From NCBI GenBank assembly GCA_963662795.1, contig OY759746.1, positions 3,680,001-3,744,000 on the forward strand: a stretch of DNA of 64,000 nucleotides. Reading direction: 5' to 3'. Positions 1 through 64,000 of the stretch are shown here, one piece after another. The notes below the pieces were generated by a model, which ran no database searches, was not told the origin of the DNA, and saw only the letters and a program-made list of their open reading frames with translations. The DNA comes from Spirochaetia bacterium. Lineage in GTDB: Bacteria > Spirochaetota > Spirochaetia > CADAEX01. Each line of letters starts with the position of its first letter. The first letter of the stretch is position 1. A program made the translations under genes and the position numbers.

Positions 1-1
1 T

Positions 2-511
2 ATCAGGAATATCAAGCCCGTTATTCTTCAGTTCTCTTGCTGCCATAAGCCAGCCGCCCAGAGAATTAGTTTCAACTGCTGCAATTCTGGAATTTTTTAA
101 ATCTTTACAACTATTGATTTTACTGTTGCCGGAAGCTGTAAATATGAGACTTGAAAAAAAAGAGAAATTTCCGTATTCATACTGCCTGTCTAAAGTCAGG
201 ATCCTCCTGATGTCGTAATTCAACTCAAGTTCTACATAAATAAGAGGATTGCATATTATAAAATCAACATTTGTGGATTCTGCAGTTTTAATTATTTCAT
301 CATATCCAAGAGGAAGTATTTCAAAAGTATACCGATCTATTCTTGCGGAAAGATAATCAGCGAGAGGATCCCATTCCCCATGGCATTGCTCAATGCCATT
401 ATTCGCAAGGACTCCTATTTTTATATTGATATCATTGCCATATGCACAATTAAGAAATAATAAAAAATTAATGAGTATAAAATATTTTCCTTTGATCTTT
501 TTAATTTCCAT
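2..511 (-). CDS. Partial gene (runs off the window's left edge): PhnD/SsuA-like substrate-binding domain, probably the N-terminus of a sensor kinase
   Basis: Not in the ORF track. Read by hand from ATG at 511: MEIKKIKGKYFILINFLLFLNCAYGNDINIKIGVLANNGIEQCHGEWDPLADYLS...SLGGWLMA. Signal/TM segment followed by the IGVLA..G...W.PLADYL and SLGGW motifs typical of phosphonate-binding-like domains fused to kinases. Confidence 0.7.
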   Translation of the reverse strand, partial: MEIKKIKGKYFILINFLLFLNCAYGNDINIKIGVLANNGIEQCHGEWDPLADYLSARIDRYTFEILPLGYDEIIKTAESTNVDFIICNPLIYVELELNYDIRRILTLDRQYEYGNFSFFSSLIFTASGNSKINSCKDLKNSRIAAVETNSLGGWLMAARELKNNGLDIPD

Positions 512-535
512 TTTTTTAAGTAAAAAACAGTTAAA

Positions 536-880
536 TTATTTTAAAAAATGCAGTATCTTGGATATTTCAAACGGTTTTTTTAGCAGCGACAGTGCTCCTG
601 AATCCATAGCTGCTTTGGCAAGAGGATCAAGTGGAAAAGCTGTAATAATTAATATTTTCGCATCAGGCTTTTCCTTCAATATTATTTCGGTAACTTTTGC
701 TCCGTCTCTTTCAGGCATTCTCAGATCAGTGATAATAAGATCGTATTTTTCATCAAGAGCCTTCTGAGTACCTTCTATAGAGCTGCTGCAGCCTGTTACT
801 TCGTGTCCCATATCGGCAAGGATTGTTGATACAGCTTCGACAATTATTTCTTCATCATCAATGATTAAAACCCTGCTCAT
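536..880 (-). CDS. Single-domain response regulator (receiver only)
   Basis: IIDDE, TDLRMP (phospho-Asp), ITA and KKPF motifs; GGAG RBS upstream. Confidence 0.9.
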   Translation of the reverse strand: MSRVLIIDDEEIIVEAVSTILADMGHEVTGCSSSIEGTQKALDEKYDLIITDLRMPERDGAKVTEIILKEKPDAKILIITAFPLDPLAKAAMDSGALSLLKKPFEISKILHFLK

Positions 881-1004
881 TTACTGCTCCTGAAATAAAG
901 AATGGAATATTATATACTATTTTTCTGAACAATGTATATAAATTTATTTGTATTTATATCTTCCTGATATATGGATTCCGGGACATTATTAACACTCACC
1001 CTTT

Positions 1005-1624
1005 TTATGCAATTAAACATGACACAATCTGCTTAGTTTTAGCAATATCCTTTATGCATAATCCGTTCCCAGAGTATTTTCCAGCTTCTGATGATCAAGA
1101 AAGATTCTTCCTCCCATAATTATGACAGGAGTTTCTTTTAGACAATTTCTGCGGAGTTATTTTCTGATATAATTGCGAAATGTCACACTTTATGCCAGAT
1201 GCTCGCGCATTACAGTAATTTCATTTTTCTCCACATCAGACCGAATCCTGGTCATCGCCGGCTGATTTACTTTGATACAGAAGGCTGAAAGATCGTTGCT
1301 TGCAGAAACTGAGTTTAATGCAAGTTCTGAAGCGGAAAAGTCGTCTGCCTGTATCAGAAAGGGAAGATACCTTTCTTCAAGTTTTTTCATCCATGCAGGT
1401 ATTTCAGAAATTTTAATTTCAGTTAAACGAATAATCTCAGGATATTGTCATCCTCTTTTGTCATCCACTTGCAGACACTTATTATTTCTTTTTCCCTGAT
1501 GCTCCTATAAACATTTCCACAGTTCTATCCGCAATTTCATGACCTTAGTAAAAATATCTTTTCTGAAATTCCTTGCTGTATATCTCCGAAAAACCCAGGG
1601 AATAGTTTTTGCCAATAGCTGGAA
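1005..1624 (-). pseudogene. Degraded cobalamin (B12)-binding domain protein
   Basis: Fragments in shifting frames on the minus strand: FQLLAKTIPWVFRRY..., KEIISVCKWM..., YLPFLIQADD...QPAMTRIRSDVEKNEITVMREHLA* (B12-binding_2 cap, cf. QPAMYxIGxxWExNEIxVAxEHLA) and KETPVIIMGGRIF...LGTDYA* (C-terminal part of the B12 Rossmann domain). Multiple stops and frameshifts; the central (D/E)xHxxG segment is not seen. Confidence 0.65.
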
Positions 1625-2035
1625 TCAATTATTGAACCGTATTTCTATTTTTTTGATCATTTCAATTAAATCATTTATCATAAATGGTTTATTAAAAAAA
1701 TAAAGTGGCTGGTATTCAGCATAAGCAGATTTTTGAAAATTATAATCACCGCTTATCAGTAAAACAGGAATATTCTTATTTTCCTTTCTTATTTCCCTTA
1801 AAACATCGATTCCGCTGATACCGGTGAGATTCACATCCAGTATAACCAGGTCCGCATTCTTTTTTTTACTGAAGTATTCCAAAAATATTTTCCCGGATTT
1901 AAACTGGACTACATTATATTTTCTATTTTCAAGGAGAATCTTACAACTTTCACGGATTGCATCCTCATCATCAACAAGAAACAATGATCGAATTATATTT
2001 TTACTTGAATCAATAATTTCCCTATTTACACTCAA
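1625..2035 (-). CDS. Single-domain response regulator
   Basis: LVDDE, ILDVNL, ISG and NKPF motifs; GGGGAG upstream of the GTG start. Confidence 0.85.
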   Translation of the reverse strand: MSVNREIIDSSKNIIRSLFLVDDEDAIRESCKILLENRKYNVVQFKSGKIFLEYFSKKKNADLVILDVNLTGISGIDVLREIRKENKNIPVLLISGDYNFQKSAYAEYQPLYFFNKPFMINDLIEMIKKIEIRFNN

Positions 2036-2258
2036 CTTAACTTCTCCCCGAAAATGAAATATGAATTTAATTTTTTAATAACCAGTTTATGGGAATCATC
2101 AATATTTTCAGCCATTTTAATCTTTTAAATACCTTAATGGAATTTACGATGTAGGTATTATTACCCTAAACATGTTAACAATTGTAAATTAAAGTATAAT
2201 ACGTATATCCTTATTTGTTTATATTATATAAGTATAATGTTGTTAAATGAAATATTAC

Positions 2259-2891
2259 TTATTCAATCAGATTGTGCTGGATAGCATACTGTATCATTTC
2301 TGCCGTTGATTTCAATTCCATTTTCTCAATTATTCTGCTCCGGTAGGTTCTTACAGTATTTTCGCTTATATTTAAGGCTTCTGATATATTTCTTGAAGAT
2401 TTTCCTTCGCCTATCAGACAAAGTATCTGAAACTCCCTGTCAGAAAGTTTTTCATGAGGGTTTTTAATGCTTCCCCCCCCTATTGAACGGGCAAGATGCT
2501 CTGCCAGAGAAGACGATACATATATACCTCCGGTACTTATTTTCCTTATTGCTTCCAGTATTTCCCGGGAATTCGTACCTTTTGTTACATAACCGGATGC
2601 TCCGTCTTTGATTGCTCTTAAAGCATAATCTTCTTCGGCGTGCATACTTAAGACAAGTACTGATATTCCAGGTTTTTTTATTTTTATATCTTTAAGAACA
2701 TCAAGTCCGTTTTTCCCGGAAAGAGAAATATCCAGTACAATAATATCTATTTTCTCGTTTTCGATTATCGTGAAAAGTTCTTCACTGGATGCCGTACCTG
2801 CTGTAAACTGCATATCTTTCTGTGTAGTAATAAGCCGTTTAAAACCATCCCGTAATAATTCATGGTCATCGACAATAACAATTCGTATCAT
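2259..2891 (-). CDS. NarL/UvrY-family DNA-binding response regulator (REC + LuxR HTH)
   Basis: IVDDHELLRDG, LDISL, LSMH; HTH LSDREFQIL...SENTVRTYRSRIIEK. Confidence 0.95.
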   Translation of the reverse strand: MIRIVIVDDHELLRDGFKRLITTQKDMQFTAGTASSEELFTIIENEKIDIIVLDISLSGKNGLDVLKDIKIKKPGISVLVLSMHAEEDYALRAIKDGASGYVTKGTNSREILEAIRKISTGGIYVSSSLAEHLARSIGGGSIKNPHEKLSDREFQILCLIGEGKSSRNISEALNISENTVRTYRSRIIEKMELKSTAEMIQYAIQHNLIE

Positions 2892-4849
2892 TCGTTTCCC
2901 TTTATTGGAATAACAGCCTTGACAGTAGTTCCGGTATTATCGCTGCTGATAATTTCAATACTTCCATTACAGTATATAGCCCGCTCATGTATATTCAAAA
3001 GTCCGAAGCCCTTATTTTTCTTGGATGAGACAGAAAAACCTTTGCCGTAATCTTTCACAATAATAACAAGATTATCATCTTTTTCATAAAAATCTACTTC
3101 AACTTTATTTGTTTGCGCATGTCTTATAATATTTGTCAATGCTTCCTGAAAAATTCTGTATACTGCCAGTTTTTTTTCCTCTTTCAAACTTATATTTTTA
3201 ATCTGGATATTTGAGACAACTTCAGCATGTGATTGAATTGTGAAATTTTTTATCAGCAGATTTAGCGAGTTTAAAAAATCTGAAGAATCAAGAATTGATG
3301 GACGCAGATTATGTGTAAGTTTTCTTGTTTTTTCAACAGAAGAATCAATCTGTTCCCTGAATTCCCTGGTAAGATCAATAATATCCTTGTCCGATATGTT
3401 TTTTTTACTGATTTCTTCTTCAAAAAGCGTTAATAACATTTCAAGGCAGGTTAAAGACTGTCCCAGGTCATCATGTATTTCCCTGGCAATGTATTTATTC
3501 TGATCCTCTCTTGCATTCTGCAAGTGATGAGATAATTCACGAAGCTGTCTGGAGCTCTCTTCAAGCCGCAATTCATTATTTTTCTGTATAGTTACATCCT
3601 GCAGGGCGCCCCTTACAATTATACATTTTCCATTTTTCACTACCGGTTCACCGTATATTCTGACCCATTTAAGTTTTTGATCTGATGAATATATCTGCAA
3701 AAGAAGATCAAAATTATCCCCATTTTGAATGGACTTCCTATAGATATTTTTAAAACCAATCATGTCCTCATTATTATAATAATCCAGTGTATCAGCAATT
3801 GACACTTGTGAAGAAGGAATAATTCCAAGTATATCTTTAATACTATCGGTCCATATAATGTTTTTCTGCTCCAGATCAGATTCCCAGCCCGCAATTCCGG
3901 CCAAATGTCCTGTCTGATTAAGAAGAGTATCTTTTTTTTCTGCTATTTTTTCAGCTTTATTACGTCCTGAAATTTCTTTTTCAAGCGCCTTATTTTTTTT
4001 AATTATTTCCTTTTCATATTTTTTTAAAAGTGAAATATCTGTATGAGTTCCAACAATTCTCACTGCTTTATTGCTTTCATCAAAATAGACATTTGCCCTG
4101 GCAAGAATATCAACCCAGTGCCCGTCCTTATGCTTCATTTTAAATTCCACTACAAATCTGTCGCGCTTTCTGTTTATCAATTCCTGGTGGATTTTCCAGG
4201 ATTTTTCAACATCTTTTTTTTCTGTAAGGTTTTCCCAGACAGAAAAATCATTCGGCAGTTCATCGTTTTTATAACCAAGCATTTTTTTCCAGCCGGGAGA
4301 ATAATAGATTTCATTGGTAATCAGGTTCCAGTCGAATAGTCCGTCTCTTGTTGCATCCATGGCGCGGTTGAACCTGAGTTCGCTTTCTTTCAGTTTTTCT
4401 ATACTGTTTTCCCTTACAGTTACATCATTAAATACAGCTACAATCAAATCATTCGATATTCTAAAGACAGTATTCTCAAAATAGTTTGAAAAATTGCTGT
4501 CTATATATTTTTTAACAGGGTATGTTTTTGATTTGCCGGTTTTCCAGACCTTCCTGAAAACATTTACAAGTCCGTATTCATCAACGGTCGGACGGATATC
4601 TTTTAAACTTTTACCTTTTAAATCATTTAAACTTTTATTATTTAAATCATTTGAAGCAAGTTTTTCATATTCAAGTGCCGTTCTGTTGAAATCCTGAATA
4701 ATATAATCACTTCCTGATTTGCCGTCATTTATAACCTTATATATTGCTATACCGCTCGGACTGTTATCAAAAAGCAGTCTGAAATTATTATATAAATCGC
4801 CATCGGATTTAATAAGCCAATCGGGGGGTGTTTTATCTGTTTTTTCCAT
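2888..4849 (-). CDS. Cytoplasmic multi-PAS sensor histidine kinase, HisKA_3 (NarX/UhpB) type
   Basis: About three PAS/PAC-like segments; IAREIHDDLGQSL H-box, QEALTNIIRHA N-box, DYGKGF and GFGL G-boxes; 4-nt overlap with the NarL-type regulator. Confidence 0.93.
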   Translation of the reverse strand: MEKTDKTPPDWLIKSDGDLYNNFRLLFDNSPSGIAIYKVINDGKSGSDYIIQDFNRTALEYEKLASNDLNNKSLNDLKGKSLKDIRPTVDEYGLVNVFRKVWKTGKSKTYPVKKYIDSNFSNYFENTVFRISNDLIVAVFNDVTVRENSIEKLKESELRFNRAMDATRDGLFDWNLITNEIYYSPGWKKMLGYKNDELPNDFSVWENLTEKKDVEKSWKIHQELINRKRDRFVVEFKMKHKDGHWVDILARANVYFDESNKAVRIVGTHTDISLLKKYEKEIIKKNKALEKEISGRNKAEKIAEKKDTLLNQTGHLAGIAGWESDLEQKNIIWTDSIKDILGIIPSSQVSIADTLDYYNNEDMIGFKNIYRKSIQNGDNFDLLLQIYSSDQKLKWVRIYGEPVVKNGKCIIVRGALQDVTIQKNNELRLEESSRQLRELSHHLQNAREDQNKYIAREIHDDLGQSLTCLEMLLTLFEEEISKKNISDKDIIDLTREFREQIDSSVEKTRKLTHNLRPSILDSSDFLNSLNLLIKNFTIQSHAEVVSNIQIKNISLKEEKKLAVYRIFQEALTNIIRHAQTNKVEVDFYEKDDNLVIIVKDYGKGFSVSSKKNKGFGLLNIHERAIYCNGSIEIISSDNTGTTVKAVIPIKGNE

Positions 4850-4918
4850 GTATATTCCTGATCCAGTATTATTAAGAATAAAATTTATAATTCAGGTTGT
4901 CAGAAACCAGTCTACTAA

Positions 4919-6661
4919 CTAAGTATCGGCGACTTCGAACGGAATGTCCAAATAAAATTTTGTATATTCACCCTGTCTGCTTTCAAAAGTTAATGACCCG
5001 TTATGTTTTTTTACTAAGCCATGGCTTATTGAAAGGCCTAGCCCGGTTCCCTTTGTCCTGTTTTTAGTGGTATAAAACGGGTCGAGAATAAAATCCTTAA
5101 TATTTTCAGGTATTCCCATCCCCCTGTCTTCGACAGTAATTCTCGCATATTTCTTTTCATTCAATTCTATTTCCGATACAGAAATTATTATAATTTTTTC
5201 AGCATTATACCCGGGATATTTTTCATTAAGCGAATCACGCGCATTTGTAAGCAGATTCATAAGAACCTGTTGAATTTCACTGCTTTTACAGTAGACATCA
5301 GGGAATTTATCAGGTATTTCAATCTTAAGATGTATCTGATCATGCCGGAAAATTGTAATTAAAAGCGAATCCACATATTTTATCAATTCTGATAACGGAG
5401 TTAATTTTTTACCGGACTGATTATCGCTTCTTGCGAACTGAAGAAGATTTTTAACTATTACAGATACTCTTTTTGTCTCTTCAATAATTGCCTCTGCATA
5501 TTCCTTGACTGCAGATTCACAAATATCGAGATCAATTATCAGCTGGGCATAATTTAATATCCCGTTTATCGGATTATTGATTTCATGAGCAACACCGCTG
5601 GCAAGAATGCCGATGGATTCAAGCTTCTGCTGCTGAATCATGCGGGCTTCAATCTCTCTCTTCGCAAGAATCGCTTTTTCTTTTTCCTTTATTTGTGTCT
5701 GAAGTGCCTCAGTCCTTACCGCAACCAAATCCTCAAGGTGATTCCTGTATCTTGCAAGTTCGGCTTCAATTTTTTTTCTGCCAGTGATATTTCTTATAAC
5801 TCCAACAGTAGCAAGAAAAACTTTTTTCTTTTGAGCGCCCAAAACTCCATGGATACCGGAACTGTTGACCTCTGCATTAATAAAATCATCATTGAGGTTA
5901 TTGATAATCCCCTCTTGCCTGTATTTCATCTTTTTCGTAAGAAGTCTCACTTCAAGTTCCACAGTTTTTCTGTTATCCGATCTTCTTTCATCGAATAGTT
6001 TAGGAGCTCCTTTATCTCCTGTTTTTTTACCTTCATATTCAGGCAGAACATATTCACGACTGACCTGTCTGATATCATCCGGATGAATAATTTTACTGAA
6101 GTGGGATCCTATCAATTCGGCAGGATCATAACCGAGGTTTTCTACAGCCTGATTGATAAATGTAAAAATGCCTTTTTCATTAATCCTGTACACAATATCG
6201 GGAACTGTACGGACCAGACTGCGGAATCCCTCTTCAGAGGCTGCAAGAAGTTCAACTTTTTCACTAAGTTCTCTGTTTATCCTGTTCAAATCCAGAAAGA
6301 CATTAACTTTTGACAAAAGATGTTCAGGACTGTATGGTTTGACAAGATAATCAACTGCGCCGGTTTTATAGCCTTTAAAAATATGGGAATCATCCGTAAA
6401 GACTGCGGACATGAAAATAATCGGCATATTATGTGAATCAGGGTCTCCCCTAAGAAGATCGGCAAGTTCATATCCATCCATTCCCGGCATTTGAATATCA
6501 AGAATGGCAAGAGCAAAAACATTGTCGACAGCAAGCCTGAGCGCTTCTTCCCCGTTTAATGCACTTAACACAACAGCATTAACTTTCCTCAATACCCTTT
6601 CCAGCGCCACAATATTTTCTTTTCTGTCATCAACAATAAGTATTTTCTGTTTAATATCCAT
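4919..6661 (-). CDS. Hybrid REC-PAS-histidine kinase (NtrB-type)
   Basis: N-terminal REC (IVDD, LDIQMP, VKP); PAS; GVAHEINNP H-box, NLLTNA, DRGMG, PFYTTK, GTGLGL. Likely start is MDIKQK at 6661 (the ORF track extends to 6706). Confidence 0.92.
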   Translation of the reverse strand: MDIKQKILIVDDRKENIVALERVLRKVNAVVLSALNGEEALRLAVDNVFALAILDIQMPGMDGYELADLLRGDPDSHNMPIIFMSAVFTDDSHIFKGYKTGAVDYLVKPYSPEHLLSKVNVFLDLNRINRELSEKVELLAASEEGFRSLVRTVPDIVYRINEKGIFTFINQAVENLGYDPAELIGSHFSKIIHPDDIRQVSREYVLPEYEGKKTGDKGAPKLFDERRSDNRKTVELEVRLLTKKMKYRQEGIINNLNDDFINAEVNSSGIHGVLGAQKKKVFLATVGVIRNITGRKKIEAELARYRNHLEDLVAVRTEALQTQIKEKEKAILAKREIEARMIQQQKLESIGILASGVAHEINNPINGILNYAQLIIDLDICESAVKEYAEAIIEETKRVSVIVKNLLQFARSDNQSGKKLTPLSELIKYVDSLLITIFRHDQIHLKIEIPDKFPDVYCKSSEIQQVLMNLLTNARDSLNEKYPGYNAEKIIIISVSEIELNEKKYARITVEDRGMGIPENIKDFILDPFYTTKNRTKGTGLGLSISHGLVKKHNGSLTFESRQGEYTKFYLDIPFEVADT

Positions 6662-7238
6662 CACATTCTCCTGAGATTCTGCAAAGCAGCGAAGAAATTT
6701 CTTCAATTTCCAGAATATAGTCTATTACTGTATTCCTGATTGCCGCCAAAGGCATTTCCCTGCTGTAGGCAGTATCAGGCGACTGAACTACTGCAAGACC
6801 TCCTGCCTGCTTTATTTTTTTCAGCCCTTCAGCGCCGTCATTATTTGCGCCTGATAATATTATTCCTATTACAGCCGGACCGTAAGCATATACAGCACTT
6901 TCAAAAAGGACGTCAATGGATGGCCGTGAAAAGTTAACTTTATCATCAACCGAAAGGGATATTGTATTATCATGTTCAACAAGAAGGTGATAATCGGGCG
7001 GCGCGATATAGATAATACCCGGCTTCAGCTGTTCCCTGTTTTCGGCTTCTTTTACCCTGATATCAACCTTTTCATCGAGAAGCTTTGCAAAAATATCGCT
7101 TTCAGCATGTGCAAGATGCTGGACAACAGCAACGGGTAATTTAAAATTCACAGGCAGCCCGGAAAAGAGTTTATAAAGAGCATCCAATCCTCCTGCAGAT
7201 GAACCTACAACAACTATTTCGTACATATAATGATTCAT
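6651..7238 (-). CDS. cheB: Stand-alone CheB-type methylesterase (no receiver domain)
   Basis: GSSAGG (Ser), VQH (His), RPSIDVLF and LSGANNDGA (Asp) catalytic motifs. Confidence 0.92.
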   Translation of the reverse strand: MNHYMYEIVVVGSSAGGLDALYKLFSGLPVNFKLPVAVVQHLAHAESDIFAKLLDEKVDIRVKEAENREQLKPGIIYIAPPDYHLLVEHDNTISLSVDDKVNFSRPSIDVLFESAVYAYGPAVIGIILSGANNDGAEGLKKIKQAGGLAVVQSPDTAYSREMPLAAIRNTVIDYILEIEEISSLLCRISGECDGY

Positions 7239-8062
7239 AATACTGTTTTTTTGTATATCTGCATTTTCCGGTCAATCAGATTATAAGAATTTTCAACATG
7301 AGTGAATGATATTGATTCTTTTGTCCCGAGACACAGATAACCGTTATGTACAAGACTGTGAGTGAATAATTCAAGGACACGGTTCTGAAGATCATTATTG
7401 AAATAGATTAATACATTTCTGCACAATATCAGATTCATTTCTCCGAATACCTTGTCACATACAAGATTATGATTTGCAAATGTAATATTTTTTTTTAATG
7501 ACTGATCTATTATTACTGAATCATATCCAGCATTGTAATAATCAGAAAATTCATTATGTCCGCCTGAATTGATATAGTTCTGTGTATAAGACTTCATGTC
7601 CCTGAGATGATAAATACCGTTTTTTGCTTTTTCAAGTGCCGTATCGTTAAAATCAGTGCCGTATATTTTAGTTTTTTCATAAAGCCCCTCTTCCTTTAAA
7701 AGAATCGCAATTGAATATACTTCCTCCCCTGTCGCACAGCCGGCTATCCAGATTTTAATATGGGGATAGCTCCTCAATTCAGGAATAACAATTCTGCGCA
7801 GCCCGGCATAAACAAATGGATCCCGGAACATTTCAGTAACAGGAATTGAAAGATACTGGACAAAATCAGACAGTAAATCCTGATTATGGAGTATTTCAGG
7901 GATGACATAAGCAATGGAATTATAGCTTTTATTTGCTATAAACTGATTCACCCTCCGCATTATTGACGCTTTCGAATATGATCTGAAATCATACCCATAT
8001 CTTTTATTCAACGCATCAAGGAGGAGGTCAAGTTCCAGCTTCTCGAGTTCATTGGTATTCAT
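7235..8062 (-). CDS. cheR: CheR-type protein-glutamate O-methyltransferase
   Basis: YGYDF, TEMFRD, IWIAGCATGEEVYS, GTD and ILCRNVLIYF motifs. Confidence 0.95.
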   Translation of the reverse strand: MNTNELEKLELDLLLDALNKRYGYDFRSYSKASIMRRVNQFIANKSYNSIAYVIPEILHNQDLLSDFVQYLSIPVTEMFRDPFVYAGLRRIVIPELRSYPHIKIWIAGCATGEEVYSIAILLKEEGLYEKTKIYGTDFNDTALEKAKNGIYHLRDMKSYTQNYINSGGHNEFSDYYNAGYDSVIIDQSLKKNITFANHNLVCDKVFGEMNLILCRNVLIYFNNDLQNRVLELFTHSLVHNGYLCLGTKESISFTHVENSYNLIDRKMQIYKKTVL

Positions 8063-11000
8063 TATTTATCCCTGCCGTACAGCCATACCTTAATCAGGGA
8101 AATCAGTTTATCCCCGTCGACAGGTTTTGACATATAGTCATCCGCTCCTGCTTCGATACATTTTTCACGGTCATTTTTCATTGCTTTTGCGGTAAGAGCT
8201 ATTATAGGTATATTTTTAAAATCCTCATTTACGCGTATTTTTTTCATTGTTTCATAGCCGTCCATATCCGGCATCATTATATCCATAAGAATAAGATCTA
8301 TCCCGGAAGTTGCATTTAAAATTTTCAATGCTTTTTCACCAGATTCAGCTTTAATTGTTTCAAGTCCTTTTGAAGTAAGCAATTTGGAAACAGCGAACAG
8401 GGCTCTCATATCATCGTCAACAATCAGGACTTTTCCTTCCTTGAACATCTTGTCTGTTTGACTGATATCTGTTTGTAATTGTTTTTTATCTTTCTTCCCT
8501 GTTTTTATCATCTGATGGAGGAAAAGAGATACCTCATCCAGAAGTCTTCCTTCAGACCTTGCGTCCTTGATTATTATTGAATCAGAATGTTCATTGATTG
8601 ATATTTCCTCATCCTGGGTAAGATCTTTTCCTGTATATACAATAACCGGCGGCAGGGTCATATTATTTTTAAGCTCCTCCATTTTATCCAGCAGCTCCAT
8701 TCCGCTGATGTCAGGGAGTCCAAGGTCCATAACAATGCAATGGTATTTTCCGGTTTTAACAGCCTTAAAAGCATCTTCACCTGTTATAGCAACATCAATA
8801 TTTATATTATCACTTTTCAAAAGAGAAACAATATTATTTTTCATAACCTCATCATCTTCAACTACAAGCAAGTTGCGGGTTCTGTGATCGCTTAGTTCAA
8901 TAAGTTTACTTATAACTTCATCAAGCTGTTCTTTGGTAACCGGTTTATTTAAAAAGCCGACCGCTCCATTTCTGAAAGCGCTGAGCGTAGGTTCATTGAT
9001 CGATATAATGTGAACAGGGATATGTCTGGTCTGAGGATCATCCTTAAGGCTGCTTAATACTTTATATCCGTCAATTCCCGGAAGCTGGAGATCAAGAATT
9101 ATCCCGCTGGGGTGATGCTTTTTGGCAAGAGATAATCCGTTGTTTCCTGTAGAAGCGGCAATACATTTATAACCCTTGTTTTTGCAGTGTTTCATTACTA
9201 TTTTTAAAAATTCAAGATCATCCTCAATAATCAACAGTACCTTATCATTCTCCTTGAGGTTATTACGGTCATCATTGAGTTTCTCAGGGCTTGAGTCCGG
9301 TTCAACAGCAAGATTTTGCTGACTTTCTGCCGGTATTAGTATTTCCTGGATGTTTGTTTTTTTCTTGCTGCCTGATTCACATTCAAACGGCAGATAAAGT
9401 GTGAAAATACTCCCCTTCCCTTCTTCACTTTCAAGTTTTATTACACCTCCAAGCAGAGCCGCCAGTTCTCTTGCAATTGAGAGGCCCAGGCCGGTCCCTC
9501 CGTACCTCCTTGAAGTTCCCCCGTCTCCCTGCTGGAATGCTTCAAAAACAGCTTTTTTCTGTAACTCCGGTATCCCTATTCCTGTATCCCTGACTGAAAT
9601 TGAAAGCAATTCCTCATCACTTTCTGATTTGGAAAATTTCACATCAACACTTCCCCTGGCTGTAAATTTAATCGCATTTCCTATCAGGTTGCGCAGAATC
9701 TGTTCCAGGCGCATACTGTCGGAATAAATCAACTGGGGTATATTTTTCTCAATTTCCACACTGAAATCAAGGTTCTTCTCCTTTGCCAGCTTGGTAAAAC
9801 CTGTTTCAAGCCTTTCCTTAATATCTTTCAGATTTATATTTTCAAAATACAATTCCATTCTTCCTGCTTCTATTCTTGAAAGATCAAGTATCTGATTAAT
9901 AAGATTCAGAAGATCATTACCCCCCTTGAATATTATATTTGCAGACTCCACCTGTTCTTCGTTCAGATTTTTCTCTTCATTATTGGCCAGGTCCCGCGCA
10001 AGAAGAAGCAGACTGTTTAAAGGAGTCCTGAGTTCATGAGACATGTTGGAAAGAAACTCGGATTTATATTTGCTTGCCTGTTCAAGCTCATCAGCTTTTT
10101 TCTGCAATTCCATTTTTGCCTCTTCAACCAGTCTCTGTTTTTCTTCGAGCTGTTCATTTTTAATTTCAAGATCAACATTTGAATGCTCAAGTTCCTGCTG
10201 CTGTTCTTTTAGTCTATCCTCCGATTCTCTCAGCCGGCTGGCCTGCTCCTCAAGTTCTTCATTTGATACTCTAAGTTCCTCCTGCTGAGTCTGAAGTTCA
10301 TGTTTCTGTTCTTCTGTCTGCTTTAAAAGTATTCTTTCCTGTTCCATCCCCTGCAGTGTATTGATACTGATTCCTATGCTGCCAAGTACGGATGTGAGAT
10401 ATTCAATTTTCATATCACTTACAATACTTGTAAATCCAAGCTCAATTACTCCCTTAACCTCACCATTAAAAAGAACAGGAGCCAGTACAATACTTACAGG
10501 AGATGCCCGGCCAAGGTCAGAACCCATATAGATATAATTTTCAGGGATAGTATTTATTATTTTTATTTTTTTATCTGATGCAGCCTGTCCAACAAGACCT
10601 TCTCCGAAATCAAAAGATTCAGGCACCGCTTTATCTTTAAAATATGCAAAAATTGCGCTCCTTATAAGTTTTTTATCTTTTACAAGATAGAATGAACCGA
10701 TATCTGCTCCTGAGTAATCCGAAATTTCTTTTAAAATATCAGTAGCTAACGGTTTTGAATTTTTAAACATCCTCATGCGTTTATATAGCCTGTTTTGTCC
10801 TTCCTGAATGAAGTTTTTCTCTTTCAATGTAATTGCCTGATTTTCAAGCATTTCCATCATTTCATCAAATGATTTTGAGATCAAACCGATTTCATCCCCT
10901 GAATTTATATTTGTTCTAAGTGACAGATTTTCAGGACCGACTGTTTTTACTGCTTTTTGAAGCCTTAGCAAAGGAATTGTGATGGATCTTGAAATCAATA

Positions 11001-11910
11001 GGGATATTATTACACCGATAAGTAAAATTATCGCTAAAACAATATATGTAAGTGTTCTTAACAAATAAACAGGCTGAAGTACTTCTGCTGAATTATTATC
11101 AATAATCAATGTCCATGTTCTTTTTTTTATATTGTCATATAATGTACTGTATCCGTAAATATTATCCTTGCCGTTTTCTTTTAATTCAAAAGAACCGCTC
11201 TTTTCCGTAATATTTTTCCATAACTCAGTTTCAGTTATTGATTCAAATGGAGTAATTGCAAGCGTAGAATAAAAAAGCTGGCCATCTCCGTTAACAAGAC
11301 GGGTTCTGGTTGTTTCAAACGCGGCTCCGACCAGTTCTATCTCATGAGTAAGAATTGTCATGTTGACTTCTGCCCTGAGTATTCCTGCAAATGAACCGTT
11401 ATCATCATAAACAGATACTGATAACGGAAGAATGGGGTTAAGTGTATGCTGATCAAGAACTAATGAGTCTCTATAATATTGATGCTTTTTAGTATTTATC
11501 CACCAGATTTCAGAAGACAGGTTTCCCGATTGAGTCTTTGATGAATCAAAAACAATATTTCCCGTCTGGTCGGTAAAAAGGATACTTTCATAGACTTTGT
11601 ACCCGTACTGCCTATCAATTTTATTTAATGCTTCATCTTTTGTATTGTTTTTTATGTCTGATTTCATCCATATTTTTGATGCACTCGCAAACAATGAAAG
11701 TTCCCTGTATTTTTTCTCAATTGAATTTTCAACTATGGCAAGATATCTTTTGGCATGGAATTCAAGTGTATCCTGAACTGTTCTGGTCAGAACCTTTAAC
11801 GCTGTATAGGATGAAAAAAAACCAAACCCCACTATTAACAGACATAACAGTAAAAAACCTGCATTCAGTCTTGCCTGTATACCTGTTATTATTTTTTTAT
11901 TCATAATCAA
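8062..11910 (-). CDS. Membrane hybrid histidine kinase (TM-Cache-like-TM-HAMP-GAF-coiled coil-HisKA-HATPase-3xREC)
   Basis: Two TM helices; HAMP (SGDEIGLISKSFDEM); GAF (FGEGLVGQAA); EFLSNMSHELRTPLNS, NLIGNAIKFT, GGTGLGL; three receivers, each with a phospho-Asp (LDLQLP, MDLGLP, MDIMMP). Confidence 0.95.
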   Translation of the reverse strand: MIMNKKIITGIQARLNAGFLLLCLLIVGFGFFSSYTALKVLTRTVQDTLEFHAKRYLAIVENSIEKKYRELSLFASASKIWMKSDIKNNTKDEALNKIDRQYGYKVYESILFTDQTGNIVFDSSKTQSGNLSSEIWWINTKKHQYYRDSLVLDQHTLNPILPLSVSVYDDNGSFAGILRAEVNMTILTHEIELVGAAFETTRTRLVNGDGQLFYSTLAITPFESITETELWKNITEKSGSFELKENGKDNIYGYSTLYDNIKKRTWTLIIDNNSAEVLQPVYLLRTLTYIVLAIILLIGVIISLLISRSITIPLLRLQKAVKTVGPENLSLRTNINSGDEIGLISKSFDEMMEMLENQAITLKEKNFIQEGQNRLYKRMRMFKNSKPLATDILKEISDYSGADIGSFYLVKDKKLIRSAIFAYFKDKAVPESFDFGEGLVGQAASDKKIKIINTIPENYIYMGSDLGRASPVSIVLAPVLFNGEVKGVIELGFTSIVSDMKIEYLTSVLGSIGISINTLQGMEQERILLKQTEEQKHELQTQQEELRVSNEELEEQASRLRESEDRLKEQQQELEHSNVDLEIKNEQLEEKQRLVEEAKMELQKKADELEQASKYKSEFLSNMSHELRTPLNSLLLLARDLANNEEKNLNEEQVESANIIFKGGNDLLNLINQILDLSRIEAGRMELYFENINLKDIKERLETGFTKLAKEKNLDFSVEIEKNIPQLIYSDSMRLEQILRNLIGNAIKFTARGSVDVKFSKSESDEELLSISVRDTGIGIPELQKKAVFEAFQQGDGGTSRRYGGTGLGLSIARELAALLGGVIKLESEEGKGSIFTLYLPFECESGSKKKTNIQEILIPAESQQNLAVEPDSSPEKLNDDRNNLKENDKVLLIIEDDLEFLKIVMKHCKNKGYKCIAASTGNNGLSLAKKHHPSGIILDLQLPGIDGYKVLSSLKDDPQTRHIPVHIISINEPTLSAFRNGAVGFLNKPVTKEQLDEVISKLIELSDHRTRNLLVVEDDEVMKNNIVSLLKSDNINIDVAITGEDAFKAVKTGKYHCIVMDLGLPDISGMELLDKMEELKNNMTLPPVIVYTGKDLTQDEEISINEHSDSIIIKDARSEGRLLDEVSLFLHQMIKTGKKDKKQLQTDISQTDKMFKEGKVLIVDDDMRALFAVSKLLTSKGLETIKAESGEKALKILNATSGIDLILMDIMMPDMDGYETMKKIRVNEDFKNIPIIALTAKAMKNDREKCIEAGADDYMSKPVDGDKLISLIKVWLYGRDK

Positions 11911-13018
11911 TTATTCCCCCGACATTTTTTGCCGGCATTAATTCAAATTTTAAATCATGTTCACCGCTTTTAACAGATATTTTACCTAGAGAACCTGTAT
12001 ATACAAATCCTGAAGCCATTTGCTCCTGAATAGTACCGCGTGATATTTCCTTTCCCGACAGAAGTCCTGACAGCATTTTCAGACTCTCATATCCGTTGGC
12101 ACCATAGTGACTCAATGGACGGTTATATTTAGCTTCAAAATTACTTTTCAAGGTTGCGGCAAAAGAATATTTTTCATTATAAATAGCAGGTGAAGCCAGA
12201 TAAACTCCATCAGCTTCACTCAGTTCACTGACTTGTTGCTGAGCAGCCCCGGATGCTGCCAGAATATACCCTTTGTATCCTTCTTTTCTCAATACAATCA
12301 ATGCTTCAGTATAATCAACCGGATATCCGATAATATATACCGCGTCGTTATTCAATATTTTCAAAACAGCATCAGATATTTTTATATTTTTCCTGTCATA
12401 AGGCTCTGAATCGATCTTGATTTTTTTATCGTTAATATTTCCTTCAAGTTCAGCAAATACTGCTTTCCCGTATTCATCATCAAGATAAATTACTCCTGGA
12501 TTTTTGATTTTAAGTTTTTCAAAAAAATAAAGAATCGGAGCAATTTCATTATCAGGCAAGGTATAAAACCTGAAAACCCAGTTTTTATTACGGGTTATTT
12601 CAATACCTGACGTTACAAGACACAAAAGAGGAACTTCTGCTTTTTCTGCATATGGTGATAAAGAAGTGCCAATTGAACTTAAAGCAGTGATATAAAGATC
12701 AGGTTTAAATTTAGCTTCTATATCTTTGAATTCCTCTACCGCTTTTTCAGGGTTGGTTTTGTTATCCCTTACAATGAGTTCAATTTTCCTGCCGTTTATG
12801 CCGTCATACTTATTAATTTCCTCAACTGAAAGTTCTATTCCTTCAAGAACTTCCTTCAAATGTGCACCAGGCCCTGATAATGATATTATAACACCTATTT
12901 TTATTGAATTATTTTTCCTGCATGATTGAAGAGAAAACGAACCTGATATAATTAAAATCGCCAGACAGATACCCGCAATTATCCCTGAGATTCCATATTT
13001 TACTTTTACATCACTCAT
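11897..13018 (-). CDS. Periplasmic ligand-binding protein, LivK/Peripla_BP_6 family (no transporter genes nearby)
   Basis: IKIGVIISLSGPGA, GINGRKIELIVRD, WVFR, DDEYG motifs; hydrophobic N-terminus ending in QSC; AAGGAG RBS before the ATG at 13018. Confidence 0.85.
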   Translation of the reverse strand: MSDVKVKYGISGIIAGICLAILIISGSFSLQSCRKNNSIKIGVIISLSGPGAHLKEVLEGIELSVEEINKYDGINGRKIELIVRDNKTNPEKAVEEFKDIEAKFKPDLYITALSSIGTSLSPYAEKAEVPLLCLVTSGIEITRNKNWVFRFYTLPDNEIAPILYFFEKLKIKNPGVIYLDDEYGKAVFAELEGNINDKKIKIDSEPYDRKNIKISDAVLKILNNDAVYIIGYPVDYTEALIVLRKEGYKGYILAASGAAQQQVSELSEADGVYLASPAIYNEKYSFAATLKSNFEAKYNRPLSHYGANGYESLKMLSGLLSGKEISRGTIQEQMASGFVYTGSLGKISVKSGEHDLKFELMPAKNVGGIIDYE

Positions 13019-13035
13019 AATAGATTCTCCTTTTA

Positions 13036-14214
13036 TCATGATATTTCCGCAGCAGAACCCTTATCCGTAGCTTTAAAAATCAGCCTGACTTTTGTACCTT
13101 TTTCCGGCCTGCTTTTTATTTCCACAGTCCCTCCAATACTGTTTACAAGTCCGTAAACTGTAGAAAGGCCGAGACCTGAATATTTAGGTCCTTTTGTTGT
13201 ATAAAAAGGATCGAAGCAATGTCTGAGTTCCTCCTTTGTCATACCGCAGCCTTGATCCGTGATTTCAATAATCAGGTTCTCTTTATCATGAATTACTTCA
13301 ATATTAATTCCCCCTTTATTGCTCATAGCATCAGATGCATTTTTTAATAATTCCAGAAGTATTGTCTGCATTTCATTCATATTACCGTTTATGCAGGGTA
13401 ATCTTTCAGCTGCTTTAATTGTTATATAAATAGTGTTTTCAATATTTTTTTCGTTGTTAAATATTTCTATTGTATCTGTTATCAGTTTTTGCATATCAAT
13501 ACTTGATAGAGGATTCTCTATAAGTTTTTTTCTGTTGAAATTATTGATTTTTAAAATTGTAGACTCTATGCATGCTGCCGATTTAATAATATTTTTTATG
13601 AATTTTCTTGAACTATCGTCAAGATTTTTTTCTTTTTCCTGAAGAGCTTCTGCATATAACATGATAGGAGAAAGATTGTTATTAATATCATGGGCAATGC
13701 CGTAAAGCAGTTTGCCTACTGCGGCGAATTTCTCCTGCTGAATAACCTGTTCATATAACCTTTCCTTATCCTTGATCGCCAGTTCCAGATCAAGAGTTCT
13801 TTCTTTAATCAGATCTTCAAGATTATTCCGGTAGGCATTGTTGGATTCTTCAAGTTTTTTAATTTTGACAGCGTTTTCGACAGCCTTTAAAACCGATGTT
13901 TTATCTACAGGTTTAATAAGATAATCGCAGGCGCCGAAGCGAAGAGCCTGTGAAGCTGTTTCAATATTCGGTTCACCTGTAATCATTATAACCTGCAGCC
14001 GGGGATAATTATCATTAATGGATTTCAGCAATTCCACACCCGATATTCTGGGGAGCAGTATGTCTGTAACGACTATATCTATTTTATTTTCTTCCAGTAT
14101 TTTTAAAGCAGTTTCCGCGTCTTCCGCAATGTCAACTTTATAACCTTCTCTTAATAAAAATTCTCTTAATGTTATACGGATACTTTTTTCATCATCTACA
14201 ATAAGTATGTGCAT
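13036..14214 (-). CDS. Hybrid REC-histidine kinase
   Basis: IVDDE, TDILLP, ITG, IKP; GIAHDINNNL, ELLKNA, DQGCGM, PFYTTKG, GLGL. Confidence 0.92.
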   Translation of the reverse strand: MHILIVDDEKSIRITLREFLLREGYKVDIAEDAETALKILEENKIDIVVTDILLPRISGVELLKSINDNYPRLQVIMITGEPNIETASQALRFGACDYLIKPVDKTSVLKAVENAVKIKKLEESNNAYRNNLEDLIKERTLDLELAIKDKERLYEQVIQQEKFAAVGKLLYGIAHDINNNLSPIMLYAEALQEKEKNLDDSSRKFIKNIIKSAACIESTILKINNFNRKKLIENPLSSIDMQKLITDTIEIFNNEKNIENTIYITIKAAERLPCINGNMNEMQTILLELLKNASDAMSNKGGINIEVIHDKENLIIEITDQGCGMTKEELRHCFDPFYTTKGPKYSGLGLSTVYGLVNSIGGTVEIKSRPEKGTKVRLIFKATDKGSAAEIS

Positions 14215-14232
14215 ATTTTTACCTTTATATTT

Positions 14233-15315
14233 TTAAATTTCCTGAAAATCCGATTTAATTTTAAGTATTTTATCTTTTATGGAAATAAAGGCGGAAGCAA
14301 AATCAGGATCAAAATGTTTCCCACGGCCTTCTTCAATTATCTGAAAAGCTTTTTCTGCCGTAAAAGCATTTTTATAAGGTCTTTTAGTTGTCAGGGCATC
14401 AAATACATCGGCAATTGCAGCTATTCTTCCTTCAACAGGTATATTTTCACCCGACAACCCGTTGGGATATCCTGTACCATCCCATTTTTCATGATGTGAT
14501 AAAGCTATTATTCTTCCCTTAATCAATAACAGGCTTTTTGACCCTTCAAGTATTTTAGCCCCGATAATTGTGTGTTTTTTCATTAAATCCCATTCAGTAC
14601 TGTCAAGTGAGCCTTTTTTTAGCAGTATATTATCAGGTATTCCAATTTTACCTATATCGTGCATCGGGGAAGTATATAAAATCATGTCGGAAATTTCCTG
14701 AGACATTCCTATACATCCTGAAAGGGCAACTGCATAATTACTCATTCTCTGAAGATGCGAGGAAGTATCCTCATCCCTGTACTCGGCAGCTCTTGAAAGG
14801 CTGTAGATTGTATCAAGAGAGGCATTCTGCAGATCAGTAAGCGCATGCCGGAGCTCAAGGGTTCTTTCCGATACCTGTTTCTCAAGTACTGCCTGATTAT
14901 TTATCATGTAATCGTTGTACGCCTTAACTTTAACCAGAGATTTCAATCTTGCGGAAAGTTCCGCTAAATGAGGGGGTTTTACCAGAAAATCATCCGCTCC
15001 AAGCTTCAATGCCTCAATCCTTAATTTAATATCATTCTCCCCTGTAACGATAATTATTGGAATATGCATCAGTTTTACATCAGTTTTTAGAATTTCTGTA
15101 ATTTCAATCCCGGTTTTTCCCGGCATATGTATATCCAGAAGAATTACATCCGGATTTATCATATTAATTTTAGATAACAACTCAAGACCGTCAGAAACTT
15201 CAGCAACGTTATATCCCTCTATATTGAGTAAATCATTAAAAGTTGACCGTATACGGGGATCATCATCAGCTACAAGTATGACAGGTTTTGATTTAATACT
15301 AATCTGCTCTTTCAC
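14233..15315 (-). CDS. RpfG-like response regulator with HD-GYP c-di-GMP phosphodiesterase domain
   Basis: REC followed by AAEYRDEDT..H, MHDIGKIG, HHEKWDGTGYP and IADVFDALT. Confidence 0.95.
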   Translation of the reverse strand: MKEQISIKSKPVILVADDDPRIRSTFNDLLNIEGYNVAEVSDGLELLSKINMINPDVILLDIHMPGKTGIEITEILKTDVKLMHIPIIIVTGENDIKLRIEALKLGADDFLVKPPHLAELSARLKSLVKVKAYNDYMINNQAVLEKQVSERTLELRHALTDLQNASLDTIYSLSRAAEYRDEDTSSHLQRMSNYAVALSGCIGMSQEISDMILYTSPMHDIGKIGIPDNILLKKGSLDSTEWDLMKKHTIIGAKILEGSKSLLLIKGRIIALSHHEKWDGTGYPNGLSGENIPVEGRIAAIADVFDALTTKRPYKNAFTAEKAFQIIEEGRGKHFDPDFASAFISIKDKILKIKSDFQEI

Positions 15316-18043
15316 AGTTTCCTCTGTTCATCATCTCATTTAATATTTTACGGATAACATTCATCCTGGGAGGTTTCTCTAGTACTGCATCTATATTTTC
15401 AGGGATATCAATTCCCCCCTTTACAATATTGCTCCAGCCGGAAAGAAGAACAACAGGTATCCCTGGATCAAGTATTTTAAGTTCCTTTGCCAGTTCATAA
15501 CCGCTCATCCCAGGCATTCCAAGGTCTGTAATTACTATTTCAAACGGATCTTTGCTTTCAATATTTTTCCTGAACTCATAAAGTGCGTTTGTACCGTTAT
15601 CAGTTGTCACAATACTGTGGCCGTCAATTGTCAGTAATTCGCTCAATGCATTTAATATACGGGGATCATCATCAACACATAATATCTTAAAAGGGCCGCA
15701 TTCTTTTGAATATTCAGTTTCAGAATGCAGTGTCTTTACCTGATTGTTTATCGGAAAAATCATATTAATGGATGTGCCGATATCAGGCCTGCTGAAAATA
15801 TCAAGCTTTCCACCATGCCTGTTGATCATCCCGAAAACACCCGCCAACCCAAGCCCTGTCCCGTTAATTCCTTTAGTGGTATAAAAAGGCTCTATACATC
15901 GTCTTTTCTCTTCCTCACTCATCCCCTTTCCATTGTCTTCTACTGAGATAATTATATTTTTGGAGGTGTATTTCCCTTTCAAAATGATAGTCCCTTTTTT
16001 GTCAATTGCATCAGCTGAATTAAAAATACAATTAATTAGAGACTCCCTTAAATCGCTTTTTACACAAACAAGCCTCATGTCGGGATCAGCAAGCTGTATT
16101 TCGATATTTACTTCATATCCTGAATCAATAGTCTTGGCTTCATATTTGGGTCTGACCAGCTCAATAACGTCCATAAAAATTTCCGAAATCAATACATCTT
16201 CCATATTTGACTCATCATCTTTTTTATAAAAAGACCTGAGCCTTTGAGTTACATTCTCTATATCGCTTACTGCTTTTTGAATAGTGCCTAGATATTTTCT
16301 ACCGCGTTCACTTATCCCTGGTTCAGTCTCAATCAAGGCTTCTGTGTAAAGAGTAATTGGAGATAATATATTATTTATATCGTGCGTTATCCCGCTTGCT
16401 ACCTGCCCCATGGCTTTTAATCGCTCCTGCTCTTTCATTGCTTCCTGCGCTTTTCCGAGTTTTTTATAAGAAGATATTATTTTTTCGTAAAGCCGGAAAT
16501 TATGAATCGAAACTGATATATTTTCTGCAAGGTTGTTAAGAAAATATTTTTTTGCTTTATTAAGGTTGAAATCGCTTTTGTCGACAAGAAACAGCTGACC
16601 GACAAGATTGTCATCGGAAAATAACGGCATGAACAATATATTTGTCAAATTATTCAGCTGTAAATTAACAAGATATTTATCAAAATAACTGCTGCCGGAT
16701 TCCGGTTGATCTTTATTCAGGTTAATATAAAATAGTCCTGGTTTTTTCGACAGCAAGAAAGATTTATTTTTATTATCTATATTAAAAACTGTTTCAGAAT
16801 CAACTAACATGTTATCAATATTTTCAAGATTATTATATTCAATATGCTTTATGGTAAAAGAAGTACCCTTGTTGTTAAACAACCCGACCCCTGCAATGGA
16901 ATGGCTGAAATTGTTATTAAGATATTTCATAACAATACGAAGAATACTTTCCAGATCGTTTTTTCTTGCGATCTGTGTTGTAATTGTATTCAGTGCTTCA
17001 AGCCACTCCGCCCGCAGGTTGAGCTGTGCCTGTGTTTTTCTTAATTCTGCAAAAGTTTCCTGAATTAATTTTTCATCATTTTTTCTGGATGTAATATTCT
17101 CAACAGAAACTTCGCAATACTGCTGCCCTGTTATATCTTCCACCAGATGAGCGTTTTCTGATACCCATATTTCCTTTCCTCCATTACATCTCCATTGAGT
17201 TTCAAAACCGGAAACATAGCCCTTTTCATTTAGTATCTTTTGCCATTTCACCCTGTCGTCAATATTCAAATAAAAATCACTTATATCAATATTCCTTAAC
17301 TTACTTGTATCTTTGTAATTAGTGATTTCAAGAAAGGCCTTGTTTGTATCAATTATTTTTTCCATATTATCTGTTGTATATAATCCAATCGGTACATTTT
17401 CAAAAAGCATCCGGTATTTTTTTTCACTATCAAGAATATTTATGTCTGTTTTCTCATGTTTGATTTCAATTTCATTATTATAATAAATAAAAGCTATGTC
17501 GTTTGCGATTTCAATTATTAAATCTTTTATTATTTCTGAATCAATAATTTTATAATTAATAATAAGGCAAAAAAATCCATATTTTATATCAGCATATTTG
17601 ACTTCAGTTATAAACGGTATATTTTCATTATTATTCTCTTTTTTCAAATCAAGGAACAGGCACTCATTCTTTTCATTCGGTTCGCAAATATAGTAATCAT
17701 TCTTAATAGCTTTCTTACAGCATACTGGAATTGAAATGGACTTGTTAAGATCATCTATTTTGTTGATTCCATTTTCATTAAAAATAAGGGAAGATTTATC
17801 AATCTCAATATTTTCAGAATTATTTTTATCATAAAAAATCAGCCATCCCGCTGAGCATATTTTATATTTTAAAAGGATATTAATAATGTCATGAAACACA
17901 TCCTGTCTCCCCATCTCCCTTTTTAAAATGATATTTATATCCCTCATTGCTTTTAAAAATATTAATTCACTTTTTTTAAGAGTTACTGATTCATTTAATG
18001 TTGAATCAACCGTTATTTCAGGCCTGAAATCGGCTGTTTTCAT
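15299..18043 (-). CDS. Cytoplasmic hybrid histidine kinase (GAF-like, PAS, GAF, HisKA, HATPase, REC)
   Basis: YRMLFENVPIG PAS; GITHDINNIL H-box; DNGKGM, PFYTTKG, GTGLGL; C-terminal REC (CVDDD, TDLGMP, EKP). Confidence 0.92.
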   Translation of the reverse strand: MKTADFRPEITVDSTLNESVTLKKSELIFLKAMRDINIILKREMGRQDVFHDIINILLKYKICSAGWLIFYDKNNSENIEIDKSSLIFNENGINKIDDLNKSISIPVCCKKAIKNDYYICEPNEKNECLFLDLKKENNNENIPFITEVKYADIKYGFFCLIINYKIIDSEIIKDLIIEIANDIAFIYYNNEIEIKHEKTDINILDSEKKYRMLFENVPIGLYTTDNMEKIIDTNKAFLEITNYKDTSKLRNIDISDFYLNIDDRVKWQKILNEKGYVSGFETQWRCNGGKEIWVSENAHLVEDITGQQYCEVSVENITSRKNDEKLIQETFAELRKTQAQLNLRAEWLEALNTITTQIARKNDLESILRIVMKYLNNNFSHSIAGVGLFNNKGTSFTIKHIEYNNLENIDNMLVDSETVFNIDNKNKSFLLSKKPGLFYINLNKDQPESGSSYFDKYLVNLQLNNLTNILFMPLFSDDNLVGQLFLVDKSDFNLNKAKKYFLNNLAENISVSIHNFRLYEKIISSYKKLGKAQEAMKEQERLKAMGQVASGITHDINNILSPITLYTEALIETEPGISERGRKYLGTIQKAVSDIENVTQRLRSFYKKDDESNMEDVLISEIFMDVIELVRPKYEAKTIDSGYEVNIEIQLADPDMRLVCVKSDLRESLINCIFNSADAIDKKGTIILKGKYTSKNIIISVEDNGKGMSEEEKRRCIEPFYTTKGINGTGLGLAGVFGMINRHGGKLDIFSRPDIGTSINMIFPINNQVKTLHSETEYSKECGPFKILCVDDDPRILNALSELLTIDGHSIVTTDNGTNALYEFRKNIESKDPFEIVITDLGMPGMSGYELAKELKILDPGIPVVLLSGWSNIVKGGIDIPENIDAVLEKPPRMNVIRKILNEMMNRGNCERAD

Positions 18044-18414
18044 TATTTTGATACCTTAATTATATCTTTAATTACCGAAATAGCTTTAACATGCTCTTTT
18101 GATTTATCAAAAAAATAATCCGCACCATCATCGAGGCAGCGCTGTATAGTATCATCAGAAGCGAAATTGGAAAGTATGATTACTACTGGTTTTTTTGATA
18201 ATGTGTTTGTGTAATTCAATACTTCATATCCGTTTCCGTCAGGCATCTTTAAATCCAGAATGAGGATGTCCGGTGATAATGTATCGATTTTTGATTTTGT
18301 GTCTTGAATATTTTCAGAATCGTGGATTTCAAGGTTTGTAAGTCCGTTTAAAAGTCTTTTAATGTTTTTTTTAACCAAAGTGGAATCATCTGCAATTAAC
18401 AAAATATATTTCAT
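18043..18414 (-). CDS. Single-domain response regulator
   Basis: IADDS, LDLKMP, LSN and GADYFFDKS motifs. Confidence 0.9.
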   Translation of the reverse strand: MKYILLIADDSTLVKKNIKRLLNGLTNLEIHDSENIQDTKSKIDTLSPDILILDLKMPDGNGYEVLNYTNTLSKKPVVIILSNFASDDTIQRCLDDGADYFFDKSKEHVKAISVIKDIIKVSK

Positions 18415-18617
18415 TTCTCACTCTCTCTTTATATCAAGAAAGTATAATACATCTTAAATAATAGCGGTATCGCCTAAATGTTTATTTTAGTGTAGCTGAA
18501 ATAATGACAAATGATTTTCACGCGGAACAGGATTCCCGCGCATAATTATCAAATAGGGAGTATTAATTTGATCCTGAAGAGTATCAGTGTTAGATCATTT
18601 AGAGAGCACAATTTGTT

Positions 18618-19046
18618 TTAAATTTCCCGTTGCTGAAATTCATAGTATCTTTTTTCTGCCAATTTAAATGCACTTTCTACTGTCTTTCTCAGTTCATCCA
18701 GTACCCATGGCTTTTGGATAAATGCAAATACATCTTTTTCCATTATTTTCCCAAGTTCAGCTGATTCAGAAAAGCCGGACATAAGTATAGATACAATTTC
18801 AGGATATTTTTCAGATACCGTTTTAATAAGGTCGATTCCATTTGCTTCAGGCATTCTTTGATCAGAAATAAGTACAGTTATATAATGTTCGTTGATTTTC
18901 AGATAATCAAGAACTTCTATTGCTCTTGTATTTAAAACGGTTTTTATATTGTTGTTGTTAGTCCATTTTTTAAAGCTGAGATTAATCAGATTAACTAAAG
19001 ATTGCTGATCATCTACAATAATCAATAATTTTTCCGGGCCACCCAT
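18618..19046 (-). CDS. Single-domain response regulator
   Basis: IVDDQ, ISDQRMP, MSG and QKPW motifs; GAGG RBS. Confidence 0.9.
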   Translation of the reverse strand: MGGPEKLLIIVDDQQSLVNLINLSFKKWTNNNNIKTVLNTRAIEVLDYLKINEHYITVLISDQRMPEANGIDLIKTVSEKYPEIVSILMSGFSESAELGKIMEKDVFAFIQKPWVLDELRKTVESAFKLAEKRYYEFQQREI

Positions 19047-19146
19047 TTTTTCTAATATTTCCTCATATAAGGACTGATATTCTTTGAAAATTCAAACATA
19101 TTTATAGTATAACATATTTTTCTTCATGTAGAAACAAGAAATAAGC

Positions 19147-19182
19147 AAAAAAATTGCTTTGAGCGGTTAAACTCAAAGCAAT
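19147..19182 (-). terminator. Intrinsic terminator downstream of tRNA-Val and the che operon
   Basis: Stem ATTGCTTTGAG / CTCAAAGCAAT with an 8-nt loop; the adjacent A-run gives a U-tract on the minus strand. Confidence 0.8.
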
Positions 19183-19210
19183 AATTCTTTACATAGCAAA
19201 TAGTTACATA

Positions 19211-19284
19211 TGGGCGACGGCAGATTCGAACTGCCGACCCCTTGCGTGTCGAGCAAGTACTCTAACCAACTGAGCTAGCCGCCC
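19211..19284 (-). tRNA. tRNA-Val (anticodon GAC), CCA not encoded
   Basis: Minus strand reads GGGCGGCTAGCTCAGTTGGTTAGAGTACTTGCTCGACACGCAAGGGGTCGGCAGTTCGAATCTGCCGTCGCCCA: acceptor stem GGGCGGC/GTCGCCC, anticodon arm CTTGC-TC GAC AC-GCAAG, T-loop GTTCGAATC. Confidence 0.97.
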
Positions 19285-19288
19285 TATT

Positions 19289-19729
19289 TCATGTACCCTT
19301 AAGAACAGAAGTAAGACGTTCCAGTACTTTTATCCTGTCCAGAGGTTTTACTATATAATTTTTTGCACCGGAAAGTAAAGACTGTTTTACAAGTTCCTGC
19401 TTACCAAGAGCGCTGATCATAATGATAACTGCTTCAGGATCAAATTCTATAATTTTCTGAAGACAGGTAACACCATCCATATTCGGCATTGTTATGTCCA
19501 TGGTTACAAGATCTACATTGGGATGAAGTTCTTTATATTTTTCAAGCCCTTCGAGACCATCTTTAGCAGTTCCGATAATTTCAAACCCTTCAGATGTAAG
19601 GATCTGTGAAATCTGCTTTGCTACAAACATTGAGTCATCAACTATTAGTACCCTGTAAGCTGATCCATCAGGTTTCATACCGTCAGGTTTTTTTGTATTG
19701 ATGTTGGGATAATCCATTTTTGCTCTCAT
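19289..19729 (-). CDS. cheY: Chemotaxis response regulator CheY (spirochete type with N-terminal extension)
   Basis: IVDDSMF, TMDITMP, ISA, VKP; last gene of cheA-W-X-Y; AGGAG RBS before the ATG at 19729. Confidence 0.92.
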   Translation of the reverse strand: MRAKMDYPNINTKKPDGMKPDGSAYRVLIVDDSMFVAKQISQILTSEGFEIIGTAKDGLEGLEKYKELHPNVDLVTMDITMPNMDGVTCLQKIIEFDPEAVIIMISALGKQELVKQSLLSGAKNYIVKPLDRIKVLERLTSVLKGT

Positions 19730-19741
19730 ATACAAACTCCT

Positions 19742-20206
19742 CTAAGCTTTTTCTTTGACTGCGACATTAATTTCAATCCTGCCCTGTGTAAGTTCAATTG
19801 GAACTATCAGTGCTTCAACACCGCTGTCAGAGATAACCATATCTCTGCCAGTTACGATAGATGGAGGGGTAAGATCGAACCTGAATCCAATTTCATGCAG
19901 CTTTGTTACTGCCTGCCCTGTTATCATATTGGCAAGCTCCGTTATGGTAGCTTTTCCAAGTTCATCCAATTCTGTAAGTTCTTCCATGTTCATTTCAGAT
20001 GCTATTTTCAGAGCAGTTTCATGACTCATGTCAAGAAGAACCCTTCCCTCTACATCTCCTGCCAGACCTACTATTGTCGCGACTCCAAGGACAGGTTGTG
20101 AAGTCGATTTCAGATAAAGCTCTCCACGTTTTATTTCAGTATTAAGAACTTCCTTGAGTACATTGAAAGCGGCTTCTACAAAAGGGTTAATATACTCTAC
20201 TCTCAT
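19742..20206 (-). CDS. cheX: CheY-P phosphatase CheX
   Basis: MRVEYINPF, GLAGDVEG, ELANMITG (ExxN motif), LTPP. Confidence 0.97.
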   Translation of the reverse strand: MRVEYINPFVEAAFNVLKEVLNTEIKRGELYLKSTSQPVLGVATIVGLAGDVEGRVLLDMSHETALKIASEMNMEELTELDELGKATITELANMITGQAVTKLHEIGFRFDLTPPSIVTGRDMVISDSGVEALIVPIELTQGRIEINVAVKEKA

Positions 20207-20221
20207 ATTTTCTCCTTACAA

Positions 20222-21553
20222 TTAAATACCAGCATTTTTACGGTAAAAAACAATACCCTGTTCTTCATATTTATCTAATCCTTCAAGGACAATATTCTCA
20301 TTATCACCGGTAATAAGTATTCCATTATTTTTTAATTTTTCAAACAATTCACTTATAATTCTGAATTGTTCATTATAATCAAAAAATGATAAAACGTCCC
20401 TGCATATAATCATGTCTACATCAGGATAAGGATTATGATTTTTGACATCATGATATTCGAAATAAATAATATCTCTTAACTTTTGTGATATTACTCCTCC
20501 TTTTGTTCCTTCAGAGATAAAATCATTCAGATATCCGGGTACAGAAATCTTATCTACAGTTATATTAGGTGCATTTGAAATGCTTAAAAGATCTTTATCA
20601 TTTGCCCATATTTTTATGGCAGCATCAGGATTCTGTTTTCTCGCAATCGCTGCAATGGAATATGTTTCATATCCGTTTCCGCAGCCAATATCCCATATAT
20701 AATAGTTACCTTTTATATTTTCAGGAATTATTTTCATTAATGCCTGTGCTGCAATCTGATCAAAAAATCTACCTGTATTTCTTGAATAAAAAGTTTGTAT
20801 AAATTGTTCGGCATCTTCAACACCTGATAATTGAACATTTTCTCCTGATTCCCTTCTTTTTTTCAACCAATCATCATACCTGCCGAAAAACCAGGCCTCA
20901 TTTATATCAGTAACATGGAAGTTTATAAAGGTTTTAAGAGTATCCTTTATAAAATCCTTATTAACATCTGTTTCTGCTTTTACATCCGCGTTTCGGTAAA
21001 CAATTTTTTCCGGAATAGAACCAGATTCAAATTCTTTTTCCTCAGATTCAGGCTCCTGTTCTAATTCATTCTCCTGTCCGAAAATTCTTTCAATATCAAG
21101 GATAATATATATTTTAGAATCTTTATCGACTATTCCATTTATATATTTGATATTGATATTGCTGAAAATAGGATGAGGCGGCTGTATTGTAGATGATTGT
21201 ATCCCAATTACTTTGTTTATGGAGTCGACAATTACTCCAATCTTTTTATCGTCAACCGTTAAAACTATAACATCTTCCAGGTCATTATTATTTTCATCAT
21301 AAGAAACGCTGAACATAATTCTAAGATCTATAATTGATATAATATCGCCTCTAAGGTTAAATACGCCTCTGACATACGGTTCTGAGTTGGGAACAAATGT
21401 AAATTTATTGACTTTCTGAATTTCTTTTACCTTCATTATGTCAATTCCGTAATCTTTACCGCCAAGTGAGAAAGAAACCATTTTATAATCAATATTATCT
21501 ACAGCTTCTGTTTTATTATATTCTTCTTTTAGTTCCCAGATATCGGTATTCAT
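20222..21553 (-). CDS. cheW: CheW with C-terminal CheR-like domain
   Basis: N-terminal CheW (YGIDIMKVKEI, GVFNLRG); C-terminal IWDIGCGNGYETYS and ICRDVLSF. Confidence 0.93.
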   Translation of the reverse strand: MNTDIWELKEEYNKTEAVDNIDYKMVSFSLGGKDYGIDIMKVKEIQKVNKFTFVPNSEPYVRGVFNLRGDIISIIDLRIMFSVSYDENNNDLEDVIVLTVDDKKIGVIVDSINKVIGIQSSTIQPPHPIFSNINIKYINGIVDKDSKIYIILDIERIFGQENELEQEPESEEKEFESGSIPEKIVYRNADVKAETDVNKDFIKDTLKTFINFHVTDINEAWFFGRYDDWLKKRRESGENVQLSGVEDAEQFIQTFYSRNTGRFFDQIAAQALMKIIPENIKGNYYIWDIGCGNGYETYSIAAIARKQNPDAAIKIWANDKDLLSISNAPNITVDKISVPGYLNDFISEGTKGGVISQKLRDIIYFEYHDVKNHNPYPDVDMIICRDVLSFFDYNEQFRIISELFEKLKNNGILITGDNENIVLEGLDKYEEQGIVFYRKNAGI

Positions 21554-21580
21554 TGTTATTCCTTATTTAAACATTCAAAG

Positions 21581-23950
21581 TCAATTTATATAATTTCTTC
21601 TCTCACGGGCTGTCCGTTCTTTTTTAAAGCAAAGTTCAAGTATCTGATTAACATCAAGAATCAGGGAAACCTGCCCGTCTCCAAGAATAGTCGCCCCTGC
21701 TATCCCCGTAACATTTGTATATTTATCTTTCAATGGCTTTATTACCACATCCTCTTCACCAATCAGCTGATCAACCATCAATCCGATTTTTTTATCGCTG
21801 CTGCCGACCACTACGATATAGTGGGTGTCTCCAGTCTCATTAGTCGGTATTCCAAATAATCTGTTTAAACGGACAAGGGAAACTACATCATCCCTCACAT
21901 CAAAAACTTCGTGATTATCAAGAAATTTAATGTCATCAGAAAATATCCTCTGGCTTTCAATGACTGAAGTTATTGGTATGGCATATATCTCTTTTCCAAC
22001 TTTTATAAGAAGCCCCTGAATAATTGCCAGGGTCAAGGGTAATCTGATGGACAGGGTTGTTCCTACTCCTTTCCGCGACCATACTGTGACAGACCCATTC
22101 AACTTTTCTATCTGTTTCTTTACTACATCCAGTCCGACACCTCTGCCTGATATGTTAGTTACTTCAGCAGCAGTAGAAAATCCCGGTTCAAAAATCAAGT
22201 TAAATGCTTCTATTTCTGTAAGAGCTTTACCGGGGTGAATAATACCCTTACTTACGGCCTTATCCCTTATTACATCTATATCAATACCTTTTCCGTCATC
22301 CGATATTTCAATCAGGATCATGTTGCCTTCGTTTTTTGCTTTTAGAACAATAGTTCCTTCTTCATTTTTTTTATTTTCAATTCTTTTTTCCGGTAATTCA
22401 ATGCCGTGATCCATTGAATTTCTTACACAGTGAATCAGCGGATCAAGCAGCTGCTCAATTACAGATTTGTCCAGCTCAGTATCTTCTCCCTCAATTACCA
22501 GCTGTATTTTTTTATCCAGTTTTTTTGATACATCCCGCACAAGCCTTGGAAATCTGGAAAAGATCTGTGAAATGGGTACCATTCTTATCTGAAGTACCCC
22601 TTCATGAAGTTCATTTGTGATTCTTCCAAAATTTTGTGAGGTATTTACAAGCTTAGTAATTGCATTTTTCAGGGTTGATTCAATATTGTTTAAAGCAGTT
22701 TTCGCAATTTCGTAATCCGGGGATAATTCTTTTTTAATAGCTTTAACATTTACCCCATCTTTGAGATATTTTTCAACGCCATCATATATATCATTGATAG
22801 TGTCATTCATTTTTTGCTGTTTTGTGTGCATTTCATCAAGTATACTTAAAAATTGAGAACTTATCTGATTAAAAGTTGCTTTATTGATTACTGTTTCACT
22901 GACAAGATTTAGAAGATTATCAATACGTCTTGAATCTACTTTTAATACTGTGGAATCGGTGCTTGTTGGTTTTTTTAATTTCTGGAGTTTTGTTTTATCG
23001 CCGGTATCTTCTGTATTTTCTGTATCTTCAACTTTTTCCGTCTCTTCCCTGCTCTCCTGCAGAACAACAGAAGTCTTTTTATCTTCAGGAACAGAATCAA
23101 TAATATTTTCATTTGCTGATTTTATATTTGGTAAATTATCATTTTTTTGTATTTCAGCAATATTTATTTCAGTTGTGACATCTGCGATTGTAATTAATTT
23201 CTTAATTTCACCAGGGTCTCTGTTTGTAGCAATAAAGAAATCAACAACAGGATAATAATTATCTTCATATAACATGTCGAAATCAGGTTTTGTTAACAAT
23301 ACTTTGGATAAATTTTTAAGTTTTGCGAAAACCTGTATTCCACCTATTGAATTCATGGGATTATCTTCATTATAGAAGACTTCGACATTATATATTTTTT
23401 CATCTTTTCCTGATTCGTTAAAAAGCTCCAGTAACTCATATTCTGTAAGTTTTTTTGAATCTTTAACTGTCGGAGCAGCCGGTTTTGATTGAATATCAGC
23501 TTTTTTCACTGGACTGTTTTTTTGTTTTTTATCTTTGATATTTTGTTTATCAGACCCTGATATTAATGATTTCAGAGTCTCTTTTATTTCTGCACAGTCT
23601 GACTTATAAACTTCCCCCTGTGTCCGTGCTTCAATCATTGCCTTGACAATGTCCAAAGATTCGAGAAGTATATCAATAACATCACTGTCAATATTGATTT
23701 TTTCCGCTCTTATATCATCCAGAAGATCTTCGAGAATATGAGTAAATTCAGATATTTCAAACATTTCAACTGCACCTGAATTTCCTTTAAGTGTGTGTGC
23801 AGCTCTGAATATTTCATCAATAGCTTCCTTGTTTCTGGGATCATTTTCTATTACTAAAATATTTTTTTCAAGATTCTCTATTTGCGCATTAGCTTCAAGA
23901 AAAAAATCTTTTAACAATTCCTCATTTGCCGGATCTAAATAATCGCTCAT
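21581..23950 (-). CDS. cheA: Chemotaxis histidine kinase CheA
   Basis: P1 FRAAHTLKG; HCVRNSMDHGIE, DDGKG, PGFSTA, SGRGVGLDVV; C-terminal CheW-like P5 domain. Confidence 0.98.
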   Translation of the reverse strand: MSDYLDPANEELLKDFFLEANAQIENLEKNILVIENDPRNKEAIDEIFRAAHTLKGNSGAVEMFEISEFTHILEDLLDDIRAEKINIDSDVIDILLESLDIVKAMIEARTQGEVYKSDCAEIKETLKSLISGSDKQNIKDKKQKNSPVKKADIQSKPAAPTVKDSKKLTEYELLELFNESGKDEKIYNVEVFYNEDNPMNSIGGIQVFAKLKNLSKVLLTKPDFDMLYEDNYYPVVDFFIATNRDPGEIKKLITIADVTTEINIAEIQKNDNLPNIKSANENIIDSVPEDKKTSVVLQESREETEKVEDTENTEDTGDKTKLQKLKKPTSTDSTVLKVDSRRIDNLLNLVSETVINKATFNQISSQFLSILDEMHTKQQKMNDTINDIYDGVEKYLKDGVNVKAIKKELSPDYEIAKTALNNIESTLKNAITKLVNTSQNFGRITNELHEGVLQIRMVPISQIFSRFPRLVRDVSKKLDKKIQLVIEGEDTELDKSVIEQLLDPLIHCVRNSMDHGIELPEKRIENKKNEEGTIVLKAKNEGNMILIEISDDGKGIDIDVIRDKAVSKGIIHPGKALTEIEAFNLIFEPGFSTAAEVTNISGRGVGLDVVKKQIEKLNGSVTVWSRKGVGTTLSIRLPLTLAIIQGLLIKVGKEIYAIPITSVIESQRIFSDDIKFLDNHEVFDVRDDVVSLVRLNRLFGIPTNETGDTHYIVVVGSSDKKIGLMVDQLIGEEDVVIKPLKDKYTNVTGIAGATILGDGQVSLILDVNQILELCFKKERTARERRNYIN

Positions 23951-24039
23951 ATCTACTCTATTTTAAAAGGATTTTAAAGACAGCCTAAGCTATATTTTCT
24001 TCTACACTATAAAACATAAACAGTTTTTTTTCAAACCAT

Positions 24040-24080
24040 AAATATAAAAAAGCCCCCTTTATGGGAGCTTTTTTATATTT
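24040..24080 (-). terminator. Intrinsic terminator after flaA (could act in both directions)
   Basis: AAATATAAAAAAGC-CCCC-TTTAT-GGGA-GCTTTTTTATATTT inverted repeat with A/T tails. Confidence 0.8.
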
Positions 24081-24111
24081 CTAGCCGTTAAACATTATAT
24101 GTTCAGTAAGA

Positions 24112-25107
24112 TCATCCTTCATCTACGTGCATTTTTTTCTGTTCAAGATATCTTAGAACCTGCTGCTGACCAAGTCTTTCGAATTCAGCTGTTCTTCTTG
24201 ATTCTTCTCTTTCTTTGAGAATACCCCAGATAGCTTCTTCATCAACATCTCTTTCGATTGTGAGGACTGCTTTATCAAAAACAACAGATATATCCTTAAT
24301 GTAAGTAATGATATCCCCGCCTTCCTGTGAAGCATCCTTTATAATTCTTACTCCTGCAAGTTTTACCATTGGTGTAGCTTTCGGATAAAGAGGTGTCTGA
24401 TAAATATCTCTGTTTCTTACTTCTGTAATGTAATTAGGATTTTTCCAGGTAATAGTTCTCCAGCCTTCGAAATTAAGATAATCCATGAATATGGCTTTTT
24501 CTTCGTTGTTCTGATCTTTCAGAATTACTTCAAGACCGTTAGGGAAATTTGATCCATAAACATTCATTGAAAGTGATTTAATTACACCGACATTTTTAAC
24601 AACACCGTAGCCATCGATAAACTTTGAACCGTATCTGTCTGTATCGTCTTCTACAAGTTTGCCGTCACCTTCAATATTTGTTTTTTTCATGTAGGCAGGT
24701 ATCTCAAACGGTGGTTTGATCAATGCCCATGAATTAAATGATTCATCAGGAAAATGAATCCTGATACCAAGAACTTTTTCTCCTGCATATTTTTTTGCTT
24801 CTGCAATTACAGGAACCTCTTTTGTCATGGACAGGGCCTGATTCATAACTCTTCTTGATGAAGATGCAAGCACAACATCCCAGTTATTCAGAGCGATTGA
24901 TGTTTTCATCTCCGCTTTTTCTGCATCTGAATAAGATGTACCAGCTTTATCTGAATAATCTACAAGTGTTCTTGCGTTTTCTTTAGGACCCTGTTCAGGA
25001 TAATCTGCTGCCAATTTTGAAAAGTCAATCAATACAGCTTCTTCAGCAAATGAAATTGCACTAATGAAGAAAAAAACTGTTGTTAGAAGGATGAAGAACC
25101 GTTTCAT
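24112..25107 (-). CDS. flaA: Periplasmic flagellar filament sheath protein FlaA
   Basis: Signal peptide, then EAVLIDFSKL, NNWDVVLASS, LGIRIHFP, PPFEIPAY, GYGVVKNVG, WKNPNYI; located upstream of cheA as in other spirochetes. Confidence 0.95.
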   Translation of the reverse strand: MKRFFILLTTVFFFISAISFAEEAVLIDFSKLAADYPEQGPKENARTLVDYSDKAGTSYSDAEKAEMKTSIALNNWDVVLASSSRRVMNQALSMTKEVPVIAEAKKYAGEKVLGIRIHFPDESFNSWALIKPPFEIPAYMKKTNIEGDGKLVEDDTDRYGSKFIDGYGVVKNVGVIKSLSMNVYGSNFPNGLEVILKDQNNEEKAIFMDYLNFEGWRTITWKNPNYITEVRNRDIYQTPLYPKATPMVKLAGVRIIKDASQEGGDIITYIKDISVVFDKAVLTIERDVDEEAIWGILKEREESRRTAEFERLGQQQVLRYLEQKKMHVDEG

Positions 25108-25143
25108 CTATAGCTCCTTTTTCTTTAATAAACCTTAAATACA

Positions 25144-25171
25144 ATTATAAAATAGGTACAGATTTTGTCAA
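25144..25171 (-). promoter_or_regulatory. Sigma70 promoter of flaA
   Basis: Perfect TTGACA-N16-TATAAT on the minus strand, 36 nt upstream of the ATG; AAGGAG RBS. Confidence 0.85.
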
Positions 25172-25242
25172 CAACTTTTATTTTTTTTTAGATTTTTGTA
25201 ATTGCTGACAAAACTTCCATTTTAATTGTAAAATAACCGGTT

Positions 25243-25707
25243 TTATTCCCTGTCGTCAATCAAAGTTTCTTCACCCGATATTGTAACAACCACCTTTTTA
25301 ACAAAGGGAAAATTAAACTTTATATTTTTTTTTAAAAGTCTAATTCCGGTATCGAAACCGTGTATTGCCTTTTTATCAGGAAAAAGCGCCTTAATATCAA
25401 GATCAAGGTAAATAATTTTATTCCTATATAACATTTTTTCCAGCTTTGTACCAGAAGAAAATAAAGAATCCAGCTTCATATTAAGGGGGCCAAGCAGCAA
25501 TTCCCGTGTAAATATGTCTACATTCTTCTCCCTGTTCATAAATCGGGGGATTTTGTGGCTTTCGCCTACTGTTTTACTGTTATTATGTTCAGGAAAGAAA
25601 AATATTCTTTCCGTTTTATGAAAATTTACAGAAATATATATTGCAAGTGATATTATAAATACTGCTAAAATGGAAATAGCAGATATAATCCTTAATTTCG
25701 TGCTCAA
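25243..25707 (-). CDS. Membrane-anchored GerMN-like protein
   Basis: N-terminal TM, FFP, ELLLGP and V.VTISGE motifs; directly follows the amidase. Confidence 0.6.
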   Translation of the reverse strand: MSTKLRIISAISILAVFIISLAIYISVNFHKTERIFFFPEHNNSKTVGESHKIPRFMNREKNVDIFTRELLLGPLNMKLDSLFSSGTKLEKMLYRNKIIYLDLDIKALFPDKKAIHGFDTGIRLLKKNIKFNFPFVKKVVVTISGEETLIDDRE

Positions 25708-25708
25708 A

Positions 25709-26794
25709 TCAACTTTCTCCGCCGGTATTAATCATTTCAAGATTATCGATAAATCTTTTTATCCCATTATAAATACCTTCGGTTATTTTCTTCAAGTAAT
25801 TTTTATCCGAAAGATTTACAGATTCTTCTTTATTTGATACAAATCCCACTTCAATCAGAACAGAAGGCATTTTGGCATTTTTTACAACAAACCAGGTTTC
25901 TTCCTTTAAGCCTCGGTTTAAATCCTTACTGCCAATTGATTTATCAAGACCATCGAGGATATTTTGCGCCAATAAAATACTCTCTATTGTAAATTCTTCT
26001 TCAAGCATTGTATTCAGGATGGGAAGGATATCTTTTGTTTTTTTGTCAGCTTTGTTCTCATCAATCAAATCCCGCCTGTAATCAGGCGGCAGATACCAAA
26101 CCTCAAACCCTTTTGCGTTTTTATTGAAAGAAGCATTTGCATGTATTGAAACAAATACAATTGCCTCGTTTTTTCCAAGTTTGACATTATTTGCTTTTTC
26201 TACCCTGTCATCAAGTGAGGGATATGAATCGTTGTTTCTCGTCAGAATTATTTTTTTATCCCTGTAGGCAGAGGTTAGCCTCCTGTTTAGTTCAAGTGCA
26301 ATATCAAGTACGACATCTTTTTCATAAACAGTATAATTATTTCCATCAATATCATGTCTGCCTATTGCTCCGGAATCCCTTCCCCCATGCCCGGGATCAA
26401 TAATTATTGCAGCAATCCTGTGCCCCGAAGGTTTAACATCAGTCGGTTCCTTCTCAGCTGGTCTTGAGAAAGCAGTAAAACCGCTCTTTGAGAGTATTGC
26501 TTCAGCGGTTTTACCATCAATTATGATAATTCCTCCGTCCCTGTTTATCCTTGAGCCTGTTATTTTTTCCTTATAGTTATATACAACAAAATCTTCTCCC
26601 GGTTTGAAACTGAAAATATCTTCCCCGTACTTAAGTTCTCCGGTATCAAGTATTGGGGACCATCTGAATGAAAAATTATTTTGTTTAATAAAATCCGTCA
26701 GAGAAATATCATCAGATGCTGCATTGGCATTAAAACAGAGGATAAACAGAAGAATAACAATTAAAACTGCTGATTTCCGCCCTGTTATTACCAT
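25709..26794 (-). CDS. N-acetylmuramoyl-L-alanine amidase (Amidase_3)
   Basis: Signal peptide; IIDPGHGGRD, EKD, LTR, FVSIHANAS and SVLIEVGF zinc-amidase motifs. Confidence 0.95.
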   Translation of the reverse strand: MVITGRKSAVLIVILLFILCFNANAASDDISLTDFIKQNNFSFRWSPILDTGELKYGEDIFSFKPGEDFVVYNYKEKITGSRINRDGGIIIIDGKTAEAILSKSGFTAFSRPAEKEPTDVKPSGHRIAAIIIDPGHGGRDSGAIGRHDIDGNNYTVYEKDVVLDIALELNRRLTSAYRDKKIILTRNNDSYPSLDDRVEKANNVKLGKNEAIVFVSIHANASFNKNAKGFEVWYLPPDYRRDLIDENKADKKTKDILPILNTMLEEEFTIESILLAQNILDGLDKSIGSKDLNRGLKEETWFVVKNAKMPSVLIEVGFVSNKEESVNLSDKNYLKKITEGIYNGIKRFIDNLEMINTGGES

Positions 26795-28425
26795 TTATAA
26801 TCTTTTAAATCCTTTCCGTTTTCAAGATACTCAAGAAGTGTTTCTACAATCCACACTCCCCCCTGAACGCTGCCGCGTGCCACACTTTTCCAAAAAAGGC
26901 CCCCGACGGCAAAAGAACTGCCTATATCCGCTTTTTCTGCAAACCTTATGTTTGCATGATATTCTATCTGCTTTAACACATTATCCAGTGTCCGGCCCTG
27001 CCAGTCCTTACCCTGGTCTCCAACTCCTGATTCCGGCATAATTACATAAAGCGGGTGCTTAATTATATCAATATCCTGAATATTTCCGTAATAATCAGGC
27101 ATTTCAAGAGCTGAACAGCCGGGATTGAATGCATCAGGAATCCATGATTCCTTTTCATTGAATATAAAATTAAATGTCATCTCTCCGCACGGTTTTAATT
27201 TTACAAATATATCACGGCATGCCTGTTCTGCCCCGTAAACAGCTTTCTCTCTATCTCTGTGAACTGCAATTACACTACCGCATTTTTCAACATTATTTTT
27301 TGGAAAATTTACAACATTGCCCGGTTTTACATTTATAAATAATTCTTTTAATACAGTATCTTTATTTCGGTTACTTATGCTTTTCTGAATAATTTCAGGA
27401 ATAAAGACTGAGTCAACAATACCGGGTATTGAGATAAAAGCTCTTTCAGCAGCAGTATTTATATAGCTGTAATCAACTGCTCCCGGATCGTTTCCAACTG
27501 CAATATCGATAGCAGCGTCAATAACGGAAAAACCTGTCGAATAAGGGAATGTCCACCCGGACATATAACCCCCTGAAAGCCTGGCTGCAATTTCACCGAC
27601 AACAGCTCCCTTTCTGCTGTATTTGATATCTCCCTTTGCAGATCCGTTATCTATACCTATGGCTTTTATACCGTCGCAGAAGACTTTTGAGATATTCTCT
27701 GAAGCCTCCTTCGTCAAAACAGCAGGCATTGTATGCCCCATTTCCACAAAATAGGGGGGGAAAAATATATGGCGGTCTGCAATACCGCAGACAGATATTT
27801 TTCCGTCTTTTATAACTGCATCAAGACTGTATTCCGGCCCTTCAATAAATTGTTCTATAATTACCTTTCCTGTTCTTGAATGAATATATGCTGAGTCAAA
27901 TGCCTCTCCAAGCTGAAGGCTGTCGTCTACCCTGACTGTACCGCGCGCGCCCATGCTGTCAACAGGTTTTACAACAAGAGGAAATCCAAGTTTCCGGACC
28001 AAAGCCTCATCAATGTTTCTGTTTTCAGTTATCAGCCAGGCAGGAGACGGAACATTACTGGAGAGAAATGCCTGCCTCATAAGCGATTTGTCAGTAGCTT
28101 TAATTGATGTTTCATAGCTTATGGATTTAAGACCGAGCTGAGTGGAAAGCCAGGCAACAATATATGAAAAATCAGTACCGGCGGTAAATACACCTGCAAT
28201 TTCATACTCTTTCCTGTAGCTGAGGCATTTTTCAAGCAGGGCATCACGGTTTTTCAGGTCTATATTTTCAAAATGGTCAGAGGAAGAAGCTCCCTGTGCT
28301 TTGCAGTTCCCGTCAAAGACTATTGTCATATACCCCTTGCGTTTTGCAGACTCTATGGCCGGTATCTGCATAATCCCTGCTCCAAGAATTACAATAGCTT
28401 TTTTTGCTTCAACAGCTTCAATCAT
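26788..28425 (-). CDS. ATP-grasp domain carboxylate-amine ligase
   Basis: ILGAGIMQ, TDK..MR, VVKPVDSMGARG, IEQFIEGPEYS, GEIAARLSGG. Confidence 0.88.
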   Translation of the reverse strand: MIEAVEAKKAIVILGAGIMQIPAIESAKRKGYMTIVFDGNCKAQGASSSDHFENIDLKNRDALLEKCLSYRKEYEIAGVFTAGTDFSYIVAWLSTQLGLKSISYETSIKATDKSLMRQAFLSSNVPSPAWLITENRNIDEALVRKLGFPLVVKPVDSMGARGTVRVDDSLQLGEAFDSAYIHSRTGKVIIEQFIEGPEYSLDAVIKDGKISVCGIADRHIFFPPYFVEMGHTMPAVLTKEASENISKVFCDGIKAIGIDNGSAKGDIKYSRKGAVVGEIAARLSGGYMSGWTFPYSTGFSVIDAAIDIAVGNDPGAVDYSYINTAAERAFISIPGIVDSVFIPEIIQKSISNRNKDTVLKELFINVKPGNVVNFPKNNVEKCGSVIAVHRDREKAVYGAEQACRDIFVKLKPCGEMTFNFIFNEKESWIPDAFNPGCSALEMPDYYGNIQDIDIIKHPLYVIMPESGVGDQGKDWQGRTLDNVLKQIEYHANIRFAEKADIGSSFAVGGLFWKSVARGSVQGGVWIVETLLEYLENGKDLKDYKW

Positions 28426-30229
28426 TCGCCGGCCCTGCCTTTACTGCATAAATTTCAAACGTATCACCCAGCCGGAATATTCTGCTGATAACGCCCAGAA
28501 ACATCCTTCCAGCCGTAATTTCAAGGAAGCGGGGGAACCTTTCAGGATGGTGTCCTGTGGACCTTACCCTGATTATTCTGAATCCGTATTGCGGAAGAAG
28601 GCAGCAGGCTGTTTTAATGTTCCATATTGTAAAGTGATCATCAGGACTTGATTCAAGAAATCCTGAAATATTTTTCCTGCCGCTTATACCTGAATAATTC
28701 GGAGTGGAAAATGCAAAGAGACCGCCTTCGTTAAGCATACCGTGTATTTTTCTTATGATTTTATCTGTATTTTTGAAATGCTCGATGACATACCACATAG
28801 TTATTATATCGTAATTTCCTTCAGGAGAGAGAACCTCTTTTTTTATTTCTGTTGCCGCAGGGTAAGGCAAAGAAGAGGATGATGCAAAATCAAAAGTGAA
28901 TGCGTTTATTCCAAGCTCCTCTCTGACATATCTTACAGCATCTTCGGATATGTCAATTCCTGTACAGTCATACCCTTTTTTATTCATGACATCAAGAAAA
29001 GGGCCGTAAGCGCATCCGACATCGAGTATTTTTCCTGATGTCTTGATTTTTTCTATTATTTTATGACGGCTGATACAATTAACTGAAATATTGTTAAAAT
29101 CCTCAAGATATGTTTTACCATACTGTTTTTTATATTCCTCAAAAAAATAGGATTTATTGTATATTTCTGAATCCTTTGAAACAGCTTCTGTCTTCTGAAG
29201 AAAATAAATGCCGCACTTCCTGCATTTAATGTAGTTTTTTTTCAGAAACCTCTTGAATATTTTTCCTTCATTTCTGCATATGGGACAAACTGTTTTTTCT
29301 GTCTCTGCAGTATTTTTAAAAAGTTCCATAATATCAGAGGGCGGATCAAGTAATTTTATTGCTCTTTCATCATAAAGAAGAGGGGTTTCAAGAATCCGTT
29401 TAATCTTCTTGATATCCCCGTTAATTATACCTGCTTCATATATTCCTGCAATAAGGGACAGTTTCCTGTGATATCCTGACGGATTGATCAAAATTACATG
29501 CTTTCCGGAATAAAGGGCTTCGTAAGCAGTAAGACCGAATGAGGTAAAAACAAGATCAGCTTCGTCAATTAAATCTTCGATTCCTTTAGGAGATTCAACA
29601 ATGTTGAAAAAACCGTATTTATCCTTTATTTCGCTTTTATTTTTAAAAAAAGGACCTGTTACAACTGTTACCTTAAGATTTTCAAAAAGACTGAACCTGA
29701 TTGCATCGCTTAAAAACCGCTCTGTAATACCGGCAGGATCTTCCCCTCCAAAGGATATTAATACAGATGAATATTTATCTATTCTGCCGGAAGAAAGCAG
29801 GGTTTCTCTTTTATCCGGAATACCAAGCAGACCGGTTGAAGTAATATTGCTCCTTACGCCGGTATTATAGGGATTCGGCAGAGTATCAATAAGGTAGTCA
29901 AAGTTTCTCCTCCAGATACCTCCCTCGTCTACACCTGTGAGAATTATAGATATATTTCTGCATTTTTCTATCAGCTGTACCGGAGTTCTCCTCATGTCAA
30001 GAACAGACATATCCCAGCGTCCCTCCAAAACTGATACAATCTTTTTATTATCAGACAAATGAGCGGATGCGAATTCAGAATTACTTTCAGACAGGTACTC
30101 TTTGAGCCTTTGTTCAGGTATATAGATATAACCTTCATAAAGCGGTGACTCTGCCCAGAGACAGCATCTTCGCAAATGGCCGCTTCCGTTACCTTTTTCA
30201 GATGAAGGGATAAAAAGTATTTTTTTCAT
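28418..30229 (-). CDS. PseG/SpsG-like GT-B domain fused to a Zn-ribbon class I SAM methyltransferase
   Basis: GNGSGHLRRC, ISFGGEDP, VVTGP, FTSFGLTAYEA; then CPIC...CRKCG, LDVGCAYG and WYVIEHF. Confidence 0.82.
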   Translation of the reverse strand: MKKILFIPSSEKGNGSGHLRRCCLWAESPLYEGYIYIPEQRLKEYLSESNSEFASAHLSDNKKIVSVLEGRWDMSVLDMRRTPVQLIEKCRNISIILTGVDEGGIWRRNFDYLIDTLPNPYNTGVRSNITSTGLLGIPDKRETLLSSGRIDKYSSVLISFGGEDPAGITERFLSDAIRFSLFENLKVTVVTGPFFKNKSEIKDKYGFFNIVESPKGIEDLIDEADLVFTSFGLTAYEALYSGKHVILINPSGYHRKLSLIAGIYEAGIINGDIKKIKRILETPLLYDERAIKLLDPPSDIMELFKNTAETEKTVCPICRNEGKIFKRFLKKNYIKCRKCGIYFLQKTEAVSKDSEIYNKSYFFEEYKKQYGKTYLEDFNNISVNCISRHKIIEKIKTSGKILDVGCAYGPFLDVMNKKGYDCTGIDISEDAVRYVREELGINAFTFDFASSSSLPYPAATEIKKEVLSPEGNYDIITMWYVIEHFKNTDKIIRKIHGMLNEGGLFAFSTPNYSGISGRKNISGFLESSPDDHFTIWNIKTACCLLPQYGFRIIRVRSTGHHPERFPRFLEITAGRMFLGVISRIFRLGDTFEIYAVKAGPAND

Positions 30230-30945
30230 GATTTTCTATTACTGTCGGGATGGGGATTCTTTTTAAGCCAGTCAATAAGCCGTTCAGTACTTTCTGTCAA
30301 ACAATCAGTTCCGGTTATATTATCAATTTCAAAGATTCTCTTTATATAAAGATAATCATTCATGGTATCCATGGTTATCCTGCCGTCCGGATATATTGAT
30401 CTGATATCAGCTTCAGGATGATTCAGCTTATACAATGACGGTCTGCGGTAAAGATAAGGAGTAACATGCTCCCTTTCGTACGGATCAGTGGCATTTTTTT
30501 CCGCCTCCAGCAATTTTTCTGATTTTACTATCTCAACCCCGGCGCCCAGAGGCATTCCTGTGAACCAGCTGTGATCCGCATTTTTTTCAATATGCTCTGA
30601 AAGAATAAACTGCGCCTGGCGGTAAAACACCAGTGGATTATCTCCTGTAGCCCTTACAAAGTTAAGAGGAGAGTATTTTTCAACCGCAAGGGCAAATCTT
30701 TTTAAAACATCATCAGCAGGACCCTCCATAATCTCAAATCCGTACTTCTGTGTTTCCTTTTCAAGTATAGCAAAACTGTCGCGGTCGGTGAGAACAACAT
30801 AATTATCTGCCTTTATTCTTTTCAGCCTGATCATGGCCCTGCCGAGCGCCGTTATTCCATTAAGATCAAAAAGAGCTTTGGAAGGGAGCCGCGTTGAACC
30901 GATACGGGCCTGCAGAAAAACAGCTACATTTCCGGATCTGACCAT
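30226..30945 (-). CDS. SpsF-like cytidylyltransferase (CMP-nonulosonate synthetase family)
   Basis: LQARIGSTRLPSKAL, DVLKRF, RATGDNP, REHVTPYL and ITMDT..DY motifs. Confidence 0.9.
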   Translation of the reverse strand: MVRSGNVAVFLQARIGSTRLPSKALFDLNGITALGRAMIRLKRIKADNYVVLTDRDSFAILEKETQKYGFEIMEGPADDVLKRFALAVEKYSPLNFVRATGDNPLVFYRQAQFILSEHIEKNADHSWFTGMPLGAGVEIVKSEKLLEAEKNATDPYEREHVTPYLYRRPSLYKLNHPEADIRSIYPDGRITMDTMNDYLYIKRIFEIDNITGTDCLTESTERLIDWLKKNPHPDSNRKS

Positions 30946-31889
30946 AGTTCTGTTAACCCTCTGCAGTCAAAATTAAAACGGTATTTATTAAGTTCAACCC
31001 ATTTTTTTGCTTCATTAAAATTATTTTTTGCCGTAAAAAAACTTTCACCCGACCTTAACAGATACTGTATAAATTTTGATCCGGGCAGATAACCTGAATC
31101 ACCGTTAAACCTTACTGCAAGATTTTTCAGGTAAAACATCCTGTAATATCTGTCAACAGAGGAATCATCTGTAATAAAATCTGAAGTATAGGCCGACTGA
31201 AGGCTTGTATTGCAGACAATTCTTCCGCCCCACATGTTTACCCTGAACCCGAAATCCATCTTCTGCCAGTACTGGTTCAGGATTGAGTAATCATACCCGC
31301 CGCTGTAAAGAAATTTCTCCCTGTTGTAAATACCGCAATAATCAAACGGGAACAGGGTGATTGCACCGTTTTTTTTGGGAACAGTATAAATAATCTTGAG
31401 ATTCCGTTTTTTAAATGCCGGTATCACTATTGAAGGGACTATTTCGTTTCCTGAAGTTCTCAACACCGGGACAGTACAGATAGATTCTTCATGCTGCAGG
31501 TTTTCAACTAGCCTTACAGATACTGATGATGGAGAAAGTTTCATATTATTCCATACTGTATATACATATTCGCTTTTTGCCTCTTCAAGCCCGAGATTTA
31601 TCTGCTCTCCGGGGCTGCAGCTTTCCTGAAGCAGGAGGAATTTAACAAAAGGGAATTTTCTTGAAATGCTTTCAACATCATAGTTTACACCGGGATTTTC
31701 TATGGATATTACCTCAGCAAAACCAAGGCTTTCAATTTCCTTTAAAAAATCAGTTTTAAATATGGATTTTCCCCTGTTAAGGACAAGAAGAGAAAGGCGT
31801 TCAAAATGTCTTTTCCCTCCGCTTCCTCCGTCCCCGAGGACTGTATAGGGAATCCGCGCCCTTTTAGAAGTTGTAGGTATAGTATTCAT
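30924..31889 (-). CDS. Conserved protein, possibly GT2-like glycosyltransferase fold
   Basis: Likely start is MNTIPTT at 31889; GEQINLG, YNREKF...GGYD...YWQKMDFGFR resemble the C-terminal part of GT-A enzymes; no clear DxD. Confidence 0.55.
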   Translation of the reverse strand: MNTIPTTSKRARIPYTVLGDGGSGGKRHFERLSLLVLNRGKSIFKTDFLKEIESLGFAEVISIENPGVNYDVESISRKFPFVKFLLLQESCSPGEQINLGLEEAKSEYVYTVWNNMKLSPSSVSVRLVENLQHEESICTVPVLRTSGNEIVPSIVIPAFKKRNLKIIYTVPKKNGAITLFPFDYCGIYNREKFLYSGGYDYSILNQYWQKMDFGFRVNMWGGRIVCNTSLQSAYTSDFITDDSSVDRYYRMFYLKNLAVRFNGDSGYLPGSKFIQYLLRSGESFFTAKNNFNEAKKWVELNKYRFNFDCRGLTELWSDPEM

Positions 31890-33423
31890 CACACTTCCCG
31901 CATATTCCTGAATAATTGGATTCCAGTTGTTCAAGATAGTATTTTTCCCCTTCTCTCCATATTTCTTCCATATCGTCTGTAAAGATATTGCCGAGTACTC
32001 TTTCATTTCCAACTTCCTCACGGCACAGAGGAACAGTACCGTCAAGTAAAACCGGCATATCCCTTTTTATATGCCAGCATGGTATCCTGTTAAGAGGAGA
32101 GATGTCTGTTACTTTCCTGTCAGGCAGAAATCCGCAGAAATTATCGTATTTCTGCACTATTACCTTTTTATTATCCTGTTTCCAGGATTTATAGAACTTT
32201 TCAAGGGGTTTCTCATTTTCATGCATTCTTACAGCCTGGATATAGGTAGTTTCAGGAAAATTACTGTTAAGGAGTGCGGAAAACGATAAAGCATCATCAT
32301 ATCCTTCCCCGCGAAGCTGCAAATAAACGCCCCTGTCATCTGTATCCAGAGAAACAATCCAGATAAGCCTGTCCCCGAAAAGTTCTTTTTTACCGGCAAG
32401 GGTTTCAATTATCCCGTTCTTCCACCCGATTGCCGAAGTTTCTATTACAAGAGTCATTTTTTTATTTTCAAGGGTTTTAAGGATAAACTTCTCAATCTGC
32501 GGATGACTTGAGGGCTCTCCCCAGAGGGAAAGAGAGATTACGGCATCTTCCGAGAAACTGCTGATCTTTTCGAGAATCATGCAGTATTTATCATAATCCA
32601 TATAGCTGTTTCCGGAGAGAAGACCCGGATTCATTTTCGGATACGGGCAGTATAAACAGGATTGAAAGCACCTGTCAGTTATCTGGATCGGATAGTAGGC
32701 AGGAAGGGTCCTCAGCATCTGCTGGTCTGCAGAAGTAATGCTATTGATCCTCTTTTCCCCTTTTACGCCGGCTTTTTCAAACCTTTCAAGCATCAGAAAA
32801 TTCCTTTTTGAATCCGCAGTAAGTGATATTCTCAGCATCCTGAGGTCTATCTCTGAAATGTCTGTTTCAATGTCAAAGGAATTAATGTCCCTCTGTATAA
32901 CTGAGAAAACAGTGCCGCGCTCAAGTTTAAGGGGCTCCTTGTCCGAGAGGACTTTAAGCGCATCTGCAATTTCAAACGCGATTATTTCAGGCGTAATTCC
33001 GTAGGGAGCTCCGTCAGCGAAACTGTACTGAGCGCTGTACAGCAGATGATTTTCATACATCCTTTTTGCCGTATTGATATCAAGAAACGGACAATCACCG
33101 TAGATATAAAAGAGATGGCTGCTGCGGTCAGCATTTTTCAGAAAAGCTTCAAAAAGAGAACTTGAATCCCAGGATTCCCTGCTAATTATCGATATTTCAT
33201 GTCCCTGTTTTCCGGCTGGATGATTCAGCATGGATACAGTTTCTGCAAGTTTTTTTTCAATTTTCTCTTTTTCAGATTCACTGCACAGAATGTAAATCTT
33301 ACCGGCAGCCGGCAGCCGGACTGAATAGTTTAAAACAGATTTAAAACTTGTGTTTCCCGACGGCAGATTTTTGAAAATATAATCCGATGCATTGATGCAA
33401 TTGATAAATACTGAATTTTTCAT
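31864..33423 (-). CDS. Spiro-SPASM protein (cytidylyltransferase-like N-terminus + radical SAM + SPASM)
   Basis: GDCPFLD N-terminal motif; intact CxxxCxxC (CFQSCLYC); WGEP; SPASM PCWHI...DGTVPLC...LGNI...CGKC. Confidence 0.88.
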   Translation of the reverse strand: MKNSVFINCINASDYIFKNLPSGNTSFKSVLNYSVRLPAAGKIYILCSESEKEKIEKKLAETVSMLNHPAGKQGHEISIISRESWDSSSLFEAFLKNADRSSHLFYIYGDCPFLDINTAKRMYENHLLYSAQYSFADGAPYGITPEIIAFEIADALKVLSDKEPLKLERGTVFSVIQRDINSFDIETDISEIDLRMLRISLTADSKRNFLMLERFEKAGVKGEKRINSITSADQQMLRTLPAYYPIQITDRCFQSCLYCPYPKMNPGLLSGNSYMDYDKYCMILEKISSFSEDAVISLSLWGEPSSHPQIEKFILKTLENKKMTLVIETSAIGWKNGIIETLAGKKELFGDRLIWIVSLDTDDRGVYLQLRGEGYDDALSFSALLNSNFPETTYIQAVRMHENEKPLEKFYKSWKQDNKKVIVQKYDNFCGFLPDRKVTDISPLNRIPCWHIKRDMPVLLDGTVPLCREEVGNERVLGNIFTDDMEEIWREGEKYYLEQLESNYSGICGKCDEYYTYNF

Positions 33424-33495
33424 ACTATATCATAATATCGTCAATACAGGCCCCGGTGTAAAGTGTTATACCTCCAAACAATAGTTATAAATTGA

Positions 33496-33524
33496 TTGAA
33501 AAAAGCAGTTTAAATCATTACTAT
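33496..33524 (+). promoter_or_regulatory. Sigma70 promoter of xseAB (probably leaderless)
   Basis: TTGAAA-N17-TACTAT, 7 nt before the ATG; no SD. Confidence 0.55.
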
Positions 33525-33531
33525 TGGTTTT

Positions 33532-34797
33532 ATGTTTGATTTAAAAGGAAGATGTCTGAAGGTATTTGAGCTCACATCGCTGATCAAGGAGACACTGGAA
33601 TCGCAATTTTACTCTTTACAGGTCGAAGGGGAAGTTTCAAACTTCAAACCTTCAAGCACAGGGCACTATTATTTCAGTCTGAAAGACAGCAGCTCAATGA
33701 TTTCAGCAGTACTCTTTAAAAATGCAGCCAAAAACCTTTTATATCTTCCGTCAGACGGAGAGCTTGTAAGGGTTACGGGTGATGTTTCAGTTTATCCTCA
33801 GCGGGGAAGCTACCAGATTATCTGCCACACAATCGAGAAAGCGGGAGAAGGAGAAATTCTTGCCCGGCTTGAGAAGCTTAAAAAACTGCTTGCCGCAGAG
33901 GGGCTTTTTGATGAAGCACACAAAAAGAAGCTTCCATTGATACCCAGGAAAATCGGGGTTGTCACCTCCCCGACAGGAGCCGCAATTAAGGATATTTTAA
34001 GAGTGCTTAAACGGCGGAACAACCGTATAAATCTTATTGTACTTCCCGCTCCTGTACAGGGAGAAGATGCGCCCAGGCTGATTGCTACGCAGATCAGGCG
34101 GGCCAACATGCTTAAAATAGCTGATGTCCTTATTGTAGGCCGCGGCGGCGGCTCACTTGAGGATTTGCTTGCTTTTTCATCCGAGGAGGTTGTAAGAGCT
34201 GTATATGAATCAGAAATACCTGTTATATCAGCGGTCGGCCATGAGATTGATGTATCGCTGTCTGATTTTGCCGCGGACCTAAAGGCCCCCACCCCTTCCG
34301 CAGCTGCAGAAATTGTATCTATGGAATCAGACAGGATAAGCACAATTCTCTCAGATGCTGTTGTTTCAATGAGAGGAGCGCTCAGGCGCAAAATGGAAAT
34401 ACTCTCTTTGAGACTCGACAATGCTTCCCCGATTCAGATGGAAAGGCTTATCAAAAGGAATTTAAACCTTGCCAGCCAGCGTCTTGACGACAACAGTGAA
34501 AATATAAAAAGGATAATAACAGATAAACTTAAAATGGCAGGGATGAATCTTGCGCTTATAATAAGCAATCTTAACGCTTCATCGCCGGAAGAGATATTTA
34601 AAAAAGGTTATGCCGCAGTTTTCAATAATTCACGGGACAGGTTTATAAAATCTGCTTTTGAGGCAAATCCGGGCGATGAGATATCAGTACGGTTTTTAAA
34701 AGATATCCTTAAGACCGAGGCAAAATCAGCTTTAAAAATTGATACAGGACAGGAAAGCGGTACAAAGACGGGAACTGAGAGGAAAAAAGGAGATTAA
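33532..34797 (+). CDS. xseA: Exodeoxyribonuclease VII large subunit
   Basis: VEGEVSNF, GHYYFSLKD, GVVTSPTGAA, VGRGGGSLEDL, SAVGHE, APTPSAAAE. Confidence 0.97.
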   Translation: MFDLKGRCLKVFELTSLIKETLESQFYSLQVEGEVSNFKPSSTGHYYFSLKDSSSMISAVLFKNAAKNLLYLPSDGELVRVTGDVSVYPQRGSYQIICHTIEKAGEGEILARLEKLKKLLAAEGLFDEAHKKKLPLIPRKIGVVTSPTGAAIKDILRVLKRRNNRINLIVLPAPVQGEDAPRLIATQIRRANMLKIADVLIVGRGGGSLEDLLAFSSEEVVRAVYESEIPVISAVGHEIDVSLSDFAADLKAPTPSAAAEIVSMESDRISTILSDAVVSMRGALRRKMEILSLRLDNASPIQMERLIKRNLNLASQRLDDNSENIKRIITDKLKMAGMNLALIISNLNASSPEEIFKKGYAAVFNNSRDRFIKSAFEANPGDEISVRFLKDILKTEAKSALKIDTGQESGTKTGTERKKGD

Positions 34798-34799
34798 AA

Positions 34800-35033
34800 A
34801 TGAAAGGTTTTGAAGAAAAACTTACAAGACTTGAAGAGATCAATGAAAAAATGAAAGAAGATGAAGTAACAATAGATAAATCAATGCTCCTTTTTGAGGA
34901 AGGGATTAAAATAGCCAGGGTTCTTCAGAAAGAGCTTGATAAAATGGAGAGAAAGGTCGAGATGCTTATCAATCAGCCTGAAACTCCGGATGAAAAACCT
35001 GTGCTTGAACTTTTCCCTGAGCTTGACAGCTGA
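34800..35033 (+). CDS. xseB: Exodeoxyribonuclease VII small subunit
   Basis: FEEKLTRLEEI...LFEEGI; directly follows xseA. Confidence 0.93.
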   Translation: MKGFEEKLTRLEEINEKMKEDEVTIDKSMLLFEEGIKIARVLQKELDKMERKVEMLINQPETPDEKPVLELFPELDS

Positions 35034-35039
35034 TTACTT

Positions 35040-35522
35040 TCACTGCCCTGAAGGGAAAATAATTTCATCTCCTTCTTTTATCCCTTTCTCTTTAAAATAA
35101 CCCCTGTTTACCTCAAGCGCATATCTAACAAAGTTTTTTGATTCTACAGCGGCAAGTGACTGCGGGCTCATTTCCCTTATTTCCTTGATAATCCCGTCTG
35201 AATTGATAAATGCTATGGACAGCGGTATAACAGTGTTTTTCATCCAGAATGAAAGCTTTCTGTCGCTTTCAAATATAAAGAGCATACCTTTGTCAGGATC
35301 AAGCGATTTTCTGTACATAAGCCCTTTTGCTCTCTCATTTTCAGTCTTTGCGATTTCGACAGTAAGGGCTTTTCCATTAATTGTAATAATCTTTTTTTCA
35401 AGTGTATCAGAAGCATGACAGGAGGAAATGGATGAGATACCAATAATCAAAAAAATTGCTTTTAAATAAAATGAACCGGCGGGGAGATTTTTTTCGGACT
35501 TTTTTTCTGTTTTTTTATTCAT
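35040..35522 (-). CDS. DUF192 family protein (likely lipoprotein)
   Basis: VEIA, R.KGLMYR, GMLFIF, FWMKNT.IPLSIAF, YALEV. Confidence 0.9.
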   Translation of the reverse strand: MNKKTEKKSEKNLPAGSFYLKAIFLIIGISSISSCHASDTLEKKIITINGKALTVEIAKTENERAKGLMYRKSLDPDKGMLFIFESDRKLSFWMKNTVIPLSIAFINSDGIIKEIREMSPQSLAAVESKNFVRYALEVNRGYFKEKGIKEGDEIIFPSGQ

Positions 35523-35595
35523 ATTTTAATTATTTCACCTGCTGTTCAATGGGCTGTCTTTTAAAAGAATCTTACCGGCATTCTGCTGCAAATCA

Positions 35596-36303
35596 TCAAA
35601 ACAGTTTCAGAAATTCTTCTTTGTTTTTACTGCCCCTGTCTTCAACACCTTTGCGCTCTTTTGCAATTTCGTCCAGTGAATTTCTATCCATATATTTGAT
35701 GCTGAGCGGTTTTTCAAGGCTTATAAAAACACCGCTGTTTTCCCAGTATGCTCCCTTCGGATCAAGCCTCGCTGCTTTGCCGTATTTGCCTTCAAGGAGC
35801 ATATGCATTGTATAAAAATCAAGCCTTTCCCTGTTGAAAACAAGAGTTATGATAAATAGTTTTTTATTGTAGAACTGGAAATATCCTTTTTCGATAAAAG
35901 AGTAACCGCGGCTCTCAATAAGCTGCTGATTGACAGAAGCCAGCATAGTTACATCGGGATCTCCCCTGTAATCAAAATAAGAATTTTCTGTCAAAGCTTT
36001 TTTTACATCTTCCATACTCATGCCGAGGGTAATATTCATAAATCCTGCAGGGAGATTTTCCCGAATATCTCCTTTTTTCAGCCCTTCCGCCCCCGATATT
36101 GCCCCGGATACAGGTGAGTCTGCCGGGGAAGCTGCTGACGGAAGTACCTCCGTCCCCGGTTTCATTTCCTGAGCAGAAAGCAGACAGTTCCACGTAATCA
36201 GAAAAATCAGAATCATGAAAAAAAAGCGCTTTAATATCATTAGTTTTATATCGGAATTATTGGTTTTATCTTGAATCAACTCATCCTTCCTTATAACAGC
36301 CAT
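35596..36303 (-). CDS. Exported hypothetical protein
   Basis: Signal-peptide-like segment (start may be 36240), low-complexity linker, then GF.NITLGMS...LEGKYG domain; no function recognised. Confidence 0.7.
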   Translation of the reverse strand: MAVIRKDELIQDKTNNSDIKLMILKRFFFMILIFLITWNCLLSAQEMKPGTEVLPSAASPADSPVSGAISGAEGLKKGDIRENLPAGFMNITLGMSMEDVKKALTENSYFDYRGDPDVTMLASVNQQLIESRGYSFIEKGYFQFYNKKLFIITLVFNRERLDFYTMHMLLEGKYGKAARLDPKGAYWENSGVFISLEKPLSIKYMDRNSLDEIAKERKGVEDRGSKNKEEFLKLF

Positions 36304-36396
36304 ACCCGATGAGAAAGACTTGATTGCAATAAAGGGATATTATAGACTTGTTTTTAAAGAAACGGAAAACTGTTAACAGTTTTAAAGGAGTACATA

Positions 36397-36987
36397 ATGA
36401 AAAATAAAAAAATATTGCTTCAGCGCGCCACCAATGAAACAGATCTGACTGTCGAACTTGACATATCCGGCGACGGGGGAATTGAAATAAAAACACAGCT
36501 TCCTTTTCTCAATCATCTGCTTACTTCAATGGCTTTTCACGGAAATTTTTCACTCAGGGTAAACGGAATCGGCGATGTAGAAGTCGACCCGCACCATCTT
36601 GTCGAGGATGTAGGGCTTGTAATTGGAGATGCTTTTTTCAAGACAATTGAACAATTCGGCCCTGTTATGAGGTTCGGCCATTCTGTAATTCCCATGGATG
36701 AAGCGCTTTCCGAAGTTACGGTTGATGCAAGCGGACGGCCTTACTGCATATACAAGGCAGATTATCCCCAGCCCTATTCCGGAGCATTCAGCATGTCTCT
36801 GTTAAACGAATTTTTCCATGCTTTTACAGTAAAGGCCCAGATTACACTGCATGCAGAGTGCAGATACGGGAAAAACAGCCACCACATGGCAGAATCACTG
36901 TTTAAAGCATTTGGAAAAGCCTTAAGCCAGGCATATCAGCCGGTTAAGGATGGAGCAGGCGTTTTATCGACAAAAGGTAAAATATAA
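36397..36987 (+). CDS. hisB: Imidazoleglycerol-phosphate dehydratase
   Basis: R.TNET, FLNHLL, DPHHLVED, PMDEAL and NSHHMAES.FKA motifs. Confidence 0.97.
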   Translation: MKNKKILLQRATNETDLTVELDISGDGGIEIKTQLPFLNHLLTSMAFHGNFSLRVNGIGDVEVDPHHLVEDVGLVIGDAFFKTIEQFGPVMRFGHSVIPMDEALSEVTVDASGRPYCIYKADYPQPYSGAFSMSLLNEFFHAFTVKAQITLHAECRYGKNSHHMAESLFKAFGKALSQAYQPVKDGAGVLSTKGKI

Positions 36988-37116
36988 CCGTATAAAAAGT
37001 AATCAAGATCATGAATATTGTTATAATTTATTCTTATTATTATCTCTTTACAATTTACTTTATATTATAATAAGTTATATACGTTTAGGTTGTTATTTCT
37101 TCATGGTTGTAATAAA

Positions 37117-37455
37117 ATGAATAAGAAGTTTGATAAAAACGATATTTTAAAAAAGATTCCTGAGAACGGTTTTACAAAACTGACATCTACTGGAAAAAAC
37201 GATTTAAAAACAAGTGACCGAGTTTTTTTAAACAGAAAGGGCAACCAGTTTTTTAATGAGGGGAAAGTTGACGCTGCAAAAAGAATTTTCCTTACTACAG
37301 GGTATTCAGACGGGCTAATAAGAGTCGGCGACTATTATTACGAAAATAACAATTATGTTGAAGCCTTGAAAATGTATACCCTTGCACCATCTACCCGGAA
37401 AAAAGATGAGCTGGTTGAAAAAATCAGCAGCATAATTAAAGACTGGATTAAATGA
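37117..37455 (+). CDS. Small TPR-like hypothetical protein
   Basis: LNRKGNQFFNEG...AKRIFLTTGYSDGLIRVGDYY helical repeat-like sequence; ATG at 37117. Confidence 0.7.
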   Translation: MNKKFDKNDILKKIPENGFTKLTSTGKNDLKTSDRVFLNRKGNQFFNEGKVDAAKRIFLTTGYSDGLIRVGDYYYENNNYVEALKMYTLAPSTRKKDELVEKISSIIKDWIK

Positions 37456-37480
37456 ATACGATTTTAACCGTTTTTTCGAG

Positions 37481-38626
37481 GTGAAATTAATGATTGACAA
37501 AACTGATTTTGAGTTTCTTGATATTCCCGATACAGGACAATCCGATGATGATAACCTTAAGCGGGAAATTTCCGAACTTTCAAAATCGGGATATCAACTT
37601 CTAAAAGACGATAATATTGTTGATGCTGAAGTTACATTCAAAAAAATACTTGAAAAAGATCCGGAAAATAATTACGCGTTTGTGGGGCTCGGCGATGCAG
37701 AGAGAAAAAAAAGAAACTACAGAACTGCAATTGAATACTATCAGAAGTGTCTTGAAAAATATCCTGACAACAATTATGCCCTTTTCGGACTCGCCGATTG
37801 CTATAAATCATTAAACCAGTATAAACTAGCCATAGCAATCTGGGAACAGTACCTCAAACATGACAATAAAAACATAACAGTCCTTACAAGAATAGCTGAT
37901 GCCTACAGGAAAGTGAGGAATTTCTCGAAATCAAAAGAAATTTATTTAAGCGTTCTCGATATGGATGCAGAAAATGCATACGCAATTATCGGACTCGGAC
38001 ATCTTCATTTTGATTTCAGATTTTACGATGATGCACAGTATTACCTGAAAAAAATGCTGGATAAGGATGAAAGAGTTGATATCCGGGTCCTTACAACACT
38101 TGGGAACTGCCATAGAAAACTTAAAACATATGATCAGGGAATCTATTATTTCAAAAAAGCGCTTGAAATGGAAAAAGATAATTTCTATGCATTATTCGGA
38201 ATTGCAAACTGTTACAGAGGCCTCAACATGCATCAGGAAGCGCTTGACAGCTGGCTTCAGATCCTTGAATTTGACGGCAACAATAAGGTTATACTTACAA
38301 GGGCAGGCGATTCTTACCGAAATTTAAAGGAATATGAAAAAGCCGAAGAATATTACAGCAAGGCATTAAATATAGAATTTGATGAATATGCCATACTGGG
38401 GCTTGCCTATATCAACAAAATCAAGGGAAATTACAAAGAAGCAATCGAATCTCTTGAAGCCCTGATAAAGCACGACCCGAAAAATTACAGGCTTTACAGT
38501 GAACTTATCGACTGCTACATACAGGTGAAGGATAAAAAGAGTATTACCGCAATCCTTGCCGAATATCAAAAGAACGGCCTTAAAACTGCCTATATTTTAA
38601 ATATACTTGAAAAACTGAATCTCTGA
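37481..38626 (+). CDS. Tetratricopeptide repeat protein
   Basis: About 10 TPR units (N.YA..GL.D.Y...A...Y.K.L). Confidence 0.92.
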   Translation: MKLMIDKTDFEFLDIPDTGQSDDDNLKREISELSKSGYQLLKDDNIVDAEVTFKKILEKDPENNYAFVGLGDAERKKRNYRTAIEYYQKCLEKYPDNNYALFGLADCYKSLNQYKLAIAIWEQYLKHDNKNITVLTRIADAYRKVRNFSKSKEIYLSVLDMDAENAYAIIGLGHLHFDFRFYDDAQYYLKKMLDKDERVDIRVLTTLGNCHRKLKTYDQGIYYFKKALEMEKDNFYALFGIANCYRGLNMHQEALDSWLQILEFDGNNKVILTRAGDSYRNLKEYEKAEEYYSKALNIEFDEYAILGLAYINKIKGNYKEAIESLEALIKHDPKNYRLYSELIDCYIQVKDKKSITAILAEYQKNGLKTAYILNILEKLNL

Positions 38627-38633
38627 GGAACAG

Positions 38634-39647
38634 ATGAAAATACCTCTGTCAGGACTGCTGCCTGACGAAATTTGTACTATCCTTTCCCTTGATAAATCAT
38701 TCAGGGGGAAGCAGATATTCAAGGCGATATACAGCGGCACAGCAGAATTAAAAGATATTACAACCCTTCCCTCACCCCTGCGTATAAGTTTATCGGAAAA
38801 ATACACACTTCTCAGCTCGTTTCCCGAAAAGATACTTAAGGACGATGACGGTACCGGTAAAATGTCGATTATCCTTTCAGACAGCCTAAAAATTGAATGC
38901 GTCCTTTTGACAGACGGAAAAAACAGAAAAACCGCCTGTATTTCAACACAGGCAGGATGCGCTATGGGCTGTCTTTTCTGCAAGACCGGGGAGGGCGGTT
39001 TTTTCAGAAACCTTACAGCCAATGAAATAACTGAACAGTTTATTCATCTGACAGCGCAGTTCGGTCATATTTCCAACATTGTATTTATGGGGATGGGAGA
39101 GCCGCTTGATAATATCGACAATCTTTTTAAGGCATCAGAAGTTTTAAGCTGCCAGGAGGGAGCAGGTATAAGCCCGAAGAAGATGACAGTATCGACCTGC
39201 GGCCTTGCGGATAAAATAAGGTTTATGGCAGAGAACGGCCCTCCGTTGAGGCTTGCCTTGTCTCTTAATGCCTCAAACCAGGGTAAAAGGGAAAAAATAA
39301 TGCCTATAGCAGGGAAACATCCCCTGAGTGAACTGAAAAGAGCGCTTATCCATTACCAGGAGAAAAGAGGAAAGCGGATAACACTCGAATATGTTCTGAT
39401 AAAAGGATTCAATACTGAAAAAAATGATGCTGAAGCTCTGCAGAACTTTGTAAAAGGGCTTTCCGCGATAGTTAACCTGATACCATGGAATCCGGCACCC
39501 GGCCTTGATTTTAAAACACCATCCAGTGATGAAACCGAAAGATTCTGCCGTTATCTCGATGATTTGAATATCAATTATGCTCTTCGAAGGGAGAAAGGGA
39601 GAACAATAAAAGGGGCATGCGGGCAGCTTGCCTCACAGCAGGACTAA
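38634..39647 (+). CDS. rlmN: 23S rRNA/tRNA m2A methyltransferase RlmN (radical SAM)
   Basis: CISTQAGCAMGCLFC, VFMGMGEPL, TLEYVLI, VNLIPWN, GACGQL. Confidence 0.95.
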   Translation: MKIPLSGLLPDEICTILSLDKSFRGKQIFKAIYSGTAELKDITTLPSPLRISLSEKYTLLSSFPEKILKDDDGTGKMSIILSDSLKIECVLLTDGKNRKTACISTQAGCAMGCLFCKTGEGGFFRNLTANEITEQFIHLTAQFGHISNIVFMGMGEPLDNIDNLFKASEVLSCQEGAGISPKKMTVSTCGLADKIRFMAENGPPLRLALSLNASNQGKREKIMPIAGKHPLSELKRALIHYQEKRGKRITLEYVLIKGFNTEKNDAEALQNFVKGLSAIVNLIPWNPAPGLDFKTPSSDETERFCRYLDDLNINYALRREKGRTIKGACGQLASQQD

Positions 39648-39671
39648 GGATTTCTCAAGGCTCCCGTTTAT

Positions 39672-39701
39672 AAAAAAACCGGAATGAATAAATCACTCCG
39701 G
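39672..39701 (-). terminator. Intrinsic terminator of alaS (between convergent rlmN and alaS)
   Basis: Minus strand CCGGAGTGA-TTTAT-TCATTCCGG followed by a T-run. Confidence 0.65.
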
Positions 39702-39750
39702 CTGTTTTAACAATAATTCGAACGATAGTTCAATAATGATCCTGAAATAT

Positions 39751-41550
39751 TCAACTGAGCTCGGCCCTTATTCTCCTTACTCCGGCAGATGATGACTGCT
39801 CTTTGGTAATTCTGAATTTTCCAAGCTCGCCGGTATTTTTAACATGCGGCCCTCCGCAGACTTCCTTGGAGAAACTGTCTATGGTGTAAACCTTTACCGT
39901 CTCTTCATATTTGTCGCTGAAAAACGCAAACGCGCCCGCATCCCTTGCCGCTGCAAGGCTCATCACTTCCATTGTTACCGGATAATCAGCTTCTATCTGT
40001 TTATTTACAATATCCTCTACCTTTTTTATCTCTTCGGGACTCATTGGAGAAGGGTGTGAAAAATCAAATCTGAGCCTTTCAGCTGTGATATTTGATCCTT
40101 TCTGCCGGACATGCTCCCCCAGAACTATCCGCAGTGCCTTGTGAAGAAGGTGGGTTGCTGTATGATATCTTGTTGTTATTTCCGAATGGTCCGCAAGGCC
40201 TCCCTTGAAAACCTTGTCTGCTCCCTGTTTTGATAGTTCCTGGTGCTTCCTGAACGCCTCATCAAATCCCTTTCTGTCTACTGTAAGACCGTGTTCTGAT
40301 GCGAGTTCCTGGGTAATTTCAACCGGAAATCCATATGTATCGTACAGTTTAAAAGCAAGCCTGCCCGGAATAATTTTCGCATTTCCCTTAAGAAGATTGG
40401 GAAGCATCTTTTCAAACTCACCCTCTCCCTTGACAAGAGCTGCTGTAAAACGCTCTTCCTCAAGTTCAAGTTCCCTGATGATTAAATCCCTGTTCTTAAG
40501 GAGTTCAGGATATACGTCCCTGTACATATCAATTACAACATCAGCGGGAGAAGAAAGGAACATTCCGTTTATACCGAGTTTTCTTCCATGCCTTATCGCA
40601 CGCCTTATTATACGCCTCAGAATATATCCCTGTCCGAGGTTTGAAGGCTTAACCCCTCTTTCATCTCCAAGGATAAAAACAGATGTTTTCACATGGTCTG
40701 AAATAATTCTCATGGAAACATCCTTTCCGGAGGATGTGTCTGATCCGTATTCATAACCTGTAATATCTTCAAGATTTTTTATTATCGGAACAAAGAATTC
40801 CGTATCATATACAGATTTTTTCCCTTCAAGCATTGCTATTGTTCTTTCAACGCCCATCCCTGTATCAACGCATTTTCTCTTCATCAGCTCATAAGAGCCG
40901 TCATTTTTTTTGATATACTGCATGAATACATCGTTCCAGATCTCGACAAATTTTCCGCAGGAACACCCGGGTTTACAGTCAGGGCCGCATAACGGTTTTC
41001 CTGTGTCGATAAACATTTCCGAATCCGGTCCGCAGGGCCCGGTTTCCCCGGCAGGCCCCCACCAGTTGTCTTCCCGCGGCAGCATGTAAATGCGGTTTTC
41101 CGGTATGCCGATAGACCTCCAGATATTCTGTGCTTCAGTATCAGGAGGTACTCCGGTTCCCTCTTCCCCTTCAAATACAGTTACGGAAAGTGTATCCGGG
41201 TCAAGGCCGAGCCATTCCTTCGACATAAGGAATTCATAGCTCCAGGAGAGTGCATCCTTTTTAAAATAATCTCCCAGAGACCAGTTGCCGAGCATCTCGA
41301 AAAAGGTCAGATGAGTTGTATCGCCAACAGAGTCTATATCGCCTGTCCTTATGCATTTCTGATAATTTACCAGCCGTGTTCCTGCGGGATGGCTCTCGCC
41401 CAGAAGATACGGAACAAGAGGATGCATTCCGGCTGTTGTGAATAATACAGTAGGATCGTTTTCCGGGATCAGTGATTTCCCCGATATCTGCTTATGTCCT
41501 TTGCTGATAAAAAAATTGATGTATTTTTCCCGTAATTCTTTTCCTGTCAT
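39751..41550 (-). CDS. alaS: Alanine--tRNA ligase, short form lacking the C-Ala domain
   Basis: DPTVLFTTAGM, HLTFFEMLGNWS, GPCGPDSE, VDTGMGVER; editing motifs HTATH and CGGPH; ends at SAGVRRI. Confidence 0.97.
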   Translation of the reverse strand: MTGKELREKYINFFISKGHKQISGKSLIPENDPTVLFTTAGMHPLVPYLLGESHPAGTRLVNYQKCIRTGDIDSVGDTTHLTFFEMLGNWSLGDYFKKDALSWSYEFLMSKEWLGLDPDTLSVTVFEGEEGTGVPPDTEAQNIWRSIGIPENRIYMLPREDNWWGPAGETGPCGPDSEMFIDTGKPLCGPDCKPGCSCGKFVEIWNDVFMQYIKKNDGSYELMKRKCVDTGMGVERTIAMLEGKKSVYDTEFFVPIIKNLEDITGYEYGSDTSSGKDVSMRIISDHVKTSVFILGDERGVKPSNLGQGYILRRIIRRAIRHGRKLGINGMFLSSPADVVIDMYRDVYPELLKNRDLIIRELELEEERFTAALVKGEGEFEKMLPNLLKGNAKIIPGRLAFKLYDTYGFPVEITQELASEHGLTVDRKGFDEAFRKHQELSKQGADKVFKGGLADHSEITTRYHTATHLLHKALRIVLGEHVRQKGSNITAERLRFDFSHPSPMSPEEIKKVEDIVNKQIEADYPVTMEVMSLAAARDAGAFAFFSDKYEETVKVYTIDSFSKEVCGGPHVKNTGELGKFRITKEQSSSAGVRRIRAELS

Positions 41551-41557
41551 AGTGGAG

Positions 41558-41587
41558 ATATTATTGTTTGAGTTGTTGCTTTGTCAA
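41558..41587 (-). promoter_or_regulatory. Sigma70 promoter of alaS (probably leaderless)
   Basis: TTGACA-N18-TAATAT-N7-ATG on the minus strand; no SD. Confidence 0.5.
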
Positions 41588-41626
41588 GCGCTGAGAGAAA
41601 AACTGTTGCTTATGGATTATTACATC

Positions 41627-43006
41627 CTAGACCATTATGTCACCCGACCGGTTGATGACAATCAGCCCTTCCTTCTCGGCCTGCCTTAAGTAATCTACAA
41701 ATTCCCTTGTCGCAATATTGACTTCGGATTTTCTCATAATGCCGAGATAGTCTGATTCCTGCTTTACAATATCCCGTCTTGTCTGGGAAAGGCAGGAGAG
41801 TATTTTCTTTTTAATTTCACTGCCCCTGCCTTTAAGCACAACAGCAATTTCCCTGTCGCTGAAACTGGCAAGCACTTTCTGAAGATATAAATCAGATATT
41901 CCAAAAATAATTTCCAATGTATTTACCTGTTCAGTTATTTCACGCGAAAGATCAGGGTCTGATTCGGAAATATCTTTAAGAATAATCTCCTCATCGCGAA
42001 GATCCATGAATTTAAGGATATTGGCGAGTTTATTTCTCCCGTCAATCCTCTGTGTAACAATATGCCCCTGAAGCCGCACCTTCTCTTTTATCACCTGCTC
42101 CATTTTTTCAAATATTTCCCGTCTTATTTTACTGCCTGCCGCCATACGCAGCATTATCTGCTTCTGTTCATCAGCCGTATACTCTTTAAGAAGGGAGGCG
42201 CTTTTGTCAGGATCGAGGTAATTCATTACAAGCGATATCATTGTAAGGGGTTCATCCTTAAGCGCAAGTTTTATCTGGAGCGGTTCAATATCCTGAAGGA
42301 ATTCAAACGGTTTTTCCCTTGTCTCAGGTAAGGCTCTGGTCAGTAATTCTTCCCCTTTACTGCTGCCGAATGCCGTATACAGCATATTCCTGGCTGTTTC
42401 AACACCGCCTGAAAATGTATCTGAAAGTTCTTTTTTCCTGTGCACTTCCTTAAGCAGGTGATAAGCCTCATCTTTATCAATATGCTTGATTCTGATCATC
42501 TCGGAAGCAATTTTTTCAATTTCATCCGGTTTGAAAAGTTTTAAAACTGCAGCGGCCTCATCCTTTCCAAGGAGAAGAAGAACTTTAGCTGTTTTATCAT
42601 ACCCCTTTGAAGTTTTTTTGCCTTCAGCGGATCTTCCGTACAGGGAAGAATCTGCAGTTTCATCAGAAGCAGATCTTTCAGAAGCGGTGCTTTTTTCAGC
42701 AATACGTATGTCAGTTCCGTGGCGGTCGGATTTACCGGGAGCCCCCTTTCTCCCGTCCTGCTTATCCTCTTCAGTTTCTTTAATAAAGTAATCATTTTTA
42801 AAAGAACGGCTGTTTTTAAAATCCTGACCCCTTTTTCCAGCGCCGCCTGATTTTCCGGATTTTATCCGGTCGGATTCTTCCCTGTCTGACTCAAAGCTTT
42901 CAAATATATACTTTTCAACATTTTTACGTGTTTCTTCTTCTTTATCAGGTTTATCCGGTTTGGAAGCTCTTCTGTATGCGTCAAGCGCTTTCTTTATATC
43001 AGACAT
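41627..43006 (-). CDS. fliG: FliG paralog (FliG1-like) with a long charged N-terminal extension
   Basis: KTAKVLLLLGKDEAAAVLK, GGVETARNML, PFEFL, KDEP, DGR..LANIL, REIAVVLKG: FliG N/M/C motifs; not in a flagellar operon. Confidence 0.85.
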   Translation of the reverse strand: MSDIKKALDAYRRASKPDKPDKEEETRKNVEKYIFESFESDREESDRIKSGKSGGAGKRGQDFKNSRSFKNDYFIKETEEDKQDGRKGAPGKSDRHGTDIRIAEKSTASERSASDETADSSLYGRSAEGKKTSKGYDKTAKVLLLLGKDEAAAVLKLFKPDEIEKIASEMIRIKHIDKDEAYHLLKEVHRKKELSDTFSGGVETARNMLYTAFGSSKGEELLTRALPETREKPFEFLQDIEPLQIKLALKDEPLTMISLVMNYLDPDKSASLLKEYTADEQKQIMLRMAAGSKIRREIFEKMEQVIKEKVRLQGHIVTQRIDGRNKLANILKFMDLRDEEIILKDISESDPDLSREITEQVNTLEIIFGISDLYLQKVLASFSDREIAVVLKGRGSEIKKKILSCLSQTRRDIVKQESDYLGIMRKSEVNIATREFVDYLRQAEKEGLIVINRSGDIMV

Positions 43007-43024
43007 CTGTTTTTATCAGCCCTG

Positions 43025-45457
43025 TTATTCAAGACCGAGTTCCTCCATCGTATACGGCATAAGGTACAAAGGTTCATCCTGTTTATAATAATCTGTTTTT
43101 TTAAGGAAATCAAATAATGCTTTAATTGCCTCAGGGGAGTTCTCCTCTGTTTTATTTTTTGATATCCCCATAAAATCGCTGAATGAAAATATGGATCTTC
43201 CCGGAATAATTTCAATAATCCGGGCTTCCTTTCCGTTAAAACTTGTTTTTTCAAGGTATGAAACCGCATCAGTTATTCCTCCAAGCTGATCAACAAGCGA
43301 TTTATCCTTTGCCTGTGTTCCGGTCCAGACCCTGCCTTTGGCTGATTCCTCGACTTTTCCCTTATCAAGGGCCCGTCCTTCCGCAACAATACTTACAAAC
43401 TGGCTGTAGCTGTCTGCTATAAAGGAGCGGATTTTATCAATTTCCTCATTCGACAGCGGCCTTGTGATATTACCGAAATCCCCGCTTTCTGATTTTTTTA
43501 CAGTTTCGCTTTTAATATCAAGCTTCTCAAGCAGCCCTGAAATATCGGGGAAAAGGGCAATTACACCTATGGAACCTGTAATTGAAACTGATTCTGCAAA
43601 TATCTGCTGTGAAGGAGCTGCAATATAATAACCGCCTGATGCCGCAGCGCCCCCCATTGATACTACAACAGGTTTCGGATCTTCCCCTTCCCTGCAAAGG
43701 GCTACTTCCCTCGCAATAAGGTCTGAGGCAAGGGCGCTTCCTCCGCCTGAATTAATTCTCAGGATTATACCACGCACAAGAGGATTTAACCTTGCTGATT
43801 TAATGGCTGCTGCGATGCTGTCTGAACCTGCGTTTTCACCCCTTATTCCGCTGCCTGTTACTATATTCCCGGTAACATATATAACAGCAACTGACGGCTT
43901 GATAAAATATTCCCAGTCAGTCAGAGCTTTTTCCGGAAAGACTGAATATCTGCTTACAGCATATTTATTGGCCTTCATCCATTTATCAAGTTCATCATTA
44001 TAAAAGAGTTTATCTACAAGACCTGCAGCAAGAGCCTTTGATGAAGAAAGATAAGGCCCGTCACCTATTATCCTGCTGATTGTACTTTCGGAACTGCCGG
44101 ATGAAGAGATGTTTTTAAGTTTATTGCCTCTTCCCTGTACAATCATTTTTTCAAGTTCATCCTGAAGAGATGTATAAAGGCTCCTTAGCGCTTCTTTTTC
44201 TTCATCAGTCATCCCCGGTTCTGTATATCTGTTGTATGCTGTTTTATATTCATGGCTCCGGAAATTATAGAATTTGACGCCGAACCTTTCTAAAAAATCC
44301 TTTAAATATAAACCGGTTTTTGAAAATCCTTTAAGATATAAAATTCCCTGATGGGTGAGAAATATCCCGTCAGCCACAGATGCGGCAAGGGCGTACTGGA
44401 CAGAGGAAACTGTTTCAAAATAGAAATATATCTTTTTCCCTGAAGCCTTTACTTCCTTCAGGGCACGGGAAATTTCCATGATATTTGCAAAGGAAGTGAT
44501 AAACTGCTGGTCCCTGAATATTACTGCGTCAATATCCGGATCCTCTTTTATTTTTTCCATATCAGAGAGAAACTCAAACAATGATATTTCTCCTTTGCTT
44601 CTGTCGGTAACTATTTTACGGATTGAAAGCCAGTCACGCGGAAAATCGCTGATTACCCCTGCCCTGTCATATTCTATCATTACCTTTACAGGCATAGGCA
44701 AAGCGCTTCTCATCCTTTTCCCGGATGCAAACAGTGAATAGTTTCCATTTCCAAAGGAATTGCCGCCTGAAACCTCTGAGTTAACAGATGTAGAAAGAAA
44801 TTGGGTTGAAAAAGTTATGCCGGCACTGAAAATCTCTTCATCATGATTAAACTCTCCCTTAAGCAGCACGCCGTCAAGCGGTTCAAGGGAAACGCCTGAC
44901 GAAAAAGGGCTGAAAATATCCGACACTTCAGTGTCAAGGTAAAAAGTAAGACGGCTCATCCAGTAGGGGCTTGAGGCAAGAGGCCTTATGCCGGCGCCGA
45001 GTGTGATGTCGGAGAGCGGTCCCGTAACATCGGCGGTTTTTGCCCCGAAAGAAAATACAGGCAGGGGCCTTAAAAGCGCCGAGAGACCGAAATCCGGATC
45101 AGAGAAACCTCCGTCCCTCCATCTGACAGCTCCTCCCCAGTAAACACCCTCATCGGCTTTCAGGGCTAAGGCGATATTGTGGTAAAAATCCCCGGCAAGG
45201 GAGTCAAATCCGTATGAAAGATGGTTCGAATTAAAATAGAGTGAGTAAGTATCAAGTAGCCCCTCATTCTCTTCAAATTCCTGATAAAACGCAATTCCTG
45301 AAGCGTTCCCCGCCGCAATGGCTGCCGGGTTAACCATGGGAGCAAAGCCGTTGTCTGTTACTGCAATTCCGTTATTCTGCGCATAAATTATCTGCACCTG
45401 AAGCACTGCAGCCAAAACAAGGAAAATCTGAAAGTATCGCAACACTGTTTTTTTCAT
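43025..45457 (-). CDS. sppA: Signal peptide peptidase SppA (protease IV) with an extra N-terminal beta-rich domain
   Basis: Two S49 domains: YALAAS, EYKTA; RINSGGGS, VSMGGAAASGGYYI, TGSIGV, GRVWTG. Confidence 0.9.
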   Translation of the reverse strand: MKKTVLRYFQIFLVLAAVLQVQIIYAQNNGIAVTDNGFAPMVNPAAIAAGNASGIAFYQEFEENEGLLDTYSLYFNSNHLSYGFDSLAGDFYHNIALALKADEGVYWGGAVRWRDGGFSDPDFGLSALLRPLPVFSFGAKTADVTGPLSDITLGAGIRPLASSPYWMSRLTFYLDTEVSDIFSPFSSGVSLEPLDGVLLKGEFNHDEEIFSAGITFSTQFLSTSVNSEVSGGNSFGNGNYSLFASGKRMRSALPMPVKVMIEYDRAGVISDFPRDWLSIRKIVTDRSKGEISLFEFLSDMEKIKEDPDIDAVIFRDQQFITSFANIMEISRALKEVKASGKKIYFYFETVSSVQYALAASVADGIFLTHQGILYLKGFSKTGLYLKDFLERFGVKFYNFRSHEYKTAYNRYTEPGMTDEEKEALRSLYTSLQDELEKMIVQGRGNKLKNISSSGSSESTISRIIGDGPYLSSSKALAAGLVDKLFYNDELDKWMKANKYAVSRYSVFPEKALTDWEYFIKPSVAVIYVTGNIVTGSGIRGENAGSDSIAAAIKSARLNPLVRGIILRINSGGGSALASDLIAREVALCREGEDPKPVVVSMGGAAASGGYYIAAPSQQIFAESVSITGSIGVIALFPDISGLLEKLDIKSETVKKSESGDFGNITRPLSNEEIDKIRSFIADSYSQFVSIVAEGRALDKGKVEESAKGRVWTGTQAKDKSLVDQLGGITDAVSYLEKTSFNGKEARIIEIIPGRSIFSFSDFMGISKNKTEENSPEAIKALFDFLKKTDYYKQDEPLYLMPYTMEELGLE

Positions 45458-45472
45458 AAAAAATATAACCTC

Positions 45473-46300
45473 TTAATAGCTTAACCTAAAGCTGAAACTG
45501 CCGGGTCCTGAAGGATAAATGAGAAGATCAGCATTCTCCGCATTTCCATCCCTGACTTCATGAATTGCGGGAATGAAAATGCCTATGAATGTCCCCCATG
45601 CAGCGCCTGCAATAACATCGGTCGGGAAATGCTGTCCTGCCGCTATCCGCAGTGCCCCGACTGCTGCAGCGCTGCTGTAGGACGCAATAGAGACAAAATA
45701 TTTACCTGCCCCTTCCGGGTGTGTTTTACCGTAAACCGTGCTTAAAAAAGCTGCAGCTGAAAACGCCGAGGAAGTATGGCCCGAGAAGAAAGACTGCATT
45801 GATTCGCTGCTGCTTTCAGATACATCTTCAGCGCCGCTCGCGTAATTGTAGGGTCTGAATCTGGGAAAAGTACTTTTTACAAGCTCTTTAAAACTGTGGG
45901 AAAGCAGCATGGTTTCCCCGTACATAACAAGATAAACAGTAGTATCAGAAAGGCTTTCATCAAGAGTAAGAAGAAGGGGCGATAAAATAACAGCGCCCAA
46001 TGCAAAATCGCTGATATCTGAAATTGTTTTTGAATAAGATGAAACTGCCCATCTGTCAAAAATATTAATATCCTTTTTGTCAAAATTTTCATATCCGTAT
46101 TCAGAAGCAGTTTCTGCCGGGAAAAACTCTTGTACAAAAAGGTTCGTCCCCAGCATTGCGGCCCCTGAAGCAACCAGAACAGTTTCACGGAACATATCGA
46201 TTTCATATACACCCGGTGTATTGCCTTCCGCATTGATTTTTTCCGTAAACAAAAAAGAAATTGTGAATAACAAGGTAAAAGTCAATATATATCTACGCAT
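45473..46300 (-). CDS. PAP2-family phosphatase
   Basis: K...RFRP, SFFSGH and R.AAGQHFPTDV motifs. Confidence 0.9.
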   Translation of the reverse strand: MRRYILTFTLLFTISFLFTEKINAEGNTPGVYEIDMFRETVLVASGAAMLGTNLFVQEFFPAETASEYGYENFDKKDINIFDRWAVSSYSKTISDISDFALGAVILSPLLLTLDESLSDTTVYLVMYGETMLLSHSFKELVKSTFPRFRPYNYASGAEDVSESSSESMQSFFSGHTSSAFSAAAFLSTVYGKTHPEGAGKYFVSIASYSSAAAVGALRIAAGQHFPTDVIAGAAWGTFIGIFIPAIHEVRDGNAENADLLIYPSGPGSFSFRLSY

Positions 46301-46485
46301 AATCCTGTTTCCTGTATTTTTGAAACTATCATTTTATCGTTGAAATACGATTATAATAATAGCTGCATTTCAACCGTATTTCAAAAAAAACGTGAATAAC
46401 CTGCTTTAAATATAGTAATAATTCTGCATATAGGTTATAAAAGATTATTAATCATAACATAAATAATACTCAGAGGTTGGTACAA

Positions 46486-47709
46486 ATGATAAAAATTAAT
46501 GATAATTACAAAAAACTTCAGGCATCCTATCTTTTTTCTGATATAGCAAGAAAAGTGGCGGAATATCAGAAAAATAATCCTTCAAAAGAAATAATCAAAA
46601 TGGGAATAGGCGATGTCACCCGCCCTCTGCCGAAAGTATGTGTCGAAGCCATGCACAAAGCTGTTGACGATCTTACGAGGACAGATACTTTCCATGGATA
46701 CGGGCCGGAACAGGGCTACGAATTCTTAAGAGAACCGATAGCTGAGTTTGATTTTAAAAGCAGGGGCGCGGATATTTCCGCCGATGAGATATTTATCAGT
46801 GATGGAGCCAAATGCGATACCGGCAATATCCAGGAAATCTTTTCGGATGATTCAATAATAGCGCTGCCCGACCCGGTTTATCCTGTATATTCAGATACCA
46901 ATGTCATGTCTGGCAGAAGCGGAAATTTCAAAAACGGAAGATATGAAAATTTCATCTATCTTGATTCAACTGATGAAAACAATTTTATGCCGGACCTTCC
47001 GTCAAAAAGACCGGACGTAATATATTTATGCTTCCCCAACAACCCTACCGGAGCTACTGCGACAAAGGAACAGCTTAAAAAATGGGTTGATTACGCCAGG
47101 GAAAACAAATCCCTGATCCTTTTTGATGCAGCCTATGAATCATTTGTAAGGGATGAATCGCTGCCGAAATCCATTTTTGAGATTGAAGGAGCGCGCGAGG
47201 TTGCAATAGAGTTCAGAAGCTTTTCCAAAACTGCCGGTTTTACAGGTGTAAGATGCGCCTATATCGCGATACCGAAAGAATGCAGGGGCTGGGACAGGGA
47301 AGGAAATATTCATTCAATGCACACATTGTGGAACAGGCGTCATAACACAAAATTCAATGGGGCCTCCTATCCGGTTCAAAAAGCAGCAGCTGCAGTCTTC
47401 ACTGCAGAAGGTCAGAAGGAAATAAGGGAGATAACTGATTATTATCTTGGAAACGCAAATCTTGTTCGGGAATCAATGATAAAACTCGGATACAAGTGCA
47501 CGGGCGGAGTCAACTCACCTTACATATGGGTAAAAACAGGAACTTCATCCTGGGATTTTTTTGATTCCCTGCTAAGCCGGGCCGGAGTTGTCTGTACTCC
47601 TGGATCAGGATTCGGGGTATGCGGCGAAGGATATATAAGATTCAGCGCTTTCAATACAAGGGAAAACACAGAAAAGGCTATGGAAAGAATCGCAAAATAC
47701 ATGAAATAG
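46486..47709 (+). CDS. dapL: LL-diaminopimelate aminotransferase
   Basis: [57 protein letters not shown]. Confidence 0.96.
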
Positions 47710-47733
47710 ATGTATGCAGATATTATATCAGGG

Positions 47734-48810
47734 TCAGGAAAGAAGCCTGATCCTGGTAAAAATATATTCAAGCGAATCGCTCTTGACTACTGCCTTGCAG
47801 TAGGAGCTGCTGCCCAGTCCCCTCAATACATTTTCAGGGTATGAATAATTTTTAACATTGCTGTTTTTATCAAACCAGTGAACAAGGGAGATATTCCTGT
47901 TTTTTATCTCTATTGCAGAAAGGCCCCTCTTTCCGATAACACTTCCTGAATTGAAAACAGTCGGTATAATTACAGCCTTGTTATATATACCGCTTCTTAA
48001 TCGGTATTCATGGTTTTCGCTTATAATAGTTTCAATTTCCTCTTTATATTTTTTTATTTCTTCCTCAATATTAATTCTTTTTTCATCAGAGGATGACGGA
48101 TAAAGACGCAGAAGATTTTCAATTTTAAACCGAAGAAGATCAATTTCTGAAAGAGATTCAAACAGGGGCCGGTGTGTATGCCCTATTATGGAAATAATTT
48201 TTCTCTCGCGCGAATATTCGTAGATGATTCTTTCGGTATTATTTATATTTGTATTATCATGCGATCTCGTAAAATTCTTAATCCCCAGCGGCTGCGCTAT
48301 GTACTTTAAAGCATATTTCATGAATCTGGGTGTCATCATATAGCGGACTGAAGCCTGATGCCCGTGAAAAACAAGTATGGAATTCCCCTCATGATTAAGC
48401 ACAAGAGATTCGAGGAGGTTGCTGTTTATATCTGTGTGCTCATGCCTGTAAAGGTCAGCATCGTGGTTTCCGGCTATTTTATAAAGTTTTCCTTTATCAG
48501 CAAAAGATGAAAATATCTCATACAGCTCCGGCCAGTTCTTTTTAACCTTTTTAAGCGGACGCCTTTGAAGCTCTTCAACATCTCCGTTAAGTATCATAGT
48601 GTAATTTTTTGCAAGGTAATATTTTTCAAGGATTGTTAAAAACATTGTTGAATTAGGAAGAAAATCATCCCTTCTTGTTTTACTTCCCACGTGAAGATCA
48701 CTGAATATAACTATCCTGCTATCAGAGGCGAGGGTTATTTCCGGGGCATTTCTGTATAGTGAATCAAGGTATTCTTTTATATAGAGCCTGACAGCATTTT
48801 TAATAAACAT
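47734..48810 (-). CDS. Calcineurin-like metallophosphoesterase
   Basis: SDLH, LNGD.EEL, GNHD, HGH, GHTH and FNSG motifs. Confidence 0.88.
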   Translation of the reverse strand: MFIKNAVRLYIKEYLDSLYRNAPEITLASDSRIVIFSDLHVGSKTRRDDFLPNSTMFLTILEKYYLAKNYTMILNGDVEELQRRPLKKVKKNWPELYEIFSSFADKGKLYKIAGNHDADLYRHEHTDINSNLLESLVLNHEGNSILVFHGHQASVRYMMTPRFMKYALKYIAQPLGIKNFTRSHDNTNINNTERIIYEYSRERKIISIIGHTHRPLFESLSEIDLLRFKIENLLRLYPSSSDEKRINIEEEIKKYKEEIETIISENHEYRLRSGIYNKAVIIPTVFNSGSVIGKRGLSAIEIKNRNISLVHWFDKNSNVKNYSYPENVLRGLGSSSYCKAVVKSDSLEYIFTRIRLLS

Positions 48811-49001
48811 TTATTCTCATTTAAAAAACAGAACATTTCCGGGAGGAAAAAAGGTGTTTATTATAATATATCAATGAATTCTGTTTTTAAAAAATTTTTT
48901 TGGTATCAGAAAGCCCTGGAATTATTACAGCCTGTAATTTAATTGACTATGTTGACATTAATGGGTTTAATGCTATTATTTTCCTTAAAAAAGGATTGAC
49001 T

Positions 49002-49880
49002 GTGAAACGAAAAAACATTTTGCTTATCACCATAGCGTTATTTATCCTGACTGGCGGATTGTATTTTGCCGCTGAACTCTACATAAAAGGAAAAGCAGAA
49101 AAAAAAATTGAAAGGCTGGTTTTAAAAGCTGATGAATATGTGAAAATTAAATACGGCAAGGTCACCTTCTGTCTTCTTAAAAATGACCTTGAAATATCGG
49201 ATTTGACTCTGACAATAGATAATGAGAATAAATTAACAGTTGAAAAAACCGTAATTAATAAATTTGATTCAAAATCGAAGATCCCGTCCTATCTTGATAT
49301 TTCACTGCAGGGAATTGATATTGTAACCGGTAAAAATGAATCTTATATAAACAGATTTTTCAGTTTTCTCGGATATAGGGACAAGATGCCTTTGAATTTA
49401 AAGCTTGATTACAAATACACTAAAGAAACCGGTATTTTTAATATAAATGCACTTGAAATATTTTCTGAAAACGCTGGAAAGCTCACATTTTCCTTCAATT
49501 TTTCCAATTTAACATTTGAAAATATCTCTTTTCTGGATGGACTTTTTTCTGAAGATAATCCTGTGCTGATAGAGGGTGCAACCGTAAAATTAACCGATAA
49601 TTCAATAACAGGGAAATCCCTGTATACAATTTCCCAGCTGATTAAAATGGACCTGACTGATTTTAAAAAACTACTGGATCTGCAGGTTGATTTTTATGTT
49701 AAACAGATAAACAGCAATATGAGCGCAGAATCAATAGCCAAAATTAAAACCTATATTGCAGAGCCTGATGAGATAGTTTTTATTGCGTCTCCGGCTGAGC
49801 CGGTTCCGCTTTATACATTCTACATCAACTATAACAAGCCTTTTAAGCTGCTGAATATCCTTGAATTTCAGGTCAAATAG
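49002..49880 (+). CDS. Membrane-anchored hypothetical protein (beta-rich, AsmA/YdgA-like appearance)
   Basis: GTG at 49002 after AAAGGA; upstream TTGACA-N16-TATTAT; single N-terminal TM; family assignment is tentative. Confidence 0.6.
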   Translation: MKRKNILLITIALFILTGGLYFAAELYIKGKAEKKIERLVLKADEYVKIKYGKVTFCLLKNDLEISDLTLTIDNENKLTVEKTVINKFDSKSKIPSYLDISLQGIDIVTGKNESYINRFFSFLGYRDKMPLNLKLDYKYTKETGIFNINALEIFSENAGKLTFSFNFSNLTFENISFLDGLFSEDNPVLIEGATVKLTDNSITGKSLYTISQLIKMDLTDFKKLLDLQVDFYVKQINSNMSAESIAKIKTYIAEPDEIVFIASPAEPVPLYTFYINYNKPFKLLNILEFQVK

Positions 49881-50231
49881 CATTGCCGCGGATAAAAGGC
49901 ATCAGGTCAATGAACAGTAAGTATTCAGGAATATACTGTATGGGGAATCCAGGCGCTCTACCGGAAACTTTTCAGGGACATACCGCTTATTCCAATCAGC
50001 TTGTGGAATCAAGCCTCGGCCATTATGTAACTCTTCTGTTCCGGTATTTTCATTCTGAAAGAAAAGGTAAGACTCTACGAGACTATTGCCCTCCCTCTTG
50101 TCCTTTTCTCCTGCGGAGTAAGGCAGATAAACCTCTCAAGGCCCGGGTTTTCCGTCTTTAACAGGGTTAACGGAGAAAAAAAGAAAGGATTACAAAATCA
50201 GTTAAAACAGATAAAAATTAAATATATCTTT

Positions 50232-51254
50232 TTAATTTGCAAGCCATACCGGGTTTCTCTGGTTGCCGGCACCGTCCGCAAGCATATAAAAATCATCAGT
50301 TTCAGGATCAACAATATAGATATCTTCATCACCTCCGCTGTTAAGGGTAACTGCGAGTTTTGTGCCGTAAGTCGACCATGCAACCTGAACTGCTGCCCAT
50401 ACAGAGCCGTCTATAAACGATGGAGCGATCTGGTCGGGCGAAGAACCATCAGCATTTACAACAAAAAGCTGACCGTTCCATATATAGGCGACTTTTCGCC
50501 CGTCAGGAGACCAGGCTGGATTTGTAACAGCGGATGATTGGCTTGCAATCTGAAGCTGATCCGAACCGTCCGTATTCATTGTGTAGAGAAGATCGTAGCC
50601 GAAGTCGTTATCATCAAGATAGAGGATCTTATCCCCGCCAGGAGACCAGATGGGATTTTTACGTGCTGTTACACCGCCGATATTTGTCAGCTGTGTAAAG
50701 ACCGCCCCCTCCCTGTTGTATTTCCATATCTCCTGAAAACCGCTGCTGTCAGAAGAATATACTACCTTATTCCCGTCAGGCGACCAGCTGATTGCCGTAT
50801 ATCCAAGGATGTTGCCGGACGAACCCAGTGATACAGGAGTAAGGGAATTTGCTGTTTCCAGTATATAAAAATCTGTAGTTACCTGTACATCAGAAAAGGC
50901 AATAAATTTCTGATCAGGCGATACTGACATAAATTCAATATTATTTGCTCCACCCGGATAGATAATACCGTCAAATGATCCGTCAAACATGTAAAGCCTT
51001 ATATCAAGCCCGGTAGTATAGGCTACATATTCAGCCCCCCTTCCGTAGCTGTTAAAAAGTGAAGGATTTATATCGCTTACCACGACAGATGAAAAATTAT
51101 TATATCCTGAACCGTCATCATAAATCTGTATAAGCCCAGTAGCACCGCTGTCATAAAAGACTACACGCCCGTGTTCCTCGCTATCCCCTGCAGTATCCCT
51201 GCAGGAGATAAATATTATTATAATTAAAGTCAGTATTAATGCATTTTTTTTCAT
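50232..51254 (-). CDS. TolB-like (PD40) beta-propeller lipoprotein
   Basis: Lipobox-like FISC; repeated SPD/WSP-G motifs (VSPDQ, WSPDG, WSPGG, WSPDG, WSTYG). Confidence 0.88.
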   Translation of the reverse strand: MKKNALILTLIIIIFISCRDTAGDSEEHGRVVFYDSGATGLIQIYDDGSGYNNFSSVVVSDINPSLFNSYGRGAEYVAYTTGLDIRLYMFDGSFDGIIYPGGANNIEFMSVSPDQKFIAFSDVQVTTDFYILETANSLTPVSLGSSGNILGYTAISWSPDGNKVVYSSDSSGFQEIWKYNREGAVFTQLTNIGGVTARKNPIWSPGGDKILYLDDNDFGYDLLYTMNTDGSDQLQIASQSSAVTNPAWSPDGRKVAYIWNGQLFVVNADGSSPDQIAPSFIDGSVWAAVQVAWSTYGTKLAVTLNSGGDEDIYIVDPETDDFYMLADGAGNQRNPVWLAN

Positions 51255-51316
51255 AATAACTGAATTTTATCACAGATATTCTTTTTTTGAAATAATTTTT
51301 TATACCTGTTTCTGTC

Positions 51317-52138
51317 TCAGCCGCCGGAATAAAGGCTGTAGTTATGGCTGACCTCTTCAGGAGCAAGCGCCCTTGAATAGAGAATCACATTATCTATTAT
51401 CCCGTTAAAAGTAAGATGTCCGTAAGTAACGTTATATTGTGCCGGAAGCTGGGAGCCTATAATAAGATCGCCTGAAGAGTTTTTAATTGGATGAAAATCT
51501 GTAAGGTCCTGCGTGCCGATCAGAACACCGTCGACATAAAAAGAGAATTCCGTATCATCCCAGGTAGCCGCAAGATGGTGCCATTCATTAAGGCTTAATG
51601 TCGATGATGCTGTTATCTGCTTTGATGCGCCTGTTTCATTATATAAAATCATTGACGGGTAATAGTTTGACCAGTACTGAAGCGAGTATGCCTCGTCAGA
51701 GAAATCAAGCTCTATCCCCTTATGGAGTATCCCTGCAAACGAAGTATGCAGTTCCGGACAGACCCAGACCTCGACAGAACCTTCGCCGATGAGGTCAAGC
51801 GCATCGCTGTCAGGCAGTGATATAAACTCGCCGTCCCTGTCCATCATGATGCCCTGTCCCGATATGCCCGGGACCCACTCGATACCGGGGGTTATTACAA
51901 TACCGTTTTCCTCAGTCATTGTTTCATCAAGGGATAATCCTGCGGCAATTCCGTTTACAGGATCTGTAACTATCCCGTTTTCCTCAACCGCAGTCGAAGT
52001 ATTTCCTGTATCAGCGCTTCCGCCTGTCGGAGAACTTCCGCCTCCTGACGGATTCGTACATGATATTAAAACCAACACAATAAAAATTAAAGATGTAAAT
52101 ATTAATAAATTTTTTAATCTGCTATATATACGTTTCAT
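51317..52138 (-). CDS. LamG-like jellyroll (ConA-like) lipoprotein
   Basis: Lipobox LISC, Gly/Ser linker, SVEVWV, NEWHHLAATWD, FYVDG, FNGIIDNVILYSRAL. Confidence 0.88.
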   Translation of the reverse strand: MKRIYSRLKNLLIFTSLIFIVLVLISCTNPSGGGSSPTGGSADTGNTSTAVEENGIVTDPVNGIAAGLSLDETMTEENGIVITPGIEWVPGISGQGIMMDRDGEFISLPDSDALDLIGEGSVEVWVCPELHTSFAGILHKGIELDFSDEAYSLQYWSNYYPSMILYNETGASKQITASSTLSLNEWHHLAATWDDTEFSFYVDGVLIGTQDLTDFHPIKNSSGDLIIGSQLPAQYNVTYGHLTFNGIIDNVILYSRALAPEEVSHNYSLYSGG

Positions 52139-52202
52139 AATATAAAAATTATCGGCACAGAAGTGATAAAAGAAGTTTTTTTATTGAAAAAAAAATTAAT
52201 TT

Positions 52203-52227
52203 CAGTCATTTTATATTAAAATGACTG
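52203..52227. promoter_or_regulatory. Palindromic candidate operator between the divergent LamG gene and otnC
   Basis: CAGTCATTTTA-TAT-TAAAATGACTG, with perfect 11-bp arms. Confidence 0.55.
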
Positions 52228-52270
52228 TCAAAATTCCAATAGTTAAGCATAATGTCTGCAGGGTAAAGCT

Positions 52271-52900
52271 ATGAAAAAGGAATACAGGGATCTGATAGAG
52301 CTTGGTAAATATCTTGTTAAATACCGCTACGCCAGCGGATCTGCCGGCAATATTTCACTCAAAATGGATAACGGTTATGTGCTTGCATCCCCGACCAATT
52401 CACATCTGGGATCACTTTCTAAAAAGGATTTATCCCTTCTGGATGACAAAGGGAACCACATTTCCGGGCTAAAGCCTACCAAGGAAATTGAACTGCACCT
52501 TTCAATTTACAGAAGCAGAAAAGAGACCAATGCGGTGATCCATCTTCATTCAACATATCTTACAGCGTTTTCATGTCTGGAAGGACTTGACCGGTCAAGT
52601 GTGCTGAAGCCCATAACGCCCTATGTTTTAATGAAAACCGGAGATATCCCGCTTATTCCTTATTTCAAGCCGGGTTCAATAGAAATTGCGCGGAAGATAG
52701 AATCCCTTGCAGCCGGCCACTCATCATTTCTCCTTGCAAACCACGGAATAGTTGTCAGCGGCAGGACAACAACTGAGGCATGCTATAATTTCGAGGAAAT
52801 TGAAGAAACTGCGAAGCTGCACTTTCTGCTTAAGAATGAGAAGATAAACTATCTTACAGATGATGATGTATCAGCTCTGCGCAGGAGGGCTTTCAAATGA
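52271..52900 (+). CDS. otnC: Class II aldolase family, 3-oxo-tetronate 4-phosphate decarboxylase-like
   Basis: GSAGNIS, PTKE..LH, IHLHSTY, PITPY, LLANHG, EEIEETA; 4-nt overlap with otnK. Confidence 0.82.
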   Translation: MKKEYRDLIELGKYLVKYRYASGSAGNISLKMDNGYVLASPTNSHLGSLSKKDLSLLDDKGNHISGLKPTKEIELHLSIYRSRKETNAVIHLHSTYLTAFSCLEGLDRSSVLKPITPYVLMKTGDIPLIPYFKPGSIEIARKIESLAAGHSSFLLANHGIVVSGRTTTEACYNFEEIEETAKLHFLLKNEKINYLTDDDVSALRRRAFK

Positions 52901-54153
52901 GTGATCCGCTTTTCGGCTGTGTCGCAGATGATTTTACCGGAGCAAGTGATGCTGCTTCCTTTTTCCTTGCGGGAGGTCTTAAAACCCTTTTGCTTAACGG
53001 CATACCTTCCGGATCCGGAGACCGTCCTGACGGTATCCAGGCGATCGTTATTGCCCTGAAATCCCGGACACAGGAAAGCTCAATTGCTGTCAGAGATTCA
53101 CTTGAGGCTTTTGCGATGCTGAAAAAGATTGGATGCAGACAGCTTTATTTCAAGTACTGCTCAACCTTTGACTCAACACCGGAAGGTAATATCGGACCTG
53201 TCATAGACGCAGTTCTGGATAAATACAAACTGCCCTATACAATAATCTGCCCCGCCCTGCCGGTAAATAAACGTACTGTAAAAAACGGACATCTTTTTGT
53301 AAACGGAGTTCCGCTGCATAAAAGCCCGATGAAAGACCATCCGCTTACCCCCATGTGGGATTCCGACCTTAATAACCTTATCGCGGCCCAGGGTAAATAC
53401 AGGAGCTTTAATCTTGACTACAGACTTCTTGAAAAAAACAGGGTCGAAATATTTGAGAAGATATTCAATTTCAGATCTTCAATAGGCGGCAGACCTTTTT
53501 ATATTATTACAGATTATTTTAATGAAAACCACGCTGTAATTATCGCAGACCTTTTCAGAAACCATCCGTTTTTGACAGGAGGTTCAGGTCTCCCTTTCGC
53601 CCTTGCCAGGCAGAATGCGGCACAGGATAAAGCTGCTTTAAAAAACAATTTAAGCAGAGGGACTGAAGGAAGCACTCTCCTTCTTGCAGGAAGCTGCTCA
53701 ACAGCAACAAGAGGGCAGATTGCAGACTTTAAGAAAAATAAAGGTGTTTCAATTGAACTTGATCTTCCGCGTCTCTTAAAAGGGGAAATCGACAGCAGCT
53801 TTTATTCAGATTTCCTCAAGGTCAATAAAGGGCGCGACGTTCTTATACACACCCCCTCAGAAATCAGAAGCAGCGGTACCCCTGTTTCAGAATTACTTGA
53901 AAATACTATAGCCGGGATAGCATATAACGCTGTCGAAAATGGAATCAGAAAAATTGTTACAGCAGGGGGAGAAACATCCGGAGCTGTTGCCGGGAGACTT
54001 GGTTTTAATTCATATTTAATCGCAGGGAGTGTCGCGCCCGGGGTACCGGTGCTGATCCCTGTTGAAAAAGATGTTATGAGGATTATTTACAAATCAGGCA
54101 ATTTCGGCCAGGAGGATTTTTTCACAAGGGCAATTGAAGCTGTCGGAAAATAG
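52897..54153 (+). CDS. otnK: 3-oxo-tetronate kinase (four-carbon acid sugar kinase, DUF1537 family)
   Basis: ADDFTGASD, ALKSR, YFKYCSTFDST..GNIG, HPLTPM, GSCS, AGGETSG, KSGNFG. Confidence 0.9.
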   Translation: MSDPLFGCVADDFTGASDAASFFLAGGLKTLLLNGIPSGSGDRPDGIQAIVIALKSRTQESSIAVRDSLEAFAMLKKIGCRQLYFKYCSTFDSTPEGNIGPVIDAVLDKYKLPYTIICPALPVNKRTVKNGHLFVNGVPLHKSPMKDHPLTPMWDSDLNNLIAAQGKYRSFNLDYRLLEKNRVEIFEKIFNFRSSIGGRPFYIITDYFNENHAVIIADLFRNHPFLTGGSGLPFALARQNAAQDKAALKNNLSRGTEGSTLLLAGSCSTATRGQIADFKKNKGVSIELDLPRLLKGEIDSSFYSDFLKVNKGRDVLIHTPSEIRSSGTPVSELLENTIAGIAYNAVENGIRKIVTAGGETSGAVAGRLGFNSYLIAGSVAPGVPVLIPVEKDVMRIIYKSGNFGQEDFFTRAIEAVGK

Positions 54154-54160
54154 TTCAGGG

Positions 54161-55570
54161 TTATTCAAGCAAAAAGGATTCAACAAGGTTCAGTTCACCC
54201 TCTTTTATATCTGCCTTTCCGCGATTGTCCCTGTAAATAATCTGTCCCTTGCTGTAATAATCAATACGTATTGTATGTTCACCCGGGGGGAGGGTAATAT
54301 CAGCTACCCTTGCATAAGCAGGGAAATAGGGAGAAATGCGCAAATCAGCATTCTCTGTCGCATCAACGGCAATGTCGGCAGTAACCCCCAATAATAAGTC
54401 CAGGAAAGGGTTCCCGCCTGTAATTGATTCGCTGGCCTGTTTTTTACCTGATTCTTTCAGCATATTTTTAACAACAGTCCGGATAACTGTTTTACCAATA
54501 ACCAGAGGCTGTTTGATCAGAAAAATCTCCTGTGATATTTTTTCCATATTTTCCAGCAGGTCAAGGCTTTCACTGATTTTATCATCGATTACAATATCAA
54601 CCCTGTCCACTTCGCTGCCCATCATTTTCATTTTCGGATACTGGAATTTGAAATGAAATCCCCCTTTTAATCCAGGCATATAAATATTATTGAAACCTAC
54701 AACGCTCTTTACATATTCCTCATCCTGGCTGGTTGCGACTATCCATACTACATCCGGGGTTGTCTGAAGATAAAAAGTTTCAGCCAGTTTTCTTGGAGAA
54801 TTACCTGAAAAAGCTATAACTGAGAGATGGGCCTTTTCCCTGTCCATACTCAGAAGAGGGATTTCAGGCTTTTTAAACGGATAAAGCTGACTCTGGAGTT
54901 TAAAAGCTTTTTCTATCTCTTCACTTTCGATCCTCGCACTGTCAAACTTCCCTTCCATACGGTATAGAAGAAGACCCAGATAACGCGCCAGGGCATCATT
55001 GTGAAACCTGTTTTTACGGGGAACTATCTCACCTTCAGGATTTTCTGAAGTATTGTGGATTTCAATCAATTCACGGTACTTGTCTTCAAGGATGTTGAGT
55101 TTTATATGAACTCTCCTGATTTCTACAAGTGCGCTGTCCATTTCGTTAAGAGCGATATAGTTTAGGGCTTTAAAAATGTTCAGATAAATATCTTCATAAT
55201 CTTCACCACTGTAATCAAGGGCATTATCATTTAATACACCTGAGACAAGAGCTTTAGAAACACTTTTAGTATAAAGTTCCTCAATCGCGTCTTCTGCTGC
55301 TGACAGGGCAATATTGCTCTTTTCATATTCGCCGCTGAAATGGTAAAGCATACCTGTATCCAGAAAATACAGCACACGGTCTTTTTCTTTATAGCTTATC
55401 TCTTTTTGTGATTCTATGATTTTTCCGGCCGCTGCAAAATTCCTTCGCTTAAAGAATTCCGCAGCTTCCTGATACTGACTCTGGCTCGTTCTTGTGCTGG
55501 CGCATGATGCAGAGAAAATAATAATAACTAAAATTAAAAAATAATATTTTTTCTGCACCTGCATTTCCAT
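54161..55570 (-). CDS. COG3014-like lipoprotein
   Basis: Lipobox ASC; TPR-like N-terminus, YSGEDYE, ALNY, ALVEIRR, ENADLR; partner of the LpoB-like gene. Confidence 0.75.
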   Translation of the reverse strand: MEMQVQKKYYFLILVIIIFSASCASTRTSQSQYQEAAEFFKRRNFAAAGKIIESQKEISYKEKDRVLYFLDTGMLYHFSGEYEKSNIALSAAEDAIEELYTKSVSKALVSGVLNDNALDYSGEDYEDIYLNIFKALNYIALNEMDSALVEIRRVHIKLNILEDKYRELIEIHNTSENPEGEIVPRKNRFHNDALARYLGLLLYRMEGKFDSARIESEEIEKAFKLQSQLYPFKKPEIPLLSMDREKAHLSVIAFSGNSPRKLAETFYLQTTPDVVWIVATSQDEEYVKSVVGFNNIYMPGLKGGFHFKFQYPKMKMMGSEVDRVDIVIDDKISESLDLLENMEKISQEIFLIKQPLVIGKTVIRTVVKNMLKESGKKQASESITGGNPFLDLLLGVTADIAVDATENADLRISPYFPAYARVADITLPPGEHTIRIDYYSKGQIIYRDNRGKADIKEGELNLVESFLLE

Positions 55571-55584
55571 AGTTCCAGAATTTA

Positions 55585-56202
55585 TTACCAACCGGCTTTT
55601 GATTTCTTGATAAACTTTTTAACCTCTTTGGAACCAATCCAGACTTTTTCTGTGCTCTCAAGATTTACAAGTTCCAGATCTACCTGATAAAGAACTACTT
55701 TTTTCCCTTCAATCGCGTCTGTTACGGAGTTTATCTGTCCCTGCATCATGAAATCCGCACCTGTCTCTGCCGCAAGAGCCTTGGCTGTTTCAGGAGTTGC
55801 AAATATCTGCTGTTCTTTTTTCTCTGCCCTGACATCTGCCCTCTCGTCTTTGGCCGCAACAAACCTTACCCTGCCGCTGTTGATAAGTTCACGCTCAATA
55901 TCCTTTGTAAAAACTTCAGTCGCAATATGCTCTGAACTTTTATTGCGTACAGCCCCTACTATTACAACAGGATTCTGTCCGTTTTTACCGACAAAATTCA
56001 TAATCCATGGCCGTGAAAGTGAATCCTTTACCATCTCTTCCGCTACAAGCCTTGAATCTGTATCATTCCATCTTCCGCTTAAATCAATAACTTCATCAGA
56101 TTCAGTTCTTTCAACTTTGACAGAAGCACATGAAGCAAGCAGTAAAACTGCTAAAATTCCGGTAAAAAATACTTTTCCTGATATAGCTGATTTTATTCTC
56201 AT
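55585..56202 (-). CDS. LpoB-family (penicillin-binding protein activator-like) lipoprotein
   Basis: Lipobox LASC; DLSGRWNDTD, NKSSEHI, GADFMMQG, YQVDLEL, KVW. Confidence 0.82.
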   Translation of the reverse strand: MRIKSAISGKVFFTGILAVLLLASCASVKVERTESDEVIDLSGRWNDTDSRLVAEEMVKDSLSRPWIMNFVGKNGQNPVVIVGAVRNKSSEHIATEVFTKDIERELINSGRVRFVAAKDERADVRAEKKEQQIFATPETAKALAAETGADFMMQGQINSVTDAIEGKKVVLYQVDLELVNLESTEKVWIGSKEVKKFIKKSKAGW

Positions 56203-56286
56203 CTGTTTAACTCCTTAATATTTTTTAATACATCAATATTATAAACTTCATTATCCAATATTTCCATAAGGCAGTAAAATTCTTTT

Positions 56287-57537
56287 TTAGTCAAGAAGAC
56301 AGCATATTACCTTGTCTATCCTCTTGATGCGGTTACTTAAATCCTTTCTCTCCCCCTCACTTAATCCCTGAGGGGAGGAGTTTTTAATCTTATCAAGAAG
56401 TATTTCAACGCTGTCAACCGCTTCTTTCAGGGAAAGATCATCATCCATCCCTCTTTTGAATACAGGTTCCAAATCTGCAATCAGTAATTCTGTTTTTTTA
56501 TTTCCCGGCAGAGTTTTTAGAACGTTATCAGGGACAGCAAGAAGTTCTGCAATTTTCCCCTTAAGGCTTTTCAGACGGAGGGAAGCATTGTTCATATTTC
56601 CAATGCTGAAATCAAGTTTTTTCCTGTAATGCTTTGTTGCGGTAAGGAAAAATCTGAGTTCGATTGGGAAGTACCCGGATTCATAAACACCTTCAGGATA
56701 GAGGATATTGCCTCTGCTTTTTGACATGGACCTGCCGTCTATCAGGAGATGCTCACCATGGAGATAATAGTTTGCATACTCCTTTCCTGTATAGGATTCC
56801 ATCACAGCAATGTTGTAATCATGGTGCCGGTAAATATTATCAATACCGCCGCAATTAATATCAACCTGCTCCCCCAGATGTTTTACAATCATGGCAGGGT
56901 CCTGAACGTTCCAGGAAGGCCTTCCCCTTCCTATAGAAGTATCCCAGAAATGAACATGTTCACCCCTGTCCGCATGCCAAAGGATGAAATCGCCCTTATT
57001 CCACCGGTTGCCGTTATATGTGTCCCTGCGGAAACGGACCTTCTTTTCAGGCCACTTGTTCATATCAAGACCGAAAAGTTTCCCAAATCCGGAAAAAGTA
57101 AGCGGATCAAAGAACACATCCTTACCGTAGTAATAGGCATGTCCCTTTTGTATAAGTGTTTGAATTATCTCAACCGCTTCAGAAACACTGCCTGAAGAAG
57201 TGGGTATTACATCGGGAAGCTTTATCCTTAAATCATTGGATTCACTGTAAAAATGATCTGCCGCAGCTGAAGTTATTTCTTCAATTTTCAGCTCCCGGGT
57301 AAGAGATTCCTCGATTGTCTTATCCTCAAGATCTGTAAAATTTATTATCCTCTTTACATCATAACCGAGGTATTCAAGATAACGGATCAGAATATCTTCA
57401 TAGAGAAATGTCCTGTAATTGCCTATATGAGGTCTTCTGTATATTGAAGGGCCGCAGGTAAAAACCTTTACCTTTCCCGATTCCCGGGATTTGAATAATT
57501 CACTCTGCCCGCTCATGCTGTTTTTAAGTTTTAACAA
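56287..57537 (-). CDS. Cysteinyl-tRNA synthetase-like paralog (altered Zn site, no C-terminal anticodon-binding domain)
   Basis: TCGPSIY, HIGN, NFTDLEDK, DFILW, GRPSW, SMSKS and DALR-like MDDDL present; WHIEC replaced by WNVQD and HHENE by HHDYN; likely TTG start at 57537. Confidence 0.85.
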   Translation of the reverse strand: MLKLKNSMSGQSELFKSRESGKVKVFTCGPSIYRRPHIGNYRTFLYEDILIRYLEYLGYDVKRIINFTDLEDKTIEESLTRELKIEEITSAAADHFYSESNDLRIKLPDVIPTSSGSVSEAVEIIQTLIQKGHAYYYGKDVFFDPLTFSGFGKLFGLDMNKWPEKKVRFRRDTYNGNRWNKGDFILWHADRGEHVHFWDTSIGRGRPSWNVQDPAMIVKHLGEQVDINCGGIDNIYRHHDYNIAVMESYTGKEYANYYLHGEHLLIDGRSMSKSRGNILYPEGVYESGYFPIELRFFLTATKHYRKKLDFSIGNMNNASLRLKSLKGKIAELLAVPDNVLKTLPGNKKTELLIADLEPVFKRGMDDDLSLKEAVDSVEILLDKIKNSSPQGLSEGERKDLSNRIKRIDKVICCLLD

Positions 57538-57628
57538 TGTATACCTTCTGCAAGTAAAAAAGTTTCTATAAAAAGATACCAAAGATAAGCTCACCCGGCA
57601 ACGGATATTGATGCAGTTTTAAGGCAGA

Positions 57629-57657
57629 TTGACAATTGCACCTAACATGATTACTTT
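57629..57657 (+). promoter_or_regulatory. Sigma70 promoter of the methyltransferase gene (probably leaderless)
   Basis: TTGACA-N17-TACTTT-N7-ATG(57665); no SD. Confidence 0.6.
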
Positions 57658-57664
57658 ACATATC

Positions 57665-58267
57665 ATGCGGAATGAAGAAAAAATAAAAAACCACTACTAT
57701 CCCCGGCTTGAAAATTTCAGGGAAACACATAAAATTCTGGATTGGGAAAGCAGGGAGGCCCAGTTTGCAAGATTCGAGGTGCTTACGAGGCATGTATCTC
57801 TTGACGGAAAATCTGTACTTGATGCAGGGTGCGGCTGCGGCGATCTTTTTTCAATGCTTAAAGAAAGAGGGATTATAGTATCCTACACAGGGGTTGATAT
57901 CCTTCCGGCAATGATTGAAAAAGCACAGTCTCTTCATGACGACGGGCAATTCCTCTGCGGGGATCTCTTTGGTGAAGAACCTGTATGCACGGAAAAATTT
58001 GACGTGGTTTTTACATCGGGAATATTCAATCTCAATCTCGGTAATAATGCCGCATTCTTTGACGCGGCTCTTCCTGTTCTGCACAGGCTTGCAAGGGAAA
58101 CGCTTGTCATAAACCTGCTTGATGAGGCAAGTCCGGACAGGGATAATAATTACTTTTATTTTAATCCTGAAGATACAAAAGCAAAAATGGAATCTATCGG
58201 CAGACAGGTTACAATAGTCAAAGATTACCTTTTAAACGATTTTACCCTTATAGGTATCCTTCAGTAG
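57665..58267 (+). CDS. Class I SAM-dependent methyltransferase
   Basis: W.S.E.Q..RF, VLDAGCGCG, YTGVDI, SGIFN. Confidence 0.88.
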   Translation: MRNEEKIKNHYYPRLENFRETHKILDWESREAQFARFEVLTRHVSLDGKSVLDAGCGCGDLFSMLKERGIIVSYTGVDILPAMIEKAQSLHDDGQFLCGDLFGEEPVCTEKFDVVFTSGIFNLNLGNNAAFFDAALPVLHRLARETLVINLLDEASPDRDNNYFYFNPEDTKAKMESIGRQVTIVKDYLLNDFTLIGILQ

Positions 58268-58305
58268 TTAAACTAATTATCAGGATATGCACTGCTAAAT
58301 CTATA

Positions 58306-58950
58306 TCAAAGAGACCTGCATATCATTACTGCAAAATGCATACTGAAATTTATTTTGTCCGCCCCTTTTATCAGCAGTCTCTGTTCTTTCAGCAATTCCA
58401 TATTGTTATTTTTAAGCAGATTATTAATATAAAGCGGAGAATGCCTGAATATCGGTACGCCCCAGTCTGTATCTTCCCTCAAGAAATCTGCAGGCAGCCC
58501 GTGGGGAGCAAAGGAAAAAGCAATGATTCCTCCGCTTCTGACTACCCTTTTGATCTCTGAAAAGATTTGAGTTAAATCATCAACAAAATGAAGTACACCG
58601 CAGCAGACAGCATGATCAAAAAATCCTTTCCGGTACGGTATTTTTTCCCTTGCAATATCGAACAGGCTGAGTTCTTCAGTAAAAGATTTCGCTTTACAGG
58701 CATCAAGCATATCCTGTGAGTAATCCAGACCATAGACTTTAAGCCCTGTTTCCGCAAAATGGATGGAAGCCAAACCGGTTCCGATACCGATATCCAGAAG
58801 CTTTTCGCCGGGATTTATATATTCATAACTCATTCCAAATATAACTTCATGACCATAGCTGTTATATGCTCTGACTTCTTTGTCATAATTATCTGCGAAT
58901 TCCCTGTACTGCAGCTCTTTTTGTTTCTGACTCACTATAACTTCTTCCAT
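58306..58950 (-). CDS. Class I SAM-dependent methyltransferase
   Basis: LLDIGIGTG, GLDYS..ML, FDHAV..GVLHF. Confidence 0.88.
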   Translation of the reverse strand: MEEVIVSQKQKELQYREFADNYDKEVRAYNSYGHEVIFGMSYEYINPGEKLLDIGIGTGLASIHFAETGLKVYGLDYSQDMLDACKAKSFTEELSLFDIAREKIPYRKGFFDHAVCCGVLHFVDDLTQIFSEIKRVVRSGGIIAFSFAPHGLPADFLREDTDWGVPIFRHSPLYINNLLKNNNMELLKEQRLLIKGADKINFSMHFAVMICRSL

Positions 58951-59100
58951 ATATTCAGATTTGATTTAAAATAATCTTAAATATTAAGGCTGAAGTAATT
59001 ATATTACAGTTTACCGATATTTGGAACTTAAGAAGTTTATATAAAAATCTTTTTTCCGGAGTACAGTCTTGACATAATAAAAATTAGATAAGATATTAAA

Positions 59101-59120
59101 TAACAAACCTGTTTTCATAT
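59101..59120. promoter_or_regulatory. Candidate KdgR-like operator upstream of the IclR gene
   Basis: TAACAAACCTGTTTTCATAT, 16/20 identical to the site before dctP; lies just downstream of TTGACA(59069)-N17-GATATT. Confidence 0.6.
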
Positions 59121-59132
59121 GAGGAACATACA

Positions 59133-59891
59133 ATGAGCACCGATTACCAGATACCGATAATGATTAAAACAATGAAAGTAATTGATATTATTTCAGAAAA
59201 CAAGGATGGACTGACTTTCTCGGAAATTCTCCGTCATCTGAAATATCCAAAGACAACACTGTTCAGAATACTACAGACACTGGAATCACAGAACTGGATT
59301 TCAAAAAAATCTGATCATTATACTCTTGGATACATGGTCATCCATTATGGCCTTGCAGGTTTATCAGGAAGAGACATCAGGAGAATATCTCTTCCTTACC
59401 TTGAAGAACTGCGTGAACTTACGACAGAGACTACTCATCTTGCAGTTCTTTCAGGAAGAAAGAGCATGATAATTGAGATTATAGACAGTCAAAAACATAT
59501 AAAACCCTCGTCCCCGATGGGATCTCTCATAGATCTTTACTGTTCTGCACATGGAAAAGTCTTTTTAGCATATAAAATAAAGGAAGATCTGGAATCCTTC
59601 TATAAAAATACAGAACTGGTCAAAAGGACATCACATACTATTACGGATATACCGTCACTTATGGAAGAAACAAGAAAAATCCTGAAAAACGGCTATGCTG
59701 TGGATGATATGGAATATTATGATGATGTTCGGTGCCTGGCCGCACCGGTCTGGGGGAAAGACAACGAAGTTGTGGGAGCAGTGGGAATAACTGCTACCAC
59801 CAGGGACTTTACCAGGGATCTCATTCCGGTCATGGCAAAGCATGTAATATCTGCATCCCGTAATATTTCAAGGGAAATGGGCAGTATCTGA
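59133..59891 (+). CDS. IclR-family transcriptional regulator (KdgR-like by context)
   Basis: HTH PKTTLFRILQTL; ETTHLA, YCSAHGKVFLA, GYAVDDME, CLAAPV. Confidence 0.93.
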   Translation: MSTDYQIPIMIKTMKVIDIISENKDGLTFSEILRHLKYPKTTLFRILQTLESQNWISKKSDHYTLGYMVIHYGLAGLSGRDIRRISLPYLEELRELTTETTHLAVLSGRKSMIIEIIDSQKHIKPSSPMGSLIDLYCSAHGKVFLAYKIKEDLESFYKNTELVKRTSHTITDIPSLMEETRKILKNGYAVDDMEYYDDVRCLAAPVWGKDNEVVGAVGITATTRDFTRDLIPVMAKHVISASRNISREMGSI

Positions 59892-59912
59892 CTTACTCGG
59901 ATTAATTTTTAA

Positions 59913-59973
59913 TTGACAGCCCGGAGAAACTGAATTATCCTGAATTAATATATTATGAAACCTATTTTCAAAT
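59913..59973 (+). promoter_or_regulatory. Sigma70 promoter and KdgR-like operator of the TRAP-kdu operon
   Basis: TTGACA-N17-TATCCT at 59913-59941; operator TATGAAACCTATTTTCAAAT at 59954-59973 with core TGAAAC-N3-TTTTCA. Confidence 0.65.
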
Positions 59974-59991
59974 AGGAAACCAGGAGGTTTT

Positions 59992-61023
59992 ATGAAAAAA
60001 TTATTTTCACTATCCCTGATACTTGTGTTTTCTTCAGTATTACTCTTTGCGGGCGGAAGCAAGGAACCTGCAGCTGAGAAAATGGAAAAAAAAGAAGAAT
60101 CAAAAATCTATGTCTTCAAATATTCCAATTCACAGTCTGATAAAGCCCCGCGCAGCAAATCCATGCTTTTCTTCAAGGATACACTGGAAAAAGCAAGCAA
60201 TGGCCGGATACAGGTTGAATTGTATTTTAACGGTGTACTTGGAACCGAGGCAGAGGTTTTTGAAATGGTACAGCTGGGGACAGTACAGGGATGCCGCGGC
60301 GGGCTGTTTGAAAGGGCAAATAAAAAATTCCTGCTATATACTCTGCCTTTCATGTTTGAAAACGCGGAACAGGTTGTTAAGGTCATGAGAAGCGATTTTG
60401 GACAGAAGATCAATAAAGGCGCACTCGCCAATGGAGTTTATATTCCGGCAACAGGTGTCGCAGGCGGGATGAGAAATATAACAAACAGCGCGCGTCCGAT
60501 AAAAACCCCAGCTGACCTTGCAGGACTCAAGATGAGAACTCCCCCAATTGAATCCACTCTCCTGACTTTTCAGGCACTGGGAGCAAATCCACAACAGGTA
60601 GCATATACAGAAACCTATATGGCTCTTAAAAGCGGTGTAGTAGACGGACAGGAAAATCCATATTCGAATGCAGTTGATATGAAGTTTTATGAAGCACAGA
60701 AATATCTGTCTGTAGTTAACTGGCAGGTACATCCGGATCCTTTTTATGTCAATCCTGACTGGTACAACAGCCTTCCCGCAGACCTGAAAGCTGTTTTCAA
60801 TTCAGTTGCCGAAGCTACCATGCAGTACAGCGATACAATCTGGCTTAATTCTGAAGAAGGTTATTTTAACATTCTAAAGGAAAAACTGGCAGTTAATACT
60901 ATAACTCCCGAGGCAAGGGCACAGTTTGTAAACAAAGTACAAAGTGTATGGAAATATTATACTGATAAAAATTATTTCACACAGGCAGAAATTGACGAAG
61001 CTCTTGCTATTGCTTCTAAATAA
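59992..61023 (+). CDS. dctP: TRAP transporter substrate-binding protein DctP
   Basis: Spirochete-style FAGG leader; SNGRIQV, GMRNI, DLAGLKMR (carboxylate-binding Arg), GVVDGQENP, FYE. Confidence 0.95.
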   Translation: MKKLFSLSLILVFSSVLLFAGGSKEPAAEKMEKKEESKIYVFKYSNSQSDKAPRSKSMLFFKDTLEKASNGRIQVELYFNGVLGTEAEVFEMVQLGTVQGCRGGLFERANKKFLLYTLPFMFENAEQVVKVMRSDFGQKINKGALANGVYIPATGVAGGMRNITNSARPIKTPADLAGLKMRTPPIESTLLTFQALGANPQQVAYTETYMALKSGVVDGQENPYSNAVDMKFYEAQKYLSVVNWQVHPDPFYVNPDWYNSLPADLKAVFNSVAEATMQYSDTIWLNSEEGYFNILKEKLAVNTITPEARAQFVNKVQSVWKYYTDKNYFTQAEIDEALAIASK

Positions 61024-61050
61024 TATATTTTAGCAGGTATAGCAAAATCC

Positions 61051-61085
61051 GGCAGAACAGGATTAATACTGTTCTGCCTTTCTTT
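61051..61085 (+). terminator. Hairpin between dctP and dctQ (partial terminator or mRNA stabiliser)
   Basis: GGCAGAACAG-N8-CTGTTCTGCC followed by TTTCTTT. Confidence 0.7.
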
Positions 61086-61097
61086 AAGGACTGAAAC

Positions 61098-61592
61098 ATG
61101 AACTGGTTGCCAAATATTGAAAAAACAGCTGAAAGTATTATTGATTTTACAATTTCACTGTTTTTTACTGTTATCCTGGGAACAACAATATCCCTTGTAA
61201 TACTCCGCTATATTTTCAATTCCGGTATTTATGGAGGAAATGAACTGATAAGCTATCTTTTCGTCTATACAACCGCATTGGGAGCCGCAGTATCAATCGG
61301 CAGGGATGAACACATAAAAATTACTGTTTTTGTTAATCTAATGCCAAAGAAATTTCAAAAGATTGTAAATATTTTTTCAGTATTCCTTGTGGCATTTTTG
61401 AATCTTATACTTATTTTTTTAAGCATCCCATGGATTAAAAAAGTCGGCAATTTTGAATCTCCGACGCTGAGAATACCCAATGCCTGGGTACAGTTCGGCG
61501 TTCCCCTTGGGTGCGCAGCCGCAGTTATTTTTTGCATTTTCCGTATTATACATATTTTCAAGGGGGATAATAATGCAGATTCTATTAATTAG
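61098..61592 (+). CDS. dctQ: TRAP transporter small permease DctQ
   Basis: Four TM segments; RYIFN, EL..YLFVY, EHI and SPTL motifs. Confidence 0.93.
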   Translation: MNWLPNIEKTAESIIDFTISLFFTVILGTTISLVILRYIFNSGIYGGNELISYLFVYTTALGAAVSIGRDEHIKITVFVNLMPKKFQKIVNIFSVFLVAFLNLILIFLSIPWIKKVGNFESPTLRIPNAWVQFGVPLGCAAAVIFCIFRIIHIFKGDNNADSIN

Positions 61593-62850
61593 CTTTGTAT
61601 TCCTTCTTGTTATCGGAGTTCCAATTGCGTATGCTCTCGGCCTTTCAGGACTTGCCTATTTTCACTTTATCCATCCTGAACTGATATCGATTCTTCCCCA
61701 GAGACTCCTTTCAGGCATGGACTCATATGCCATGATCGCCCTGCCCCTTTTCATATTAATGGGACTGCTTATGAATGAAGGGGGGATTACCAAAAGATTA
61801 ATCAATTTCAGCCTGTTATTCGTTGGAAAAATGCGCGGAGGTCTTGGTCTTGTAAATGTTATTTCCAGCATGATTTTCGGAGGAATTTCGGGATCATCTG
61901 TAGCAGATACAGCTTCAATAGGAGCTGTACTGATTCCTGAAATGAAAAAAGAAGGCTATCCTCTCGAATTCTCAAGCGGGATAACAGTTGCTTCCTCCAC
62001 AATGGGTATGATAATTCCGCCAAGTGTCCCTATGGTCATTTATGCACTGATTGCGGATGAATCAGTGGGTAAACTCTTTTTAGGAAGCCTTATACCGGGA
62101 ATAATGATAGGGTTTCTTATGATCGGGATTACAATAATTATTTCATATTTAAAAAAATATCCCCGGGAGGAAATAAAACTAACCGGCATGGAAATTGTTG
62201 CACGGATCAGGCAGTCTCTTGTTGCCCTTATCATGCCTCTCTTTGTAATAGGAGCAGTGGTGGCAGGAATAGCAACGGCAACCGAATCAGCAGGAATCGG
62301 GGTTTTATACGCTTTGATAGTAGGCCTCTTTCTTTTCAAAGGTTTCAGCTTAAAACAGGTCCCGTCCCTGATAAGAAACTCAATTCAGACAAGCGCAAAT
62401 GTAATGATAATAATTGCTCTCTCAAAACTATATATATGGATTCTTGCAATTGAAAAAGTCCCGCAGATGCTGTCCCTTTTCATGGGCGGTCTTGATTCTC
62501 CGGTATGGATTATATTGGTAGTTGTCAATCTGGTTATTTTGCTTACTGGAACATTTGTTGATGTAAGTCCGGCCATTCTGCTGCTTGCTCCTGTACTGCT
62601 TCCTTCCATGGCTGTAATCGGTGTTTCATCAATTCAGTTCGGAGTTCTGCTTATCGCAGGCCTGGCCGTAGGCCTTGTAACCCCTCCGGTCGGGATGTGT
62701 TTAAATGTTGCTTCAGCAATATCGGGGCTGAAAATAACTACAATTTTTAAGGCAGCCGTACCTTTTCTGCTGGCAAACATTATTACACTCCTGGCAATTT
62801 CTTTTTTCCCCCAGGTTACACTCTGGCTTCCAGGGTTACTTATGAAATAA
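61573..62850 (+). CDS. dctM: TRAP transporter large permease DctM
   Basis: Start MQILLISF at 61573; GVPIA, ALPLF, FGGISGSS.AD, IIPPS, TATES, TPPVG. Confidence 0.95.
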   Translation: MQILLISFVFLLVIGVPIAYALGLSGLAYFHFIHPELISILPQRLLSGMDSYAMIALPLFILMGLLMNEGGITKRLINFSLLFVGKMRGGLGLVNVISSMIFGGISGSSVADTASIGAVLIPEMKKEGYPLEFSSGITVASSTMGMIIPPSVPMVIYALIADESVGKLFLGSLIPGIMIGFLMIGITIIISYLKKYPREEIKLTGMEIVARIRQSLVALIMPLFVIGAVVAGIATATESAGIGVLYALIVGLFLFKGFSLKQVPSLIRNSIQTSANVMIIIALSKLYIWILAIEKVPQMLSLFMGGLDSPVWIILVVVNLVILLTGTFVDVSPAILLLAPVLLPSMAVIGVSSIQFGVLLIAGLAVGLVTPPVGMCLNVASAISGLKITTIFKAAVPFLLANIITLLAISFFPQVTLWLPGLLMK

Positions 62851-62870
62851 TTTTTAAAAAGGATAAATAA

Positions 62871-63701
62871 ATGGACATTAGACATCCGGTTCACCCGGAA
62901 CATGGAAAAAATCTTGACACGGAGAAACTCAGGAAGGAGTTTCTTATAACAGGCCTCTTCAAAGACGATTCGGTAAATCTGACATACAGTCATGTTGACA
63001 GGATTATTGTCGGGGGCATCAAACCGGTAAAAAAAACACTTACACTAAGCGGCGGAAAGGAACTCGGCTCGGATTATTTTCTTGAAAGAAGGGAAATGGG
63101 TGTAATCAATGTCGGAGGCGCCGGCACGGTTACCGTAGACGGTAAAAAATATTCCCTTGAAAACGAAGACGGTATGTATATCGGCATGGGCTCAAAAGAA
63201 CTTCTTTTTTCTTCTTTGTCAGCGGAAAATCCGGCATATTTTTATTTAAACAGCACACCTGCCCATCATAAATATCCGGATGTAAAAATTGCGATTAAAG
63301 ATGCAAGGCCAGTTCAGATGGGAGATGATAAAACATCCAACCGCAGAACAATTTACCAATACCTTCACCCGGATGTACTTGAAACCTGCCAGCTCTCAAT
63401 GGGGCTTACCAAACTTGCCCCTGCCAATGTATGGAATACAATGCCTGTTCATACGCATGAAAGAAGAATGGAAGTATATTTTTATTTTAATATTCCGGAA
63501 AAAAATGTTGTTTTCCACCTGCTGGGGGAACCATCAGAGACACGCCATATTGTAGTCAGAAATCTTGAGGCAGTCATCAGTCCCAGCTGGTCAATTCATT
63601 CCGGAGTCGGTTCATCCAGTTATACATTTATATGGGGAATGGCAGGTGAAAATAAAACTTTCACTGACATGGATCATGTTGATATGGATACACTTAAATA
63701 G
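62871..63701 (+). CDS. kduI: 5-dehydro-4-deoxy-D-glucuronate isomerase
   Basis: [51 protein letters not shown]. Confidence 0.97.
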
Positions 63702-63712
63702 GAGTTTTTATT

Positions 63713-64000
63713 ATGATACTGGAAATTTTTTCTTTAAAGGGAAAAACAGCAATTGTCACCGGCGCGAGTACGGGACTGGGACAGGGAATAAGCTGCGGAC
63801 TGGCAGAAGCAGGTGCCTCAATAGTAGGAGTGGACTATGTAAAATCTGATGAGACCAAAGCGATTGTTGAAAAAGCAGGAGTTCCATATCTGGAGATAGT
63901 CGCTGATCTCATGACAATAAAACCTATTAATCAGATTATTGAAAATTCAGTGAGAAAATTCTCACATATTGATATTCTCGTCAACAATGCCGGTATTATA
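63713..64000 (+). CDS. kduD: 2-dehydro-3-deoxy-D-gluconate 5-dehydrogenase (runs off the window's right edge)
   Basis: Read by hand: MILEIFSLKGKTAIVTGASTGLGQG...DILVNNAGII, an SDR N-terminus directly after kduI. Confidence 0.88.
   Translation, partial: MILEIFSLKGKTAIVTGASTGLGQGISCGLAEAGASIVGVDYVKSDETKAIVEKAGVPYLEIVADLMTIKPINQIIENSVRKFSHIDILVNNAGII

Follow-up and report, generated by a model that had tools for sequence, protein, structure and literature searches.

The window, by which we mean the whole stretch of 64,000 nucleotides of a Spirochaetia genome that was analyzed, encodes a paralog of cysteinyl-tRNA synthetase (CysRS) that probably attaches an amino acid of some kind to an acceptor different from the usual cysteine tRNA, because both its metal and amino acid pocket and its acceptor loop are rebuilt. 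The paralog is a second, accessory gene, distinct from the housekeeping CysRS. A canonical cysS is present elsewhere in the host genome (494 bits in a whole-genome profile search); the three paralog carriers found among 151 Spirochaetota genomes all have a canonical-level cysS match as well, and in five further carriers cysS scored above the cutoff in every case, so that the paralog stands beside a canonical gene in the host and in all seven other carriers checked. Our literature search found no paper on this paralog family. JGI records label its members “cysteinyl-tRNA synthetase,” NCBI records call them “class I tRNA ligase family protein,” and there is no NCBIfam model for them.

Gene model and fold

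The preliminary description of this DNA had called the open reading frame undecayed, and it is: the frame is open through 416 codons and the stop, and the coordinates of all the motifs quoted in that description were verified (Table 1). The TTG at position 57537 is probably the correct start, because an N-terminal LKLxN segment is kept in homologs, one of which (L083) begins MLKLYNT, and because AAGG lies 6 nt upstream. An upstream GTG start would give 435 aa, and the database gene call begins at the ATG at 57516, giving 409 aa. When the interval between the paralog and an LpoB-like gene was searched for terminators and promoters, no clear terminator was seen; a promoter-like site lies within this 84-nt gap.

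Table 1. Features of the CysRS paralog, with positions in the window
Feature	Position	Strand	Remark
CDS of CysRS paralog	56287..57537	-	416 aa from TTG 57537; stop 56287-56289
Cys28, retained first metal ligand (CGP motif)	57454..57456	-	Invariant in family and canonical sequences
HIGN, class I HIGH signature, ATP binding	57418..57429	-	
Thr68-Asp69 (NFTDLEDK)	57331..57336	-	T61 and D62 (409-aa numbering) invariant in family and canonical sequences
Rebuilt CP1 acceptor loop, LDMNKWPEKKVRFRRDTYNGNRWNKGDFILWH	56974..57069	-	3-residue insert, followed by KVRF for E. coli QAGA164-167
WNVQD, equivalent to E. coli W205-H206-I207-E208-C209	56899..56913	-	Asp replaces Cys ligand
CGGIDNIYRHHDYN	56812..56853	-	GG.D ATP motif, family-specific invariant Arg, His234 equivalent, Asp, Tyr, Asn for Glu238
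SMSKS (KMSKS loop)	56716..56730	-	Second Lys retained
C-terminal helical bundle (class Ia ABD / DALR-2-like)	56290..56604	-	Present, weakly constrained; protein ends without C-terminal extension

The CysRS catalytic fold (PF01406) matches residues 16 to 318 of the paralog at 237.4 bits, and the Rossmann core is retained. Against the cysS model TIGR00435, the protein scores 275.9 bits (275.4 bits in the whole-genome search), which is under the cutoff of 340 and places it outside canonical CysRS, and against the MshC model TIGR03447 it scores 152.9 bits, far under the cutoff of 485.1. Its AF2 model (pLDDT 93.4) was matched by Foldseek to CysRS 8qhp with a TM score of 0.87 and an rmsd of 2.5 over 406 columns and to MshC chains (3c8z and 8hfm) with TM scores of 0.78 to 0.79 over 409 to 436 aligned columns. 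An ESM Atlas search returned CysRS-like clusters only, and a search for longer family proteins that might represent fused forms gave one protein, at 29% identity.

The protein had been described as ending just after DALR-like helices and as having no anticodon domain. Its end is where it was said to be, after the bundle: the match to the cysS model, which has 466 positions, stops at position 393, where the protein also terminates. The statement about the anticodon domain needs revision. What is missing is the C-terminal extension alone, which spans about 70 positions of the model; the helical bundle is present and confidently modeled (helices at residues 305 to 404, the model closing with a helix at 387 to 404), and AARS Online gives the class Ia helical bundle as the anticodon-binding domain of CysRS.

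Adenylation motifs and metal site

The adenylation motifs are kept, as had been claimed: HIGN, SMSKS, CGGID, and the Thr-Asp pair were all found at verified coordinates, and H30, K266, G223, G224, and D226, which belong to HIGN, KMSKS, and GG.D, are invariant in the family alignment. HIGN likewise occurs in Borrelia CysRS (3sp1). At the KMSKS loop, the first Lys position is basic in 22% of the family versus 100% of the canonical sequences, and the second Lys is present at a frequency of 1.0 in the family. In E. coli CysRS, Thr68 anchors the alpha-amino group, and the retention of the Thr-Asp pair suggests that the substrate of the paralog would be an alpha-amino acid.

Residue equivalences in the pocket were taken from an HMMER alignment of the paralog to E. 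coli CysRS 1li5. The zinc ligands of the E. coli enzyme are reportedly Cys28, Cys209, His234, and Glu238; two of these four are replaced in the paralog (Cys209 by Asp and Glu238 by Asn), and the equivalents of Cys28 and His234 are retained as Cys and His. Around them, His206 and His224 each become Asn, Glu208 becomes Gln, Pro233 becomes Arg, Glu236 becomes Asp, and Asn237 becomes Tyr. The alignment thus bears out the three substitutions first proposed for this protein (Cys209 to Asp, Glu238 to Asn, and His206 to Asn). A further proposed change of a CysRS signature, from DIHGGG to DINCGG, proved not to be diagnostic: canonical CysRS often has Cys at that place, and the Asn of DINCGG varies in divergent family members (H, A, N, Y, C, M, F, or S).

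On these equivalences, the metal site of the paralog would be a three-ligand Cys/Asp/His site, in which two glutamates and two second-shell histidines have become amides and to which an invariant Arg and Tyr (Arg230 and Tyr234, with a predicted orientation towards the pocket) have been added. A site remodeled in this way would be harder and less negative and would suit a side chain that offers an oxygen or nitrogen donor or a negative charge over a plain thiolate. However, a Cys/Asp/His site remains compatible with zinc, and binding of the cysteine thiolate there is conceivable, so we consider a non-cysteine substrate plausible and go no further.

Conservation of the altered residues

The family consists of proteins of about 410 aa found in 475 species genomes. 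Its distribution is rare and patchy, with members in Spirochaetota, Desulfobacterota, and Acidobacteriota and none in Actinomycetota. Salinispira pacifica and Desulfoferrobacter suflitae DRH4 (L068) are cultured carriers. Identity to canonical CysRS is 29 to 38%, and the nearest neighbors in the tree, short proteins from DPANN archaea, carry the annotation cysteine--tRNA ligase. The motifs WN[IV]QD and CGGIDN..RHHDY[NT] are fixed throughout; CGGIDN..RHHDY was present in 121 of 121 sequences (including the query), with Asn at the Glu238 position in 120 and Thr in 1.

When 123 family members were aligned with 94 canonical enzymes, the columns of His206, Glu208, and Cys209 held Asn, Gln, and Asp at a frequency of 1.0 in the family and His, Glu, and Cys at 1.0 in the canonical set, and the Glu238 column held Asn at 0.98 versus Glu at 1.0. 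Altogether, eight columns are 99 to 100% one residue in canonical CysRS and at least 95% another in the family (Y to F, T to S, Y to F, H to N, E to Q, C to D, H to N, and E to N), that is, six canonical-invariant residues are altered beyond the two zinc ligands. Arg230 is present at 1.0 in the family, at a position where the frequency of a basic residue in canonical sequences is 0.0. Against an 82%-identical homolog, dN/dS is 0.107, indicative of purifying selection. Drift, a concern raised in the preliminary description, is ruled out by the fixation of the changed motifs across a large family together with this dN/dS, and we read the altered motifs as fixed by selection.

The same data bear on whether the paralog is a pseudo-enzyme that has lost catalysis and serves in regulation or binding, as the relaxed first Lys of KMSKS might suggest. 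This seems very improbable to us, given the invariance of HIGN, the second KMSKS Lys, GG.D, and Thr-Asp, the low dN/dS, and the fact that the pocket residues are the best-conserved part of the family proteins.

Acceptor loop and basic surface

The family consensus in the CP1 loop is WPKKKVRF. According to PMC5389517, the E. coli motif QAGA164-167 reads base pair 1:72. The ratio of family to canonical entropy is 0.30 in the CP1 loop, 0.57 to 0.60 in other regions, and 0.95 in the helical bundle; by this measure, the CP1 loop is the most constrained region of the protein and the helical bundle is relaxed. Within the bundle, two columns that are K/R in canonical sequences (383, at 85%, and 394, at 99%) keep a basic residue in only 25% and 34% of family members. 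Nine K/R columns are family specific (27, 28, 56, 159, 163, 164, 230, 300, and 319), and most of them lie in the catalytic half. The median pI is 8.62 for the family versus 6.09 for canonical CysRS, the window protein itself being at only 6.9, and the HYR motif of the stem-contact fold (SC-fold) is kept in the family.

Genomic context

We surveyed the gene neighborhood by clustering the open reading frames of 80 related loci and the window, and the clustering showed lineage-level synteny only. Pfam assignments of cluster representatives have no functional theme in common (ABC transporter, acyl-CoA ligase, oxidoreductases, PRAI, PriA, and others). The immediate neighbors fell into 82 distinct clusters; among the best 25 of 115 Pfam families, none occurred in more than two clusters. 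No conserved partner gene was found in this survey, and since no neighbor recurs, a dedicated small-molecule pathway is without genomic support. Some loci adjoin OsmC-, thioredoxin-like, or glyoxalase-family genes. A divergent SAM methyltransferase gene (57629-58267) adjoins the paralog in seven loci (the window, L004, L005, L006, L077, L079, and L083) and was rejected as a partner, as look-alikes occur in 51 of the 151 Spirochaetota genomes and in neither of the carriers G083 and G108. PADLOC, used for anti-phage defense, gave no match for the ligase.

There is no tRNA gene beside the paralog at its own locus, and the only one in the related loci is a tRNA-Gly(CCC), in 2 of 80. In the host genome, ARAGORN, which can miss unusual tRNAs, predicted 46 tRNAs, including one tRNA-Cys(GCA), and neither a second tRNA-Cys nor a tRNA-Sec. 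Candidate pathway links were also sought in this genome, which is 98% complete, and rejected. For selenium, there is no tRNA-Sec and selD reaches at best 23.8 bits against a cutoff of 125; for mycothiol, MshB has no match and MshD reaches at best 26.8 bits against 163; for tRNA-dependent cysteine synthesis, SepCysS reaches at best 34.6 bits against 365 and SepRS 51 bits against 381.

Duplicated aminoacyl-tRNA synthetase (aaRS) genes that serve under stress or in resistance are known, and the paralog could be a back-up CysRS of this kind, resistant to stress, zinc limitation, or an inhibitor, which would still make Cys-tRNA-Cys with fewer oxidizable thiolates at its metal site. The invariance of Cys28 and of the His234 equivalent, the capacity of Asp to ligate zinc, and the OsmC-, thioredoxin-like, or glyoxalase-family neighbors of some loci are in keeping with such a role. 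We nevertheless regard it as improbable: eight residues that are invariant in all 94 canonical sequences are altered, including Trp-adjacent and second-shell ones, the acceptor-stem reader is rebuilt, the C-terminal anticodon reader is absent, and the score is under the cysS cutoff. Moreover, the paralog is never the sole CysRS in the 8 genomes checked, and the stress-related neighbors do not recur (at most 2 of 82 clusters per Pfam family, among the best 25 of 115).

Comparison with known CysRS relatives

Canonical CysS (8qhp, 1li5/1u0b, and 3sp1) resembles the paralog in fold from the N terminus to the end of the helical bundle and shares with it HIGN, GG.D, the catalytic KMSKS Lys, Thr-Asp, HYR, Cys28, and the His234 equivalent. 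The paralog differs in its rebuilt CP1 loop, in the absence of the C-terminal extension, and in sitting alongside a real cysS in all carriers checked. MshC is likewise a short CysRS paralog without the C-terminal extension (about 410 aa, compared with 416 aa here); it retains Cys-Cys-His zinc ligands, whereas the paralog has Cys-Asp-His. PMC2922099 and PMC9437257 describe MshC as the cysteine:GlcN-Ins ligase of mycothiol synthesis, tRNA independent and adenylate forming.

Another known relative is CysRS* of Desulfobacterales (Mukai et al. 2016/2017, PMC5389517), which that article places in a selC*-selB*-cysS* operon, ties to tRNA-Cys(UCA), and credits with the CP1 motif PTVS instead of MSGA/QAGA. 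PMC5389517 and PMC9437257 present this short CysRS* as acting on a tRNA, with no C-terminal ABD and with an altered CP1. CysRS* and the paralog family both occur in Desulfobacterota, but the paralog has no adjacent tRNA or recurrent SelB (81 loci), and its CP1 loop carries KVRF and an insert rather than PTVS. The two are set apart by description (operon, tRNA, and CP1 motif), and family members in Desulfobacterales might conceivably coincide with CysRS*.

GluQRS, which derives from GluRS by truncation, adds glutamate to queuosine in tRNA-Asp and retains the amino acid pocket of its parent. Although it belongs to another aaRS family, it resembles the paralog in having no anticodon-binding part and in standing alone, and it offers a model for an RNA-directed, anticodon-independent role. 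Table 1 of PMC9437257 names GluQRS (YadB) as a class I aaRS paralog without the anticodon-binding part.

With these precedents, namely, CysRS* and its selC* tRNA (PMC5389517 and PMC9437257) and GluQRS, the paralog might be an RNA-directed aminoacyl transferase that recognizes a modified nucleoside or the 3′ end of an RNA through its rebuilt CP1 loop rather than through an anticodon, perhaps with a changed amino acid. The tRNA independence put forward in the preliminary description is no more than a candidate property, as the nearest relatives in the tree are annotated as real CysRS and CysRS* acts on a tRNA. The basic pI of the family, the retained HYR motif and helical bundle, and the sister sequences among DPANN short CysRS proteins fit an RNA acceptor equally well, as do the Lys/Arg-rich CP1 loop and the fact that the gene stands alone, as most aaRS genes do. 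However, no spare or odd tRNA and no selD were found in the host genome, no SelB-like neighbor recurs in the 81 loci, and a tRNA gene adjoins so few of the related loci. In addition, the bulky KVRF replaces the small QAGA residues that permit approach to the acceptor stem, and in the relaxed helical bundle two canonical basic columns have been lost. We therefore think an RNA-directed role possible but rather unlikely.

Proposed function and significance

The reading that we prefer, tentatively and at less than even confidence, is that the paralog is an active ATP-dependent, adenylate-forming amino acid ligase of new specificity that works without anticodon reading. It would have arisen from a short archaeal-type (HIGN) CysRS and later spread by horizontal transfer as an accessory enzyme. 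An amino acid would be activated as the aminoacyl-adenylate and handed, in the manner of MshC, to a compact and probably anionic acceptor gripped by the CP1 loop and chosen without an anticodon. A small molecule is the likeliest candidate for this acceptor, with the 3′ end of an RNA a less likely one.

A more specific version, in which we have slightly less confidence, is a new class I ligase in which the Cys/Asp/His site, the neutralized second shell, and the invariant Arg and Tyr would favor an amino acid other than cysteine (for instance, one whose side chain is anionic or bears a hydroxyl or amine), and in which the invariant basic and aromatic CP1 loop would deliver it to an acceptor new to aminoacylation, be it a metabolite resembling a nucleotide, the head group of a lipid, or the end of an RNA that is not a tRNA. 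If this version is true, the family would join MshC and CysRS* as a third offshoot of CysRS with a function of its own, and one that spread horizontally among anaerobes.

Offshoots of aaRS have repeatedly been found in unexpected chemistry, as in mycothiol synthesis (MshC), tRNA modification (GluQRS), and UGA recoding (CysRS*). CysRS is the textbook example of amino acid selection through a zinc-thiolate bond, and the family described here alters precisely the residues that form this bond, in a fixed and selected manner. Knowledge of its substrate would make clear how specificity that depends on a metal can be retuned within a pocket and could reveal a new metabolite or RNA modification in spirochetes and in the relatives of sulfate reducers.

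An intact and selected offshoot of CysRS

The CysRS paralog is a single open frame for which we take TTG 57537 as the start (416 aa), as in the preliminary description; the database gene call begins at ATG 57516 (409 aa). The TTG is preferred because the N-terminal LKLxN strand that it adds is conserved in the homolog consensus, because the homolog at related locus L083 opens MLKLYNT at a TTG, and because AAGG sits 6 nt upstream. Residue numbers refer to the 409-aa form, with E. coli numbering marked as such; adding seven converts them to the 416-aa form. The product matched PF01406, the catalytic domain of CysRS, over residues 16 to 318 (237.4 bits) and scored under the NCBI curated cutoffs for cysS (TIGR00435; 275.9 bits, cutoff 340) and for the mycothiol cysteine ligase MshC (TIGR03447; 152.9 bits, cutoff 485.1); no model specific to it was found in NCBIfam.

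Features of the paralog locus (window coordinates)
Feature	Position	Strand	Remarks
CysRS paralog CDS	56287..57537	-	single open frame
LpoB-family lipoprotein and 476-aa lipoprotein gene pair	54161-56202	-	LpoB: PF13036, E 1.5e-42
SAM-dependent methyltransferase	57629-58267	+	adjoins ligase gene, divergent
Second small SAM-dependent methyltransferase	58306-58950	-	adjoins 57629-58267 methyltransferase
Four-carbon acid sugar kinase-type protein (PF07005 + PF17042), IclR regulator, TRAP DctP solute-binding protein	52897-54153, 59133-61023	+	ordinary neighbors

As had been supposed, this gene does not encode the CysRS of the cell: a canonical cysS (494 bits) lies at C1:3205565-3206968 of the same genome, a single contig of 3.93 Mb that is 98% complete, and the other carriers checked have one too. 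Paralog-level matches (50 to 100% identity) occurred in 3 of 151 sampled Spirochaetota genomes (this one, G083, and G108), each also with a canonical-level CysRS match at 30 to 37% identity. All five further carriers reached through related loci (Desulfoferrobacter, two Spirochaetia MAGs, a Leptospira-labelled MAG, and an Acidobacteriota MAG) have a cysS above the cutoff besides a paralog scoring 268 to 317 bits.

A word-index search returned 2,695 proteins at E ≤1e-10, the best 120 of which are about 380 to 456 aa long, with a few fragments, and 52 to 100% identical. In these 120 plus the 416-aa query, D[IVL]xCGGIDN..RHHDY is present in 121/121, the Glu238 position is Asn in 120 and Thr in 1, and xMS[KR]S is present in 117. 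An exhaustive search of representatives showed a score step separating this family (at least 295 bits; WN.QD and RHHDY) from canonical CysRS (about 268 bits and lower; WH.EC and PHHENE). The dN/dS ratio was 0.107 (dS 0.92) against an 82%-identical homolog and 0.086 against a 65%-identical one, the latter with dS saturated. With the RHHDY block universal in the set and dN/dS at 0.107, the substitutions are conserved rather than the product of drift, and we regard an inactive protein as very improbable. The paralog is a real, intact, and selected member of an uncharacterized CysRS offshoot, on which literature searches found no paper.

Metal site and amino acid pocket

All motifs quoted in the preliminary description are present at verified coordinates. 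Residue equivalences were obtained by aligning the protein to E. coli CysRS (1li5) with HMMER, and column statistics from an alignment of 123 family and 94 canonical sequences, in which eight columns are switched, with 99 to 100% of canonical sequences having one residue and at least 95% of the family another.

Pocket residues of the paralog and switched columns
E. coli CysRS	Paralog	Switched column (canonical to family)
	Phe19	Tyr to Phe
Cys28	Cys21	
	Ser24	Thr to Ser
	Phe144	Tyr to Phe
His206	Asn203	His to Asn
Glu208	Gln205	Glu to Gln
Cys209	Asp206	Cys to Asp
His224	Asn221	His to Asn
Pro233	Arg230	
His234	His231	
Glu236	Asp233	
Asn237	Tyr234	
Glu238	Asn235	Glu to Asn

The family also differs by Pro207 in place of Ser, Arg230 in place of Pro, Asp233 in place of Glu, Tyr234 in place of Asn, and His181 in place of Lys. 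Divergent members share WN[IV]QD plus RHHDY as their invariant core and have N, T, or V at the Glu238 position. DINCGG, previously read as a CysRS signature altered in the paralog, is not diagnostic: canonical CysRS commonly have the Cys of DIxCGG as well, and divergent family members show H, A, N, Y, C, M, F, or S where DIN has its Asn.

We take the zinc ligands of E. coli CysRS to be Cys28, Cys209, His234, and Glu238, an identity reportedly going back to Newberry and colleagues in 2002 and Zhang and colleagues in 2003; the frequency of 1.0 in all four columns of the 94 canonical sequences independently supports this role. Two of the four are replaced in the paralog, as first proposed. Full conservation of Cys21, Asp206, and His231 would argue against a metal-free protein, and these residues may form a three-ligand Cys/Asp/His site. 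Around it, both nearby glutamates would be neutralized and both second-shell histidines exchanged for amides, with an Arg and a Tyr added. Such a site would be harder and less negative than the zinc-thiolate site of CysRS and may favor an O- or N-donor or anionic side chain. Since other enzymes have thiolate-binding zinc sites of the Asp/Cys/His type, cysteine is still a possible substrate, as it would be for a back-up CysRS, a reading that we consider improbable.

Helical bundle and CP1 loop

The AlphaFold2 model (136-row alignment; pLDDT 93.4, pTM 0.93) has helices through residue 404. Foldseek ranked CysRS 8qhp first (TM 0.87, rmsd 2.5, 406 columns), with MshC below CysRS (TM 0.78 to 0.79) and MetRS below MshC. 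AARS Online describes the helical bundle as the anticodon-binding domain of CysRS, with a separate small C-terminal extension. The claim that the paralog has no anticodon domain is therefore right for the extension, which is missing, and wrong for the bundle, which is present in the model.

At the CP1 (acceptor-side) loop, E. coli QAGA164-167 aligns to Lys-Val-Arg-Phe159-162, with a three-residue insert just before; the family consensus is WPKKKVRFKKDTYNGRRWN.GDFILWH. At this place in D. tiedjei CysRS, Mukai et al. (PMC5389517) identify MSGA164-167 as the CP1 element recognizing the first base pair of tRNA-Cys. The family/canonical entropy ratio is 0.30 in the CP1 loop and 0.95 in the C-terminal bundle, with 0.57 to 0.60 in four other regions (the Rossmann N and C halves, the whole CP domain, and the KMSKS/SC fold); hence, constraint is unusually strong on the loop and unusually weak on the bundle. 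Two bundle columns with a basic residue in 85% and 99% of canonical sequences have one in just 25% and 34% of family members, whereas nine columns, mostly in the catalytic half (27, 28, 56, 159, 163, 164, 230, 300, and 319), show the opposite, with basic residues in 80% or more of the family and no more than 26% of canonical sequences. The median pI is 8.62 in the family versus 6.09 in canonical CysRS, with the window paralog at only 6.9. Taken together, the entropy contrast and charge shifts argue against the reading of an anticodon arm.

Distribution and origin

Pattern scanning of genomes, one for each species, located 475 encoding loci, the best 80 of which are mostly in Spirochaetota, including Leptospirales, then Desulfobacterota, with one in Acidobacteriota. 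The family is rare among sampled genomes (3/151 in Spirochaetota; 2/201 in the Desulfoferrobacter phylum, counting the center genome). Identity of about 50% across phyla together with this patchy occurrence points to horizontal spread.

In an unrooted FastTree of 136 rows (representatives of 370 to 560 aa, fragments and long fusions left out), the family forms one group of 15 rows (SH-like support, 98). Two short forms, P0198 and P0146, lie nearest to it, followed by P0159 and P0174 (supports 90 to 94); P0146 and P0159 are named by NCBI as cysteine--tRNA ligases of Candidatus Ainarchaeum and Micrarchaeia, so that the family appears to be sister to DPANN short forms. P0146 and P0159 retain the Cys and Glu of the canonical pocket. 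The C-terminal extension was therefore probably lost before the pocket changed, and short architecture alone is no proof of tRNA independence.

Other unusual CysRS forms were also observed. Representatives P0160 (462 aa) and P0166 (858 aa), otherwise canonical in length, have WH[IV]ED for WHIEC; in P0160 this is paired with HHECE for HHENE, as if the zinc-ligand Cys had shifted from Cys209 to the Asn237 position, and P0166 appears to combine two CysRS-like modules within a single polypeptide (three stretches matched). A third CysRS-like frame occurs in Desulfoferrobacter (G151) at C53:233096-234484 (260.9 bits, full model, 801-aa open frame). In Spirochaetota genomes G030, G094, G117, and G102, the sole CysRS match lies inside open frames of 694 to 886 aa, which suggests fused CysRS forms.

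Genomic context and candidate partners

The lipoprotein gene pair begins 84 nt past the paralog, LpoB-family gene first, and the methyltransferase gene lies on the upstream side. The two lipoprotein genes overlap by 7 nt, and the 476-aa product has no Pfam match; the pair stays together but lies on one side of the ligase gene in the window and locus L004 and on the opposite side in L005. Both methyltransferases weakly match the PADLOC model mad2 (E 1e-12 and 1e-13). The methyltransferase at 57629-58267 adjoins the ligase gene divergently in seven loci, but as a partner it was rejected, being common in noncarriers and absent from two carriers, with no co-occurrence across genomes.

Across 81 loci, synteny held at lineage level only; a tally of 82 distinct neighbor clusters gave no recurring family, and no tRNA gene adjoined the paralog, in the window or at related loci, save for tRNA-Gly(CCC) in 2 of the 80 related loci. 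As the gene is free-standing, any partner has to be either a universal component or the product of a gene located elsewhere. Among the 46 tRNAs of the genome, one tRNA-Cys(GCA) and no tRNA-Sec were found, and selD, MshB, MshD, SepCysS, and SepRS gave no match above the cutoff. A weak SepRS-model match (51 bits) at C1:1215828-1216304 (-), in an open frame of 517 aa and with a single in-frame TGA, is probably a PheRS-type gene.

Possible function

The paralog falls outside canonical CysRS, MshC, and CysRS*, the short selC*-linked CysRS. There is a small chance that Desulfobacterales members of the family are CysRS* itself, but the operon arrangement and the tRNA by which CysRS* is defined are absent here. 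An RNA-directed variant, for which CysRS* and GluQRS would be the working likenesses, seems to us rather unlikely. We tentatively prefer an anticodon-independent amino acid ligase of retuned specificity, with MshC as the closest working likeness in architecture and three-ligand metal site. The loop, bundle, and charge patterns favor an acceptor that would be compact, probably anionic, and held near the active site, a description that would suit a small molecule as well as the 3' end of an RNA.
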